Part shown: piece by piece, positions 1 through 64,000 of the stretch
How the letters are laid out: every line of letters starts with the position of its first letter
Position numbering within the stretch: the first letter of the stretch is position 1
From: Eledone cirrhosa
Lineage: Eukaryota
Direction of reading: 5' to 3'
NCBI GenBank assembly: GCA_964016885.1
Contig: OZ024740.1
Coordinates: forward strand, 118,296,001-118,360,000
Length of the DNA: 64,000 bases
The notes under the pieces: model-generated
What the model saw: the letters and a program-made list of their open reading frames with translations, nothing else
What the model was told of the DNA's origin: nothing
The model's database searches: none
Made by a program: the position numbers and the translations under genes

Positions 1-777
1 GAAAATAAATAAATGTCCAAATAATTTTTAGAAACCAGCAAGAACCACCACCAACGAAAATAACACAACATAAAATAAAAATTTAATACGTGTCACTTTT
101 GATGAATCTTACTGACGTAATTATTTTTGAAAGGTAGTAATTTTTAAATTATTTATGTATTATATATCACTATGGGTGATATATTATTATATATAGCACC
201 ATAGGTATTTTTAAAGAGTTGCTGTATATCTGGTATCTCTGAAGAAAATTATTAATTCATTTATTACTTGAAGTTACTGATAAACCTTATGCATTTAATT
301 AACTGCTTCAATATTTTCCTGTCACTGTAATTTTGAAATCTGTTTTCTTTTGTCTAATGTTTATATCTGCTTTTAGCTATTTCACTTCGGCTACTGTATA
401 CATTTATAACATGAAATACCAGAAAAACCAATCAAATCAAACATTAATACATAATAATAATGTTTATATTTATTCATATAGAGTTCTTGTTTCTTTTGAA
501 AGAGAAAATAATATATTTGATATAAAGTTTCTTACTTTGACCACAGTGGAATTCAAAGTTAACCTGGCATCAATGAGAGTCAAATACAAGGTCATAATAT
601 AACTTAACTATTCTTAATGCCACATGTAAGAACATTAACAACAGCACATCAGCTTCCTCTCCAAACCTTCCTACCCAACAAAGGAAAATAAGGAGAATAA
701 TATGTTTTCGTTTTACTTTCATCATCATCATAATTATCATTGTTTAACGTCCATCTTCCATGCTAACATTATTTATC

Positions 778-966
778 GGTGGATTGGCAGTATCGGTAGA
801 GGGTTGGACACTATGCTTTGACGTATAGAGTTACGCCCCTTGCCATTCTGAGTTCAAATCGCGCCGAGGTTAACTTTGCCTTTCATTCTTACTGGGTCAA
901 TAAAATAAAGTACCAGTAATGCACTGGGTAATTGCTGGCCTTGTGCCAAAAGTAGAACCAATTATT
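778..966 (+). mobile_element. tRNA-derived SINE, family A
   Basis: A-box-like TGGCAGTATCGG, B-box-like GAGTTCAAATC, body CTTTGCCTTTCAT...ATAAAATAAAGTACCAG and ATTATT tail; close copies elsewhere in the window. Confidence 0.85.
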
Positions 967-980
967 TATATATATATATA

Positions 981-1345
981 TCATCATCATCATCATTGCC
1001 ATTTTACGTCTATTCTTCCACGCTAGCATGGATTCGACGGGTTGTCTTGTTGTGTGCAGTGCCAGGTCAGGTGACCTTGTCCTGCTCATATGGCAACTGA
1101 TTTTGGCTTGATTTCTACAGTTGGATGCCCTTCTTAACACCGACCTCATTTATAGTGAGTGCTGGGTGCTTTTTCCGTAGTGCCTACATGACCACTTTAC
1201 AGTGTGGGCTGGGTGCTTTTTTGTCGTGATACCTCCATGACCACTTTACACTAGGACGGGATGACGGCATATTGTCTATATGCAGTACCTGTGTGAAGTC
1301 GGGTCTTCTGTGTTACTGCTTGATGTCAGAGGTCATGGTCCTGTG
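981..1345 (-). mobile_element. 3' end of an RTE LINE or SINE family B, with (ATG)n tail
   Basis: Reverse complement matches 7320-7582 and 46990-47150; (CAT)n run at ~981-996. Confidence 0.7.
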
Positions 1346-1447
1346 TCATATATATATACTGAAGTAAAAGTTAAGTGGAAATATCCAAGAGAAAGAGCAC
1401 TCAGTCCATAGGACGAGTTTAGTATAAATAATTACAACAGTGACATA

Positions 1448-1499
1448 AACAGGTGCTCAAGTTTCGTTGGGTTCTGGGCCCCAATTCATTCAGCCTGCC
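1448..1499 (-). ncRNA. degenerate type I hammerhead ribozyme motif in a Penelope-like terminal repeat
   Basis: - strand GGCAGG-CTGAATGA-attggg...cccaac-GAAA-cttgag-CA-CCTGTT. Downstream tail AACTCGTCCTATGGACTGAGTG resembles 60255-60276 and ends in (TA)n. Confidence 0.5.
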
Positions 1500-1744
1500 A
1501 TGAGAAAAAAGAAAATATATATATATATATATATGACCCTGCTCAGTGATTAAGAAAAAAAGTGTGCGTAGAAATTCCATCCTTTGTCCCAAATGCAAAT
1601 TATCGGTACAGAAGTGATGTAGCGGGATCTCAGGTAGGCTAGCGACTAACATAGGTTTCTACATGTGGTCATTGCACAGGGGCAGTAAGCAGCAAACCCC
1701 CGCATGAAACAAGCTCCATCAAATTCTTAGAGAGTTCCTTAGAA

Positions 1745-1990
1745 GTAGTTGACAACTATGATACTTAGGTGACCAAATTAACAGTGGGTGTTTGAAAGAA
1801 CATTAGCTAAAGTGAAAATGGGATGGAAAAAGTTCAGAGAGCTACTACCACTGCTAGCTACAAAACGTTATTCCCTCAAAAGGAAGAGCAGATTCTATGA
1901 TGCTTGATATACGAACATCAATGTTATGGGAATAAGATCTGGGCACTGTGTGTATAGGATCTACGTAGATTGAAAAGAAATGAAGGTTGG
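1745..1990 (+). mobile_element. decayed RTE LINE fragment
   Basis: GATACTTAGGTGAC...GGATGGAAAAAGTTCAGAGAGCTA (GWKKFREL), homologous to 47620-47850. Confidence 0.65.
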
Positions 1991-2186
1991 TGACACAACA
2001 AAAAGTGCCCAGCCCACACTGCAATGTGGTCTGACACATCAAAAAGAGCCTAATCCACTTGGTAGAGTGGTCTTGTTAATGACATGACAATAAATGTCCA
2101 GTCCATACGGTGATGTGATTGTGATGGTGATATGACAAACAATGCTCAGTTAAGTAGCTAGAGGAGACTTGAGGAGAAAGATAACA

Positions 2187-2368
2187 TGGCAGTATCGGTA
2201 GAGGGTTCGACGCCATGCTTTCTAGCATAGAGTTACATCCCTTTATGATCTGAGTTCAAATCCCGCCGAGGTTAACTTTGCCTTTCATCCTTACGGGGTC
2301 GATAAAATAAAGTACCAGTAATGTGCTTGGTAATTGCTGGCCTTGTGCCTAAAGTAGAAACAATTATT
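2187..2368 (+). mobile_element. SINE family A
   Basis: Aligns by eye to 778-966. Confidence 0.85.
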
Positions 2369-3167
2369 GTAAGCAGACATACTTTGCATTGAACTTCAGT
2401 AGCTGTTTTAAGTCAATGGCTGTTACATTGAAGTTAAATTTTGTATATTGTCAAATTATTTGCTGAAGTTAACCCAATGTTCACTCAGCCATATCAAAAC
2501 CTATCAAATTACAAGAAGAGAGAAGAAAAAGGCTGAAGAGGGAGAGATAGGTTGTGATGGAGTCTATTTATGTCTACCATACTTCCCTCCATTTTATTCA
2601 TGCATATCTATTTAATGATATTTAAGAACGAAATATACAAATATCTACCTGGTTAGGGTGCCAAGCATTTGTGACTATGAAGTTACATTCTGACACCTAA
2701 TCTACTCTGATATTGTACTATCATAGTTAAGTATGTACATAATCCTACCCTTCTTCTTGTATTGGCAATAAAAGGAGAAGGGAAAAAATGACAAGAACCA
2801 AACAGGATGAAGCTCTTTATTAAAGAAGCCAAAGTAGTTATGAAGATTACTGCCATGTCTATGTCAGCTGTCTTGGCAAGGAAGGTTTCTTTAAAGAGGA
2901 AAACTATGTAAGCAAAATTGCCTAAATTAATACAGCATAAAATTGTTTTGATGACTGCCTGCCTATCACTTGTCAGTAGAACTAGGGAAGAGCTTTAATA
3001 ATTAGTTATGTATATATCTATACTCACATTTACTCACACATTTACGCACACAAAAATACACATGCATATAAATTCATATGTAAATTCATACACATCCATG
3101 AATATATGTGTGTGTGTATGTATAATATATGAGGAGAGAAAAAGCATATGGTTATATTTGAATATGT

Positions 3168-3240
<73 letters not shown>

Positions 3241-3710
3241 GTGTGTGCATGCATATGTCTGAAATGTTTAAGATGTGTCTAAAACCTGAATCCTTTATAT
3301 ATTATCAATTACCAACTGACAATAATCTTTGGTAGATATTTCAGTATGGTTATATGGTTATATTTATTTTGCTGTATTTTTAAACCATTAAATAATAACT
3401 ATCTGCACAGATTCTGATGGATATTAAAACAGAGTATCGTAGTTTATGCTGCAAAGAAGAGCTAAGCTTTTTATGAGGCAACCACATAAACCTTGTTTCA
3501 ATTTCTGGATGGAATTGATTGGGGTGTCACTCACATTTCTCATTTTAAACCTGATTCCTGCGTTAATGCAAAGTATTTAGAAGGGGGCACCAAATTAACA
3601 ACACAACCTATCCTTTGGGTTTCGTTGGTGTAGTTCACTCACTCTGTTGCAAGCATATGGATTAACACACACACACATATGCATGCATAGGTAGATAGAT
3701 AAATAGATAT

Positions 3711-4950
3711 CTTTCTTTATTTGCCACAGGGGCGTACAAAAATGGGACCTTACAAGGTGGGGGTTTTACATAAAAATAACTTTAACATTAATAAATAAAA
3801 ATAAACTATATATAATAAAATAACAATTGAAATCCCCAATAGGGGGAAGGTTACTGCAGGGTTGTTTTACACCCCGTGGATAGAACAGACCTCAACACCA
3901 GGAACACGTTTTGTAGGTGTTCCTGTCTTCCCTCTGTTTATCTTCCTCAACCTACAGGTTTATATACAGAGAAGGCCCATTCACTCGGGCCATTTTAGCC
4001 ACATTCACCCACCTTTCAGCGAATTTACTGGGGTGTAGCTCCTCTCTCTCCACTCTCATCTTTCTTCTGAAGGGGATAAGTTGTTGTCCGGAGAGAAAGG
4101 TGTTTGCCCTCAGTCCTTTTAACCTCGTCCACCATATTACTTCTTTCGCCATAGCCACCAGACAGAGGAAAACTGCCACTCCTTTGTTCTTAAATGAAGG
4201 CGGCGGGGTGATCCTCACGATGGACTCGGCTGACAACTGGATGTGTTCCACAAGTGACAGTGGCTGTTTGACATAATTCCACAGGTCGGTCACCCCTCGG
4301 CACTGAACAACTGCGTGCAGAACGGTTTCGATGTCCTGCTCGCATCTTGGACAGGTCCTTTTGACAGGTTCTCTGCCAGGGCATCCGTGCCTGTAGATTT
4401 TGTCTCGAACTGGTAGCGCTCCTTAGTAGCACTGCCAGGCCAGAGACTCTGGAAGTTATCTATAGGCCCCTGGACGGAAAGTCCTCCCAAATAGACTGGT
4501 CAGTTCGTCCTCCTCGATGCCTAGATTTTCCCCGAGAATGTTGTCGCACTTATCCTCCACTAATCCCCTATAGAATGTCGAAGTGGAGTCTCTGCTGATT
4601 GCCGTTTCCACTTGGTAGAGGGCTGTGAGCACCTGTAGCCACTCAAGGTGCCAGACACCCATTTTCGGTCTTCGCTTGACCCAGGACTGCAGCTCTGTTA
4701 GTGAGACGAGTTGTGGAAGAGCTCGTCTCACAAACGACAGCCACACCGGTTCACCAGTCAGGAATACCTGGAGATGGCGTAGCCTCAGCACATGTTTGTG
4801 CATCATCAGCCACGGCATGCCCAGCCCTCCATTAGAAGGGTGTTGACAGCAGATGGATCTCCTCACCAATGGAGCCTGTTTCTTCCAGAGGAACTTGAAT
4901 AGTAGACGTTCCATTTTGGTAAGGTATTCACAGAGGTAAGGCATGACACG
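3711..4950 (-). mobile_element. 5'-truncated Tx1/L1-group non-LTR retrotransposon (ORF2 C-terminus and 3'UTR), frameshifted
   Basis: ORF pieces 4456-4944 (FLWKK...GGLGMP), zinc knuckle CPRCEQDIETVLHAVVQC at ~4300-4355 and 3952-4293 (AKEVIWWTR); AATAAAGAAAG 3' end; (GATA)n on both sides. Confidence 0.8.
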
Positions 4951-6402
4951 ATAGGTAAATAGATAGATAGATAGATATAAGGTGGAAATCTTTTGAAAGA
5001 AATGTTAATGCCTGAAGAGCAGACTGATACTGGAGTGAGGTCTATCATATCGTTTGAAACCATGAGCCGATCTGCAAAACACATATTACATTTCATATGG
5101 AACAACAATATTTTAAAGTGGAACTCCATCTTATACATCATATATATTATATATATGCCTTGTTTTCATTCGTTGTCTTCTCTTTGTTAATTTTCCTAAG
5201 TTTATTATTACTAAACTCTGATGAACATGTTCTCCCTTCTCCACACAATAATTTCAATGATTTACATTTTTTTAACACAATATCTTACTTGCTTCTTCTT
5301 GCCTTTTTTCTTTCTTTTCTTCCTTTATTTCAATCACACGAGACTACCATTTCTATAAAAGCACAATACCTTCTCCTAGTCATCACATAAAATTCTATGT
5401 GCACATGTGGCTTAATTGTTATAAGTCATTGTTTTATCTTTTACTCCATGGACAGCACTTTGGCTTGTGTCAGATTCTGTAACCTAGCGTGGACTAGCAG
5501 TACCACTGATACAGGTCTAAATTGCCAGATGTCCATCTCAACAGATGAAGACCTAGGAGTTCTGTGTCTTTCCAATATATTTTTATTTTAAAAAACATTT
5601 ATGTAATTGAAAATTACAAAAAAAATAAAAATAACTCTGATTTGTGAGCACACATACAAACTTGTCACTGATGCTTATCTGTTAAAAATACAGAAGACTG
5701 AAGGCTCAAATAAACTGACATATTTCATGTCTATGACTGAAATTTTACTTAATATTTTTAAAAACTATTATCAGAATTCTCTGTATATCATTTACAACAT
5801 TTTTTTCTGATTTATCATTTAATTGCTGATTAACAATTTAAGCCCAAAGCAGCAACGAACAATAATGTTACCACTCTTTTGATTCCTTTCAATTAACTTT
5901 TATTGAAATACTTTAAATGGTAGTTTTAATCAATCACATATTTTGATAACACATGATGATGATGATGATGATGGGCCTCGAGTGCCATTGGCAATACTCA
6001 CTCAGATGCAAGCTTTTAGACAAGGTTTCTAGTTTGAAGATAACAAGATCTTCCTATCTTTTCTTCACTAGTTTTGGAGGCTATGATTAAAGGTGCCAGC
6101 CTTTCTGCACTGATTAAGCCAGCAAAAAAAGGAAAATAATAAATATGGTCATATTAATTGCCCAATAACCTAAAACTAAGGTGAATAAATTATTAAATTT
6201 GCCTACTACATGAGTAGATGAATAACTTGTTGGCTTATTGCCTTTTGATTTTTAATGTGAATTTTTCATGTCAATAAATTAAATGTTAACAAGATGCAGG
6301 TGAATAAGTCAACTATTACACTGTATATTTGTGATACATAAAACAAAAATATATCTATACATAAAATCTATGAAAAAATCAATTATTTCATTAGCGATTA
6401 TA

Positions 6403-6446
6403 TCAATTTGGTGAATACATGCAGACATCCTTTAGGATATAGCAAG
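6403..6446 (-). CDS. candidate terminal exon of an unknown host gene, (S)CYILKDVCMYSPN*
   Basis: TATAG acceptor; phase 1 matches exon 8083-8179; stop TGA. Confidence 0.3.
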
Positions 6447-7191
6447 CTATAGATCACAATTTAAACATGTATACACAGAATGAAGTCATGCATAGCCTAC
6501 AAAACTGTGAATTGAAAACCAAGGATATTTTTTAAAATCTAAATAATGTTCTGTACTTTGAAGCAACTAAATAAATTAGTGATTATTTCTAATTCATACA
6601 CTGAATACATTAAGGCAAAGAATAAATCATAATATACAAACATCCAAAACAATACATATGTAGCTTATAAATTTAACATTAAAAATATACACAAATTAAT
6701 GTTAATTGAACCATATATTCCTTTTTTTTACTTGATTTGAGGAATTGAATTATAATTAAGTCTAAAAACATTGATAAATTATAAACAGCTAATATATTTG
6801 TCAATATAAACTTTACATTTGAACCTAAGACTTCACATTAGGAGTTAGTTCTAGTGCATTGTTTACATAAAAAAGGGATACCATCTATGCCAGACAGTAA
6901 TAGAATAACAACACCTCAACTACCACAGCCACCACCATGGTTTATATATCTACTTTTCCATGTTAGCATAAGTTAGACTGAAGACCATTGCTAATGAAGC
7001 TATCTCAATATAGCAGAATTGTGCCTAATCTGAACAGGATAGTTTGTAGAGTCAAAATGTTATATATATAGGAACATCCTCATCCATGAAGTAATGGATT
7101 TGTAGTTCAATTCTTACAAAGGGTATAATTTTGAATTATGAATTCTTGTTTTTATTTTATATTTTAAAATCTTAGCAATTTATCATATATA

Positions 7192-7582
7192 AGGCTCATG
7201 GCTTAGTGGTTAGAACATTGGGCTTGCAATCGAAAGGTTGTGAGTTCAATTCTTGGACCGGTTTAGTCAGCTGTAGAAATGAGATGATAGGACTGGGGTC
7301 CCTATCATTCCACTGCAAAGTGGTTGTGGAGGTGCCACGGCAAAAAAGCACTCAGCCCACACTGTAAAGTGGTCGTGTAGGCGTCACGGAAAAGGAGCAC
7401 CCAGCACTCACTGTAAATGAGGTTGGTGTTAGGAAGGACATCCAGCTGTAGAAATCAAGCCAGAATCAGTTTCCGTATGAGCAAGACAAGGTTAGCCGAC
7501 TGGACACTGCCCACAACAGGACAACCCGTCTAAACCATGCTTGTGTGGAAGAATGGACGTAAAACGGTGATGATGATGATGA
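7192..7582 (+). mobile_element. tRNA-derived SINE family B with LINE-like 3' tail
   Basis: Head TGGCTTAGTGGTTAGA...GTGAGTTCAATTC, tail GTTGGTGTTAGGAAGG.CATCCAGCTGTAGAAA and (GAT)n. Confidence 0.85.
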
Positions 7583-8082
7583 TATAATTTTCATATGTTT
7601 AGGATGTATATGTGGTTAAGAGGATTGCTCTACAATCAAGTTGTTTTGAGTTTGATCTCACTTGTGAAAATGTTTTGTGCTTGTGAATAGAATTTGCTAT
7701 ACGAGAGAGAGGGGGGGAGTGTGTCTGTCTATGAGTTCACAAGTAGTAAAACAAATTATATGTTGCATGGCTGATATGAATACAACTGCATCTGATTTGC
7801 TACAGGTGATGCATGGATAGCAGAGAGAAAGGTGTGTTACAGTGTAGAAAACCCAGACATTTCTTGGTCACATCAATGCTGCTTGGCACGACTGGAGAGA
7901 GTGATACTGTTGATAGGTGTCAATATTTGATCTCATCAACAGCTCATGATGAGAGTGTCCCAAAGGAAGGCTGCATATAAAATATTCGTGTTTAATGATG
8001 TGAAAACAGTGATGCATCAAAAAGCAACTTGAAATTCAACAAATATAAATCAATAAAATAAGTATCAAACTGAAATACTTAC

Positions 8083-8179
8083 AGGGTTTGATAAATGTAT
8101 GCTCGATTAACTCTCTTACCCATTGTCCAATAATTGGAACAAGTAAAAGAATATTCTCAATAGCTTTCAAAATGAATAC
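8083..8179 (-). CDS. candidate internal exon VFILKAIENILLLVPIIGQWVRELIEHTFIKP
   Basis: Open non-repetitive frame ending at a consensus donor T|GTAAGT; acceptor is weak (GAAG). Confidence 0.45.
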
Positions 8180-9280
8180 CTTCGCAAATATCCTTATTAT
8201 TGTTATAAATTATTTTTAGTCACTTACTCAACATGCTCGAATAATCAAGATTTTTGTTTCTTAATTATCCAGTCTTTGTGGCATCTTTGGCATGTATCAT
8301 TTACCACAGTCCCAAGTCAACCCAAATGTTGTGAGTAAAAGTAGGTAGACAAACTGTTTGGATGCTCATTGAACTGTATCTGTAGTTCAAAAGACCAGCC
8401 TTGTCACATACTGTGCTACACTGAATCTCCTCCCTAAGGATTACATTAAAGGCATGCATGTCTCTGAAATGCTGAATCACATTAATTTTACCAGCAGTTT
8501 ATTCCATTGATCAAACAACTAGAACTCTCTTCACCAAAACGAACAAAAATCCATTCCAGTCTAGTCACTTAACATATAGTATTGATAACAATACCATCAT
8601 ATCTATAGAAATACTTGAAAACTAATTGTGTTTCTTTCAGCCCAGCATAGGATTAGGTTGGTTTTTATGTTTCCTTCAAGTGATGCTGTTACTGTCTCCT
8701 TCAATTGATTACTGTCATTTGAAAGGAATGCTATCAATAGGCAGGGCTGGGTTTAATGGGGTCAAAGGGGGCAATTGCCCCGGCCCCCCTCCAGTGTATG
8801 TGTGTGTGGGGGGGGGGGGGCACGAGCGCGATGAGTGTAGTAATTCATATATGCCTACAGCAGAGCTTTTAAGTTTTAGGATGTTTAGAATTTTTTAATT
8901 TAATACCTGTATGTATAACTTTTCATTTTCAATTACTTGTGCTAAGCTAACTTTGACATGTAAAATTGGAGGGTTTCCTGTGTAATCTGATTATTTGTGT
9001 ATGAGGGCCCTCACCAAAATCTGAAGTGCCCTGCCCCTCCGTCAACTCCTAAAACAAACTCCGTCAACAAACCACTGATCCCAAATCAATGAGAGTCTGG
9101 GCCTTAAACATGCTACTGCTTACATTAAAAAAAATTATTTGGACACAAATTTACTTCAGTTGCTTTTAAAGTGTTACTGAAAGTCATACACTGTGTTTTT
9201 TACATATACTCATGAATATTTTATAGCTAAATACTTTCTGTAGCAGGCTACTATTTAAATGGGTTCCACTTATTTGTTAC

Positions 9281-9309
9281 CTTTAAACATTGTTCATCTG
9301 CTGGGACTC
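9281..9309 (-). CDS. candidate 29-nt exon (G)VPADEQCLK
   Basis: Pyrimidine tract...TAAG acceptor and AAG|GTAACA donor; phases 1/0 fit both neighbouring exons. Confidence 0.35.
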
Positions 9310-9408
9310 CTTACATTCAGAAAGAATGGCATTTAAAAAATAAGTTAAAACATATGATAAATACCAGATTTGAAGAGAATGTTTTGCAAAATATGTGAGA
9401 GAAATAAC

Positions 9409-9439
<31 letters not shown>

Positions 9440-9446
9440 AGTGTGT

Positions 9447-9485
<39 letters not shown>

Positions 9486-10352
9486 CACATATATATATAT
9501 ATATATATATATAAATGAAAATAGAGAAATTAATGTAAGCAAAATGCCAACAATAATTCAGACATTATATATATATATATTTGCATAATAAAATAATAAA
9601 CATAATACAATTTTATGAAAGCTCCCTGAAAAGGAAAACAAAACAAATGTTTTATTTATCATTTGTGTATTATAAATCAATACATTTTCTAGCATTCAAC
9701 TTTATCCAATAAATTATTTCTCTTGGAGGTAATTTAACAGCTAAAAATAGCATATCTGGTTACCAACACGGTGACTCATAGAATAAGCCCATTTAGTAAC
9801 CAAAAAGGCAGGCTATATATGTTATACAAGGTTCAATTCCATAATGTATTAAGTTAGAATCTTCACAATATTTTCTCAATGTATGAATACCATTTTTAGT
9901 AGCATAAAAAATAAATTATTATTAATTTACATGCAGTGTTTAAATATGAATGAAGACGACTGCTGGTCTAGATGACATTTTGAATAAAGCTACTGTTCTT
10001 CAATAACAAATTTGAACAAAATATTATCTTAGCCAATACCAGTGAAGCTGAACATAAACTTTGCTACAACTATTCTGATGCAGACACAAAATAGGTTATC
10101 ATAAATCCAACAGCAGTGTACACATGACATCTTGGCTCCCTAAACCACCTCCATACTTACTGCAATCAGAATTAAGATAGTCATCTGCAAGAATGAGTCC
10201 CATGAGTGGCGCAGGCTCTTTCAATGTAACCCCTCACTGTCCTCCTGGGTAATGCATTTGCAATTTTGCCCACTGGGACCGTGAAGCAATATCCTTCTAA
10301 TGTTTTGCAAAGGACATGTGATGGTAGTGTTATCAATTTTTTTCCGTATTTT

Positions 10353-10670
10353 GGAGGCACATGGCTTAGTGGTTAGAGCATTGGCCTTGCAATCGAAAGG
10401 TTGTGAGTTCAATTCTCAGACCGGGTGATGTGTTGTTTCCTTGAGCAAGAGACATTATTTCACATTGCTCCAGTTTACTCAGCTGTAGAAATGAGATGAT
10501 AGGGACTGGGGTCCCTATCATTTCACTACAAAGTGGTCGTGGAGGTGCCACTGTAAATGAGGTTGGTGTTAGGAAGGGCATCCAGCTGTAGAAATCATGC
10601 CAGAATCAGTTCCCATCCCACCTTTGCAAGCATGGAAAAGTGGACGTAAAATGAAATGATGAATGATGAT
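10353..10670 (+). mobile_element. SINE family B
   Basis: Full tRNA-like head, CCTTGAGCAAGA central domain and (GAT)n tail. Confidence 0.85.
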
Positions 10671-12284
10671 TTTGTTTTAGGCAATAGACATATTTATTTA
10701 GATAGATTACATTACTTTACTAGATTCAAGATATAATTAAAACAATGAATACTTATATTTCTTCAACAAGTAGACACATTCATCATGTTGCAGATAGATA
10801 AATAAAATAATGACTGCATCTCGATTTTGAGAAATGTCATCACTTGATCCTTTTCTCACACATGGGCGGCACAAACATGATTTTAGCCAATAATTTACAT
10901 TCTTTTCTGCAAATGCTGCTCTGCGAAAAGAAACATGAAGTTATTTTCAGCTACAGCCTGATATGCTCATGTAACTTACATGAGCATACATATTTATGTC
11001 AACTGAGGCCACTGCTTGAAGCTTTCTAAATGAAAAAAGGGCCTGCAGTCGACCTATTCTATTCTTGGAACAACAGTGATAGGTATCCGAATAGAAGAAC
11101 AAGTTAGCATCATTCATCATTGGTTGCCATCAAGTCACAGGTTTTACATCGGGCCTCTCCTTCTTGTAGAATGATCTGCTGACAAGGACCATGGGTTTTT
11201 CACTCCCAGTGAGCTAGCTACATACTCTGGTTACAAACCGAGTGTTTCGAGGCTGCAGAGAGTTAAGACATGTACACAACACACACGTAGCTATATATAT
11301 ATATGGTCTTGGTAGAATGTAGAAGTGTATGTAAGTGAGATACAAACCCCCAGTTTGTCTGGGACGTTTGTAGCCTCACTTCAGTACTGACGTGGTCTTT
11401 GAAGACCAGTCCAACAGGGAACGTTGACATTGAATAATGATGATGATGATGATGATATATACATATATATAGAAAGAGAGAGAGAGAGAGAGAGAATCAA
11501 AGTTTTCGCTCTGACATAGCTGTAAGTATGTGAATTTTGTATATCTAATGATGTTTACAAATAATGGTGTTTACAAATAAACATTCGGAAATCCCTTTAG
11601 CTACGAATATTGAAAAGGTCACAGCTTGCACCATTTAGCAGATTCCAGCAGAAGCAGTAGTGAATAAATGCCAATGTGTTTCTGGCTTAGGTCGTCATCA
11701 GGACAGTGCTTCACACACCCTAATCTCTGCAGGAATTTGAAACAAGCGAAAATATACAGTTTTTTTGCATATATACTGATGATTCTAATATGATAAACAC
11801 ATTCTAACAAGCAAAATGAGAATCTTAGATAAAATTTAAAAAATAATGCTCCATAATCCAGCCGTGGATGTGCACAGCTTATGGTATTGAACTTATCATC
11901 ATAATGTTTTGGGTTCATTTCATATTGCTGCAGTGTACTCAGCTGAAAATTAGTACCAGCAATAGCTGGGAGATATAATCTCTGATGGACTGGTGTGCTG
12001 TACAGGAGTGTTCTTGTACTCTAAGTTGCATAATGCCATGGAAACCAGGATAAGCACCAGCCTGATGAGCCTCTTGTCTCAAGACAGGCTTTATACTTTT
12101 TCTTAAAACATATAATCCATATGAGAAAGTTATAAGTAGAGAAATACTCATGTGGACAGTATTTTACTTAAAATGTTATTGAACAAAATATCATATAATA
12201 ACAATAGAAAACTAGATAATTATATTTTCCATTTCATTTTTTTCATTATAATTGCATATTTCTAATAATGCACTTACAGTCATA

Positions 12285-12621
12285 TCATCATCATTTTACG
12301 TCCGCTTTTCCCTGCTTGCAAGGGTGGGACGGGAACTGATTCTGGCTTGATTTCTACAGCTGGATGCCGTTTCTAACACCAAATTCATTTACAGTGAGAG
12401 CTGGGTGTTTTTTTTTCCGTGGCACTTCCACGACCACTTTGCAGTGGAATGATAGGGACTGGGACCTCAGTCCCTACCATCTCATTTCTACAGCTGAGTA
12501 AACTGGAGCAATGTGAAATAAAGTGTCTTGCTCAAGGAAACAACACATCACCCAGTCTGAGAATTGAACTCACAACCTTTCGATTGCAAGGCTAATGCTC
12601 TAACCACTAAGCCATGTGCCT
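12285..12621 (-). mobile_element. SINE family B
   Basis: Reverse complement of 10353-10670. Confidence 0.85.
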
Positions 12622-12642
12622 CTCTCTCTCTCTCTCTCTCTC

Positions 12643-12743
<101 letters not shown>

Positions 12744-12746
12744 ATA

Positions 12747-12810
12747 GAGGCACATGGCTTAGTGGTTAGAGCATTGGCCTTGCAATCAAACGGTTGTGAG
12801 TTCAATTCTT
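12747..12810 (+). mobile_element. SINE family B head only
   Basis: GAGGCACATGGCTTAGTGG...GAGTTCAATTCT, then breaks into Penelope-like sequence. Confidence 0.75.
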
Positions 12811-13047
12811 GACTAATAATATCCAAAACAACTAGCTCCACATCCCCTGAACTCTCACCCACCAACAACCTGTCTAACCATACTAATCTAATTACAACCC
12901 ATTCTAAACCATACATTAATGAAAATAGTAACACTAATACCACTATAGAGAACACAATTAATTCTCCTGACACAATATTTACGAATGGCTGTAACTGTAG
13001 AAACAAAAGAAATTGTCCATTAAAGGGAAATTGTCTTATTAGTAACA

Positions 13048-13406
13048 TCTTTATATATATAAAAGCGAGGATGTGTGTGTGTGTCTGTACAACTTTGGAT
13101 ACCTAAGGCTTTTACAATTACTAACCTAATTTGACCAAATTTTCTGTGCACGTGGCACAGGTCGCTAAGATGGTCACATCACACATTTTTTTCAAATCGA
13201 CTCACGTTGAGCAATAAAAAATCGATATCAAAAGGGAGATAACCAACTTTATTGACAATCCTTATAAAAAAGAGAGATAACCAACTTTATTGACAGAAAT
13301 ATAAACATCAGATTCATTTGAAGATAAATCACTTATATTATCGTTTGTTTCTTGTTTATTATTTGTTGCATTTCAAACCCCGGGCAACGCCGGGTAAATC
13401 TGCTAG
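13048..13406 (+). mobile_element. non-autonomous Helitron, 359 bp
   Basis: A|TC...CTAG|T termini, subterminal hairpin CCCGGGCAACGCCGGG, no TSD; internal direct repeat GAGATAACCAACTTTATTGACA. Confidence 0.9.
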
Positions 13407-14480
13407 TAGTCTATAAATGTGTAATTAGTACTAAAGACTCCACTCAATCCTATATAGGAGCTACGTCTAACCAATTTAAAATAAGATTTAATACCCACAC
13501 ACATAGTTTTAAAATTGCCGCATTAGTTAATAGAACCTCCTTGGATGAAGCAATTAATAATTATAGAAAGAAGGATATTGATTACAACCTGAACTGGAGC
13601 ATGCTCAAAAGAGCCACCCCTTATCAAAATAGCAGATATGAGTGTAGGTTATCCTTCCAAGAACTATTTGAAATCATGAAATCTAATGAATCCTATTAAA
13701 AAGTGACAGGAGTTAATTATATCATGCAATCATAGAATTAGAAAATCCTTCAAATATTATAAACTTAATTAATATATACCTCACTCTTATATTTTACAAA
13801 TTATTATTTTAGTTAACCTATAATTAGATATTTACTACAAAGAATTTCATAATTTTATTTCCCTCTTGCAGCTCACTTTACCTAAAGTTAACTTTAACCT
13901 CACTACTTATTTTAACCGCATCACCTATCTATCACATTTAATACCTAGGATTAGTAAATATAATTAATATCTTTAATATTATGGATGTTTAGATAAATAC
14001 ACTACTTTTTATAAAATTTTATTTATTTCAGTCTTTCTATATATATTTTTTATTTTTTTAAATATTTTTACAGCTTTATTTATCACATTCATAAGAATTA
14101 ATATAATTTTAACTCTGTAAGTATACCTATCAATTAATTTAATTTCCTTTTATGTATCTAGGTTCCTTAAAATTTAAACAGGAGTAGTATTTCTCACTAA
14201 CACTCACATCCCACAAAAAATTTGTTTAATAACATCAATTTTTGGGGGGAATCCTTCACTATCCTTTTTGAGTTGACCTCATTTTAACCCTAACTTTCTC
14301 TTCCCAATTGTATTCGTTTTATTCAAAGCATAAATTTACATTCCTCCACTCCTAGCATAAAGTTTCTACTACTGTTATTCTATCAACTTGACCTCTAACT
14401 CTTTTCTATTGGTCAATTCAAAACCTGTTCCCAAACAGACTTTTTGTATTAATACTTTGTTTCCTTTAATAAACATACTT

Positions 14481-14622
14481 CATCATTTCTGAAGATGGCA
14501 TATATAAGTGAAGGTATGTATATCTCCTCTGATAATGTGTAATATTTTTTTTACATAGATCTTTAATATGATATACATACCAACACACACATATATATCC
14601 CAGAAAGGATCGTAAAATGATG
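14481..14622 (+). ncRNA. type I hammerhead ribozyme motif with long stem II
   Basis: CATCATTT-CTGAAGA-(~107 nt including GGTATGTATATC/GATATACATACC)-GAAA-ggatcg-TA-AAATGATG. Confidence 0.7.
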
Positions 14623-14818
14623 ATTCTTTTCAATGTAAGGAACCCGTTCTTTGTTTTTATTTCATTGTTTTTATTAATTTATCTTGACTCTGTTTTCCTA
14701 TGATTTTTATCCTTAAATTTTGAATGCATTTTTTCTTTTCATGATATCTTCTATATTCGGATTACATTGAGTTCTTCATACGGATTGGACACTACCGTTT
14801 ATTTTGGTAGATTTATCT

Positions 14819-14849
<31 letters not shown>

Positions 14850-14855
<6 letters not shown>

Positions 14856-15625
14856 GGGTAAAATTCCCGAGATCCATGGACGATTTTTCTCCAGCGGTCT
14901 CTGTCCCTCATTATCGCTGCCATGTCCCGTGTCTCCAACAGACCAGTGTCTGTCCTTAGGGCATCAACATACATTAACCTTGGTCTTCCTCTTCCAGTGT
15001 GTCCATGTAGGGGCTCCCACAGGAGCACTGAGTGGAATGTCACCTCTGGATGTCGGTGAGCATGTCCAGCTAACCTCAGTCTCCTCTGTGTCACTTTTGA
15101 GCTGACGTTTGGGAGGCTCCCATACAGCTCTGAGTTCTTCATCCTCAGTGTATACTGATTAATGTTCAGAGTCATCCTCAGCATTCTCTTGTAGTACCCA
15201 TCCACCATCTGAGTGAGTTTCTTGGTCAGTGTCCAAGTCTCAGACCTGTACAGCAGCACTGACTACACTACAGCAATGAAGAGGCGGATTTTCAGGTCTT
15301 TACGGAGGTCCGACTTCCACACCGATCTCAAGCTGTGGCACGCCACTCAACCTTTGTTCTTCCTCTCAACCACATCATCTTCCGTATTCCCAATCTTTGC
15401 TCCCAAATACAGGAAGTCCTCAACCAATTCTAGCGGCTTTCTGCCTACATTAGTAATCCCCTCTGGCTTCTCAACATTCTCTACCAGATATTTTGTTTTA
15501 GTCTCATTCATTCTCAGCCCCACACTCATCGACACAGTCTCCACCTCCTGCATCAAATCCTCTACCTCCTTCACTGTATTTGTCACCAAAACTATGTCGT
15601 CGGCAAATTCAGCATCTGATATCTG
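14850..15625 (-). mobile_element. RTE-clade LINE 3' fragment (RT C-terminus)
   Basis: EFADDIVL, FLYLGA, LLYRSETWTLTK, RRLRLAGH, GRGRPR; same family as 21905-23143. Confidence 0.9.
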
Positions 15626-17998
15626 TATAGACATTCTAATTCTTGTTTATCTGTTTATTATACAGATATTCAATATAGGAATAGAAACATGCTCTAAATT
15701 ATTTGCTGTGATTCATCCATCACCGAAGTAACATACTCAGGAAATCCATTTAGTATCAGTTATGTAGTTAAAACTGTTTGGGTTGTTACTCTCTTCTTAT
15801 GATACCAACCTGCACAAAATCAGTATTAGTTCTATGGTATAAAATCATTGATTTAAAGGATTCCTATTTAAGGTAATATCTTTTGACATGATTGTATATA
15901 AGAGCCTTTTGTTAAGCTATGTTAAAAATTTAATCTTAAGGAAATCATTCCTAATTTTAATCAATTCCTTATTAATTAATTGACATACAGTATATTTGAT
16001 TAGAAGTATGTTCACAAAATGGTTAAACTGCTTCCATACAATACTATGATGCATTTATAATACCATTCATTATCACAAAATTATTTTGGGAAGACTAACA
16101 TTCTGACATTTCTGTTTTAGTTAAGATATAAACAGTCACCAGTTTCTGTCGTCAGATGTCTAAGAAGAGTATACCTCCAGTTTCTGTCTAACACATTTCT
16201 TACATTAGCAAATGATATACTGGCCCTCCCAAACAACAGATTGAAATTGAACTTGTGGTTGAGAAGCAAATGTCTTAACCACACAGTGATATAACAAATC
16301 TCAGGCAAGTGAAGTGTAGGTAATTATATCTTCCCCATTGCTTGACTGATAATCATTTAATGGATCCCTACTATCACCAGATCCAACCAATAGTAGTAGT
16401 ATCTGGAACCATGTTTAATATAACTATCTAACCCTTGATTTTTTATGGTCAAGTCAACACTATTACAAACATTTTTACAAGGCTCCTATCTGAAGATATC
16501 CCATGAACTGTAGTTTCTTATCTTTCCTTCATCAATCATTCACCATGTGAAAGATTATGGACATTGCATTTTCTCCTTTGACTATAAGAAAATAAAAGAA
16601 CTGCCTCCATTCCTAATAAATTATCTATTATGTATTGATATATTTGAGGTCAGAAAACATTTTGACACAGAATAAAATAAGGCCTGCAGTAACATTTAGA
16701 AAATAGAGAACACTGTAATTAAAAGGGAAATTAAAATATCAGCTAGTAACTAAACATAAAGAATGAAAATCCAGCCAGTGATAGAAGGAAATAGGAATGA
16801 ATGAAATAAAAGATTTATACGTAGCCAATTTTAGCAATGATTTTATCTTAGACTTTATGCCAGAAGTAGCTGATGCTAAAGATAATATATTCAGAGAATA
16901 GAGAAAATCCAATCATATCACATGACAGACACAGATTAACTTTCAAATCTATCAATTAATAATAACTTACTAGCAGAAATAAAAATCTACAATTTGATAT
17001 TAAAATGGCTAATTAAAAACAGAGAACACGACAACCATTTAATATAATTAATATAATTGGATGAAGTTTCTATTAGGTACAAAAAAAGAAGAAAAGAAGA
17101 AATCTAGAAATTCCTGATAAAATCTCTGCATGAAAGTGAACATTCCAAGAGAATTTGAAGCATTCATGACAGAATACATTGAAATTTTCAGAATAAGAAT
17201 GTGAAAATGTGCAAAATAAGATAGAAGTAGCAAAAATATGATCTACACTTTGCAATCATAACAGAAAAATATACATGAAAATAAAATAATAAATACCAAC
17301 AAAGTATTCAAGCTGCAGATTTGCAGAGAGGGTAAATGAATGTTGGTCTTTAGATGCAACAAATAGCTTCAAACTGATGTAAATCATATATTTTCTTACA
17401 AAAGTGAATGTGTGGTTTTAAATAAAAAAAAAAACATGTGTCAAATGAGTAAAACTAGCTGTCAAGTAAAGCCTGTTCTGAGAGGAGCAGCTACCAATAA
17501 AAGTGTCTGAGTCAGAAGTCATTTACTGTAGATGAGAGGCATATTAAATAGCATAATCATGAATAGGGGAGGGGGGGATCATCACAGTTATATGACTGTG
17601 TTTTGTCCAACATACCAGTGTCTTAAGAGGTATCTGAGATGTTTCATTTTGTAGTGAGAAATGATGTGGTGGGAGGGTGGCACACATGATTGGGTTCTTG
17701 ACAATCATATCATTTGGATTCTTGACAGCCATATCATTCATTTGTTATTCACAAATGTACTGAAATTCTGTGATGGAAAAATAATTCAAATATTTTAATG
17801 GGTTTATTGATAATACAAAGGAAAACTATGTTCAAATCAACAAATAAGTGAGGAAAACTTTGGAACGCAGACTTTACCATAGTAGCATATGAGAAAACCA
17901 TACATGAATTAGAATGCATGTGTATATATTAATTAACAAAATGTTGCAGCACAACTCTCACAGATAAACACCATAGTAATTAGCAACACTCTCTCTCG

Positions 17999-18032
<34 letters not shown>

Positions 18033-18205
18033 TAGCGTGGAAGATAGACATTAAACGATGATGATGATGATATATGTAATAAACAACACAATATAATTAT
18101 TCCATTACCCAAGGTTTCACGAAGTTAAACAATTCTTTATTTGCATATCCAAATAAAGATTCCTAATCATAGCGACAACTTCGATTTTACTCACTATTAT
18201 TATTA

Positions 18206-18244
<39 letters not shown>

Positions 18245-18245
<1 letters not shown>

Positions 18246-18971
18246 CTTTGATAGGTTTCGGCCAGTATTGGCCCAGGCCATGTCTAATTTAATAGCACCA
18301 CCTGGCGAAGTCTTACAAATCAGTGTTTGTGCACGATGGCCCACTCGAGTAGAGAGTTATTGTTTACAGAGGCATATCCGGGTGTAGGAGACTTATCCAC
18401 GATTTCTTGAAGGAATTTATCCAAAGACTTCTTGAACTTGATGGGGTCTGTCTCTGCTTTGATGTGTCTTGGTGTAATGTTAAAGAGTGCAGGGCCAATT
18501 GAGGTGAAATAATTGTGCCGTGTTGTTGTTATGTGATGCGAGTGAGATTTTTGTCCTGGGTGGACAGCACAGGGCGCAAGCCTTGGGTGTACACAAAAGG
18601 TGATGCCAACATCATTTGGGCAAAGCTGATGGAATATTTTCCACATCATACAGATAATGTAGCGCTCACGGCCACGTTGGAGAGAATAAAGTTTGAGCTT
18701 TTCTAATCGACTCCAATAGTTATGCCATCTATGTCATGCCATCTATCTTTTTTGTAATCGACCTTTGGAGTGCTTCAACTTTCATGATACTTTGTTTCAT
18801 GTGGGGTGACCACAGTGGACAACAGTATTCAAGGTGGGGTCGGGCAAAAGTGGTGAAGAAAAGGATAACAGTGTGGATATCTCTCGACTGGAAAGTTCTA
18901 AGAATCCAGGAACACATTCTGCGGCCCATATCAACTTTGCTGTTTATATGAGTAGCCCAGCTTATGTTCAT
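18245..18971 (-). mobile_element. CR1-group LINE 3' fragment
   Basis: RPHLEYCCPLWSPH...EALQRSITKKI, FKKSLDKFL; 3' stem-loop GGCCAATACTGGCC next to (TA)n. Confidence 0.85.
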
Positions 18972-19805
18972 TTGTTAGTATTTTGTATAATATTAAAACT
19001 CCAGGAATATTTCATTGTAGAGTGCTTTTATTCTATTATAAAACTGTATTCATTGAGTACTCAATGAACCATATTAATCTTTGGTTTTATATATATATAT
19101 ATATATACGTGGAGAATATATATAAAGGAAAACAAACCATTAAAACATGTTTAATTAAAATAGCACCTACGGACGTTTTGCCCGAATGGGCTTCTCAAGG
19201 GCATAAAAAATTAAAAAGCGTTCTTTACATAACCCCTAATGGGTTTTAGAAATAATTTCACATCACAGTCCATTCTTCGTAAAAAACATGTATTGATTTT
19301 GCAGTAGTTCAAGGGGGATAATTCTAGCCGGTGTTAGAGCAATGTTCCCCAGATAGCACAACCCTTAACAAAAATACAAAGATATGGAATCGCCACCGCA
19401 ACGTCCTATGGTTCCATCCTCCCTACTCTCGGAGTGTGGTCTCCGACTTCCCCGGATATTCTTCGAAGCCATAGAGAAGAACTTCCCACCCAACCATAAG
19501 TATAGGAAAATCCTTAATAGAAACAATTCTGGCTTGATTTCTACAGCTGGATGCCCTTCCTAACACCAACCTCATTTATAGTGAGTACTGCTAGACATAT
19601 GTCTGCTGGACTCACGAACACAAAGGCGTGTGTTTTTTTTTCTGCCGGCAGCATATCATAAAATCGAATTTCATCTGAGTATACCGTTCTCATAACGGCA
19701 ACACATATATGAATCACATTTTCATTGCATGGGAGAATTGTTGAAATAATTATGATGAATAAACGATTTATGTAACATCATTATTAATGTTGTTATTATT
19801 ATTAT

Positions 19806-19857
<52 letters not shown>

Positions 19858-20150
19858 AAAGTTTTATTTAAAATTGTTGGGTTACAACAAGTAAATATTT
19901 TATAACTGATATAAAGCACTCGACAAGTTTTTGGAGTAGATATACAATATTAAACAAATGTAAACTATATTTATAAAACCATATTTATTTCATTATACAT
20001 ATTTCATGTATGTATGATGAATTATTATTTATCTGTTGCTTTCATTTGAAATACCAATGATGGTTGGAAAATCACTTAATGAAGGACTATTTTTATCATA
20101 TGTAACCCATGTGCAACCACGCAGTATTCTTCTTTCTTCTCATGTTTTAT

Positions 20151-20204
<54 letters not shown>

Positions 20205-20208
<4 letters not shown>

Positions 20209-20393
20209 TTAATATAGATGAGATTCTACAGGACTAGAACTGTTTCATTCATTAGAAATCATCACCTGATGATTTCTAATGAATGAAACAGTTCTAGTCC
20301 TGTAGAATCTCATCTATATTAAAACTTTTATACTCTGCTATGTATTGAGTACCTTACTTACTGTGGTTACCTCCGATTCAACCCGGAATAACG
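20205..20393 (+). repeat. 122-bp palindrome with hammerhead core plus 67-bp unique tail (fold-back Penelope-like terminal repeat)
   Basis: Arms 20205-20265 and 20266-20326 are complementary except the central C/C; CTGATGA starts at 20266, GAAA 20285, GTA 20302-20304. Confidence 0.85.
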
Positions 20394-20446
<53 letters not shown>

Positions 20447-20660
20447 GTATATATGTGGGTGTGTGTATATATATATGTGTGTGTGTATATTTATATATAT
20501 ATATATACACACACACATACATATATACACACATACACATATATACATATATATACACACACACATATATACATATATATAAACACACACATATATATAT
20601 ATATAGAGAGAGAGAAAGAATGAGAAGTAGTTTCAGAGGTTAAAGTCCTTTATTGATAAT

Positions 20661-20735
20661 CGTGTGACACATATTTCAATGACAGCAGTGACCACCCAAT
20701 TCCGTGTACCTAGTGCCATGACATCATCAGACAGC
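20661..20735 (-). ncRNA. degenerate hammerhead motif
   Basis: - strand TGT-CTGATGA-(stem II)-GAAA-tatgtg-TC-ACA. Confidence 0.5.
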
Positions 20736-20869
20736 TTCTTATACAATAAGGTTACGCTCCCAAGGCACTCCAAACAGAAACGACAGGGGAATGGACAAGG
20801 CACGTGTCCTTGAATCCCTTGGCTGTTCCCCTATATATATATATATATATATACACACAATACGAACAG

Positions 20870-21310
20870 CAAAACATAAACAAACTAAGTAAGAAATTAG
20901 GAATAAGAGGGATTAGATGAGATGATATATATATATATATATACTTGAGAGAAGATTACGTTGGTATGGTCATGTGATGCGCATGAAAGAAAACAGCAAT
21001 AAAAAAGTGCAGGGCGATGAAAATTGATGGACGTTACAGTAGGTAGACTCAGAAAAACCTAGGACGACATGATAAAATCCGAACTTGCACACTTACATCT
21101 CTCTAAAACAATGTCACTGGATCTAGATATTTGGCGTCACACAGTGATACAGAAGATCCACCTTCCCTACGTGCAAAGCTAACCTACAGTCAGTAGGCCC
21201 CACCTAACCAAATATACATCCCAACCCACTATCCCTACTCCATCCTCCCCCATCCACCAATACCACCCTTTCTCTGTAAAGTTATGTTGGTACCACAACA
21301 TCCAGTCCAA
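20870..21310 (+). mobile_element. RTE LINE 3' fragment (family of 46890-48685)
   Basis: ERRLRWYGHVMRMKE...PRKT.DDMIKS; split by a (TA)n tract. Confidence 0.75.
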
Positions 21311-21391
21311 ACTAAAGAGCTCAAGGAAGAGATTCCGATCTCTTTATAGCACAGTAAAGAGAGAGAAATACACACATATATATATATATAT

Positions 21392-21448
<57 letters not shown>

Positions 21449-21449
<1 letters not shown>

Positions 21450-23143
21450 CTCTGGGTGAGTTTCTTGGTCAGTGTCTAAGTCTCAGACCCGTACAGCAGC
21501 ACAGACTCCACTTCAGCAATGAAGAGGTGGATTTTCAGGTCTTTACGAAGAGGTGTGATTTTGATGATATCATCCTGGGGTTCTGTAACCAGGCACTGGA
21601 GAAAGGAGTTGCCCTGAATTAGTGGAGGATCAGTACATCGTTGGTGTTAGAAAGATCTCCCTTCATTGCCACTGGGACGATGTTAATGATCCTCCACTGG
21701 TTCAGGGCAACTCATTTCTCCAGTGCCTGGTTACAGAACCCCAGGACGATATCATCAAAATCACACCTCTTCATCACCTCTGATGCCACTCCATCAACTC
21801 CATGAGCCTTGCCCTCCTTGATCTTCTTGGCTCTCTGAAGCTCCTCTCTGGTGAAGCGCTCTGTCCAAATATCCAGTTCTTCAAACATCCGCCTGATCTC
21901 CCCAGTGCTCTGATGATGATACTTAACAGGATCCATCTTGAGATGGAGAAGATGCTCAGGGACAACCAGAACGGCTTCAGAGAGGGAAGATCAACCACCA
22001 GTCACATACTGATGACGAGGAGGATATTAGAAGGAGCTAGAGCAAAGGGCCTTCCTGCGGTCATGGTTTTCATTGACTTTAGGAAGGCCTTTGATTCTGT
22101 GGACCGTCACTGCCTGATGAAGATCTTACAGGCTTATGGAATCCCCAAGAAGATAGTGGACCTGATATCACTGCTCTACACCAACACGAAAACCCAAGTC
22201 ATTACACCTGATGGGATGACATAGTTCTTTCAGATACTGAATGGAGTGCTCCAGGGAGATACATTGGCTGGCTCCCTACCTTTTTATCATCATAGTGGAC
22301 TATTGTATGCGCCTTGCAATGGAGAAACACCAGGACTCTGGCTTTACTGTAGCACCGGCTCAGAGCAGGAGAGTTAAGATGAAAAAGATATCGGATGCTG
22401 AATTTGCCGACGACATAGTTTTGGTGACAAATACAGTGAAGGAGGCAAAGGATTTGATGCAGGAGGTTGAGATTGTGTCGATGAGTGTGGGGTTGGGAAT
22501 GAATGAGACTAAAACAAAATATCTGGTAGAGAATGTTGAGAAGCCAGAGGGGATCACTAATGTAGGTGGGAAGCCACTAGAATTGGTTGAGGACTTCCTG
22601 TATTTGGGAGCAAAGATTTGGAATACGGAAGATGATGTGGTTGAGAGGAAGATCAAAGCCTAGATGGCATTCCAGAGCTTGAGATCACTGTAGGAGTCGT
22701 ACCTTCATAAAGACCTGAAAATACGCCTCTTCATTGCTGTAGTGGAGACTGTGCTGCTGTACGGGTCTGAGACTTAGACACTGACCAAGAAACTCACTCA
22801 GATTGTGGATGGGTGCTACACGAGAATGCTGAGGATGGCCCTGGACATTAATCAGTATACACTGAGGATGAAAAACTCAGAGCTATATGGGAGCCTCCCA
22901 AAAGTCAGCTCAAAACTGACACAGAGGAGACTGAGGTTAGCTGGACATGCTTACCAAAACTCAGTGCTCCTGTGGGAGCCCCTACATGGACACATTGGAA
23001 GAGGAAGACCAAGATTAATGTATGTTGATGCCCTAAGAACAGAGACTGGTCTGTTGGAGATGCATGACATGGCAGCGATAATGAAGGACAGAGACCCCTG
23101 GAGAGAACTCGTCCATGGATCTCGGGAATTTGACCCGCCCTAG
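21449..23143 (+). mobile_element. RTE LINE (RT domain) with multiply inverted 5' end
   Basis: + 21905-23143: NQNGFREGRST, DFRKAFDSV, GVLQGD.LAPYLF, FADD. Inverted pieces at 21640-21905 (-), 21548-21632 (+) and 21449-21547 (-). Confidence 0.9.
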
Positions 23144-23192
23144 ATAGATATATATGTGTGTATTTCTCTCTCTTTACTAAAGAGAGAGAAAT

Positions 23193-23229
<37 letters not shown>

Positions 23230-23531
23230 CATATATGTGTGTATTTATCTCTCTTTACTGTGCTATAAAGAGATTGAAATCTCTTCCTTGAGCTTGTTTG
23301 ATTGTAAGGGAATATTGTGAGTTTTTAACTCAACATTTAATTTGATATATTAGGCTCCTGTTCTTTAAGTAGAGCCGTATAATGTTAAATGGTTCTAGAC
23401 TGCTATTTTTAGAAGTCGAAAGTTCTATTTGCCCCACCTTGACGTTCTATGCATGTGTCTCTCCTCTCTTATCACATGTGCAATTTTAGTCTTCTAATTA
23501 TACGTTAGTGATGATGAGCATATTAATTGGG

Positions 23532-23612
23532 CACATTCTCTGAAGAGCACCCATTGATTAACTCATCAATCAATTGTGAAACATGGCTTTATTTTGAACT
23601 TGTCTGGATGTG
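23532..23612 (+). ncRNA. degenerate hammerhead motif
   Basis: CACATTCT-CTGAAGA-gca..attgat/atcaat..tgt-GAAA-ca...tg-TC-TGGATGTG; tail runs to (TA)n at ~23725. Confidence 0.5.
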
Positions 23613-23720
23613 ATTAGTTATTATAGTTGGTTTGTATATTTTCATTATTCTTTAATTAATCTGTATAAGCTGTTCTACCCATAGTTAATATTTTCGTCAC
23701 CCTGGTGATTTTTTCTCCCT

Positions 23721-23777
<57 letters not shown>

Positions 23778-25479
23778 TTCTCCCTTTACTGTGTTATAAA
23801 CAGCTCAGAATCTCTTCCTTGAGCTTGTTGATTACAAGGGAATATTGTGAGTTTTTACTCAATATATAAATTTATATATATATATTACAATCTCAATAAT
23901 TAAATATTTATATATTTATTACATCCTTCCGAGTTCTTCAGTATTTCATTTGTAACATGAAACAAAAAGCTGAGGCACACTTTTATGCATCACATTTCCC
24001 TTAGATATATAAAAATAGGTAGGAGATTCTTTAAGAATGATACCTACAATAGACCTATTGAAAATCCTATAGACCCTATTGAAAATCAGGTGTACTTACT
24101 ATCTGATTTATGCTTTGAAATTTCGAGCAATGCATCAGAAGAACCTTAATAAAATTTAGAAGATATAACCACCATTTATAAGAACCAAACATATATATTA
24201 CTGATAAATGAACATTTATTTAATAAATTTCTTCATGAAAGCATTAAAACAGATTTTAATGTTTGGTCTTTTATCTTTCATAAACCATTCTTTATTTTAT
24301 CTTCTTTTGACCCATAACATTTATTTTATCTTTAATTTCCAAATCAAATATCAAACAAATCAAAAACCAAAAATAAAAAAATAAAATGACTAGAATGAAA
24401 AACAAAACAAACAACAGTAGAATAAAGAAATGAATGATAGAAGGAGGAAGGTAAAATAGACGGAATATGAAAGGCAAATATCAAATTCATTCTAAATTTA
24501 ATACAGTTTTAAAACATTTTATCTAATAAATCTTTAGAGAAAGAAGTTCTTTTGTTGTTACTATCATATACATGCTCAGTATAAACAGTCATTAAAACAT
24601 AGGCTCTTTAGCTTTGGTTAAAATTGCTTTTTTTTACATCAAGTGAATATTTCTGAACTATTGTACGAACATTTTATTTTATCAATAAAGTTCTTATTAA
24701 AATCATATTTAACAAACAGAAATTAATATCTGACAATTGAAATAGATACTTGAGAATTTACCAATATTTGATATCTGGAATTTAATATCTAATCCAAATA
24801 ATATTAGACTTCATTTAAATACAAAATTAATATTTTCACATATTCAAACTCACTAACTAGATGCTTATGTGTTCACCACATGTTCAAACTTACTAATCAC
24901 TAGTGTATTTATTATGTTATGTTAGAAATAATATTCAATAGGTTTCTATACAATCCTTCATTATCATCAACCTTCTATAATTATAGAGCAGTGAATATCA
25001 CAAAGAGGAATATATATATATATGTTTATTAGTGCAGGCCGTTTTTGAAACTACCATATAACAGATATCACACTGCCAGTTTTGCCTATCTCTATTCTCA
25101 CTTCTTATCGTTTCTATGCCTCAGTTTCATACTTATTTGTCTGTACTCTGGACTACAGTCCATAATATTGTTTTCAATTTCTCTCTTTTCTCTATTTGTT
25201 CTCCTTTCACTAAAGTGCTCACGCACTATTCTTTACCCCTTTGTCATTTAATGTACTTGGGTTATTTTTCATCCATATTTGTGTAATTTGTTGAATGACC
25301 TAATTTGTTCTGTTTTATTACATTCCATGTGCACTGGAATGAACATTATCAATACCTTAGTGCACTGAAACCATAGTCATTTCTAGAGATTTTTGTTTCC
25401 ATTCTCTTTGTCCTGTATGCCTTACATATTTTGAATTAATATTCTAAAGACCTATCCATACTATACATATATATATATC

Positions 25480-26395
25480 CGATGTGAATGAGGCCAAATT
25501 GACACCGTTGATTAACAACCAGCCAGCCAGGAGTGAACGGTATGCTGGCATGACTCAGGACAGGTTCAAAGCCAGGTTTTATGCACATGTCGCTTCTTTT
25601 AAACACTCTGATAAAAGAACAGCAACGGCTCTCGTAAATAAGGTGTGTGAATTCAAATACAAAAACATCCCGTACTCTATCGATTGCTCTATTCGAGGGA
25701 ATACCAAAGGGGCACAACGAATTGTTCTTTGTGCACCACTGAAAAATTTAGAATTCTACAAAATTTGAAAGCCACTTCCACTTGCCTGAACTCCAAGACC
25801 GAGATCTTCAGATCATGTCCTCACCTGAAATCACATCTCTGTAACTGGATTGACATACCTACGATGACTCAACCACCTTGAACTTCTTCTTTGCTCATTA
25901 CGCCTTATACCCACTACGATTTTTATCCACTCTCTGAACTCAATTTCTCCCTTATCTCTTATATTTAAACTTTTTTCCTATGTTATTTATATTTCTTATT
26001 CCCCCTACTTTCTACCTTACCCTTTCCACACCCACCTCTTTTTTATTTACAAATATTTATTTCTGTGTGTATGTATGTATGTATGTGTGTGTGTGTATAT
26101 GTATATATATATTGTGTATGTGTGTGTATATATATATATGTGTGTGTTTTTATATATATATATATATGTGTGCTTTTGTGAGTAGGTAATTTTTGTGCGT
26201 GAATATGCACGTTTATGTACATGTGCTTGTGTATGTATGTATATTTGTTTATATATATATATATATATATGTTTTTATGTATGTGTATATATATACACAT
26301 ATATATAATTTGATATATATGTGTATATGTATATATATATATGTGTGTGTGTGTGTGTTTGTATATGTATGTATGTCTGTTTATGTATGTGTGTG

Positions 26396-26429
<34 letters not shown>

Positions 26430-26430
26430 A
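25480..26430 (+). mobile_element. Penelope-like GIY-YIG 3' fragment
   Basis: EAKLT...YAGMTQDRFKARFYAHVASFKH...CSLCTTEKFRIL...LNSKTEIFRSCPH. Confidence 0.8.
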
Positions 26431-27199
26431 ACATACATCAAGTTACATCACCGCATAAATGAAAATACACACACACAAAAACACACACACATACACATAT
26501 ATATAATTATATACATACACATATATACACACATATACATAAACAGACATACATACATATACAAACACACACACACACATATATATATATACATATACAC
26601 ATATATATAAAATTATATATATATATGTGTATATATATATAAACATACATAAAAACATATATATATATATATATAAATATAAACAAATATACATACATAC
26701 ACAAGCACATGTACATAAACGTGCATATTCACGGACAAACATTACATACTCACAAAAGCACACATATATATATATATATACACACACACACATATATATA
26801 TATATATACACATACACACATATATATATATATATATACACACACATACATACATATACATACATACACACAGAAATAAATATTTGTAAATAAAAAAGAG
26901 GTGGGTGTGGAAAGGGTAAGGTAGAATGTAGGGGGAATAAGAAATATAAATAACATAGGAAAAAAGTTTAAATATAAGAGATAAGGGAGAAAGTGAGTTC
27001 AGAGAGTATTAAAAATCGTAGTGGGTGTAAGGCGTAATGAGCAAAGAAGATGTTCAAGGTGGTTGAGTCATCGTAGGAATGTCAATCCAGTTACTGAGAA
27101 GATGTGATTTCAGGTGAGGACAAGATCTGAAGATCTCGGTCTTGGAGTTCAGGCATGTGGAAGTGGCTTTCAAATTTTGTAGAATTCTAAATTTTTCAT
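25740..27199. repeat. ~1.45 kb inverted repeat
   Basis: 25740-26430 is mirrored at ~26470-27199 (TGAAAAATTTAGAATTCTACAAAATTTG at both outer ends); ~40 bp spacer. Confidence 0.9.
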
Positions 27200-27480
27200 G
27201 TGTGTGTTTGTGCATTTATGTGTATGTATGTATATATATATATATATATATATACATACATTTGCTAAACAAATTCAAAACGAAATATATATATATATAT
27301 ATGTGTGTGTGTATATGTGATATGTGTGTGTGTTTATGTGTGGGTGTGTGTGTGCCTGTGTGTTTTTATACTTATATATTTTTTTTATATTCTCCTTTTC
27401 TTCTTCTTCCTCCAGCCTCACTTTCATATTCCTTATATTTTTGTTTTTCAAATCCACATTCAATAAAAACACCAGGATTT

Positions 27481-27540
27481 TTTCATTCTGATGACTGAAA
27501 GCAAATTAGTTTGCTTTCAAGAAACCACTGGTAAATGAAA
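27481..27540 (+). ncRNA. type I hammerhead ribozyme motif, core intact
   Basis: TTTCATT-CTGATGA-cTGAAAGCAAA-ttag-TTTGCTTTCAa-GAAA-CCAcTGG-TA-AATGAAA; all three stems pair. Confidence 0.85.
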
Positions 27541-27569
27541 TAATTATCTTATGTTGTTTATTACATAAC

Positions 27570-27600
<31 letters not shown>

Positions 27601-28418
27601 GTATGTGTGTGTGTAAGTATGTATCACACCATATATTGTCTCTAAGTAGCTGATTCTATGGTTACATGTTTCAGTGGATTTAAATTTATGAAAGTATTAT
27701 CTGCAACGTATATCTAAAAATATTGGTGAGTTTTCAAATCTAATATTAAACAGTGATTACATTTTAGAAACGTGTGGTTAACCATCTATTCATAACATCA
27801 CGTTAAATAATGTTTTTTCCTGCTAAATACAATTATTTTGTTATGATAAATGTGGAGTTATAGACTACAAATCACCTTTAAGGCTGACGTTGGAAATGTG
27901 GCAAATTATATATTATTAAATGTTACCAAAAATGCTACCCAACTCATTATTTCTGAAGAGAATTATTTTAAATAGTTAATAACAACAGAAAATGTAAGGG
28001 TATTGGCATCAACTCAAAACTTCAATATCAAAATAAAATGTCCTTAAAATATAGAAAAGAAAGAAAATATCTTCACCTTTCAGAAAAGATAGACATTGCA
28101 AAACGGCAATTTATATATTCAGCCAAAAAAAGGTGTGTATGTGTTTACACTGAATGTATATTTCATATATTTACTCAATTATATGTACATACCATTGAGA
28201 ATCTCCATGCATTCACACTTATATGTATATGTGTGTGTATATACATATATATATGTATCCACACATAGTCATGCCAAAAAAAAAAAATGGAACGTAAAAG
28301 AGAGATATGATCCTTCAGCCCATCTAGGAGGGCAGTATCTCCAAATAGCAATAGACTTGGGTCCAGCCTATACCAACATGGACAATGGTCATGAAATGAT
28401 GTTGATGATATACTTTAC

Positions 28419-28521
28419 CATTCTGTCCAAGAATGCATTCATGTATAAAATGATATACATTTTTCTCTACATAAGCAATGGTGGCTCTGTTAGAAGCATA
28501 TATATGCTTGTAAAATGTAAA
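28419..28521 (-). CDS. candidate internal exon FTFYKHIYASNRATIAYVEKNVYHFIHECILGQN(G)
   Basis: Strong acceptor TTTTGTTATTTCAG, donor ATG|GTAAAG; only one frame is open. Confidence 0.5.
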
Positions 28522-29594
28522 CTGAAATAACAAAATTAACACAACCAATGACACAGTACATGGAAGAAATATATTAGTTTAATGCTTGAAGTAGCAGGCA
28601 GAGAGTCTTAACATTTCAGTCACTAATCTTTCATCAGAAGATAGATTTAGAAATAGAAGATAAATAGAAAGTAAAGAGTGATGAGAGGAAGGAATGGGGG
28701 AAATGAAAAAAAAAATGGGGAGAAAAAAAACATGTGCATATTCAGTTGGCCATCATATATAGGGTGTGTGTATATATGTGTGATCTATGCATGTGTGGGT
28801 GTGCGTGCACACTTATATGCATGCGTGGGCTCCTGTGTTTGGGTGTATGTCTGTATGCATCTGTACGTCTATGCCTGCCTGTCTATGTTGTTGAATTTCT
28901 ACCTCTTATAACTACTATCCACAACTAGCCAATCCTTTTTTTAAATTCTTTGACAAAAACATGAAATGTCTTTACAGACACGATACAATAACATTGGGTT
29001 GTCCAAGCATGACACCCCACAACACCCTGCTCCCTGTTTACACCAAAACAGGTGTTTGACTGACCAATACGCATTCTAAAATGCCCACGTGCACACACAC
29101 ACACATGAATCCTTAATTGCTTGCATGCTCACGTAAAGACGCACATGAATATCAGTGAATACACACCCTCATTGCTGCCCCATCAATTACACCAAAATAC
29201 AAACTAATGCCCACTCACAAAAAATAGGGCCGATGCCTATATATATAGCTTCTCGACCCACATACCACAACAAAAATATATCTTTTGTCGCATCACATGT
29301 CTGATTGGCTCCATAACTCCTATGGGTCACCATGAGCCAATCCTCTGTGAAACGCACATAACAGGTCAATAAGCAATACATATTTTTCATATATAAACGA
29401 AACTTCCTCGTTTTTTTCTATTATATATATATAACTATTATATATATATATACATCACTTATTGGTGCAAAATGTTTAGCTACTATTAGCTCACATATTT
29501 GAGCAAGCAATACCAATGTGGGTTCAGCTGCCAATGTGGTATTCTACATTTTCTATTACACTGTAGTAAGTATCCATAAGAAGCAGTGTGTTAA

Positions 29595-29714
29595 TAATAA
29601 TAATTGTTTCTACTTTAAGCAAAAGGGGCAGCAATTTGAAGGAAAAATTGATTAAACCCCAGTACATTACTGGTGCTTTATTTTATCAACCTCGTAAGGA
29701 TGAAAGGCAAAGCT
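29595..29714 (-). mobile_element. SINE family A 3' fragment
   Basis: TTGTTTCTACTTT...GGATGAAAGGCAAAG. Confidence 0.7.
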
Positions 29715-29759
29715 AATAATGATAATAATAAGGTGTAGGAACTTGGTATCAATATAGTA

Positions 29760-30080
29760 TCATTTCATTTTACGTCCGCTTTTCCCTGCTTGCAAGGGTG
29801 GGACGTGAACAGATTCTGGCTTGATTTCTACAGCTGGATGCCCTTCCTAACACCAACCTCATTTAAAGTGAGTGCTGGGTGCTTTTTTGCCATGGCACCT
29901 CCACAACCACTTTGCAGTGGAATGATAGGGGGACCCAGTCCCTATCATCTCATTTCTACAGCTGAGGAAACTGGAGCAATGTGAAATAAAGTGTCTTGCT
30001 CAAAGAAACAAAACATCACCCGGTCTGAGAATTGAACTCACAACCTTTCGATTGGCTCTAACCACTGAGCCATGTGCCTC
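29760..30080 (-). mobile_element. SINE family B
   Basis: Reverse complement of 10353-10670. Confidence 0.85.
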
Positions 30081-30392
30081 CATATCATTATGTTTATTCA
30101 CATATGATGTATGTTTCATGATTGATCAATTCAAGGTACAATTGGTATCAACTGGATCCAACTTTGGAATTGAGAGCTCATCAGATTACTGGATGATCTA
30201 TCAATTCCAGTATTGAACCCAGTCAGTACTGATTGTATCTTGAGCTGACCAATCATAAAACTTGCATCACACATAATGATGCTATATTGATACTTCATTC
30301 CCATTCCTTATTTTTATATACATATATACAAACATATATATCCTGTCAAACCCTTGCTAGCAGGGAAAACATAGATTAAATGTTGATATATG

Positions 30393-30427
<35 letters not shown>

Positions 30428-30429
<2 letters not shown>

Positions 30430-30577
30430 CGAAGGAAATGTGGTAAGGAACCAGGTGGACCATAACGCACCAAAGTACTCAATACTTGGGGTAGTAGAGT
30501 GGGTAATAGGAACCAGTAAGACCCCGACCGTCGAAACGGCTTGAGCTCAGCCGTCGGGGTCTTACTGGTTCCTGGTT

Positions 30578-30580
<3 letters not shown>
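30428..30580 (-). repeat. fold-back Penelope-like terminal remnant inside (TA)n
   Basis: 21-bp inverted arms 30508-30528 and 30553-30573; GAAA-CGGCT...AGCCG-TC half hammerhead; tail GTATTGAGTAC shared with 20342-20352. Confidence 0.65.
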
Positions 30581-30657
<77 letters not shown>

Positions 30658-32545
30658 CATGTCTAATGAAAAAATCCCATTCACTAATAGAAGCACTGCA
30701 AATCTGGGAGGTCAGTGACTCTGAACAAATATTGACTTGCTTTGTGATGATGATGACATCATGTAACTCCTCTGGCTCAGCTGACTATTCATTCAATTTT
30801 TTCTTCTTTCCCTAGCTTCCTCTATCTATATATCACTTTCTGTATATCTCTTTATCTCTCTCTTCCCCTATCATTCTATGCACATATATAGAACTCTATA
30901 TATCACTTTCTACTACATTCATATTCCTATAATATAGAAGCATGCATACATACACACATATAGCTGCACACACATACATACACACATATATATAAACTTA
31001 TACATAATTGTTTATTTTTATTTATACATAAGCTATCATTGATGCAGCTCAATTCAGCAAAAATCAATATGATTTCAAAATGCCCTACAATAGTGACCTA
31101 GGAGCTTTTGGGGTATTTCAGCCTCATATGAAATTACTTTACATGGTGCTGTAAATGCATGTTTTCTTTCTTTTTTGTGTGTTTTATATCTGCAAAGGTA
31201 GAGCAAACCAGCATCTTTCTTGATCAGGACGTAAAGAGGATCTTAAAGAGTGCTCATATCCAAGTAATTAGAAACAATATGATTGATGAATTTGGTTCTT
31301 TCTTGCTTCTTACAAAAAGATTCAGGACGTGTGAACAAATTACTATGATCTCCCTTAACCTCCTAACCTGAATGAGCTTTCAAGTTTTACCTTCAACTCA
31401 TAAAACTTCATTTGGGCAAAATTGAAGATGGTTCATGCATGTTGGTTTAAGAAGAGATGCATAATCAGAGATATCAATCCTAGTATATAATTTTACTACT
31501 TTTGTTGTTGTTTCGCCCAGGTCATCTCTGATTAAGCAGACTTATGATTCAAAATGTTCCCTCTATCCTACAATTGTTTTTCAACCTAAGTGTTTCAAGC
31601 ACCAATTTGATCATGTGTGTCTTTCCCTTTCTAAATGGCAAGCAACTGTACAGGCATACCACAATTAAAACTAATCTCAGTTGGATTTCAAACTGAGAAA
31701 CTAGAGTGATGAATACTAAATACTCTAGAATTTGTTAATTTCATGACTAAGTTAGCTACAGTGATCTTGATCTTAAAATAGTTGTACACCTAGTTAAATC
31801 CTGGAACAATTAAACCCTTCATTACCATATTTCTAATGAAATGCACACTGCCCTTGTTTCAATTAACCTAGAAAACAATGAAGAGTTTGGAGGAATTTAG
31901 TAACATAGCTTACATTTTTATCATTAAGCTGATGATTTTACATTACTTAACACAAAAGGCCCTTATATAAAATTATAAAAGCTTTGTATAAAAATATGAA
32001 TACTTCAAATCAGGCAGGTTTTGTATCATAAAACAGTGGCAGTTTTAAATTGGTTGACATAAAAAAGTTTAAAACGATACTATCATCAAAATATTTCACT
32101 AGCAATGCTATAAAGATCAGAGTTTCAAACTAAACAACAGTTATTGAACGGTGTTTCTGAGTAATGTTGGATGAATTTACTTAAGCAGATTTCCCTTGCA
32201 AGGATGCAGCCCCTGTTCATAATTTAGAGTTAACTATTGAGTGGTGGGAAAAGAAAACCTGATGCAAAAGCAATTTATACAATATTACGAAAATGAAATC
32301 ATTTACAAAGAAAAGTTATCCATCCAACTGATGCTGGCATAAGAAAGTGAGTATAAATCAGTATTAAAAAAAATGTAAAAGAGACAAGAAAAGTAAGAGT
32401 AATGCATCTAATAATATCTGTAGTTATTCAAGTCACTCTGTTTTCTATATTTTAGTCGTGCTTCTAAAGAATTCATTTCACTTCATTTCATTTTTGTGTG
32501 TTTTTATACATGAATTCTGTGTATAATTGTTGGGAACACTCAAAG

Positions 32546-32620
<75 letters not shown>

Positions 32621-33157
32621 TACATGTATATGCATATAAATAGATCATGCATACATATGTATAAACACAAACACACATACACACACATGAATGTATGCAT
32701 ATTATTTCTTTTAATTTCAATTATGAAAAAATTTATTGGTTTCATTTTCTTGTAAAATTTGTAATCTTTTAAGGAACCATCCATTAATGCCCCTAGGATA
32801 AGTTTCTCCATATTGCCTAAATCTATAGAGTTCTTTTTAAATCAATTTAAGTTTTGTTAATAATCAAAATTTCTTCATTTCCTTCCTACAAATAATCCAA
32901 TTAGCAATTATGCAAATATGAAAACAAGTGGGAATTCCAGCCATGATGTGGCATGTAATACAGAATGAATGAAATGAATGAATGAATGAATAAATAAATA
33001 AATAAATAAATAATGGTATTTTATTGAATATCAGACATATAATGAATTGGTATTTTGATGAGAGGAATATAAATAATGAATTTAACAATTCAACTAAAAT
33101 CTGCCAAAAAAATTGTCATTTTCTTTGCAGAAAAATCTAAAATTTTATTCAACTTAC

Positions 33158-33235
33158 ATGCTCTTTATTATTCAAATAATTACCTCCTCCTCCTCCTCCT
33201 CTTAATGCAGTGGTGTATTTATTATCTCCAAACAT
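33158..33235 (-). CDS. candidate first coding exon MFGDNKYTTALRGGGGGGNYLNNKEH
   Basis: ATG with an in-frame upstream stop; donor CAT|GTAAGT in phase 0 fits exon 28419-28521. Confidence 0.25.
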
Positions 33236-35324
33236 GGGTGTTCTTTTAGATGCCAACAAATATCAAAATGCTGACCAGTAAAATCTATATCTTATGCAGG
33301 GCATATGTAAACATCCCTGACTGCCCAAGCAATAAAGATATGAAGGCATGCATAGAAACAAAATCACACAAATATGTACATGCACATACACATGTACACA
33401 TATATATAATTCTATGGGAAAGGTTATATTTTCTCCTTTCGCTTAGAAGAGTAACTGTCTTCCACTCTCTTTTCCATGTCACCTCTCAACACACTATTGT
33501 TGTCCAAAAGAATGACAAAAGCCAATACAACTTGGCACCAGTGTCATTGCAGTTGAATTCAAAATGCAAAGGACCAGAAGAAATACAGCAATGGATAATA
33601 TATGATGTCCTATCAATTCTGACACACCACAGCCCAGGACTGGTACTTTATTCATCATAAGGGCAACAGGCAAAGCTGACCATGGCAGAATTTGAGTTCA
33701 ATGGCCAGAGTGAGACCAAATACAATGAATAATTTAATCCTATGCTCCAATGACTCTACCAATTAACTATTTTATCATTGTATATATATGTATGTGTGTA
33801 TATATATATTATTTCCTACTATATCAAGTGTAAAACTAACAATATATTTCTTCAATGTACTGTGTTGTTTGCTTTGATATTTCTGTTTGCCTTTTTCATA
33901 CTTATATATATATATATAATCTGAATTTTTCGAATCTAAACTATAATAAAATAAGGAGTGCGGGACTGCATCCAGAATAAACATTTTTTATCCCGTTTGT
34001 AAAATAAGTTCGATTACTTTGAATAAATAATGAATGAATATTACATAATTTATGTACTAAATTTCGTAACTAAATTTCGTATTTATAAATAATTTAAAAT
34101 TGACTTCTTTTCAAAGTTACAAATTTCTAGACTTCCGGTATATCGTCGCCACCACCACCACTTCAACTACCATATATATAAAAAGAGAGAGTTTGTGATG
34201 AGAGCGATAGAGTGATTATGACTTTCTACACGCTGACGCGTATGATTGTGCGCATACATCTATATGTATGAGTATATAACTATAATCACGCAAACACAAA
34301 CTTATAAAAAATACACCTTCACGGACATTCAGATAAATACACATACTTTCACACAAAAATATTCACACAAACCCACATTCATGCATACATTTACACAAAC
34401 ACACACATACAGTCATGATAGTGTTCGGTGAATTGGAAACGGGAGGGTAAAACAAGTATAACATTTTATTTATTAACAACACACTTTAACTCTTTTTTTT
34501 AAAAACTCATTTGTATTAAAAATTAATATAATGCTTACAGAACGAAAACAAATATAATGTACTATCATAGGCACCCGGCGTTGCCCGGGAATGAAATTGT
34601 TCCTAACATATTAGAAGAAAAGAGCAAAATATGTTGTATAGAAATGTGTTATTCTAAATTCAATTTATTCTTCAATTGGGACATACGATGAAATCAATTC
34701 TGAGTTCATAAAAAAAGATAATTGTTGTGAGAAAAATAAATTTCCAATTTCATGGAGGAGGGGGGGGGGGGGCTAAGAAAGGGTCGTGTGTGTGTTCACC
34801 TTTAACCAAAGGAAGCAAATGTTGTTAGGAAAAATAAGTAAAGGTAAACCGGGCTTGTTAAGAAGAGCGATAACATACCTGTCTGTCCACTGTAGCGCTT
34901 ATAACACTGTTTTAGTGGATGCTGGACGATTTGGATTTACCATTGCGGTAGCCATCAAACAATTTCAAGTAGGTCCCTTAAATAGGGTTGTGTGTGCGTT
35001 CACTGACAGCCCTAAACATGAGGGGTCACCATCAACAATTTCGGCCGTAAAAAGGGCCGCTTGATCGTTCACTTGCAGCCCTTGAAAGGACTTTGACTGC
35101 GTTCTCCAACCGCCGCAAAAAGGACTTCAGTTGCGTTCATTGGCAGCCATTAGAATGACTCTGTATGCGTTCAAGATTTGTTCAGCCGCCTTAAATTGCC
35201 GCGCCGATTGTCAAGCTGGGTTACTCTCTGAAGGTGATAACCTTAAACCGAGGGAAACATACATTTTAGTTAAGAGACTGTTTAAAAGCTCATCAGGCTG
35301 GCTAAAGAAACGATGATTACGGAC

Positions 35325-38300
35325 CTATCTCCTCGCTGTAAGAAACGATGTTTCTTGTTTTTCCGCGACGTGCAAATGCGAAAAGACTTTCCCTGCTGCC
35401 CACTCTAGAGCACCCAGAGTACAATGTACCGTGGGATAAACACGGTTCTTCCAGAAGAAGTCCAGCCACAGAAAGAGTCTGTCCCTGGGACTTGTTGATG
35501 GACATAACAAAACTGACCCGATGCGGAAATTGGAGTCTTCGGAAGGTGAACGGAATTTCTGCTCCCGAGGGAATGAGAGGAATTCTCGGAATTAAGACAT
35601 CATCACTTTTTCCTCATCCAGAAAGGATTGTTGCCTCAATTACATGTAGTATCAATTTTTTCACAGCCAGCCGTGTCCCGCTGCACAGTCTTGGTGGTTC
35701 CAAATTCCACAGCAGCATTAAAGGGGTGCCAACTTTAAGGAGAAGCATATGAAGCGGTAGTCCTGGGGTCTCCAAAGAATTGAGGAACTCCGGCGGAAAG
35801 TTCACCTCTTCATTGGGATTTGGCATCGTGTCAACAGATTTGTAAGTGTGAAGAACACTAGAAAGGGAGTGTAGTAGTTGGTCGTTGGTTGTGTTAACAG
35901 CGACGTTTTTGGAGCTAGAACTGCTCTTTCACACAACAATGCGTGGTTCTGGTAATTGTCTCTCAAATCTGGAAACACTTTGTCTTTCATCTGCCCCGCA
36001 GAATTAACTGAGGTCGAAAATGGCCACACTTCCAGCTTTCCTGCAGCGTCCAGAGGTATTTTGCCGTCGCCAAGTTTCAAAATGTCCTGTGAAAATTCCG
36101 CGGACGTTTGGTCGCCGTGTTTGGTCGCCGAGCTCTCATGTTGGTTGTCCTGACATGGCGCTACAGCGGAGAGGACTTTAGGCATGCTTGGACTTCATCT
36201 GCTCTTGTGCCTTTGGGAATGACGGGAAGAGTCTGCCTGAAGTCACCCGAAAGCAGAAGCGTAACACCTACCATGGGAGCCTGGCAGCCTCTGATGTCCT
36301 TTTGAACTCTGTTTAATGCGTCCAGAACTCCCTTATGGGCCATGGTGCACTCATCCCACACAGTGAGCTGACATCGTTTTAGGACTTGGCCCTGGTCGGT
36401 GGTCTTGCTGATGTTGCAAGTAGGCGTTTCTGACGTTGTTAAATTGAGAGGCAATTTAAAACTGGAGCGTGCGGTCCTGCCACGGGGAACAAAGTGGCAG
36501 CAATTTCAGAAGAGGCAACAGCAACCGCATTGTCCTTTTGCATCCTGACGTTTTCAAGGAGGTGTCTCGTTAAAAATGTTTTGTCCGTCCTTGCAGGAGC
36601 ATCCAGAAAGAACATACCTCCTTTTCTGTGGCGCACATGGTCGGCAACAATGGTGTAAGCACGACGTTGGTCCGGAAGAAGTTGTGGTTCAGTTTCAAGG
36701 ACGTACTTGGTAAGACCATCGACGCCGTAGGACGTTTCTCAGAGAAGAGCTGTAGGAAGTACGTTTGACCCTGTACGGATTGTTTGGGGCAGACCATATG
36801 AGGGCAAATAATTTCCGCTGAGTGATGCAACTCTATCCTCTATGTCAATCAACGCTAGATTGAAGAGCTCGTCGCTGAGACCTTCAATCTCAGGGTATTG
36901 CACTTGCGCCTGACGTTTGTAGTCCTCGGATAATACATCTTTATACTTGATTTACAAAGAGATAGGATTACTCAGTTCGCAAGTTTGCAGCAGTACTGAT
37001 AATAGAGCTCGTAGGCGCATAGGCGATTGAGATGCAACAGCTTCGAATAAAGTGGAATCCCACTGCGCACCGTCTTCTAGCAGGCTGCTCTTGAAGCAAG
37101 CTTCCCTGTAAGTGCTGCACATGGAACCGTCGGCAGTTCTAAGGTCATGAAAGGACTGGGGTCCTCTTACCTCATGTAGCAGAAGACGGAGGTAGAAGCA
37201 CTCATGCTGGTTTGGGTGCACTGTGCAAACTCTTCCTAGGCAACTGTCAAACTTTATGCCAGGATGTCCATGAAAAGAATGACCTGCCTTTCTGCGAACC
37301 CATTGTTGTTTATTCCACGTGTAATAGGACGACACCTGAGGATACAGCAGGGTTTGAGCAAATGAATCGGCCTGACAAAGTTTGAATAATGCAGTGAGGG
37401 TGGTTTCCTGTGGTTTCTCCACCATGTGAGCAGCATTAACGTCAGTGAAGTACACCTTTTGACCATTCTCCAGGTGGACTGCGAGCTGTTCAATTGCAGG
37501 GTGCCTTTGGTCTATAGGGAAGCCGAAAATAGGCCAGAAAGCCTCGTTTCTGCTGATGTAACGGCCAACTTGGTATTGCGTGACCTCATCACGGCTGTTG
37601 TCCTGTTGAAGACCGAACATAGCAGCGTCTGAACCATTATTCACATATTTACATATGTACATGATTGACTTGACGGAATTACAGAACTCGACATTGATGT
37701 GAGCACCGAAGGTCTTCGAAAGAAATGGGCAGTATGGCACTATCCATCTATTGTCGACCTCGTGCTGTCCAACTGTCGCTATAAAACCACCGTCTCCGGG
37801 TTGGCGTCGCTGGTACAGTGGGTATCCGTCATCGCCAGTCTGGGTTTCTTGGAGGAACTTTCGGGGAAATCTTTTGCAGCAGGGTGAGCTTAAATTGAAA
37901 CCCCGCGCACATGGACCATGTTTGTCTTCACTATGTCATAGAGGTCTTTGTCTATAGACAGATCGGGAAACTCTGCGGAGATGATGCTGTCAATGTCATT
38001 TGAAGATATTTTTGTTGACAGCCAAATGAGGATGTGGGCGTGCGGTAGGGCCCTCTTCTGCCACTCTACGGTGTACATGTCACACTTTACTGGGCCAAAG
38101 ACTTGTCCTCTCTCGAGGAACTCCATAAGATTGATAAGCTTTAGCCGAAAGACTCGGGCCAGGAGGTCATACCTGTCCTTGGCCTGTTGCCCTTGGAACA
38201 GTTCTGTCCCGATCTCCTTCCACTTTGGATTGCAAGTGAATGTGATGAACAGATCGGGCCTGCCGTAATGCCGTACGTAGGTCATAGCATCCTGCGTTCT

Positions 38301-39798
38301 CTCGTGCACGTAGCGCGGACTTCCGGTGAAGGTGGAGGGGAGAATGCACACTTTTCCTATGCTGTTTGGAGCTGCGTCATTTTTTATGGCATCTCGGAGA
38401 TGGATGTAGCTCTCGGTTCGCAGTTGCCTTTGGTGTGACCGTATGAAACACAGTCTCTCCGATTCCATTTTTGCGCACATATCAACGGCGAATTTCTGAA
38501 GTAGGTCTCTTGACTGGTGCAGGTGATTGAAGGAATCGTGGCGAACATTGAAGCGATAAGAGTAGAAATCCATGCATGAAACTGGTTTTTTGACGGAGTG
38601 TTGAGGGTTTACTGGATTATGCTGGTGAATTCCGTACTGATAGCCGTCCTCACCATTTACAAAGAGAAGTGGATACTGGAGCGCATTGTAAGACCTATGT
38701 GTTTCGCTGATTCGCTGAAGAGTGCTATCTCGACGCTTGAGGACAATGTCTTGTGGATTATGCTGACGCCCATGCATAAGTACAGCGATTTCATTGCATG
38801 CAGGATAATTATACCGACCCGGATGCTCCCCAGATGGCATTTTCGAGGCATCAATTACCACATTAAAATTGGCTGTGGTATCTGCTTCCAAGGCATACTT
38901 GAAGCTAATGACATAGCTATTTGTTGTGTGCAGAATGTCTTGCAGTTTCCTTATAAGCTCAACGTTGGTAACAGGTGAAATGGAGTTCCTCATGGCTGCC
39001 TTCTCATTGTCACTCCTAACAAAGTACAGCTGAAGAAATTGAGGTTCTTGATTGGCGGCAGGTTGGAGGGATCCGATTCTATGGTACACCTGACCTTGCA
39101 CCTTAAATGTGGGCATAAATCCGCCTTCCTTGACATGTGCGCCCCGAAAGATGTCATTTGGAAAGCACAGTTATACCTCCGGATGTAAGTCAGGAAATGC
39201 CGTGACTCCGCAGTACTGCCTGAATATTGGAGCTTCAACGGTTGTGGTAGAGCCTCCAGGGGACGTATTTTTACTTTTCCATTTGCGCAACACAAGCCAG
39301 GTGTTTCTCCGGGCCACTTGTTTGCATTGCAGAAAGAGCACGTCTTTGATATACTCCCAATGCGCATGTCTGGATGGCCACTGTAATCAAAGTCAGGGTT
39401 GTACTTGAATGCTTTTAAGGACCATCGTGAGCAACACGGCCTTGAAATACCCTGCCCAAAGGCCCTTCGTTGAGCATTACATTGTAGTCGAATGTCTCGT
39501 TCTTGCGAGGTCTGTGTAGCTCGCGCAGCATTAGTATTCGGAGCATCTGTACTCCAACATCCGTACATCCGTACTCTTCCGTCTCGGCAGCTCGTGCAAC
39601 AGAAGTTGATGCGGCATTAGCGGTTCGGCGAATGGTTCGTTGGTTGTGTGTTTCAAGTGCTCTTCTGGTGGCAGCACGTTTAGCATCTTGCGACCGCCGA
39701 ATAGCAGGTTCCACTGACGATTCGTTTACCCGCCCTGTTCTTGTTGTTGCTGCTTTCGCAGTTTTTCGGCCAATGGAGTATCTCTTCCTTTGAGGCAT
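35325..39798 (-). pseudogene. Helitron RepHel (HUH Rep plus PIF1-type SF1 helicase), several frameshifts and stops
   Basis: FITFTCNPKW, VEWQKRALPHAHILIW, SIMYICKYVNNGSD, broken Walker A (PARTDKT), WDECTM, GDFRQTLPV, SINKSQGQT. Confidence 0.92.
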
Positions 39799-40212
39799 GA
39801 CCTAAAAGCAGGACGAAGTACACTGAAACTCACTGGTAGAGTAAGGAGTAAACTCGTCAGTGAAATAAAAACCGATGCATGTGATTTCCGAACGGTTGAC
39901 TATGTAATTGCTAAGCCATGAGTGCCGTCTTAACCGGGGTATGATTAGGGAGAGGGGTAACAGTAAGAGCAGCAGTTGGAATGAATGAAAGTTAGTGAAT
40001 ATGTTGTCACTGAAAGAAATGGCGTAAGTGAAACGCCACACGCACGTACACACACACACTCACGCACGCAAACGCACAAACGCACGCAAACTCACGCACG
40101 TACGTGTGCACGTACACACACGTTAATCGATTTAACTCTTAGTGGAATGCTACACGAACACACACACACGCGCACGCCCACACACGCGCACGCACACACA
40201 CACACGCACACC

Positions 40213-40400
40213 GGTGGATTGGCAGTATCGGTAGAGGGTCGGACACCATGCTTTCCAGCATAGTTACGTCCCTTTACGATCTGAGTTCAAATCCCGCCGA
40301 GGTTGATTTTGCCTTTCATCCTTACGGGGTCGATAAAATAAACTACCAGTAATGCACTGGGTGATTGCTGGCCTTGTGCCTAAAGAAGAAACAGTTAATT
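40213..40400 (+). mobile_element. SINE family A nested in the Helitron 5' region
   Basis: Matches 778-966; follows a (CA)n tract. Confidence 0.85.
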
Positions 40401-40889
40401 AGTTATATATTTCCTTCCCCACTTCCACTCTCATGTATCAAACATAGCGTCTGTCGCTCTCTCTCTCTCCCGTTATCCCCCTCTTTTAGTCTGTCTTTTT
40501 CTTTCACTCTCACTCTTTTTCTTTGTAACTCACTCACATTTCTCCTCTCTATCAAAAAACGCTGTAACGAATGGGGAGATGGAGGAGGAGGAGTAGAGAG
40601 CCACTTCGTCACTTCGCCTCTCCGTTTCTTTCTCTCCCCTCTCACTCCTTCATTATGTACAGACATTGGCCACTTCACTAATTCGATCCCTTGGACTAAA
40701 TAACTTGAAATTTTTCTTTACATGTGTAAAGTTTGAAAAAATAATGGTTGGGGACTTCTCGAGTTTTATGGAAACAGATACACAGACATTCTTTGTTTTA
40801 TATATATAGATATGCTGTAGCTTTCAAACTTAACCACTGTATCCAGGGTGTGGGAAGAAGCAAGAGTCACTAACTGTGACGTCCCATTC

Positions 40890-41770
40890 ACACAAATACA
40901 CATACTTTCACACAAACACATACATACACTCACACAAAGACACATTCACATATATACATTTACACAAACACACACATACAGTCATGATAGCGTTCGGTGA
41001 ATTGGAAATGGGAAGGTAAAAGTACAACTTTTTATTTATTTATTAACAACCCAGTTTAACTCTTCTTTTTTTAAACTCATTTGTATAAAAATTTAATATA
41101 ATAATTACAGTACGAAAACACTAACAAATATAATATATACAAAGGAAAGGGAAAGGAGAAAAGTAAGAGAAAAAATACACAATCACATAATACCCACATC
41201 TTAGGCCACATAGAACAAAATGCAGGCAAAAGAATGGAGAAACGAGACACTACCAGAGCAAAAGATAGCAATATAGCGAGGAGCAATGGGAAACCTCTCT
41301 AATAATTTTGAGGCAGGCCAGCATGCTCGCAGTGTTACCTGGGGTGATGGCGAGGCTGAGGGGCTGGAACAAACAAGTGCCCTCACGAGCATCACCAGTT
41401 ACTTCTGTTTGGCAAGCCACCAATGAAGATAAGAACCTCGCTGTCAGTAGCCCGACTTCCCCAAACGTCTCGAACGCCACAGGCTAGATAATGTAGTTAG
41501 CTGACAGAACAGGGTATTTTAGGATTTTGTTCCGTTCAGCTGCAGATGCTGTAGCTCATGCCGTTACCGTTGCATCCAGGATGTGGGAAGAAGCAAAATA
41601 GTCACTAACTGATGTCCCAGGTAAGGCACCTGCCTCTTGACCAGGTGCACAGAGTAAGACCGTCAAGTCTTTTCCCATCAATTCAGGACAACTCAGACGG
41701 TTCCAAAATTGAGGGGATGTTTGCCTGGGCCAAAGCTCTTGAGTGGTAATAGGATAGTGTGTGCACACGC
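40890..41770 (-). mobile_element. CRE-like non-LTR retrotransposon 3' relic (restriction-like endonuclease)
   Basis: DGKRLDGLTLCTWSRGRCLTWD.VSDYFASSH...K.LKY...VAFETFG...TGDAREGTCLFQPLSLAITPGNTASML. Confidence 0.7.
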
Positions 41771-41924
41771 GAGTTTGTCATTGTTCTTAAATTAGAGACG
41801 TGTGTGAGTCACTTTTTTTAAAGTTAGAGACATTTATGTATGTATCCCTTTCCTTCCTTTTACATACACATACATCCACACAAACATATTGAGTGATGGA
41901 CGGGTGGACAGAAATTCCTCAAAT

Positions 41925-42545
41925 TTATATACATGTGAATGGAGCCGTGTTATGAGTGATGGAATGCAGGAGGCTGAATTAAGTGCAAGAATTGCAAAAG
42001 CTCATGCAGTAATGCGCCAGCCTCAGCATTTAGCAATCAGAAGAAGGGGGTAGGTGTAAAAGCCAAACTCGCTGTCTTTCTGGTATTCCTGCCAACTCTT
42101 ACTGAGGATCGTGAATCTTGAGTAATGACCAAAAGAACACAATTGCAAATAAAAGCGGCAGAAATGGGATTCCTCCGAAGGGTATTTGGAGTAACATTAC
42201 TCGATAAAGTGCATAGCTCAGAGACCAGAGAGTCACTCCTGGTATAGCCGCTACTTCTCTGAATTGAGAGATCACGACTCCGATATTATGAGCATGTGGT
42301 TAGAATGTCTCAGTAAAGAATCGCTGGATGCATTTTACAGGCAAAACCAACCGTCAAGAGACCCAGAGGTAGATCCTGAGCAAGATAGTTGGATAACATC
42401 CATGAGCTTGGCTGGTCACACTTTGGCATCCAGCTGGATCAGTTAGAGATGTCTGCTACTGACAGACTCACTGGAAGGAATGTTCAAGAAGGACTCTACT
42501 CCCACGACCCTCTCAGAAATAAGTGGGCGAAGAAGAAGGAGATAT
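41925..42545 (+). mobile_element. RTE (Expander/Rex3-like) LINE 3' fragment, third RTE family
   Basis: ELSARIAKA, AAEMGFLRRVFGVTLLDKV, IERSRLRYYEHVVRM, KRPRGR. Confidence 0.8.
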
Positions 42546-42611
42546 TGTCAATTTACTTTTCAATGTACATATATATATTTGCGTATAATACCAATATGGA
42601 AACTAAATATG

Positions 42612-42649
42612 CTAGCAGAAAACCGGCCGAAGGGCGGTTTTTCTGCTAG
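42612..42649 (+). repeat. GC hairpin ending CTAG|T, Helitron 3'-end-like
   Basis: CTAGCAGAAAACCGGCCGAAGGGCGGTTTTTCTGCTAG. Confidence 0.55.
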
Positions 42650-42652
42650 TAT

Positions 42653-42848
42653 TAATAACATTCGATTTGTTTGCAATTATGCAAACAAGCCTCATTTTAA
42701 AGCCATGTATGTAGAATGAGCCCCCCATTCTTGCTCTTGTGTTGGCATGTAAACAGAACTGCAGAGCAAGAATGAGGGGCTCATTCTACTGACATGGCTT
42801 TAAAAATGAGGCTTGTTTGCATAATTGCAAACGAATCGAATGTTATTA
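42653..42848. mobile_element. palindromic MITE-like element with ~85-bp arms
   Basis: TAATAACATTCGATTTGTTTGC...TTCTTGCTCT and AGAGCAAGAA...GAATCGAATGTTATTA. Confidence 0.75.
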
Positions 42849-42862
42849 TTAATATTCGAGAG

Positions 42863-43050
42863 TGGTGAATTGGCAGTATCGGTAGAGGGTTGGACGCCAT
42901 GCTATCTAGCATAGTTACGTCCCTTTACAGTCTGAGTTCAAATCCCGCCGAGGTTAACTTTGCCTTTCATCCTTACGGGGTCGATAAAATAAAGTACCAG
43001 TAATGTACTGGGTAACTGCTGGCCTTGTGCCTAAAGTAGAAACAATTATT
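42863..43050 (+). mobile_element. SINE family A with TSD
   Basis: TTATTAATATTCGA at 42846-42859 and 43046-43059. Confidence 0.88.
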
Positions 43051-43099
43051 AATATTCGAAAAACTCAGATTACATTTATTGTATTCAGCCATGTAGAGC

Positions 43100-43143
<44 letters not shown>

Positions 43144-43266
43144 GGAGGTGAGTTTTATTGTAGTACAATAAAGCAATGCAGATATCGGATAAGAAGCACT
43201 CTACAGTTTGTAGGACTGGAGTATACATAATATAAGATCAAAAGATGGTTAAAGGAGTTCCATGTA

Positions 43267-43333
43267 TTTTATTATGCGCATTTCAAAAACAAACATCATC
43301 ATGCAATAATATTTGTGTTTTCATCAGATAAAA
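43267..43333 (-). ncRNA. type I hammerhead ribozyme motif with palindromic stem III
   Basis: TTTTAT-CTGATGA-aaacacaaatattatt-gcat-gatgatgtttgttttt-GAAA-TGCGCA-TA-ATAAAA. Confidence 0.8.
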
Positions 43334-44361
43334 CAGGAGAACATGATATGAAGGCTAAAAAACACTTGTGGATAGTGCAGTTTTAAATCAACATATGAAA
43401 AGTGGTTTTAGATTGATGTGTGCTATTGGAAAAAATATTTTATTTAGAGAGGGGGGGGGAGGATGAAAAAGGGGAGGAGATGAGAGGGAGAGATGGGTGA
43501 TAGAGAGAAAGAGATAGTTTTTATAACTGAGAGGAGATATATTGTTTTACATAGAGAGGTTGAAAACCGTTGGAAGATAATGTATAAATTAAAAAAAATT
43601 TGAAAATTAACGAAGGGAGGGTATGTGCGAGGAAAAAGTATTTTATTTAGGGAGGGGGGGTGGAAAGGATGAAAAAAGGGGGAGGAGATGAGAGTGAAGG
43701 TGGAGAGGGAGAGATGGGTGATAGAGAGAAAGAGATAGTTTTTATAACTGAGAAAAAGATATATTGTTTTACATAGAGAGGTTGAGAACCGTTGGAAGAT
43801 AATGTATAAATTAAAGGAATTTGAAAATTAACGAAGGGAATTTATGTATGAAGATAGAGAGAAAAAATAATAATTGTGGATGAATATTCTAACGTGAAAA
43901 AAAGTGTATGTTGATAAGTATTGTGGCAATTTCAAAATTAACGAAGAGAAAAATTATTAAGGTTTGTGTGTAGAAGGATTTGAGAAAAATAATGTGAAGT
44001 TAAAGTTTGTATATTGAAGGAATTGATAATATATGCGAATAAAGAGTTAATATGTATTAAGAATGAGTTCGTTGATGGGGAGAAAAAAATAATAGATTAA
44101 GGATGAAATTGAGATTAAAAAGATTTATGATAGAGAGAAAAAAATAATAATGATTGCGGATGAATATTCTAACGTCAAAAAAACAAATGTATATGTTATG
44201 AAGGATTTTACAAGGTGAATATAGAATGAGGGTAATGAGTAAACAAGTATTATGGAGTGTATAATGCCCTTTAAAGTATGGTAGGAAGATGGGTATATTT
44301 TAAAGAGGTGTATGTATATGTGCCTTTGAGAAAAGATTCTAAATTGATAAAGAATTGAATA

Positions 44362-45444
44362 TTAACTGTATACTTTGTGAAAAGTTCTATGGAATTTATG
44401 CAGGCAGATAGAAAACAAATCTGTACGTCTATTTATTATAGAATCTAGGTTAGAGATAATGGTAAATTTTTCATTTAGGCAGAGATTACAGATTTTAGAT
44501 AGAGAGCTGTTCAAGTATGAGGATGCAGAAGAAACCTTCTTCCAAAAGATGGTATATTTAATGTTTTTGTCTTTTAAGGACCATATGAGTTCTGAGAGAG
44601 CAGTGTTGGTTCTTTTAAGTTTGTATTTGAAAGATGAATGATGATTATAGAGACGAGCTTTAAAAGAGGTGGAAGTGGAGCCAAAATAGGTGAAGGAATT
44701 GGTGCTAGTTATAATTTTACATTCATAAATTAAGTTTTTATCGAGACAATGGTTGTTGAGAGGACATTTATTTTTAATGCGGCAGTTGCAATTAGAGAGA
44801 TTATTAATGAGTGACCTAGTGTTATCTATAGAAGGAATTGGATTGGAGAAGTTGTTTGCGATAGGAATAATAGGAATAATAGTTTCTTGATTTAGAGTTG
44901 GATTATGAACATTTAGCGAAGTTGTGTTTGACGTTGTATTTGGGTTTACAGAAGTTAGCCTAGGGTTTACAATGACGTCGGGAGTACTATTACTGTTATT
45001 ATGAAATTCAATGTTGGAAGGAAGAGATTTAGTATTTAGTATTTTATTGTTGTGTTTAGAGATGATGTTGGAAATATTGGAGGATGTGGAATAAGAAAAT
45101 TTGATGGTGTGTTTGTTAAATATTTTACTATAGATATGTGAGGGAGGGAAGCATTTATTTAAGGCACTAAAATATAATTTAGGAATATTGTTATTAATAG
45201 AGATGGAGAAAGGAGCATTATACCAGATTATGTGTTTGTATCTAGGTCTTTTATTAAAATTATTGGAATGATCATGATTAATTATTCTACTGTAAGTTTT
45301 TCTAGAATTTGTTTCTTTACTATATTTGATTTTATCTGGATAGCCGGCTTTAGAAAGTGCGTTATTATAGTAATTGGCGTTAGAATCAAAGATGTTTTTA
45401 TTAGAGGATATGTTAGATATTCTTTTTCCAATATTACTAACCAT
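44362..45444 (-). CDS. C-terminal 360 aa of a Penelope-like RT/GIY-YIG protein
   Basis: IIWYNAPFS, KIFNKHTIKFSYS, CNCRIKNKCPL, LIYECK...YFGST...FKARLYNH, CNLCLNEK...RTDLFSICLH. Confidence 0.8.
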   Translation of the reverse strand: MVSNIGKRISNISSNKNIFDSNANYYNNALSKAGYPDKIKYSKETNSRKTYSRIINHDHSNNFNKRPRYKHIIWYNAPFSISINNNIPKLYFSALNKCFPPSHIYSKIFNKHTIKFSYSTSSNISNIISKHNNKILNTKSLPSNIEFHNNSNSTPDVIVNPRLTSVNPNTTSNTTSLNVHNPTLNQETIIPIIPIANNFSNPIPSIDNTRSLINNLSNCNCRIKNKCPLNNHCLDKNLIYECKIITSTNSFTYFGSTSTSFKARLYNHHSSFKYKLKRTNTALSELIWSLKDKNIKYTIFWKKVSSASSYLNSSLSKICNLCLNEKFTIISNLDSIINRRTDLFSICLHKFHRTFHKVYS

Positions 45445-45455
45445 AGCATTCTTGA

Positions 45456-45956
45456 TATTGCTGTTCGTATACAGGCATCATACAATGTGCCTTTCATTTT
45501 TAGAGAGAAACCTTTTGTGGCCAACAGCGGTATAAGCTCTCTGAACTTTTTCCATCCCGTCCTGACTCTGGCTACTGTACTTTCAGAACACCCTCCACCA
45601 CTGCTGATTTCGTCACCCAGGTAACGGAAAGTGTCTACTATTTCTATAGAACCATCTGGGCAATAGAAGGAGCTAGTATCCTTTGGACACTTCCTACTTA
45701 TTGCACCTGAGCATCGGCCACATATAAAGCCTACGTTCTTAGATAGTTTCCCTGTGATCCCACTACATCTTTTATGTGCCCATACTTTGCATTTGGGATA
45801 TAAAATGGAATTTCTGCCTACTCCTTTCCTACACACTGAGTATGGCCATTTTCCAGAGGGCACCTGTGCCCTATTTTCCTTTCTGCAAAGTAGGACTTTA
45901 GTTTTAGACAAGTTAACTTTAAGACATTTTGATGCTAGGCCATGCTTCCATGTTTG

Positions 45957-45960
<4 letters not shown>
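45456..45960 (-). mobile_element. RTE LINE internal fragment (family of 46890-48685)
   Basis: WKHGLASKCLKVNLSKTKV...CRKGVGRNS...RTGWKKFRELIPLL. Confidence 0.85.
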
Positions 45961-46001
<41 letters not shown>

Positions 46002-46889
46002 ATGCTTGCTTGGGTTAGGCATTCTGAGGTTAGATAGGTGGATCACAAGACTGTGTCCTGATGATATGTTTCATTTCGGCATTCTTTTCAAGGTTGGATG
46101 CCCTCTCTAGCAATAACCACTTCATGCCCTGCACTGGGTTTGTTTTCTCGTGGTACCACCTCTTCCTACTGACAGGGTGAACTGGGTGCGTTTTATCGCT
46201 TCCATGTTCCAATGTGGGCTAAGCTCTGGGGCAATTTGATTGTGGTGCTATTACATTTCAACAATATATGTGTGGAGAAGTGTTATTTAGTTTACATATA
46301 TTTGCAATGGAGAGAGGGCAAGAAAGCTGTTTTATATATATTCATGCATACCACCATACAAATATACATAGATTCAATATATATTTTCATGAATATGCAA
46401 GCATTCCCTACTTTCTAATGAATCTATATGTTATTATTGATGTAATTTTTTATATCCTCATAAATACATATATTTAATATCATATAAAGGCATTGAAATA
46501 TGAAAAGGTTATATGCATCCACAACAGAGATAACAAAAGACCATGAGATTTGGTGATATATGGTATGGGAGAAGATGTGCCTGCCAGCATAAACATGTGA
46601 CCTGACACCCACCTCACACTACTGTTGATACTTAAAGACTACTCTCACTGTCACTGTACAACCACCACGCTCTCTGCATCTAACCACCAGCCTCCTCACA
46701 CTAGTAAACTCCAACACACCTGTCATACATCCATAAAATACTTTCTCACCTCTTCTCCCCCCTATCTCACCACTGGAAACCCAACTTACTACATAGAGCT
46801 TGCCAACTATTCCCCCACCTTGTCGCTGGCTCATAATATACTCAGACTCAGACTCAGAAACTCCCGCGTCTTGCGACGCATGAGGCAAT

Positions 46890-48685
46890 CATAGTGTTCC
46901 ATTGCGTTCGGTCAGCAGCCAGTTGCACAGCGTTCCGGGTTTGGACGGGGGTTTTCCCACTTGAGGCAAGAGTGGTTGTCTTGCTCGCATAGGACTATCT
47001 GGCGGGTTTTCTACAGCTGGATGCCCTTCCTAACACCAACCACATTTACAGTGTGGGGCTGGGAGGTTTTTACCGTGTTGCCTACACGGCCACATTACAG
47101 CGTGAACTGTGTGTTTTTTTGACGTGACACCTACACGATCTCATTTGTTTCGGCCTGGATGTTGTGGCACCAACATAACTTTACATTGAAAGGGGCGGTG
47201 TGGATGGGGTGGGGGTGGTGGGACGGGGGTTAATTTTGTTAGAGATGCCTACTGACTGTAGTAGGTTTTACTTTATATTTAGGTAAGACGGGTCTTCTCT
47301 ATTACTGAGTACCGCCAAAGGTCTTGGTCCAGTGACATTGTCTTGGTGAGGTGTAAGTGTGTGAGGTCGGAATTTATCAGCTCGTCCCAGGTTTTTCTGG
47401 GTCTGCTTATTCCGTGGCTACCGTCTATCTTTATTGCCCTGCACTTTGTTATACAGCTATCGTCCTTCATGCGCATCACGTGACCATACCAACGTAGCCT
47501 TCTCTCGAGTAAACAACATCTGATCCCTCTTATTTCTAATTTTTTCCTTAGTTCGTTTATGCTTTGCCGTTCACGTATATTACTATTACACATCCAGCGG
47601 AGCATGCAAGCTTCGTTTCTCTCTAGTCTGCGTATATCCTCTGCACACATTGCCCAGGTCTCACTGCCATGCAACATTGCTGTTTGTATGCAGGCATCGT
47701 ACAACCTGCCTTTCCTCTTTAGGGAGAACCCTTTAGCGGCTAATAGTGGTATAAACTCTCTGAACTTTTTCCATCCAGTTCTGACTCTAGCTACTGTACT
47801 TTCAGAGCACCCTCCCCCACTGCTGATTTTGTCACCCAGATAACGGAAGCTGTCCCCTATTTCTATAGAACCCTCTGCGCAGTTGAAAGAGCTAGTATAT
47901 TGTGGGCACTTGCTGCTACTTATTGCACCAGAGCACCGGCCACATGTAAAATCTATGTTCTTAGTTAGCTTACCTGTGATCCCACTACATCTTTTATGCA
48001 CCCATACTTTGTATTTGGGACACAAAATGGAGTTTCTACCTACGCCTTTCCTACACACTGAGAATGGCCACTTCCCGGAAGGGACCGCCGCCTTATTTTC
48101 TTTCTTACAAACTAGAACTTTAGTCTTAGCCAGGTTAATTTTAAGGCCTTTTGATTCTAGGCCGTGCTTCCATGTTTGGAATTTCTTCTCTAGCTCGGCC
48201 ATTGATTCAGCTATGAGTGTTAGGTCATCTGCGTATAGGAGTTCCCATGGGCAACCGGTCTTGAACTCCTCTGTTATAGCCTGAAGGGCAATAATAAATA
48301 GTAGGGGGCTGAGAAAACAGCCCTGATGGACGCCAACTTTTACGCTAAACTCTTCACTATATTCGTTGTTAATTCTAACCTTGCTGACTGTTTCTTTATA
48401 CATGGCTTGTATAGCTCTCACAAGCCATTTGTCAACACCTAGTTTTCTAAGAGCCCACCAGATAATGGAACGGGGGAGTCTGTCGAAGGCTTTCTCCAAG
48501 TCGACAAAATCTAAGTATAGGCGTTTACTTTTAGCTAGGTACTTCTCCTGTAGTTGTCGTACAATGAAAAGAGCGTCTGTTGTACTTTTGCCTGACACAA
48601 ACCCGAACTGCATTTCATCTAGATCAATTCTCTCTCTGATTAGTTGCGCTATTACTTTTTCCGTGACCTTCATGACCTGGTCGAT
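46890..48685 (-). mobile_element. 5'-truncated RTE LINE; open 464-aa RT ORF (47279-48673) plus 3'UTR
   Basis: QFGF..GKSTTD, DLEKAFDR, GVHQG..LSPLLF, LYADDL, Cys-rich insert, RRLRWYGH; UTR shares the SINE B tail. Confidence 0.92.
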
Positions 48686-48696
48686 TTATATATACA

Positions 48697-48730
<34 letters not shown>

Positions 48731-50218
48731 CAATAATAAAATGTACTTAGTGCACTCAGTACAATGTGGGAACATATGTAAACAGGATGCAGGCATCTGG
48801 TCCATCTGAGATGTACTGGCTTGTTCTGTGACAACTAATCCAAAATGTGACAGCAGGGAAAACAGATGTTAAATCCTGATTATGATTTACATTTACAAAC
48901 ATACACAAAACTTTTTGTGGCTGTGTTTTCAGGCCAGGCATTTTTCTATGATAACATTTAAATGTATCTTACAACATAGAGAGATATGTTGCTCCGGTTC
49001 TAAAAAGCAGGATACACATGGTGTGGATTATATATTTTAACTTCAATTTTTATTTTCATTACTGTCCTTTAGTTATTCTGCTTATTTCTAGAATGATTAT
49101 CGTATTTAATATTTTTCAAAATTTTTTTTATTCATACAAGTTATTTATTTTCTCATTTTATAAATTTTACCAGTGTATTAATCTATTTTATTTTTATATA
49201 TTTTAATTATTAACATAATTGCTTCATTGACAATTATAATTTTTATATATTGCTCTTATTTTTACATTTATTTTCCTTTGTTTCTCTACTATTTTTCCTT
49301 TTCATTATTCCATTTCAACCAGTGCTTTAGAATTCAGAGTAGCAATATGCTCTGGAATCTTCTTTTACTTCATCTTTTACTTCATTTTCTTTTATTCTAA
49401 TTCTATAAATCTCCCAGATTGACTTTCACAACCGAGAGAAAAACCTATAGAAAAGACTTGCAAACTATCAATATTGAATGACAGTCCCTCCTGAATGGTC
49501 TTGACACACTGCCAGTTAACATTGCAAAGTGTAAAATAGATTCTGTCCCATGAATACCATTAGATTTCCCATAAGACTACAGCACTGATATCAGAATTGC
49601 AGTCTCTATTGATTGCAATATCAAAGTGATTTGTCTTCTTCATCTGAAAGCTACTGTTCTCATCTACACCTTCTTCCTCACCCCACTACTGATTTAATTT
49701 GTTGCATTTTAGATGGGAATGTATTAGAAGAATACAGGAGAAAGTTGGGCAAAATACTTTGAAGAGTCACAAGAAAGAATTTTTGCTAGCAATAATTTTT
49801 TTTTTTAATGTCATATATTTCTCTGTCTATCTATTCTTCTTTGTCTGTCTGCACACTTTATCAGTTTCAGTCTTTTCTCATCTCACCCTTTAAATATGTG
49901 TATGTGTGTGCATAACTATGTTCATATTTGTGAGAGAGAGTGTGTGTCTGTCTGTGTGTGTGTGTTTGTATATGCACTTGGGACATTGAGTGAATGAGGA
50001 TGCAGTTTTATAAAATTACATATTGTTATCTATATGTTCATATGTTTTTGCAATATTATCATGTCTTTTGGTCATTCATTTATGATTTACATGTAACTTG
50101 TTCATATCTAAATGCCTTTATATAATATTAAATACATGTATTTATGAGGACATAAAAATATTCCATGATTGCTAACATATTGAAAGGCATATATGCATGC
50201 ATATCGATGAAAAAAACA

Positions 50219-50250
<32 letters not shown>

Positions 50251-53200
50251 GACCATTGCTCTTTATCCCCAACTCTTTCTCTGTCTAGACACATGCCTAC
50301 AAGCACATCCACCTACATATACACACATGGCAGTATGGAAAAGCAGATAAAAAATGACGATAATGATGATCTAATGGAGCTGGAACTAATGAGCTATATA
50401 TATAAATAATTACAAAATACTTGAAGTAAAATGCACATCTTCAGTAAAGTAATTATGCATTTACATGATATAAAAATGTAAACCTAAATAAACAGGTTTT
50501 TTTTCAAACTAAGTGAAATTTTACTGGTGTTTTGGGGCTTTAAAATATTCTGGTGGTTTTTTATTGGTTCTGAAGTAGTGGAAAATAAAGTTGACTTCGG
50601 GTGTAGAAAATCAGATTATTGTCTGAAACAAAATACTGAATGCTTTTAATACAATTCTAAACAGTTTTGAATATCTTCGAAAAAGTGTGGTGAAAATTCT
50701 TCAAAAGCAATTCATCTATATATATTTGCTCTTTTAAGCCCTTGGTTGGCTCTGACTGAGTGAAGCTATAATCAGGAGAAATCTAGCCATAAACATCCCA
50801 TATTTTTTCCAGAAATAGTGTACATTAAATTATATCATCCAGCATTTCCTTTCTTTAAGACAGTAGGATGTGGATTGAGGGATATTTTGTTGCTGTTTCT
50901 AGCAGGTCAACCATCAATGTAAAGGTTCCTTCCATTGGTCTCAACAACAAGTGTTCCAATTGTTTCAACTTCAGAACAGCCTGCTCAAGAAATTAATGTG
51001 CAAGTGGCTGAGCATTCCAAAAGCACCTGCACTTTTAATAACGTTCTCGGTGAAATTCAGTATAACACAGTCTATGACAAGGTTGGCCCTATTAAACTAA
51101 AGATACAGTTGAGTAAACGGGAGAAATGTGAAATAAAGAGTCTTGCATAAGGACACGATGCATCACTGGGAATTGAACTCACAACCTAATGATTGAGAGC
51201 TATATACCCTATTCACTAAACCAAACTTAAAATATATGAGTTACTTTTAGATGTATCAGTCACTAACAAACAGCATCATTTTAAAAGATTTCTTTTTAAT
51301 CCCTCTTAACAAAAATTATTTGAAGGTTTGTTTTTCAAAAAGTAGATATTAGTTTAAAAGTATCACTTTTTATTGAAGATTAGAAAAGAGATTAAACAAT
51401 GAATACATGACTGGTGAAAATATTGAATTTCTTTGTTATATAATTATTGATGGTGAGCCAGTCTTTATGGCTCAAGTAAACCAATTTTATAGCTGTAGAA
51501 TCATTCAGAACAACTTCTTCATTCAATACTCCAATTATGCTTACAAGATATCTAAAATGTTCTTCAGGGTTGAGCTTTGTCATTTATTTAACATTCTAGC
51601 CATAAACAGTTTAGCTTTGTTATGCATGCATTAAACATCAAATATTTTCAGGGATGGAATTTTAATTATTCTTATACAACCTCCTCTTGTTAGCAGGGTT
51701 GTATATATTATAGGTGGAGTGGGTGAATGCCTTGGACACTTGTTATCACACAGAGCCCCACTAAGAACAACCCTGGCTCCCCGAAACCTGAACTGAGCTG
51801 GGCTACTGAAACCTGAACTGCCCTAAGCCCCTCTAAATATGGCTCTGCTTGTTGTATAATATGCATGTTGTTGTACATTGTATGTTTGACATATTTGGTA
51901 TCATGATGGTGTGCTGCATGGTTTAGAATATTTAGCAAAGTAAGACGTTTGGTATGGAGATATTAGACATGTAGCAAAATATAGATTCATTGAGTAAGGG
52001 ACTATGTATATTTGTGATATTACTTGGATTAATATTTTACTTAGTAATAATGGACTTGAACAAAAACATACCAAACTGATGGTAATGAAGATGAGATTCA
52101 CTACATGAAGACAACTTAACATGGTATGATGTGAAATAATAATATACAAGACTGGCAGAAAACACAACATTCATCAGTTGCATATTTCTTTGTAGTTGGT
52201 CAATGATGGGACCCCCAAAACAAATCAAAAATCAATTAAGGATGTTCATTACTTTTTCAGTTTATGGAGATCTATGTGAACTTTATATGTTTACATGGCC
52301 TCTTCTTCTTTGCCCACTTATGCCTGAGAGGGTCGCAGGGAAAGAGTTTGCAAACACTCCTTCCAGCAGGTCCTGTCAGAAGCAACCATCTCCAGCTGAT
52401 CCAGCTTATGTTTACATGGCTATATACCAAACCTGTATATTTATATACACATTCCTACAGTCTTAGTGAATCAAGAATAACACTCCTCTTTAGGAAATGC
52501 CTGAAAGTAGGGAAGCTGTTGAAGTATTTGTGGAACCAATTGGTAAGAAATTTCAAGTTGCTTACAACTAAGACATATATCTTCATATGAATAATAGATA
52601 CTTGAAAAATGGTAGAACGTGCTGAAAAGTGTTAGCTATGGTTGTACCTGTGAATGATATGAGTTATCTAGTCTCAAGTCATTTTACTTCTACAAAAAAA
52701 GAATCATCATTGGCTTGGATGGCATCTAAGAAGAGATGCATAAGATGATTTTGAAGAAGATATATATGAAGATATTTATAGAAAGACATTACATATCAGG
52801 AGATTTTTCAAGAAGACATATATATGAAGAAGATTTCTAAAGTGATATACAGTTTTTAAGAAAGAGATTAATTAGAAAATATCTATAAGAAGAGATCCTG
52901 TAATTTTATTGTTTTATATACACTGACTCAAAGATTTTATATAACTCTGTGGGTTTATATATGCCCATATGTATCCTTGTTGGTTTATTTATTCCCAGCC
53001 AAGGAGATTATATAGCCTTATTAGGTTTTATGCTCACAGATACATTACATAGCCTTGTTGTTTATATACATCCATTCAGAAACATTTTGTGTCCATGTTC
53101 CTTTATTTATATCCTGTCTGGAATGTTATATAATCTTGTTCACGTTTTATTTTAAGGAAATGTTAGAATTGTACTAATGATTAAAACAGGTACCATTAAC

Positions 53201-54022
53201 TAGAGTCTGATATTCTCTACGTCCGAGAAGCATTTGGAATGGTTAAGTTTAGCATTTTATGAGTGTTGTAAGTCTTTTAACCATAATTTTCCATGTAAGG
53301 ACATTTATTTTACAGAAAGCATAATCTTGCTGCACAGAATTTGATTTAGAACTACACAAGTATAGATCAACAGCAAGTTAAGATAACAACTGAGGATGGT
53401 TATGGATGGAACATACTGGTCATAAGTTTGTTTGGTTAGGCCTAGTGTTAAACAACCACAGTAACAATACAATAATGACTTCACAACATTGCTTTCAGTC
53501 TTCACTACAAAAATCAAACTTACCACAACATTAACCATGACTAAAACAACATCATTTCATCTATGATGTGATGTTATATGGATTGGTAGATTTAAATGCT
53601 TAGCAGTATTCGTTCCATCTCTTTATGTTCTAACTTCATATCTGGCTAAAGTTAGCTTTGCTTTTTTCTTTTAGAGTAGGGAAAATAATCTATATATATA
53701 AAACTGAGGATGTATGTCTGTGTGTGTGTGTGTGTGTGTGAGTTTGAATCCCTAAACCTCGAGAAGCACCCAACCGACTGTTTTCAAACTTTACACATGT
53801 AATACTTATGTTTCAGGGAGTGTTCTAAGCAAAAAAGAATTTCAAATTTTCAATGCTCTAGGGACCGCATTAGGCGATTTAGCGATCTCTCTCTATAATT
53901 CTTAGTCTTTCTCTTTTTAGATAGATACATACATATAACATCGTGCCCTCATAATATCTCTCTGTTGTCTGGCTGTCTGCATTACGTCACTTCCCACAAT
54001 TCCATCTGCGTCCAGAACACGC

Positions 54023-54426
54023 CCTTATAATATCTGTCTGTATGTCTGGCTGTCTGCTGCCTCCGGTTATTTTGCCACCCTTCCTCAAGACAAATCTCAC
54101 ACTCATTCCCCAAACAGTTGGTAAGTGCACACAACTTCTCCCTCACGTTTTAAGCCACAGTGTTGCTTACTTACGTACCACCAGACCCTTACTTCTTTGC
54201 CAGCCGTGGTTGTGGCAATACTAACCTTATAATATCTGTCTGTATGTCTGGCTGTCTGCTGCCTCCAGTTATTCTGGCACCCTTGCTCAAGACAAATCTC
54301 ACACTCATTCCCCAAACAGTTGGTAAGTGCACACAACTTATTCCTCACATTTTAAGCCACAGTGTTGCTTACTTACGTACCACCAGACCGTTACTGCTTT
54401 TCCAGCCGTGGTTGTGGCAATACTAA
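54023..54426 (+). repeat. two ~202-bp tandem repeats inside the Helitron
   Basis: CCTTATAATATCTGTCTGTATGTCTGGCTG starts at ~54023 and ~54226, with a partial third copy at ~54997. Confidence 0.85.
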
Positions 54427-55044
54427 GCTTAGCTAATGCGGTTATATATTTCACACAACACTAAAAATGAAAGCCGGTAACTATGTATTAGTCAGTCTCT
54501 TCTTCATACCGTGAGCAAAGAGAATACAACCTTTTAGTGGAGCGAGTGAAATAAAGTCAATCCTGCTGCGATTCAAAAATCAGGTTTGCAGGTTATATAT
54601 TTCACACAACACTAAAAATTAAAACCGCTATAATAGCTTCAGTTTTCACAGTGTTGCTTACTTACGTGCCTTTACGAGAACAAAAGTTACTATTTTACCG
54701 CTTAGTATTGTAGAAAATCTCTCTCTATATATATTTTTTTTCGTTTTGATTTTATATTTTTATGCGAAATACGGATGTCTGTCTGTGTGTGTGTGAGTTT
54801 GAATCCCTAAAACTCCAGAAGCACCCAACCAACTGTTTTCAAACTTTACACATGTAATACTTATGTTTCAGGGCGTGTTCTGAGCAAAAATATTTCAAAT
54901 TTTCAATGCCCTAGGGACATTAGGCGATTTAGTGATCTCTCTCTATAATTCTTAGTCTTTCTCTTTTTAGATAGATACATACATATAACGTCGTGCCCTT
55001 ATAATATCTGTCTGTATGTCTGGCTATCTGCTGCCTCCGGTTAT

Positions 55045-55652
55045 TCGCGAAAGAGCAGTGCTTGCTCCAAAAAACACGACTGTTAACACTTTCAACGACC
55101 TGCTACTGGAATCCCTTCCTGGTACTCTTCGCAACTACAAGTCTGTTGACACGATGCCCGATCCAAATGAAGTGGTGAAGTTTCCACCAGAATTCCTAAA
55201 CTCCTTACAGCCTCCGGGACTACCGCCCCACATGCTACGCCTTAAAGTAGGGACTCCTGTTATGTTGCTGCGGAATTTGGAGCCACCGAGGCTGTGCAAC
55301 GGAACACGCCTGGCTGTAAGGAAAATGACGGACCATGTTATCGAGGCAACAATCGTCTCTGGGTGCGAAAAAGGTGACGATGTCTTCATTCCGAGAATTC
55401 CTCTTACTCCCTCGGGAGCCGAAATTCCGTTTACCTTCAGAAGACTGCAATTCCCGCTTCGGGTCAGTTTTGCCATTCCCTTAACAAGTCCCATGGTCAG
55501 ACTCTTTCTGTGGCCGGACTTCTACTGGAGGAGCCCTACTTCTCCCACAGACAATTGTACGTTGGGTGCACTAGAGTTGGCAGCAGGGAGAGGCTTTTTG
55601 AATTTGCATGACGAGGGAAAACAAGGAACATTGTTTACAACGAGGTGTTATA
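55045..55652 (+). pseudogene. PIF1-like helicase C-terminal fragment of RepHel
   Basis: ERAVLAPKN, EFLNSL.PPGLPPH.LRLKVG.PVMLLRNL, LCNGTRL, IPRIPL, RRLQFP. Confidence 0.88.
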
Positions 55653-58147
55653 AATGCAACAGCGACACGGTAGGTTCATTATTGCCCTTTCTTAAACCAA
55701 TCTGGTCACAATTCGTACGGGCTACTAACTGAAATGCGTTTTGTCTACGGGTTAAGCTGAACCCTTCAGCTAAGAACCTTCTCCTTGACAATTGGTGCTG
55801 CAATGTAAGGTCGTTAAGCGGGTCGTTGTTTGTTGGGTGTTCTAGAGTTGGCAGCTGGGAGAGTCTTCTTGCATTTGCACAAGAACGAGGTAGGTTCGTT
55901 ATGAACATTTCTTAAGGCAATCTGGTTGCCATTCATACGGCCTATTACCTGAAATACATTTTCCCTCGGCTTCAGGTGACTAACTTCAGAGATGGACCTT
56001 CCGCTTCGCACTCGGCGCGTCAATGTATGGCTGTTAAACGGACCGCGAACGCATTCTGATTCATTCTAAAGGCTACCAGGGGAAGCAACCGGAACACCCT
56101 CCTTCAAATGTCAGAGAACGCAGTCGAAGTCACTATTAATGGCTACAAGTGAACGCTCACATGGCCCTTTTTAGGGCCACCACTTGAAATTGTTGATGGT
56201 TATCCCTCCTTACTGGGGTGTCAGTGAACAGCTTACACGGCCCTTTTAAGAACCCTTGAAATAGCTGATGGCGACCCTTTCGTTTAGGGCTGCCAGTGAA
56301 CGCGCACACGCCTCGGGGCCCATTTTATTGCACGATTCCTCTTTAAATTTGGTAAATTATACTCACAGTTTGTCCTGCTGACTCATGCCACTTTATTAAA
56401 GTACAAAAGCACCAAGCCGACTTTCTCCACGTGGAAGGAGAAGCATACCTAATACTAATTGCATCAAGTTTTCCCACGATTAGGTCTGTTGGCGGCCCGC
56501 GTTATGTTTCAGGGAGTGTTATGCACATAAAATATTCAACTTTTTGATCCCTAGGGTCCGCATTAGTTGAAAAACCGCGTTTTTCAGCTTTTTATGAGTA
56601 TTTTGAGGCGTTACTTTAGACCAATTTCCTTGAAATTGTAACTATGTATTAGTCAGTCTCTTCTTCATACCGTGAGCAAAGAAAATCCAACTTTTTTATG
56701 GCCTAGGGACCGCATTAGGTGAAAAACTTCATTTTTTCAGCTTTTTAGGGCGATTTTTAGGCGTTACGTCTAGCCGATTTTCCCGTAATTTCAAGGCATA
56801 TTATGCACATAAAAAAATTCCTTTTCTTGGTGCCCTAGGGCCCGCGTTAGTTGAAAACCTGCATTTTTTCTGCTTCATCGAGGAAAATCTTAAAGATTTT
56901 CAAGCGATCAGAGTATTCGGTTTATTTTCTTTACATATTGTCGAGGCATGCAGTTCTTCTACGATTAGGTCTGTCGGCGGCCGCGTTCCAAAATACCTTA
57001 TCCCGTGAAACGCCGGGTACCACTGCTAGTGTATAAATAAAATACTAAGGTTGATTTAATCAACTCTCCCCACATCCAATGCTTGCCATGGGCCTAAATT
57101 GGAAATCATTAGTCCCAGGTCAAATCTAATCAAGCAAACCTATGATCAAAAGTATTCCAGCCATGACAATTCCATCTATTTCTGTATACATAGTACCATT
57201 ATCCAATTCAGCCTTCCATTTTTTCCATGGTATCAGGTTATAATATGAAAATATTCTTAAGAAACAATTATTAATATCTACTATATTATTAATATCTACT
57301 ATTTATAGTAGAGCAAGCAACCATGTAAATTTTCCCTCAGAGGTTACAATGATAAATAAGGTCATGTTTGTTTGATGATGACAAACATTGCAATAAGCAT
57401 TGCTTATGATCTTATGTTAAGGTTGATTTAATTGGCTATATGTCCTATACTAAAAACTGAACATTATGATATTACTGTTGTCCTCATATTGTTCATGCTG
57501 TTAATTGTTCTATTAATAAAAGTCTCATTATAAAAGTAACTAGAAATGCATGTGAAGCAAGAACAATGAAAGCTGCATCAGCAACAGTACTGGTTTAGCA
57601 ACTATTGTCTTCCTCTCCACTCTCACTCTCTCTCTAGCTAATTTAGTTATCACTCTTGCTGTTGCTAATTCATTTATTGCATGTACCATTGCTAATTTAG
57701 TTAGTATTAGCATAAGTTGATTAAGTCACTATTTCTGATTATTGGTTTTGAGTATATATATTTTTTTACCTTTTTACCACATCACTTTGTCTATCTTAGC
57801 ATCACCTAGAATTGTTCAGTAATTTAAAATATAATTATAAGTGTTTTGCTTGCTCATCTGTATCATAATTTTTTCTCATTAAATTATAAAGTGTGAGATT
57901 TTTTCACCACTCAAACCTAGATGGATAATATTCATGATGTCTTTACAACCCTTCTCCCCATGAACTTAGAAATAGGATAGCAATGCGAGGTCAATACAAC
58001 ACAATGGTACTTTCTATTTATAGCAATATAATATAACATAGGCACAACTGGTGAACACTAATCCTGTCGACTGACAAAAAATCTTAAATATAAAATATAA
58101 GGATTGTAAATACTTTCATTATGGAAATATGAAGGTGAAAACAATAG

Positions 58148-58302
58148 AAGTCGTTCCCAAAGTTGGTTCCATGGGGTTTTGCAAAAAAATGTAGAGGAGT
58201 ATATTTAGATTACAACCATATAACAGTATTAGACTTTGTGGTTCCCTCAAACGTTTCTGAACCAAAAAGGGTTCCGCATTTGAAAAAGTTTGGGAAACCC
58301 TG
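58148..58302. mobile_element. hAT-type MITE relic
   Basis: GTTCCCAAAGT ... AGTTTGGGAAACCCTG termini. Confidence 0.5.
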
Positions 58303-58463
58303 CATTAGAAACATCTGGCAACCATGGTCTGCATTAATGCAACTATATTCAGTTTAAATTCTTAGAGGTTGGGGAAATATATAATCAGTGATAGTCACAG
58401 AAGAATACATTTTCTAAAGAAGGATTGGTGAGTGGTCATTTTTTTCAAATACACAGTAGGGTG

Positions 58464-59030
58464 CAGGACCAGATTAATTACTTTTGAGGTCCTAAGTGCT
58501 AACATTATTATGCCTGAATTGGCAGTATCGTTAGAGGGTTGGACGCCATGCTTTCTAGTATAGTTACGTCCCTTTACAGTCTGAGTTCAAATCCCGCCGA
58601 GTTTAACTTTGTCTTTCATCCTTATGGGGTCGATAAAATAAAGTACCAGTAATGTACTGGGTAATGCTGGCCTTGTGCCTAAAGTAGAAACAATTATTAT
58701 GCCGTGGTGGTTTGGCAGTATTGGTAGAGGGTCGGACAACATGCTTTGCAGCACAGAGCTACGCCCCTTTCTGATCTGAGTTCAAATCCTGCCGAGGTCA
58801 ACTTTGCCTTTCATCTTTACGGGGTCGACAAAATAAAGTACCAGTAATGCACTGGGATAATTGCTGACCTTGTGCCAAAAGTAGAAACAATTAATATGCC
58901 GTGTACCAACGCCCATATATAAAGTCTGTGAGAAAAAGTTTTTGAAGGACAAATTTGAATAAAATTGTCACTCTCTTTTCTTGATGCAATAAGCATATGC
59001 TTATTTTGCATGACAGTTAATCCAGCTCTG
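58464..59030. mobile_element. hAT-type MITE containing two tandem SINE A copies (58515-58699, 58705-58895)
   Basis: TIR-like CAGGACCAGATTAA / TTAATCCAGCTCTG; ATTATTATGCC repeated three times. Confidence 0.65.
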
Positions 59031-59074
59031 GTAAGATAAAAAGAAATTAGAAATGATCTACATCAGAAAATAAT

Positions 59075-59208
59075 TGTTTCTACTTTTTGGCACAAGGCCA
59101 GCAATTACCCAGTACATTACTGGTACTTTATTGTATCGGCCCCGAAAGGATGAAAGGCAAAGTTAACCTCGGCGGGATTTGATACTCTACCGATACTGCC
59201 ACCCCACC
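59075..59208 (-). mobile_element. SINE family A with internal deletion and 20-bp TSD
   Basis: GATCTACATCAGAAAATAAT at 59055-59074 and 59209-59228. Confidence 0.88.
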
Positions 59209-60059
59209 GATCTACATCAGAAAATAATGAGTAGAGAGAGATCAAACATGACAAACCAATTGATTCCACTTTTTAAATGTTTAATATCAAATTATTGTTG
59301 GTGAAACAGAATGGTAAATTCTTAATGCGTCATCTTATATATTTTCATGGTCTTGTAACCAGATTAAAAATTTATATCCATATTTGTTCATCTCCTGTTG
59401 TTCAGGATTAATTGAACAATAATGCATAAATACACAAAAACACAGTAAAGAATGTACAGGAACAACTGTATGATGCTAGCTAAACCCAACATAAGATATA
59501 TGATTCAATGCAAAGAAACCATAAATAATTGTTAAGAAACCATTCATATAAGATTTTAATGCGTTTTAGCTACCACAGTTATTGTAAAACACTTCCCTAA
59601 AATATATAAATGATGAACAAGTGAGTGAGTCATGAAAATGGTGAATAATCAAGTAAAATATTTATTAGAAACATATTACCAGCTGCTAATTTAATACATA
59701 TGGAGATTAATTTAACGTAATATAATAATTAAATAATCAGAGCTGCTAAATTCTTTCATATATCTACTTACAAAAATGTATACCATTATCATCATGTTTA
59801 CATCTACTTCTCCATGTTGGAATGGGTTGGATGAAATATCTTGGCTTTATAATATTTTACTTGCATTTGATGAGTACACATTCACACACAAACAAACACA
59901 TGAAATGCTTAAGAATAATTTCTTATGCTTATCAGTGTATGACTGAAGGCATATGTCCATCACATTTCTTTTTCACCATATCAACATGAGATGAATACTG
60001 ACTTGGTTTGCTGAATAGTGTCCAGCCCTGCAAGGGGGGTAAGCAGAGATTAAAAAATG

Positions 60060-60114
<55 letters not shown>

Positions 60115-60115
<1 letters not shown>

Positions 60116-60318
60116 TAGAAGTGGTTACACAACAGTTAGTTCACAATACCGACAACAATTGTTTCACCTTCGCGGATCTTCAGCTGAAGATCCGCGAAGG
60201 TGAAACAATTGTTCTCGGTATGGTGAACTAACTGTTGTGTAACCACTTCTATCTAACTCGTCTCTTGGACTGAGTGTTCTACCACTATGGATTTTTACCT
60301 TCCAGTGTTCCACCACTA
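60115..60318 (+). repeat. 138-bp palindrome with hammerhead core plus 66-bp tail (fold-back Penelope-like terminal repeat)
   Basis: Arms 60115-60183 and 60184-60252 with 2 mismatches; CTGAAGA starts at 60184; GAAACAATTGTTGTC on the - strand arm. Confidence 0.85.
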
Positions 60319-60338
60319 TATATATATATATATATATA

Positions 60339-60627
60339 TCATCATCATCATCATCATTTTACGTCCGCTTTTCCCTGCTTGCAAGGGTGGGACGGGAACT
60401 GATTCTGGCTTGATTTCTACAGCTGGATGCCCTTCCTAACACCAACCTCATTTACAGTGAGTGCTGGGTGCTTTTTTGCCTATCACCTCATTTTTACAGC
60501 TGAGTAAACTGGAGCAATGTGAAATAAAGTGTCTTGCTCAAGGAAACAACACATCACCCAGTCTGAGAATTGAACTCACAACCTTTCGATTGCAAGGCCA
60601 ATGCTCTAACCACTAAGCCATATGCCT
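60339..60627 (-). mobile_element. SINE family B
   Basis: Reverse complement of 10353-10670. Confidence 0.85.
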
Positions 60628-60647
60628 CCATATATATATATATATAA

Positions 60648-63600
60648 TATGAAACGAAAAATCAGTGATGCGTCTGAACTCAATTTAATGTGTGTTACAA
60701 TTGTTTCGCCGGCGAACAGCTCGAGCCACGATCATTGTGTGGATCTGACTGATTCTGGACCCGCAGGTTCGACGGACACGTCTAATGATTTCGGAGCAAT
60801 TTCTTTCACTGGGGTATTACCGTCAAAAACTTCATCCTCTTCGCGCGTCCTGCTATTGGCCGCTGGTTGTCTACGTCATCATAATTCTGACCAGAGGTAT
60901 TGTTCAGCTGACCATCAGCTGTCCAATGTCTGCCACACTTCAATGAATTACTGGGTTTGGTCATTCACAGGTCTACGTGCGCACTCACACACACATACAC
61001 ACACACAATCACATAGATAACGACAGTCGTACGCATTGACTCCCGCTACGCACACACATTTAAGGAGAACATATAAACCTATAAACATACGTATACACAG
61101 ACGCATGCCTACATGCCTATATACATCAACACACACACTCACAGGCACACACATGCACGTACTGTTTTAGCCACAGCGTTAGGCTCTTCCCCGTCTGTGG
61201 TGTACACTATGGATTCTGTGTAACCGGCCCTGCACAGTGCCTCATTATAATAGTCGGCGTGCTGGTGTTGAACATGTCTGCGTTGGCCGACAGGGTGGAT
61301 ACGCGTTTTGACACCCTTTTAACTGTTGCTTCTATGACTGACTTGGGGTGGTTCAATTGCCTGTTCACATATTGCAGGTTCTCATTGGGCTTGTGATAAG
61401 GTCGGTGAATGCCGTATTAATTTCCAGGGTAACGTCCAGGAAATTCAACATCTTAGAGCTAGGATCTATCATCATGTATACGCCGTGTTGCTTAAAAAAG
61501 TGCGATATGCGCTTCCTCATACACTCCATCTGGCTGGGGTTTAGGGAACGGAAGGTGAAAAGTGCGTCGTCTCTGTATATTCCTCCACCGATCCCTGGGA
61601 TCTCCTCCACTAGTCTTTGGAGGAGATAGATCCCCACCAGGTCGGTCACCTGCACAAAGTCGCTCGACCCCATAGTAATATCGAAACTGTTGGGTTTGTC
61701 CCTACTCTCCCATAATTTGTCTTCGAAGCTAATTAGCGTCTTTCTAGCTGCTATTATGAGGCTTGCCTCCTTCCTAGTGAGGCTGGACTTGGCCATGGCG
61801 CTCATGAGGGCCCTGTTCACTATTACAGGAGATACTGACGCGAAGTAATTCGCTGTCTAATTGAATAAAATGTACCTGCTGTATGCTATCTATTAGCGAG
61901 AACCAGTCAATTACCTCCTTGGCGGAGGTCCATAAGTTAAGCCTAGTTTTGTTCCTAAGTACCGGTAGTATCTTGTCTATGATATTCTTACTGTTCCCAC
62001 CTATGTCTGATTTGGAGGGTACTATTAGCCTAACAGGTAGATTAGTTCTAAAGTCTAATTTCTGATCCTTAATAGATATCCGAGGCTTTCTAGGGTACTT
62101 ATTGTTCTGTCCTATCATCTATTTCTAGCCCAGTCATTATTTTTTTGGTCGTGGCGTTAATGTTATCTAAGTTGTCCTGTCCTGTGGTCCTGTAATATTT
62201 CCTAACCTCTTTCCCGATGCAGTCGTTGTATGTAAAACGGTCAAGCATGTATACATTACCAGTTTTGTCCGAGGGCACAAGTAAATCCGGCATTCTTCCA
62301 TGCTTTTGATTGTGGAGCTCAATCTCCGGAGGTAATCCGTATGTCGTGTATTATTCCTTCGGAATTTGATGTTTCGGACGATGTTGATGATACGGTTTTC
62401 AAATTATTCCAGCTGAACTTCCGTCTAGATCTAAATATCCATTTTAGGCGGTCCTGAGAATTATCGGGTGCGTGTTGCTGTGTCCTTATGTCGTGGTGAA
62501 ATGCGTGCCATCTCATGCGTCTAACAAAAGAGTTGGTGTGGTGTATCAGTAGGCTCATGTACCTGTTGTCAGACGGGATCGGGATGTCCTTTGAAGAGGA
62601 AGAGTAGTTGAAATTTTCCATGGCGAATCACTGTAAGCGCTCTACTTGTGGAGGAGCGTAGTATATATGTGTGTGAAGGTAGCTAAGATGCTTCCATAGG
62701 CGGTATGCCGGTTGAGCACTCTATGCTCTTACAGAGCAGAGTATGATATAATATAAAACGAAAAATCAGTGATGCATCTGAACTCAATTTATTGTCTGTT
62801 ACAATTGTTTCGCCGGCGGACAGCTCGAGACACGATCATTGTGTGGAACTGTTTGATTCTGGACCCGCAGGTTCGACTGACACGTCTAATGATTTCGGAG
62901 CAAATTCTTTCACTCGGGCATTACTTCATCCTCTTCGCGCGCCCTGTTATTGGCCGCTGGTCATCTACGTCTTCATAATTCTGACCACAGGTATTGTTCG
63001 GCTGACCATCAGCTGTCCAATGTTTGCCTCACTTCAATGAAAAACTGTAGACGCATACAACTGGGTGTAACCCTTCCATGTATAGCACACTGTGTATCTC
63101 TATGTCACGTTATATGTATATTTTAAATAAAATTTATATTTCTTTTATATATGTATGTGTATATATATATGTATATATATGTATATATGGTTATATTGTT
63201 TATATATGTGCATGTTTATAACAAGATGCATCCTTTCATGTATGACCCATTGTGTATATTTATATGACTTTGTGTGTATATCCTATTTGTGTATATATAT
63301 ATGTGTGTATCTTTTAATGCATGCGTGGGCGTGTATGTGAATATGTGAATATTTGTAAGAGTGTATATGAGCCAGTGTGTGTGTGTGTACAAGCACCCAC
63401 TGTAGGGAAAGGGCTTGTTTGTGCGTATATATATATATATATATATGTGTTTGTGAGCGAGTGCGCATATGTGCCTGTATATATGGATACGTGTGTGGAT
63501 GTGAGTGTGTGTGTGCATGGGGGAAAAAGAAAGGGGGTGTCTATGTATATGTCTGTACGTGTTTGTGTGCACGGGTATATATACGCGTATACATGTCTGT

Positions 63601-64000
63601 GCGCCTGTGTGTGTGTGTTGATATATATAGGCATGTAGGCATGCGTCTGTGTATGTGTATGTTTATAAGTTTATATGTTCTCCATAAATGTGTGTATATA
63701 GCGGGAGTCTATGCGTACGACTGTCGTTATCTATGTGATTGTGTGTGTGTGTGTATGTGTTTATGTGAGTGCGCACGTGGACGTGTGAACTACCAAACCC
63801 AGCAGTAATTCACTGAAGTGTGGCAAATATTGGACAGCTGATGGTCAGCTGAACAATACCTGTGGGCAGAATTATGATGACGTAGACAACCAGCGGCCAA
63901 TAACAGGACGCGCGAAGAGGATGAAGTGTTTGACTGTAATACCCCAGTGAAAGAATTTGCTACGAAATCATTAGACGTGTCCGTCGAACCTGCGGGTCCA
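60648..64000 (-). mobile_element. Penelope-like element with direct and inverted pseudo-LTRs; RT frameshifted, endonuclease region deleted
   Basis: RT pieces 61160-62621 (SSKDIPIPS, VPSDKTGNVY, FDITMGSSD..V.DLVGIY, IYRDDAL, NFLDVTL); repeat 60648-61160 recurs at 62753-63040 and inverted at ~63580-64000. Confidence 0.88.

Follow-up and report, generated by a model that had tools for sequence, protein, structure and literature searches.

The question raised by this locus, within a 64-kb stretch of Eledone cirrhosa DNA (hereafter, the window), is why a palindrome should fold back exactly at the first nucleotide of a hammerhead catalytic core. A palindrome search of the 64 kb returns perfect 60-bp arms at 20205–20264 and 20267–20326, with CC at 20265–20266 between them; this bears out the first-pass annotation, made from the letters alone, which had described 61-bp arms with a central C/C and the axis between 20265 and 20266. 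With C3 of the core numbered +1 (window position 20266), the arms begin at -1 and +2. The long arm (plus strand, 20265–20393; element -1 to +128) is identical to a native copy, L045, at 128 of 129 positions and falls 5 bases short of the upstream limit, or wall, at -6 that is described below. The short arm (minus strand, 20205–20264; element +2 to ~+61) has the family's common short 3' end as its outer end, and the two meet at a blunt head-to-head junction (20265–20266) that shows neither microhomology nor insert. Only three short-loop palindromes with non-simple arms of at least 14 bp occur in the 64 kb, two of them being the units at 20205 and 60184.

Within the long arm lies a remnant of a type I hammerhead (plus strand, 20266–20310), recognizable from its sequence, and its parts follow one another as annotated: CTGATGA (20266–20272), a 3-bp stem II (20274–20283), GAAA (20285–20288), a 4-bp stem III (ACAG/CTGT; 20288–20303), GTA (20302–20304, with the predicted cut after 20304), the 3' strand of stem I (20305–20310) and then the tail to 20393. 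The reported absence of the 5' strand of stem I is accurate for five of its six bases; one C, the first of the central pair at -1, remains. Among the 125 Rfam matches to the window at E ≤ 1 there is no hammerhead, the window copy being devoid of stem I. The tail is one-sided (plus strand, 20327–20393; ~67 nt) and spans the interval between the short and long 3' ends; it had been called unique, yet its 22-mer has 8,903 exact matches genome-wide. As first described, the unit is embedded in (TA)n, with the target microsatellite on the left at 20148–20205 and (TA)n followed by (TG)/(TA) microsatellite on the right at 20394–20605. Fold-back joints of the same family are also present in contigs of public runs, which possibly represent the source sample, although none of the pieces listed from those contigs spans the window junction. 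An assembly artefact was rejected, as junctions vary among the 1,280 loci while the asymmetry of their ends is consistent.

The proposed origin from the pseudo-LTR (pLTR) of a Penelope-like element (PLE) bearing a type I hammerhead is confirmed by the family copies. The 24-mer of the family core has 4,379 exact matches in the species' own 3.0-Gb genome, against none for the reversed control. One copy, L031, forms a 5,966-bp unit (core to core) with an open 712-aa frame that encodes YRDDG at 347 and, as a C-terminal GIY-YIG-like motif, VY..YIG at 586–604; Pfam gives a weak GIY-YIG match that is below the cut-off (E 0.012) and no match to RVT_1 in this frame. The frame also contains DKT (for DKG) at 116, CNCLNKEAC (a CxCx5C linker) at 566, CDLC (CxxC) at 666 and CMH (CxH) at 694. 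A C-terminal GIY-YIG, DKT, CxCx5C, CxxC, CxH, a hammerhead and insertion into (TA)n are all shared with the Hydra-clade PLEs described in the available text of PMC8557442, and the family further has its hammerhead in the pLTR, partial tandems and inverted copies with a tail. Two features differ: at 38, L031 has RWR where the Hydra clade has RWK, and the unit is ~6 kb, whereas the clade is generally under 3 kb (PMC8557442), the excess being due to ~3 kb of microsatellite after the ORF. With these two exceptions, the L031 sequence matches the Hydra clade as described there and, judged likewise, the window unit is two head-to-head stubs of a hammerhead-bearing repeat of a PLE with Hydra-clade motifs. 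The supplements of PMC8557442 list Hydra families and hammerheads, and the window family may be among them. Another open frame, of 969 aa (L035:1926-4832, minus strand), lies inside a family-1 element; it has a weak reverse transcriptase match and a C-terminal VY..YIG but no significant BLASTP match to the L031 protein.

Several other features were noted in the window. Broken relatives of the L031 protein, 31–54% identical in pieces, occur at 61261–62597 and 44380–45462 (both minus strand), 13406–13678, 25541–25693 and 19388–19524; inverted repeats at 60756–61155 and 63592–64000 surround the first of these. There are also Helitron-like replication and Pif1 helicase fragments (36952–39170, minus strand; 54989–55732, plus strand), inverted matches of 403 and 160 nt at 35343–35910 and 55070–55636, and a LINE-type reverse transcriptase fragment with a weak PHD-like match (47279–48685 and 45282–46070, both minus strand; RVT_1 E 1e-27). 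One SINE-like repeat with weak tRNA-like Rfam matches is present at 10354–10515, 12461–12622, 29929–30054 and 60479–60630. Finally, a 21-bp inverted repeat with a 24-nt loop lies at 30508–30573, related sequence following the element in L026, and long inverted arms (184 nt, 96%; 303 nt, 82%) surround a microsatellite at 25929–27007.

Native copies carry a whole type I hammerhead, in which AGATTC at -6 to -1 pairs with GAATCT at +40 to +45. In L045, stems I, II and III comprise 6, 3 and 4 bp, respectively, the cleavage triplet is GUA, and CUGANGA, GAAA and NUH are all present. The G10.1-C11.1 pair at the base of stem II is missing from native copies, where U stands opposite U, an arrangement known from an axolotl family (PMC7229834, as available to us). 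The fold itself is marginal, at -5.3 kcal/mol against an MFE of -5.6 kcal/mol. Nine direct tandem units of the window family, ~1,080 bp each, are found in L038 (G000:C1:83679000-83688900), and three more in L039; each unit in L038 has a promoter region, a whole hammerhead, a tail and microsatellite, but lacks the ORF. The array resembles a retrozyme and could supply short capped templates. Additionally, an abundant 77-nt go-back joint (~-20 to +57; L045:4271-4347) in contigs of the public run X21 represents short tandem hammerhead units of the window family.

Where, then, do the palindromes of this family turn? They number at least 1,280, of which 900 have a spacer of 0–30 nt and 380 a spacer of 31–60 nt (both counted with exact anchors at +10), as against 97 that are centred near the predicted cleavage site at +40 (exact anchors at the predicted cut). 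The inversion points are thus far from uniformly spread along the repeat, in keeping with the first-pass annotation; that the palindromes arise mainly by run-off at the ribozyme cut was rejected, since only these 97 loci, with scattered ends, would be accounted for. We examined 100 junctions, namely, the first 50 listed of the 900 (with the window's own) and the first 50 listed of the 380; as these are the first listed on contigs C1–C2 and exact anchors were required, the sample favours young copies of one subfamily. The 200 arm ends include 61 at -5, 45 at -6, 14 at -7 (several via a shared base) and 4 beyond -7; a second peak of 15 at +1 coincides with an AG/CT microhomology, and the remainder are spread from -4 to +10. 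When the sample is weighted to the 1,280 loci, an arm at -5 to -7 is present in ~71% and an arm beyond -7 in ~2%; in the class with spacers of 31–60 nt, no arm passes -7 in 47 of the 50 examined. Since the ends pile up at -6/-5 with few beyond, there is a wall at this point, with trimming on its inner side. In the contigs of one public run, possibly the source sample, depth is up ~sevenfold and the largest loose end is at ~-3.

The turn is not, as had been assumed, fixed at C3; arm ends cluster 5–6 bases upstream of it. The axis and spacer length of the window copy are seen in two of the 50 short-spacer loci, itself included (~3% when weighted to 1,280), and its turn at C3 is likely a trimmed junction. 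Across the 100 loci, junctions vary from copy to copy, with short microhomologies or inserts, so that these are not mini-elements with fixed ends; a self-spreading mini-element or MITE was rejected in the same way, there being no fixed internal structure and the window's exact junction occurring once only. Some copies (L088, L351 and L373) are joined via the 6-bp complementarity of stem I, giving a hairpin whose loop is one hammerhead core; there are three such joins at two loci, one in L088/L351 and two in L373. Together with the peak at +1, these joins indicate that the ribozyme sequence does steer some junctions. In L009, L149, L210, L213 and L228, the junction inserts are copied from adjoining arm sequence, as in repeated priming during end-joining. 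(The automatic partner alignment mis-assigned L081, L091, L101, L102 and L110, and those rows were not used.)

The wall coincides with two features that would be expected of the 5' end of a capped transcript. Among 56 native upstream copies, 48 have a TATAWAWR box that begins 30 nt ahead of A(-6), three have it 32–33 nt ahead and five lack it, and the box is retained in diverged subfamilies; the bases around A(-6) fit a pyrimidine-A initiator. Moreover, position -7, natively C, is G in 35 of 54 arms from palindromes in which both arms reach -5 and the spacer is at least 4 nt (p ~1e-9 against 25%), and in 23 of the 30 arms of this set in which -6 is A. Genome-wide, the base before the AGATTC-core is G in 1,743 cases, as against 385 for A or T together. 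Of 42 sampled G arms, 29 have an inverted partner, 12 do not and one is native-like; the partnerless arms are mostly joined straight to AT-rich host repeats, and among A/T arms 3 of 20 are partnerless. Point changes in native copies make up 7 of 20 sampled A/T cases. In 3 of the 42, a stem I microhomology join provides a template for the G, and, by eye, ~12 could owe it to the partner arm. An extra G at the 5' junction of full-length L1-made insertions has been attributed to the mRNA cap in the portions of PMC11702581 available, and we infer that the non-native G before the wall is probably likewise the signature of a copied cap. The spacer TCTGA, which appears five times among the 100 junctions, is consistent with two cDNA ends, each carrying its cap base after run-off, that were joined across a single additional base. 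The base at -6 is A in 63 arms, T in 39, G in 18 and C in 4; being so often T or G, it is compatible with a capped start only if transcription also begins at -5 or the base next to the cap is misread. At the wall there also lie the 5' boundary of stem I and, following a T-rich tract, a CAG; this overlap makes start site, helix edge and possible splice acceptor inseparable in the window family alone. In D. virilis, the promoter of Penelope is internal and TATA-less (PMC2377424, as far as available).

The same breakpoint in a different family, at 60184, had been put forward against chance. That palindrome is genuine (arms within 60115–60252, 69 bp each with two mismatches, axis 60183/60184) and belongs to a second, unrelated hammerhead-bearing family (plus strand, 60115–60317, with a one-sided tail to ~60317), the core of which has 727 matches genome-wide and 286 short-spacer palindromes. 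Its axis lies at a natural 4-bp palindrome, AG|CT, where 4 of 50 listed palindromes of the family turn, the window's included; others turn at other short natural palindromes (both by eye). Among 70 tail-anchored copies (L205 and L311 look like duplicates), 15 long arms extend at least 240 nt upstream and one stops at -73; the other 54 have their ends anywhere from -38 to +104, with only 8 in -3 to +3. The upstream limit is broad (~-38 to -47) and lies 20–30 nt beyond stem I of that family; for this reason, a TATA box at -30 of the C3-proximal ends was rejected. Given this spread, the argument from a breakpoint common to both families falls, and an RNA end fits better than a fold.

At their outer ends, 99 of 100 palindromes combine one long 3' end (~+128) with one short (mainly ~+52 or ~+61). 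A subfamily marker at +46 to +50 (CTTCT or CATCT) is the same in both arms at all 92 informative loci (17 CTTCT, 75 CATCT; 8 loci with private changes were set aside), where free pairing of arms predicts 28 mismatches; such agreement would also be expected if a single cDNA had snapped back, or if the subfamilies had been active in different periods. In long inverted pairs, neither arm stops at -5/-6 (11 of 11), and insertions halt at the wall on both sides or on neither. Copies with an ORF are different: by eye, 16 of 30 (of 70) carry at least 100 nt of native upstream sequence, 4 of 30 start between -12 and ~+8, and none of the 30 has G-AGATTC at its 5' end. Most ORF-bearing copies thus begin elsewhere than at the wall, and full-length copies may largely be made by another route.

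We consider it probable that one capped, uncleaved RNA was reverse-transcribed from both strands of a single (TA)n cut, each strand acting as primer, and that both cDNAs continued to the 5' end of this RNA and ran off it. The RNA would be a polymerase II transcript, driven by the TATA box and starting at A(-6), the first base of stem I of the hammerhead. The element protein would nick both strands, cDNA synthesis starting at ~+52/+61 on one DNA end and at +128 on the other; in the window copy, the outer end of the arm at 20205–20264 would mark the start of the first reverse transcription, and the end of the tail at 20327–20393 that of the second. Each cDNA would reach the cap, often adding C opposite it and sometimes A, and the two new ends would be joined by end-joining or a template jump, with the loss of 0–15 nt. 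The window copy would have lost 5 and 7 nt, placing its axis at C3 by chance. Having neither promoter nor stem I, it is likely a dead end, and would give a long hairpin only if read through from outside.

The first-pass annotation had proposed instead that reverse transcriptase stalls at the folded hammerhead, at the junction of stem I and core, and that the cDNA then snaps back. The second arm-end peak at +1 (15 of 200), the marker that is always common to both arms, the joins directed by stem I complementarity (L088/L351 and two in L373) and the coincidence of the wall with the 5' edge of stem I would all suit such an event. Most arms, however, run through the core to -5/-6, where the G is non-templated and the TATA box lies 30 nt upstream; the +1 peak coincides with an AG/CT microhomology, no wall is found at the core of the second family and the hammerhead fold is marginal. 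Furthermore, an enzyme moving 3' to 5' should stall at the 3' side of a helix, and the many loci in which both arms are at the wall, each with its own G and one base between them (as in the five cases of TCTGA), are hard to derive from one folded-back cDNA. This reading is largely refuted by the arm-end distribution and the second family, and we regard it as very unlikely. Just as unlikely, in our estimation, is that the wall is a 3' splice site or a site of bound factors. The T-rich tract with CAG at -7 to -5 is present in native copies, and exons often end in AG, which would mimic -6/-5; a precedent exists in D. virilis Penelope, an intron of which ends at the 5' end of helix I (PMC4209133, in the portion available). 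Against this, the 42 G arms have no common upstream exon or leader (18 different trinucleotides precede the G), and a spliced exon or leader was rejected on this basis; splicing does not free an end at -6, a lariat should halt the enzyme at ~-20 to -40, and an arm ends at -10 to -23 in only 3 of 100 loci; a protein block leaves the G unexplained.

That the RNA ends at -6/-5 but is uncapped, having been cut by another activity, with an enzyme that prefers to add C, seems to us very improbable. At the wall ends, A is also frequently added without a template (read as T on the sense strand), so the enzyme does add bases freely; the 30-nt TATA spacing and the pyrimidine-A start nevertheless fit a polymerase II start. 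The arms that end at the hammerhead cut (+40), 3 of 20 sampled, are too few to serve as an uncapped control. Self-priming on an antisense template, proposed for head-to-head palindromes in the available text of PMC3846280, accounts for both the junction palindromes and the identity of the arms. It does not predict a wall 30 nt after a sense-strand TATA box, a sense-strand G on each arm, solo arms with the same end and G, or the pairing of long with short ends, and of the explanations considered here we hold it to be the most improbable.

A further reading may be entertained, albeit as a doubtful one: the stubs would be the Penelope equivalent of retroviral strong-stop DNA, and the palindromes failed jumps to the downstream repeat. 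Synthesis would start 60–130 nt inside a capped RNA that begins at stem I of the hammerhead, run off its end and normally jump to the downstream repeat, the end of which would be set by the ribozyme; the jump would build the pseudo-LTR and the partial tandems. In L258 (G000:C1:439678973), G-AGATTC is joined in direct orientation to ~+164 of another copy, which looks like a template jump after cap copying. A hint in the same direction comes from the 16 of 30 ORF copies, as they hold promoter sequence that would be missing from the 5' end of a transcript with its start at -6; templates that are circular or arise by read-through account for this equally well.

Much of this architecture has been published. 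For PLEs, the available text of PMC8557442 describes inverted 5'-truncated pLTRs, tails and microsatellite targets, and that of PMC3846280 palindromes at the inverted junction and a putative TATA/Inr in the pLTR. The endonuclease-positive PLEs of these papers, among them Pen2a of Adineta vaga (PMC3846280), likewise have head-to-head inverted pLTRs with a junction palindrome, a tail at one end, a pLTR hammerhead, a putative TATA/Inr and (TA)n targets. The window family differs in that the insertion consists of two stubs only, is present in at least 1,280 copies and shows an extra G next to a wall that is sharp to the base, and in its longer tail (~67 nt, compared with 30–40 nt); the inversion in the published elements is given without a fixed point in the portions available. 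In vitro, purified PAc, a Penelope/Poseidon protein from Anolis Poseidon, cuts and extends both strands, as reported in the accessible part of PMC11167929: there are two start sites that bound the tail, uncleaved RNA is the template and the protein is predicted to be dimeric. Extension of both strands, two internal starts, an AT-rich target and uncleaved RNA are all as proposed here; a term search of that paper found nothing on the joining of two cDNAs or on the cap. LINE-1 twin priming (PMC11702581, in part) is similar in that one RNA is primed by both DNA ends, the inversion junction is end-joined and an extra G occurs. There, the two cDNAs are copied from neighbouring regions that for the most part do not overlap, and priming of the second relies on microhomology; in the window family, by contrast, the two begin at fixed sites, span one and the same stretch and extend to the 5' end, so that a true palindrome results. 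Non-LTR retrozymes, as described in the available portions of PMC7229834 and bioRxiv 10.64898/2026.07.22.740005, are also short, non-coding repeats with a type I hammerhead and a link to PLE pLTRs, but they form direct tandem arrays with whole ribozymes, unlike the window unit, which is inverted, without stem I and without a fixed junction. As an inverted pair, and not direct tandem units, the window locus was rejected as a non-LTR retrozyme.

Palindromic inverted ends are, then, already on record, and the window locus is one ordinary dead copy of a published structure. The explanation by twin copying of a capped RNA was not found in the literature searched (mostly outside subscription journals), in which no paper was seen to tie PLE inversion points to a capped start. 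The origin of PLE inverted ends has been described as unresolved, with antisense self-priming as the standing proposal. Should the capped-RNA explanation be true, thousands of stubs would testify to the copying, from both DNA ends, of a sense template that was capped and uncleaved, and the stubs would map the start site of the element to the base without RNA data. Moreover, the mRNA would then begin with the hammerhead, and cleavage there would separate the cap from the rest of the transcript.

What the first reader, a model, noticed from the sequence alone, without database searches (positions are those of the whole stretch)
60115..60318. Second, different-family palindrome with the same hammerhead-anchored axis
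Seen: 69-bp arms (2 mismatches) meet at CAG|CTG, so CTGAAGA starts at the axis on both strands, followed by cc-gcgaa-gg, GAAA, ACAA-ttg-TTGT and C (canonical GUC on the - arm). A 66-bp tail follows, with (TA)n on both sides. The arms do not align with the 20205 element, but the architecture is the same. The tail resembles the non-inverted copy at 1355-1500, which keeps stem I. Inference: a recurring class of ribozyme-defined fold-back retro-products, possibly mobile in their own right.
Basis: partly seen in the sequence, partly recalled or inferred. Interest (0 to 1): 0.72.

Follow-up and report, generated by a model that had tools for sequence, protein, structure and literature searches.

The report
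Head-to-head Penelope stump marks RNA start
This palindrome is two cut-short ends of a common Penelope-like jumping gene lying head to head in a TA repeat; its axis is one of many joints clustered just before the hammerhead motif, likely because the element's capped RNA starts there and was copied twice, not because the ribozyme cuts there.

Summary
The palindrome is real: 69-bp arms, 2 mismatches, 66-bp tail, (TA)n flanks. It is an inverted, 5'-truncated insertion of a 2.6-kb Hydra-clade Penelope-like retrotransposon (PLE) with over a thousand copies. The tail is the standard PLE tail. The 'canonical GUC' is a rare point change (260 of 271 arms read GUU/C), and the palindrome has lost the family's stem I.

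The junction is not fixed. Exact AG|CT joints number 33, against 192 joints slightly further upstream. They sit on a native self-complementary AGCT and do not form a clade (p-AU 0.001), so this is no mobile class of its own.

Joints do cluster just upstream of the hammerhead. Arms starting at -8 here, and sharply at -6 in the 20205 family (30 nt below a TATA box), often carry a non-native G: 46 of 100 and 90 of 100 listed. That suggests a copied 5' cap. Likely mechanism: two cDNAs primed on opposite target strands run to the RNA's 5' end and join by microhomology. This competes with the published antisense self-priming idea. No RNA data were available.

The parts
60062..60114 (.). (TA)n microsatellite, left half of the target
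   Evidence: Read directly. Nearly all family copies end in TA or GA runs.
60115..60183 (-). Inverted short arm: element positions +1..+69 (C of CTGA = +1), ending at the family's internal 3' end
   Evidence: 243 of 450 arms in fetched loci end at +65..+69 (partly selected by my patterns); 1470 exact TA-joined short ends genome-wide.
60182..60185 (.). AGCT joint: native self-complementary 4-mer (CCGAG|CTGA) shared by both arms
   Evidence: Native upstream CCGAG in 70 or more of 73 long copies at each of -4..-1; a 4-nt overlap at the same joint in L071 and L216.
60184..60318 (+). Long arm: element positions +1..+135, the 3' end of the pseudo-LTR of a Hydra-clade PLE; 96% identical to the nearest copies
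   Evidence: The full unit is in L122 (cores at 553 and 3135).
60184..60218 (+). Minimal type I hammerhead core: CUGAAGA, 2-bp stem II, GAAA, palindromic stem III (AACAATTGTT), predicted site GUU/C between 60213 and 60214. The 5' strand of stem I is lost except for AG; predicted inactive here
   Evidence: Position-wise counts in 73 long copies; fold of a native copy versus the palindrome. Cleavage not tested.
60253..60318 (+). 66-nt PLE tail between the two preferred 3' ends (+69 and +135)
   Evidence: 123 of 450 arms end at +135. Tail = distance between two RT start sites in PMC11167929.
60317..60339 (.). (TA)n microsatellite, right half of the target; TA is shared with the element's own CACTA end
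20205..20394 (+). Comparison element: the same kind of insertion from a second Hydra-clade family
   Evidence: 4369 exact cores genome-wide.
1355..1500 (-). Comparison element: solo, non-inverted stump of a related, more diverged family

Best explanation
The palindrome is one insertion of a Hydra-clade Penelope-like retrotransposon, two 5'-truncated pseudo-LTR ends joined head to head in a (TA)n run, likely made when two cDNAs primed on opposite strands of the cut target copied the same capped RNA towards its 5' end and were then joined through a native AGCT overlap. Shown: the parent element, the two preferred 3' ends (+69, +135), the spread of joints, their peak just upstream of the hammerhead, the shared variants of the two arms, the extra G. 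Inferred: the RNA starts at about -8 (at -6 in the 20205 family), at the 5' strand of hammerhead stem I; the extra G is the reverse-transcribed m7G cap; RT starts at +135 on one nick and at +69 on the other; this copy lost about 6 nt from each cDNA end before AGCT annealing. The hammerhead would then lie near the axis only because it is the first thing in the transcript. The stump is predicted to be dead: no ORF, no stem I, and a through-transcript would fold into one long hairpin.
For: Parent: 2.58-kb unit with two direct cores (L122) and ORF motifs RWR, DKT, YRDD, CxCX5C, CxxC, CxH, Y-x-G-M, matching the Hydra description in PMC8557442 section 11. Joint counts by 31-nt gap bin: 208, 530, 343, 130, with AG|CT at the centre of the 530 bin. 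Exact AG|CT 33 versus 192 with both cores whole and a joint further up. 49 of 105 parsed joints show 1-7 nt of overlap. Arms agree in subfamily marks: 48 of 53 (shuffles mean 32, max 42) and 61 of 65 (mean 49, max 56). The tailless arm reaches more than 10 nt further 5' than the tailed arm in 33 of 105, the reverse in 16, within 10 nt in 56; a fold-back copy of the tailed cDNA cannot do the first. Extra G, 20205 family: 670 copies start at A-6 after two non-C bases; G precedes A-6 in 90 of the 100 listed (counted by eye; 28 of 30 fetched); the control 4 nt upstream gives 2 copies; TATAAATA begins at -36; of 91 cores, 44 start at 0..-7 and none at -8..-11. Extra G, this family: 46 of 100 listed of 322 (19 of 30 fetched); 8 of 12 at -8 versus 60 of 197 at control positions, Fisher p 0.02; native -9 is C in 67 of 73. 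Seven loci show the extra base on both arms with a 1-nt spacer. Untemplated G as a cap signature is stated for L1 and SVA in PMC4859970 (passages). Two RT start sites, extension on both target strands and no need for ribozyme cleavage are shown in vitro in PMC11167929.
Against: There are no RNA data, so the start site and the cap are inferred. In this family the edge is soft: of 93 short-end copies 19 start at -2..-14, 12 at -19..-29, 23 at +5..+39 (a few mis-parsed) and 34 beyond -150. No TATA box lies 30 nt above -8. In the finding's own subfamily G precedes -8 in 15 of 21, but in 12 of the 15 the G could come from the inverted mate; only L420, L428 and L431 are clean. More than half of the listed -8 starts lack the G (54 of 100, many explained by TA flank). 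The control G rate is already 30%. This copy itself carries no cap G: it stops at -2. Arm concordance cannot tell one RNA molecule from two RNAs of one source copy, nor exclude later gene conversion. All samples are the first matches in genome order with exact anchors, so young copies are favoured.
Confidence: 0.72

Rival explanations
1. Self-priming or fold-back: one strand is made, then folds back at a short palindrome and copies itself (or an antisense RNA self-primes), giving the head-to-head repeat, as proposed for rotifer PLEs.
For: Published hypothesis for such junction palindromes (PMC3846280 Discussion passage). 56 of 105 joints are symmetric within 10 nt and the arms share variants; several joints far upstream are also near-symmetric, e.g. 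-268/-259, -315/-296.
Against: In 33 of 105 joints the tailless arm extends more than 10 nt further 5' than the tailed arm. Perfect zero-spacer joints and 1-nt spacers between two extra bases leave no room for a hairpin loop (inference). An antisense template does not explain a G at the sense start 30 nt below a TATA box.
Confidence: 0.15
2. The hammerhead structure sets the axis without cutting there: in a dimeric hammerhead (paired through the AACAATTGTT palindrome) RT stalls at the second stem I just upstream of CUGA, and the extra G is a plain terminal addition.
For: The peak of joints overlaps the 5' strand of stem I in both families. Palindromic stem III and dimer action are described for PLE hammerheads (PMC4209133).
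Against: A stall should fall at the near edge of the helix (-1), but the sharp edge is at its far end (-6) with G in 90 of 100. G is not the dominant first foreign base elsewhere (60 of 197). Core mutants do not change insertion products in vitro (PMC11167929).
Confidence: 0.08
3. One reading: a ribozyme-defined fold-back element with a fixed junction that is mobile as a unit.
For: 33 to 35 loci share the exact junction; the label is mildly clustered on the tree (11 changes against a shuffled mean of 15.2; 1 of 500 shuffles as low).
Against: One clade is rejected (17 rows against 90, p-AU 0.001; 0% of bootstrap trees). The 17 carry 8 different subfamily mark sets. The clustering is expected because most were picked with a subfamily-specific pattern. 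The joints are diverse and the cleavage site is 30 nt away.
Confidence: 0.03
4. Assembly artefact (fold-back read).
For: Perfect palindromes can arise from chimeric long reads (general knowledge). No contig of three public runs was shown to span the whole stretch.
Against: The arms differ at 2 sites, only one has the tail, the flanks differ, and more than 1200 inverted copies with varied joints match the anchors genome-wide.
Confidence: 0.02

Closest known systems
Insertion unit of endonuclease-bearing Penelope-like elements: pLTR, adjacent inverted 5'-truncated copy, one-sided tail, junction palindrome (PMC3846280; PMC8557442 Fig. 2 legend)
   Same: Head-to-head inverted truncated copy, tail on one arm only, microsatellite target, hammerhead near the 3' end of the pLTR.
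   Different: Tail of 66 nt rather than 30-40; no ORF at all; joints pile up at an inferred start site with an extra G, which the passages I read do not describe (they propose antisense self-priming).
Hydra clade of C-terminal EN+ PLEs (PMC8557442, section 11)
   Same: Under 3 kb, single ORF, DKT, CxCX5C linker, CxxC and CxH in the endonuclease, no CCHH seen, hammerhead, (TA)n insertion.
   Different: RWR in place of RWK; no tree with named Hydra references was built; Pfam gives only a sub-threshold GIY-YIG hit for the sister family (E 0.019) and none for this family's pieces.
Minimal, dimer-type type I hammerheads of metazoan PLEs (PMC4209133)
   Same: CUGAnGA and GAAA boxes, extra nucleotide before stem II, short palindromic stem III; opposite-strand pairs of motifs are mentioned there at about 100-700 bp.
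   Different: Stem II is only 2 bp plus U-U; the triplet is GUU; here the two cores abut and stem I is lost.
PAc (Poseidon of Anolis) in vitro mechanism (PMC11167929)
   Same: Two internal RT start sites a tail apart, AT-rich target cut and extended on both strands, uncleaved RNA as template.
   Different: Different clade; the parts I read do not address inverted joints or cap copying.
L1 twin priming and untemplated 5' G (review PMC4859970)
   Same: Inversion from a second primer on the other target strand, small indels at the breakpoint, extra G taken as a copied cap.
   Different: In L1 the two cDNAs cover different parts of the RNA (recalled); here both cover the same 5' stretch, giving a palindrome.
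Non-LTR retrozymes (bioRxiv 10.64898/2026.07.22.740005, part 1 read)
   Same: Short non-coding PLE-derived sequence with a type I hammerhead.
   Different: Retrozymes are head-to-tail tandem units with complete hammerheads; this is head-to-head, single and lacks stem I.

Membership tests
EN+ Penelope-like element insertion | Sequence belongs to an element with an RT plus C-terminal GIY-YIG ORF between direct pLTRs | tested here: met
   L122 has two direct cores 2582 nt apart around an RT/EN reading frame (broken in that copy); long arm 96% identical to its pLTR. GIY-YIG judged by motif and by 40% identity to L385, whose Pfam hit is sub-threshold.
EN+ Penelope-like element insertion | Inverted 5'-truncated copy next to the 5' end | tested here: met
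EN+ Penelope-like element insertion | Tail on one end only | tested here: met
   66 nt between ends +69 and +135; longer than the 30-40 nt described.
EN+ Penelope-like element insertion | Target-site duplication | tested here: inconclusive
   Both flanks are (TA)n, so a duplication cannot be read.
Hydra clade | DKT, CxCX5C linker, CxxC and CxH, no DKG | tested here: met
   Motif scan of natural ORF pieces L122, L120, L116, L385 against the description.
Hydra clade | RWK motif | tested here: inconclusive
   RWR at the matching place in L122 and L385.
Hydra clade | Length under 3 kb, hammerhead, (TA)n targets | tested here: met
Hydra clade | Placement in an RT tree with reference PLE clades | not tested
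   No reference PLE proteins were fetched.
Type I hammerhead ribozyme (native family copy) | Conserved core and three helices | tested here: met
   Core boxes kept in 70 or more of 73 copies per position, with N7 the variable one (53 A, 18 G); stem I CCGAG:CUCGG predicted. The search pattern itself selects for the core.
Type I hammerhead ribozyme (this palindrome) | Stem I present | tested here: not met
   Only AG of the 5' strand remains; the through-transcript folds as one hairpin.
Type I hammerhead ribozyme | Self-cleavage | not testable with these tools
   Needs an in vitro assay.
Non-LTR retrozyme | Head-to-tail tandem units, each with a complete hammerhead | tested here: not met
   Single head-to-head unit.
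Independently mobile palindromic element | Copies with the same junction form one clade | tested here: not met
   p-AU 0.001, 17 rows against 90.

The most novel reading that the evidence does not exclude
Inverted PLE stumps are a genomic record of the transposition reaction: the element's capped RNA begins at hammerhead stem I, and one RNA is reverse-transcribed twice, from two internal start sites on the two strands of a cut (TA)n target, to the cap, after which the two cDNAs are joined cap to cap. This would explain the head-to-head pLTR and the one-sided tail of PLEs without antisense self-priming, map PLE start sites from genome sequence alone, and make the hammerhead a 5'-end (decapping) switch of the transcript.
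Probability: 0.55. Interest if true: 0.68.

Novelty: new member of a known kind. Interest (0 to 1): 0.46.

Why it matters
The object itself is ordinary: one of more than a thousand inverted stumps of an abundant retrotransposon. The population of such stumps is what matters. How Penelope-like elements build their head-to-head repeats and tails is called open in the papers read (PMC3846280, PMC8557442, PMC11167929). The junction statistics here give a concrete, testable model (capped sense RNA, two primary cDNAs, end joining) that differs from the published antisense self-priming idea and predicts the start site to the nucleotide. It also warns that 'twin hammerhead palindromes' in animal genomes with PLEs should not be read as new ribozyme replicons.

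Tried and rejected
Rfam at E<=1 gave 125 matches, mostly microsatellite or hairpin hits to miRNA models, and no hammerhead family. The inverted-repeat tool listed only the 25 longest of 517 pairs and did not show this one; a script found it. Pfam on four ORF pieces of this family gave no RT or GIY-YIG hit and phmmer against solved structures gave 0, so the clade call rests on motifs. A DNA search with the 20205 element returned nothing because common words are skipped; a pattern found 4369. No RNA holder was listed. Three public contig runs of one sample hold the family in thousands of pieces but none was shown to span the locus: no verdict. Starts at the cleavage site: 36 genome-wide, but that pattern excludes T in the two flanking bases and so misses many TA-flanked copies; it cannot be set directly against the 322 and 21 at -8. 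An early apparent pile-up at -3 was an artefact of aligning one subfamily to another's upstream sequence and was dropped after subfamily-aware parsing. Monomer folds of native copies do not beat shuffles (z -0.6 to 0.8), as expected for dimer-type hammerheads. A splice acceptor at CCGAG|CTG was considered and set aside by eye (GAG, not YAG); not tested. The alignment added nothing. Paper searches for cap copying in PLEs found 0 papers with all terms: 'Penelope, retrotransposon, extra G, cap' and 'Penelope-like, retrotransposon, capped, head-to-head'; 'Penelope, internal promoter, transcription start, hammerhead' listed one. The library lacks most subscription papers, and no supplements were opened; the supplementary consensus and hammerhead files of PMC8557442 may bear on family naming.

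Full report
Observation. The window lies in a 3.0-Gb genome with 1796 contigs. A script confirmed a palindrome with 69-bp arms, 60115-60183 and 60184-60252, two mismatches (60153/60214 and 60145/60222), axis TTCAG|CTGAAG and no spacer. A 66-nt tail runs to 60318 and TA runs lie on both sides. The same script found the 20205 palindrome (61-bp arms), whose centre reads CATCAC|CTGATG. I number positions from the C of CTGA (+1 = 60184).

Parent element. A search with the long arm gave 1847 candidates, of which 40 were scored; the best are 96% identical. Of the 29 other top loci most continue upstream into a shared sequence ending CCGAG|CTGAAGA. Ten longer stretches showed a full unit in L122, with two direct cores 2582 nt apart and an RT plus endonuclease reading frame that is broken in that copy. 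Natural ORF pieces carry RWR, DKT, YRDD, CxCX5C, Y-x-G-M, CxxC and CxH. PMC8557442 section 11, read in full, defines the Hydra clade of Penelope-like elements by length under 3 kb, RWK, DKT, a CxCX5C linker, CxxC and CxH motifs, hammerheads and (TA)n targets. Pfam and the structure database did not name this family's pieces. The 20205 element belongs to a sister family with an uninterrupted 758-codon frame in L385, 40% identical over 598 aa, with a sub-threshold GIY-YIG hit. No tree with reference PLEs was built.

Hammerhead. In 73 long natural copies the motif is CCGAG CUGA(A/G)GA U CC GC(G/U)AA GG U GAAA C AAUU G U U/CUCGG. Stem I is CCGAG:CUCGG, with a possible extension; stem III is the palindrome AACAATTGTT; the predicted site is GUU, after +30. 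In the palindrome only AG of the stem I 5' strand remains, and a through-transcript folds into one hairpin of -111.5 kcal/mol, so I predict no cleavage here.

Ends and tail. Arms end at two places: 243 of 450 at +65..+69 and 123 at +135 (my patterns favour these ends). The TA-joined short end has 1470 exact matches. In vitro, the Anolis element starts reverse transcription at two internal sites a tail apart, cuts and extends both strands of AT-rich DNA, and does not need ribozyme cleavage (PMC11167929, parts 1-2 of 4 read). An inverted 5'-truncated copy with a one-sided tail is the described PLE layout (PMC8557442 passages; PMC3846280 passages).

Is the junction fixed? No. The exact AG|CT joint occurs at 35 loci with one mismatch allowed and at 33 with both subfamily letters allowed. 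With both cores whole and 0-30 further bases between the arms there are 192. Among 105 parsed joints, 2 are AG|CT and no joint occurs more than twice; 49 show 1-7 nt of overlap, 6 are blunt and 50 have extra bases; joints with more than 25 unparsed bases were dropped before this count. AGCT is native and self-complementary, which explains its modest preference. The 17 AG|CT copies in a 107-row tree need 11 changes, carry 8 mark sets, and are rejected as one clade (p-AU 0.001); the tree has few columns and a few AG|CT copies were left labelled as 'other' by my threshold. The label is mildly clustered (1 of 500 shuffles), which the subfamily-specific search pattern predicts.

Is the junction random? 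Also no. Inverted copies per 31-nt gap bin number 208, 530, 343 and 130, moving from inside the core to upstream, with AG|CT at the centre of the second bin. Of 93 short-end copies (of 100 listed; the 7 left out were inverted copies fetched for other lists), 19 start at -2..-14, 12 at -19..-29, 5 at -40..-91, 34 beyond -150 and 23 at +5..+39, a few of these mis-parsed. The cleavage site is not a pile-up (1 of 210 arm starts at +31; 3 of 93, two of them in one locus). In the 20205 family the edge is sharp: of 91 cores (of 100 listed; most of one tandem array skipped), 44 start at 0..-7, none at -8..-11, 12 at -12..-88 and 35 beyond -100; that sample cannot see starts inside the core.

What marks the edge? 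In the 20205 family TATAAATA begins at -36. 670 copies begin at A-6 after two non-C bases, and the base before A-6 is G in 90 of the 100 listed, counted by eye, and in 28 of 30 fetched, with unrelated sequence before it. The control 4 nt upstream finds 2 copies. In the finding's family 322 copies begin at A-8 in this way; G precedes it in 46 of 100 listed, T in 32 and A in 22, many of the latter being TA flank. In loci not selected for it, G is the first foreign base in 8 of 12 arms at -8 against 60 of 197 at control positions (p 0.02). In the finding's own subfamily it is 15 of 21, but only 3 are free of the inverted mate's sequence. Seven loci carry the extra base on both arms with one base between. 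An untemplated 5' G is read as a reverse-transcribed cap for L1 and SVA (PMC4859970 passages), and the PLE start site lies in the pLTR in two studied elements. I infer that the RNA starts at the 5' strand of stem I. The evidence is strong for the 20205 family and moderate for this one.

How many cDNAs? The two arms share subfamily marks (48 of 53 and 61 of 65, above all 2000 shuffles; a third mark, 16 of 18, was reached by the best shuffle), so they come from one source. The tailless arm runs more than 10 nt further 5' in 33 of 105 joints, which a fold-back copy of the tailed strand cannot produce, while a fold-back of the tailless strand cannot supply the tail (inference). Two primary cDNAs joined end to end fit best. 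This differs from the antisense self-priming proposed in PMC3846280, whose authors left the question open.

Model for this locus. Shown: Hydra-like parent, ends at +69 and +135, joint at -2/-2 on AGCT. Inferred: the endonuclease cut both strands of a TA run; RT copied uncleaved sense RNA from +135 on one strand and from +69 on the other towards the cap at about -8; about 6 nt were lost from each end or synthesis stopped short; the two ends annealed through AGCT. Four substitutions and one extra base separate the long arm from its nearest fetched copies.

Novelty. The object is a new member of a known kind. The cap-anchored twin-cDNA reading was not found in my paper searches, which cover only part of the literature. 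I wrote it down before seeing that an earlier, unreviewed note of this scan had reached the same reading on another piece of this genome; that note is not independent support. Interest 0.46: an ordinary object whose relatives make an open mechanistic question testable.

Noticed in passing
L385:3965-6238 (-), G000:C1:14205000-14212000: Uninterrupted 758-codon Hydra-type frame of the 20205 family between two pLTRs; its upstream pLTR starts at about -9 and lacks the TATA box that the downstream pLTR carries.
   Followed up: partly
window 20266-20310; L250:1495-1552: The 20205 family's hammerhead reads best with a 6-bp stem I (AGAUUC:GAAUCU), a 4-bp stem III and a GUA site, not GUC; stem I begins exactly at the inferred start A-6 (by eye).
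   Followed up: partly
window 60062-60109 and other flanks: (TA)n itself fits the TATA consensus (recalled), so stumps that lost their TATA box might be re-transcribed from the target; a through-transcript of this palindrome would be a long double strand, a possible small-RNA source. Untested.
   Followed up: no
G000:C1:83679788-83691707: Tandem array of 12 cores of the 20205 family at a period of about 1.08 kb.
   Followed up: no
window 61255-62281 (-), 44551-45444 (-), 25484-25678 (+): Decayed pieces of other PLE reading frames, 26-41% identical to this family's protein.
   Followed up: no
window 42695-42805: Inverted repeat with 44-bp arms and a 23-nt spacer, no hammerhead core found by the scan.
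   Followed up: no
window 25929-27007 and 62923-63927: Longer inverted repeats: 184 nt at 96% with 711 nt between, and 125 nt at 91% with 755 nt between.
   Followed up: no
window 56158-56203 (+): Histone 3' stem-loop match below the gathering score (30.8 against 34 bits, E 7.5e-05).
   Followed up: no
listing, G000: Several copies read AG|CTCGGTATGG, possibly joints made through the complementarity of the two stem I strands; some near -17/+34 also appear (L164, L174).
   Followed up: no
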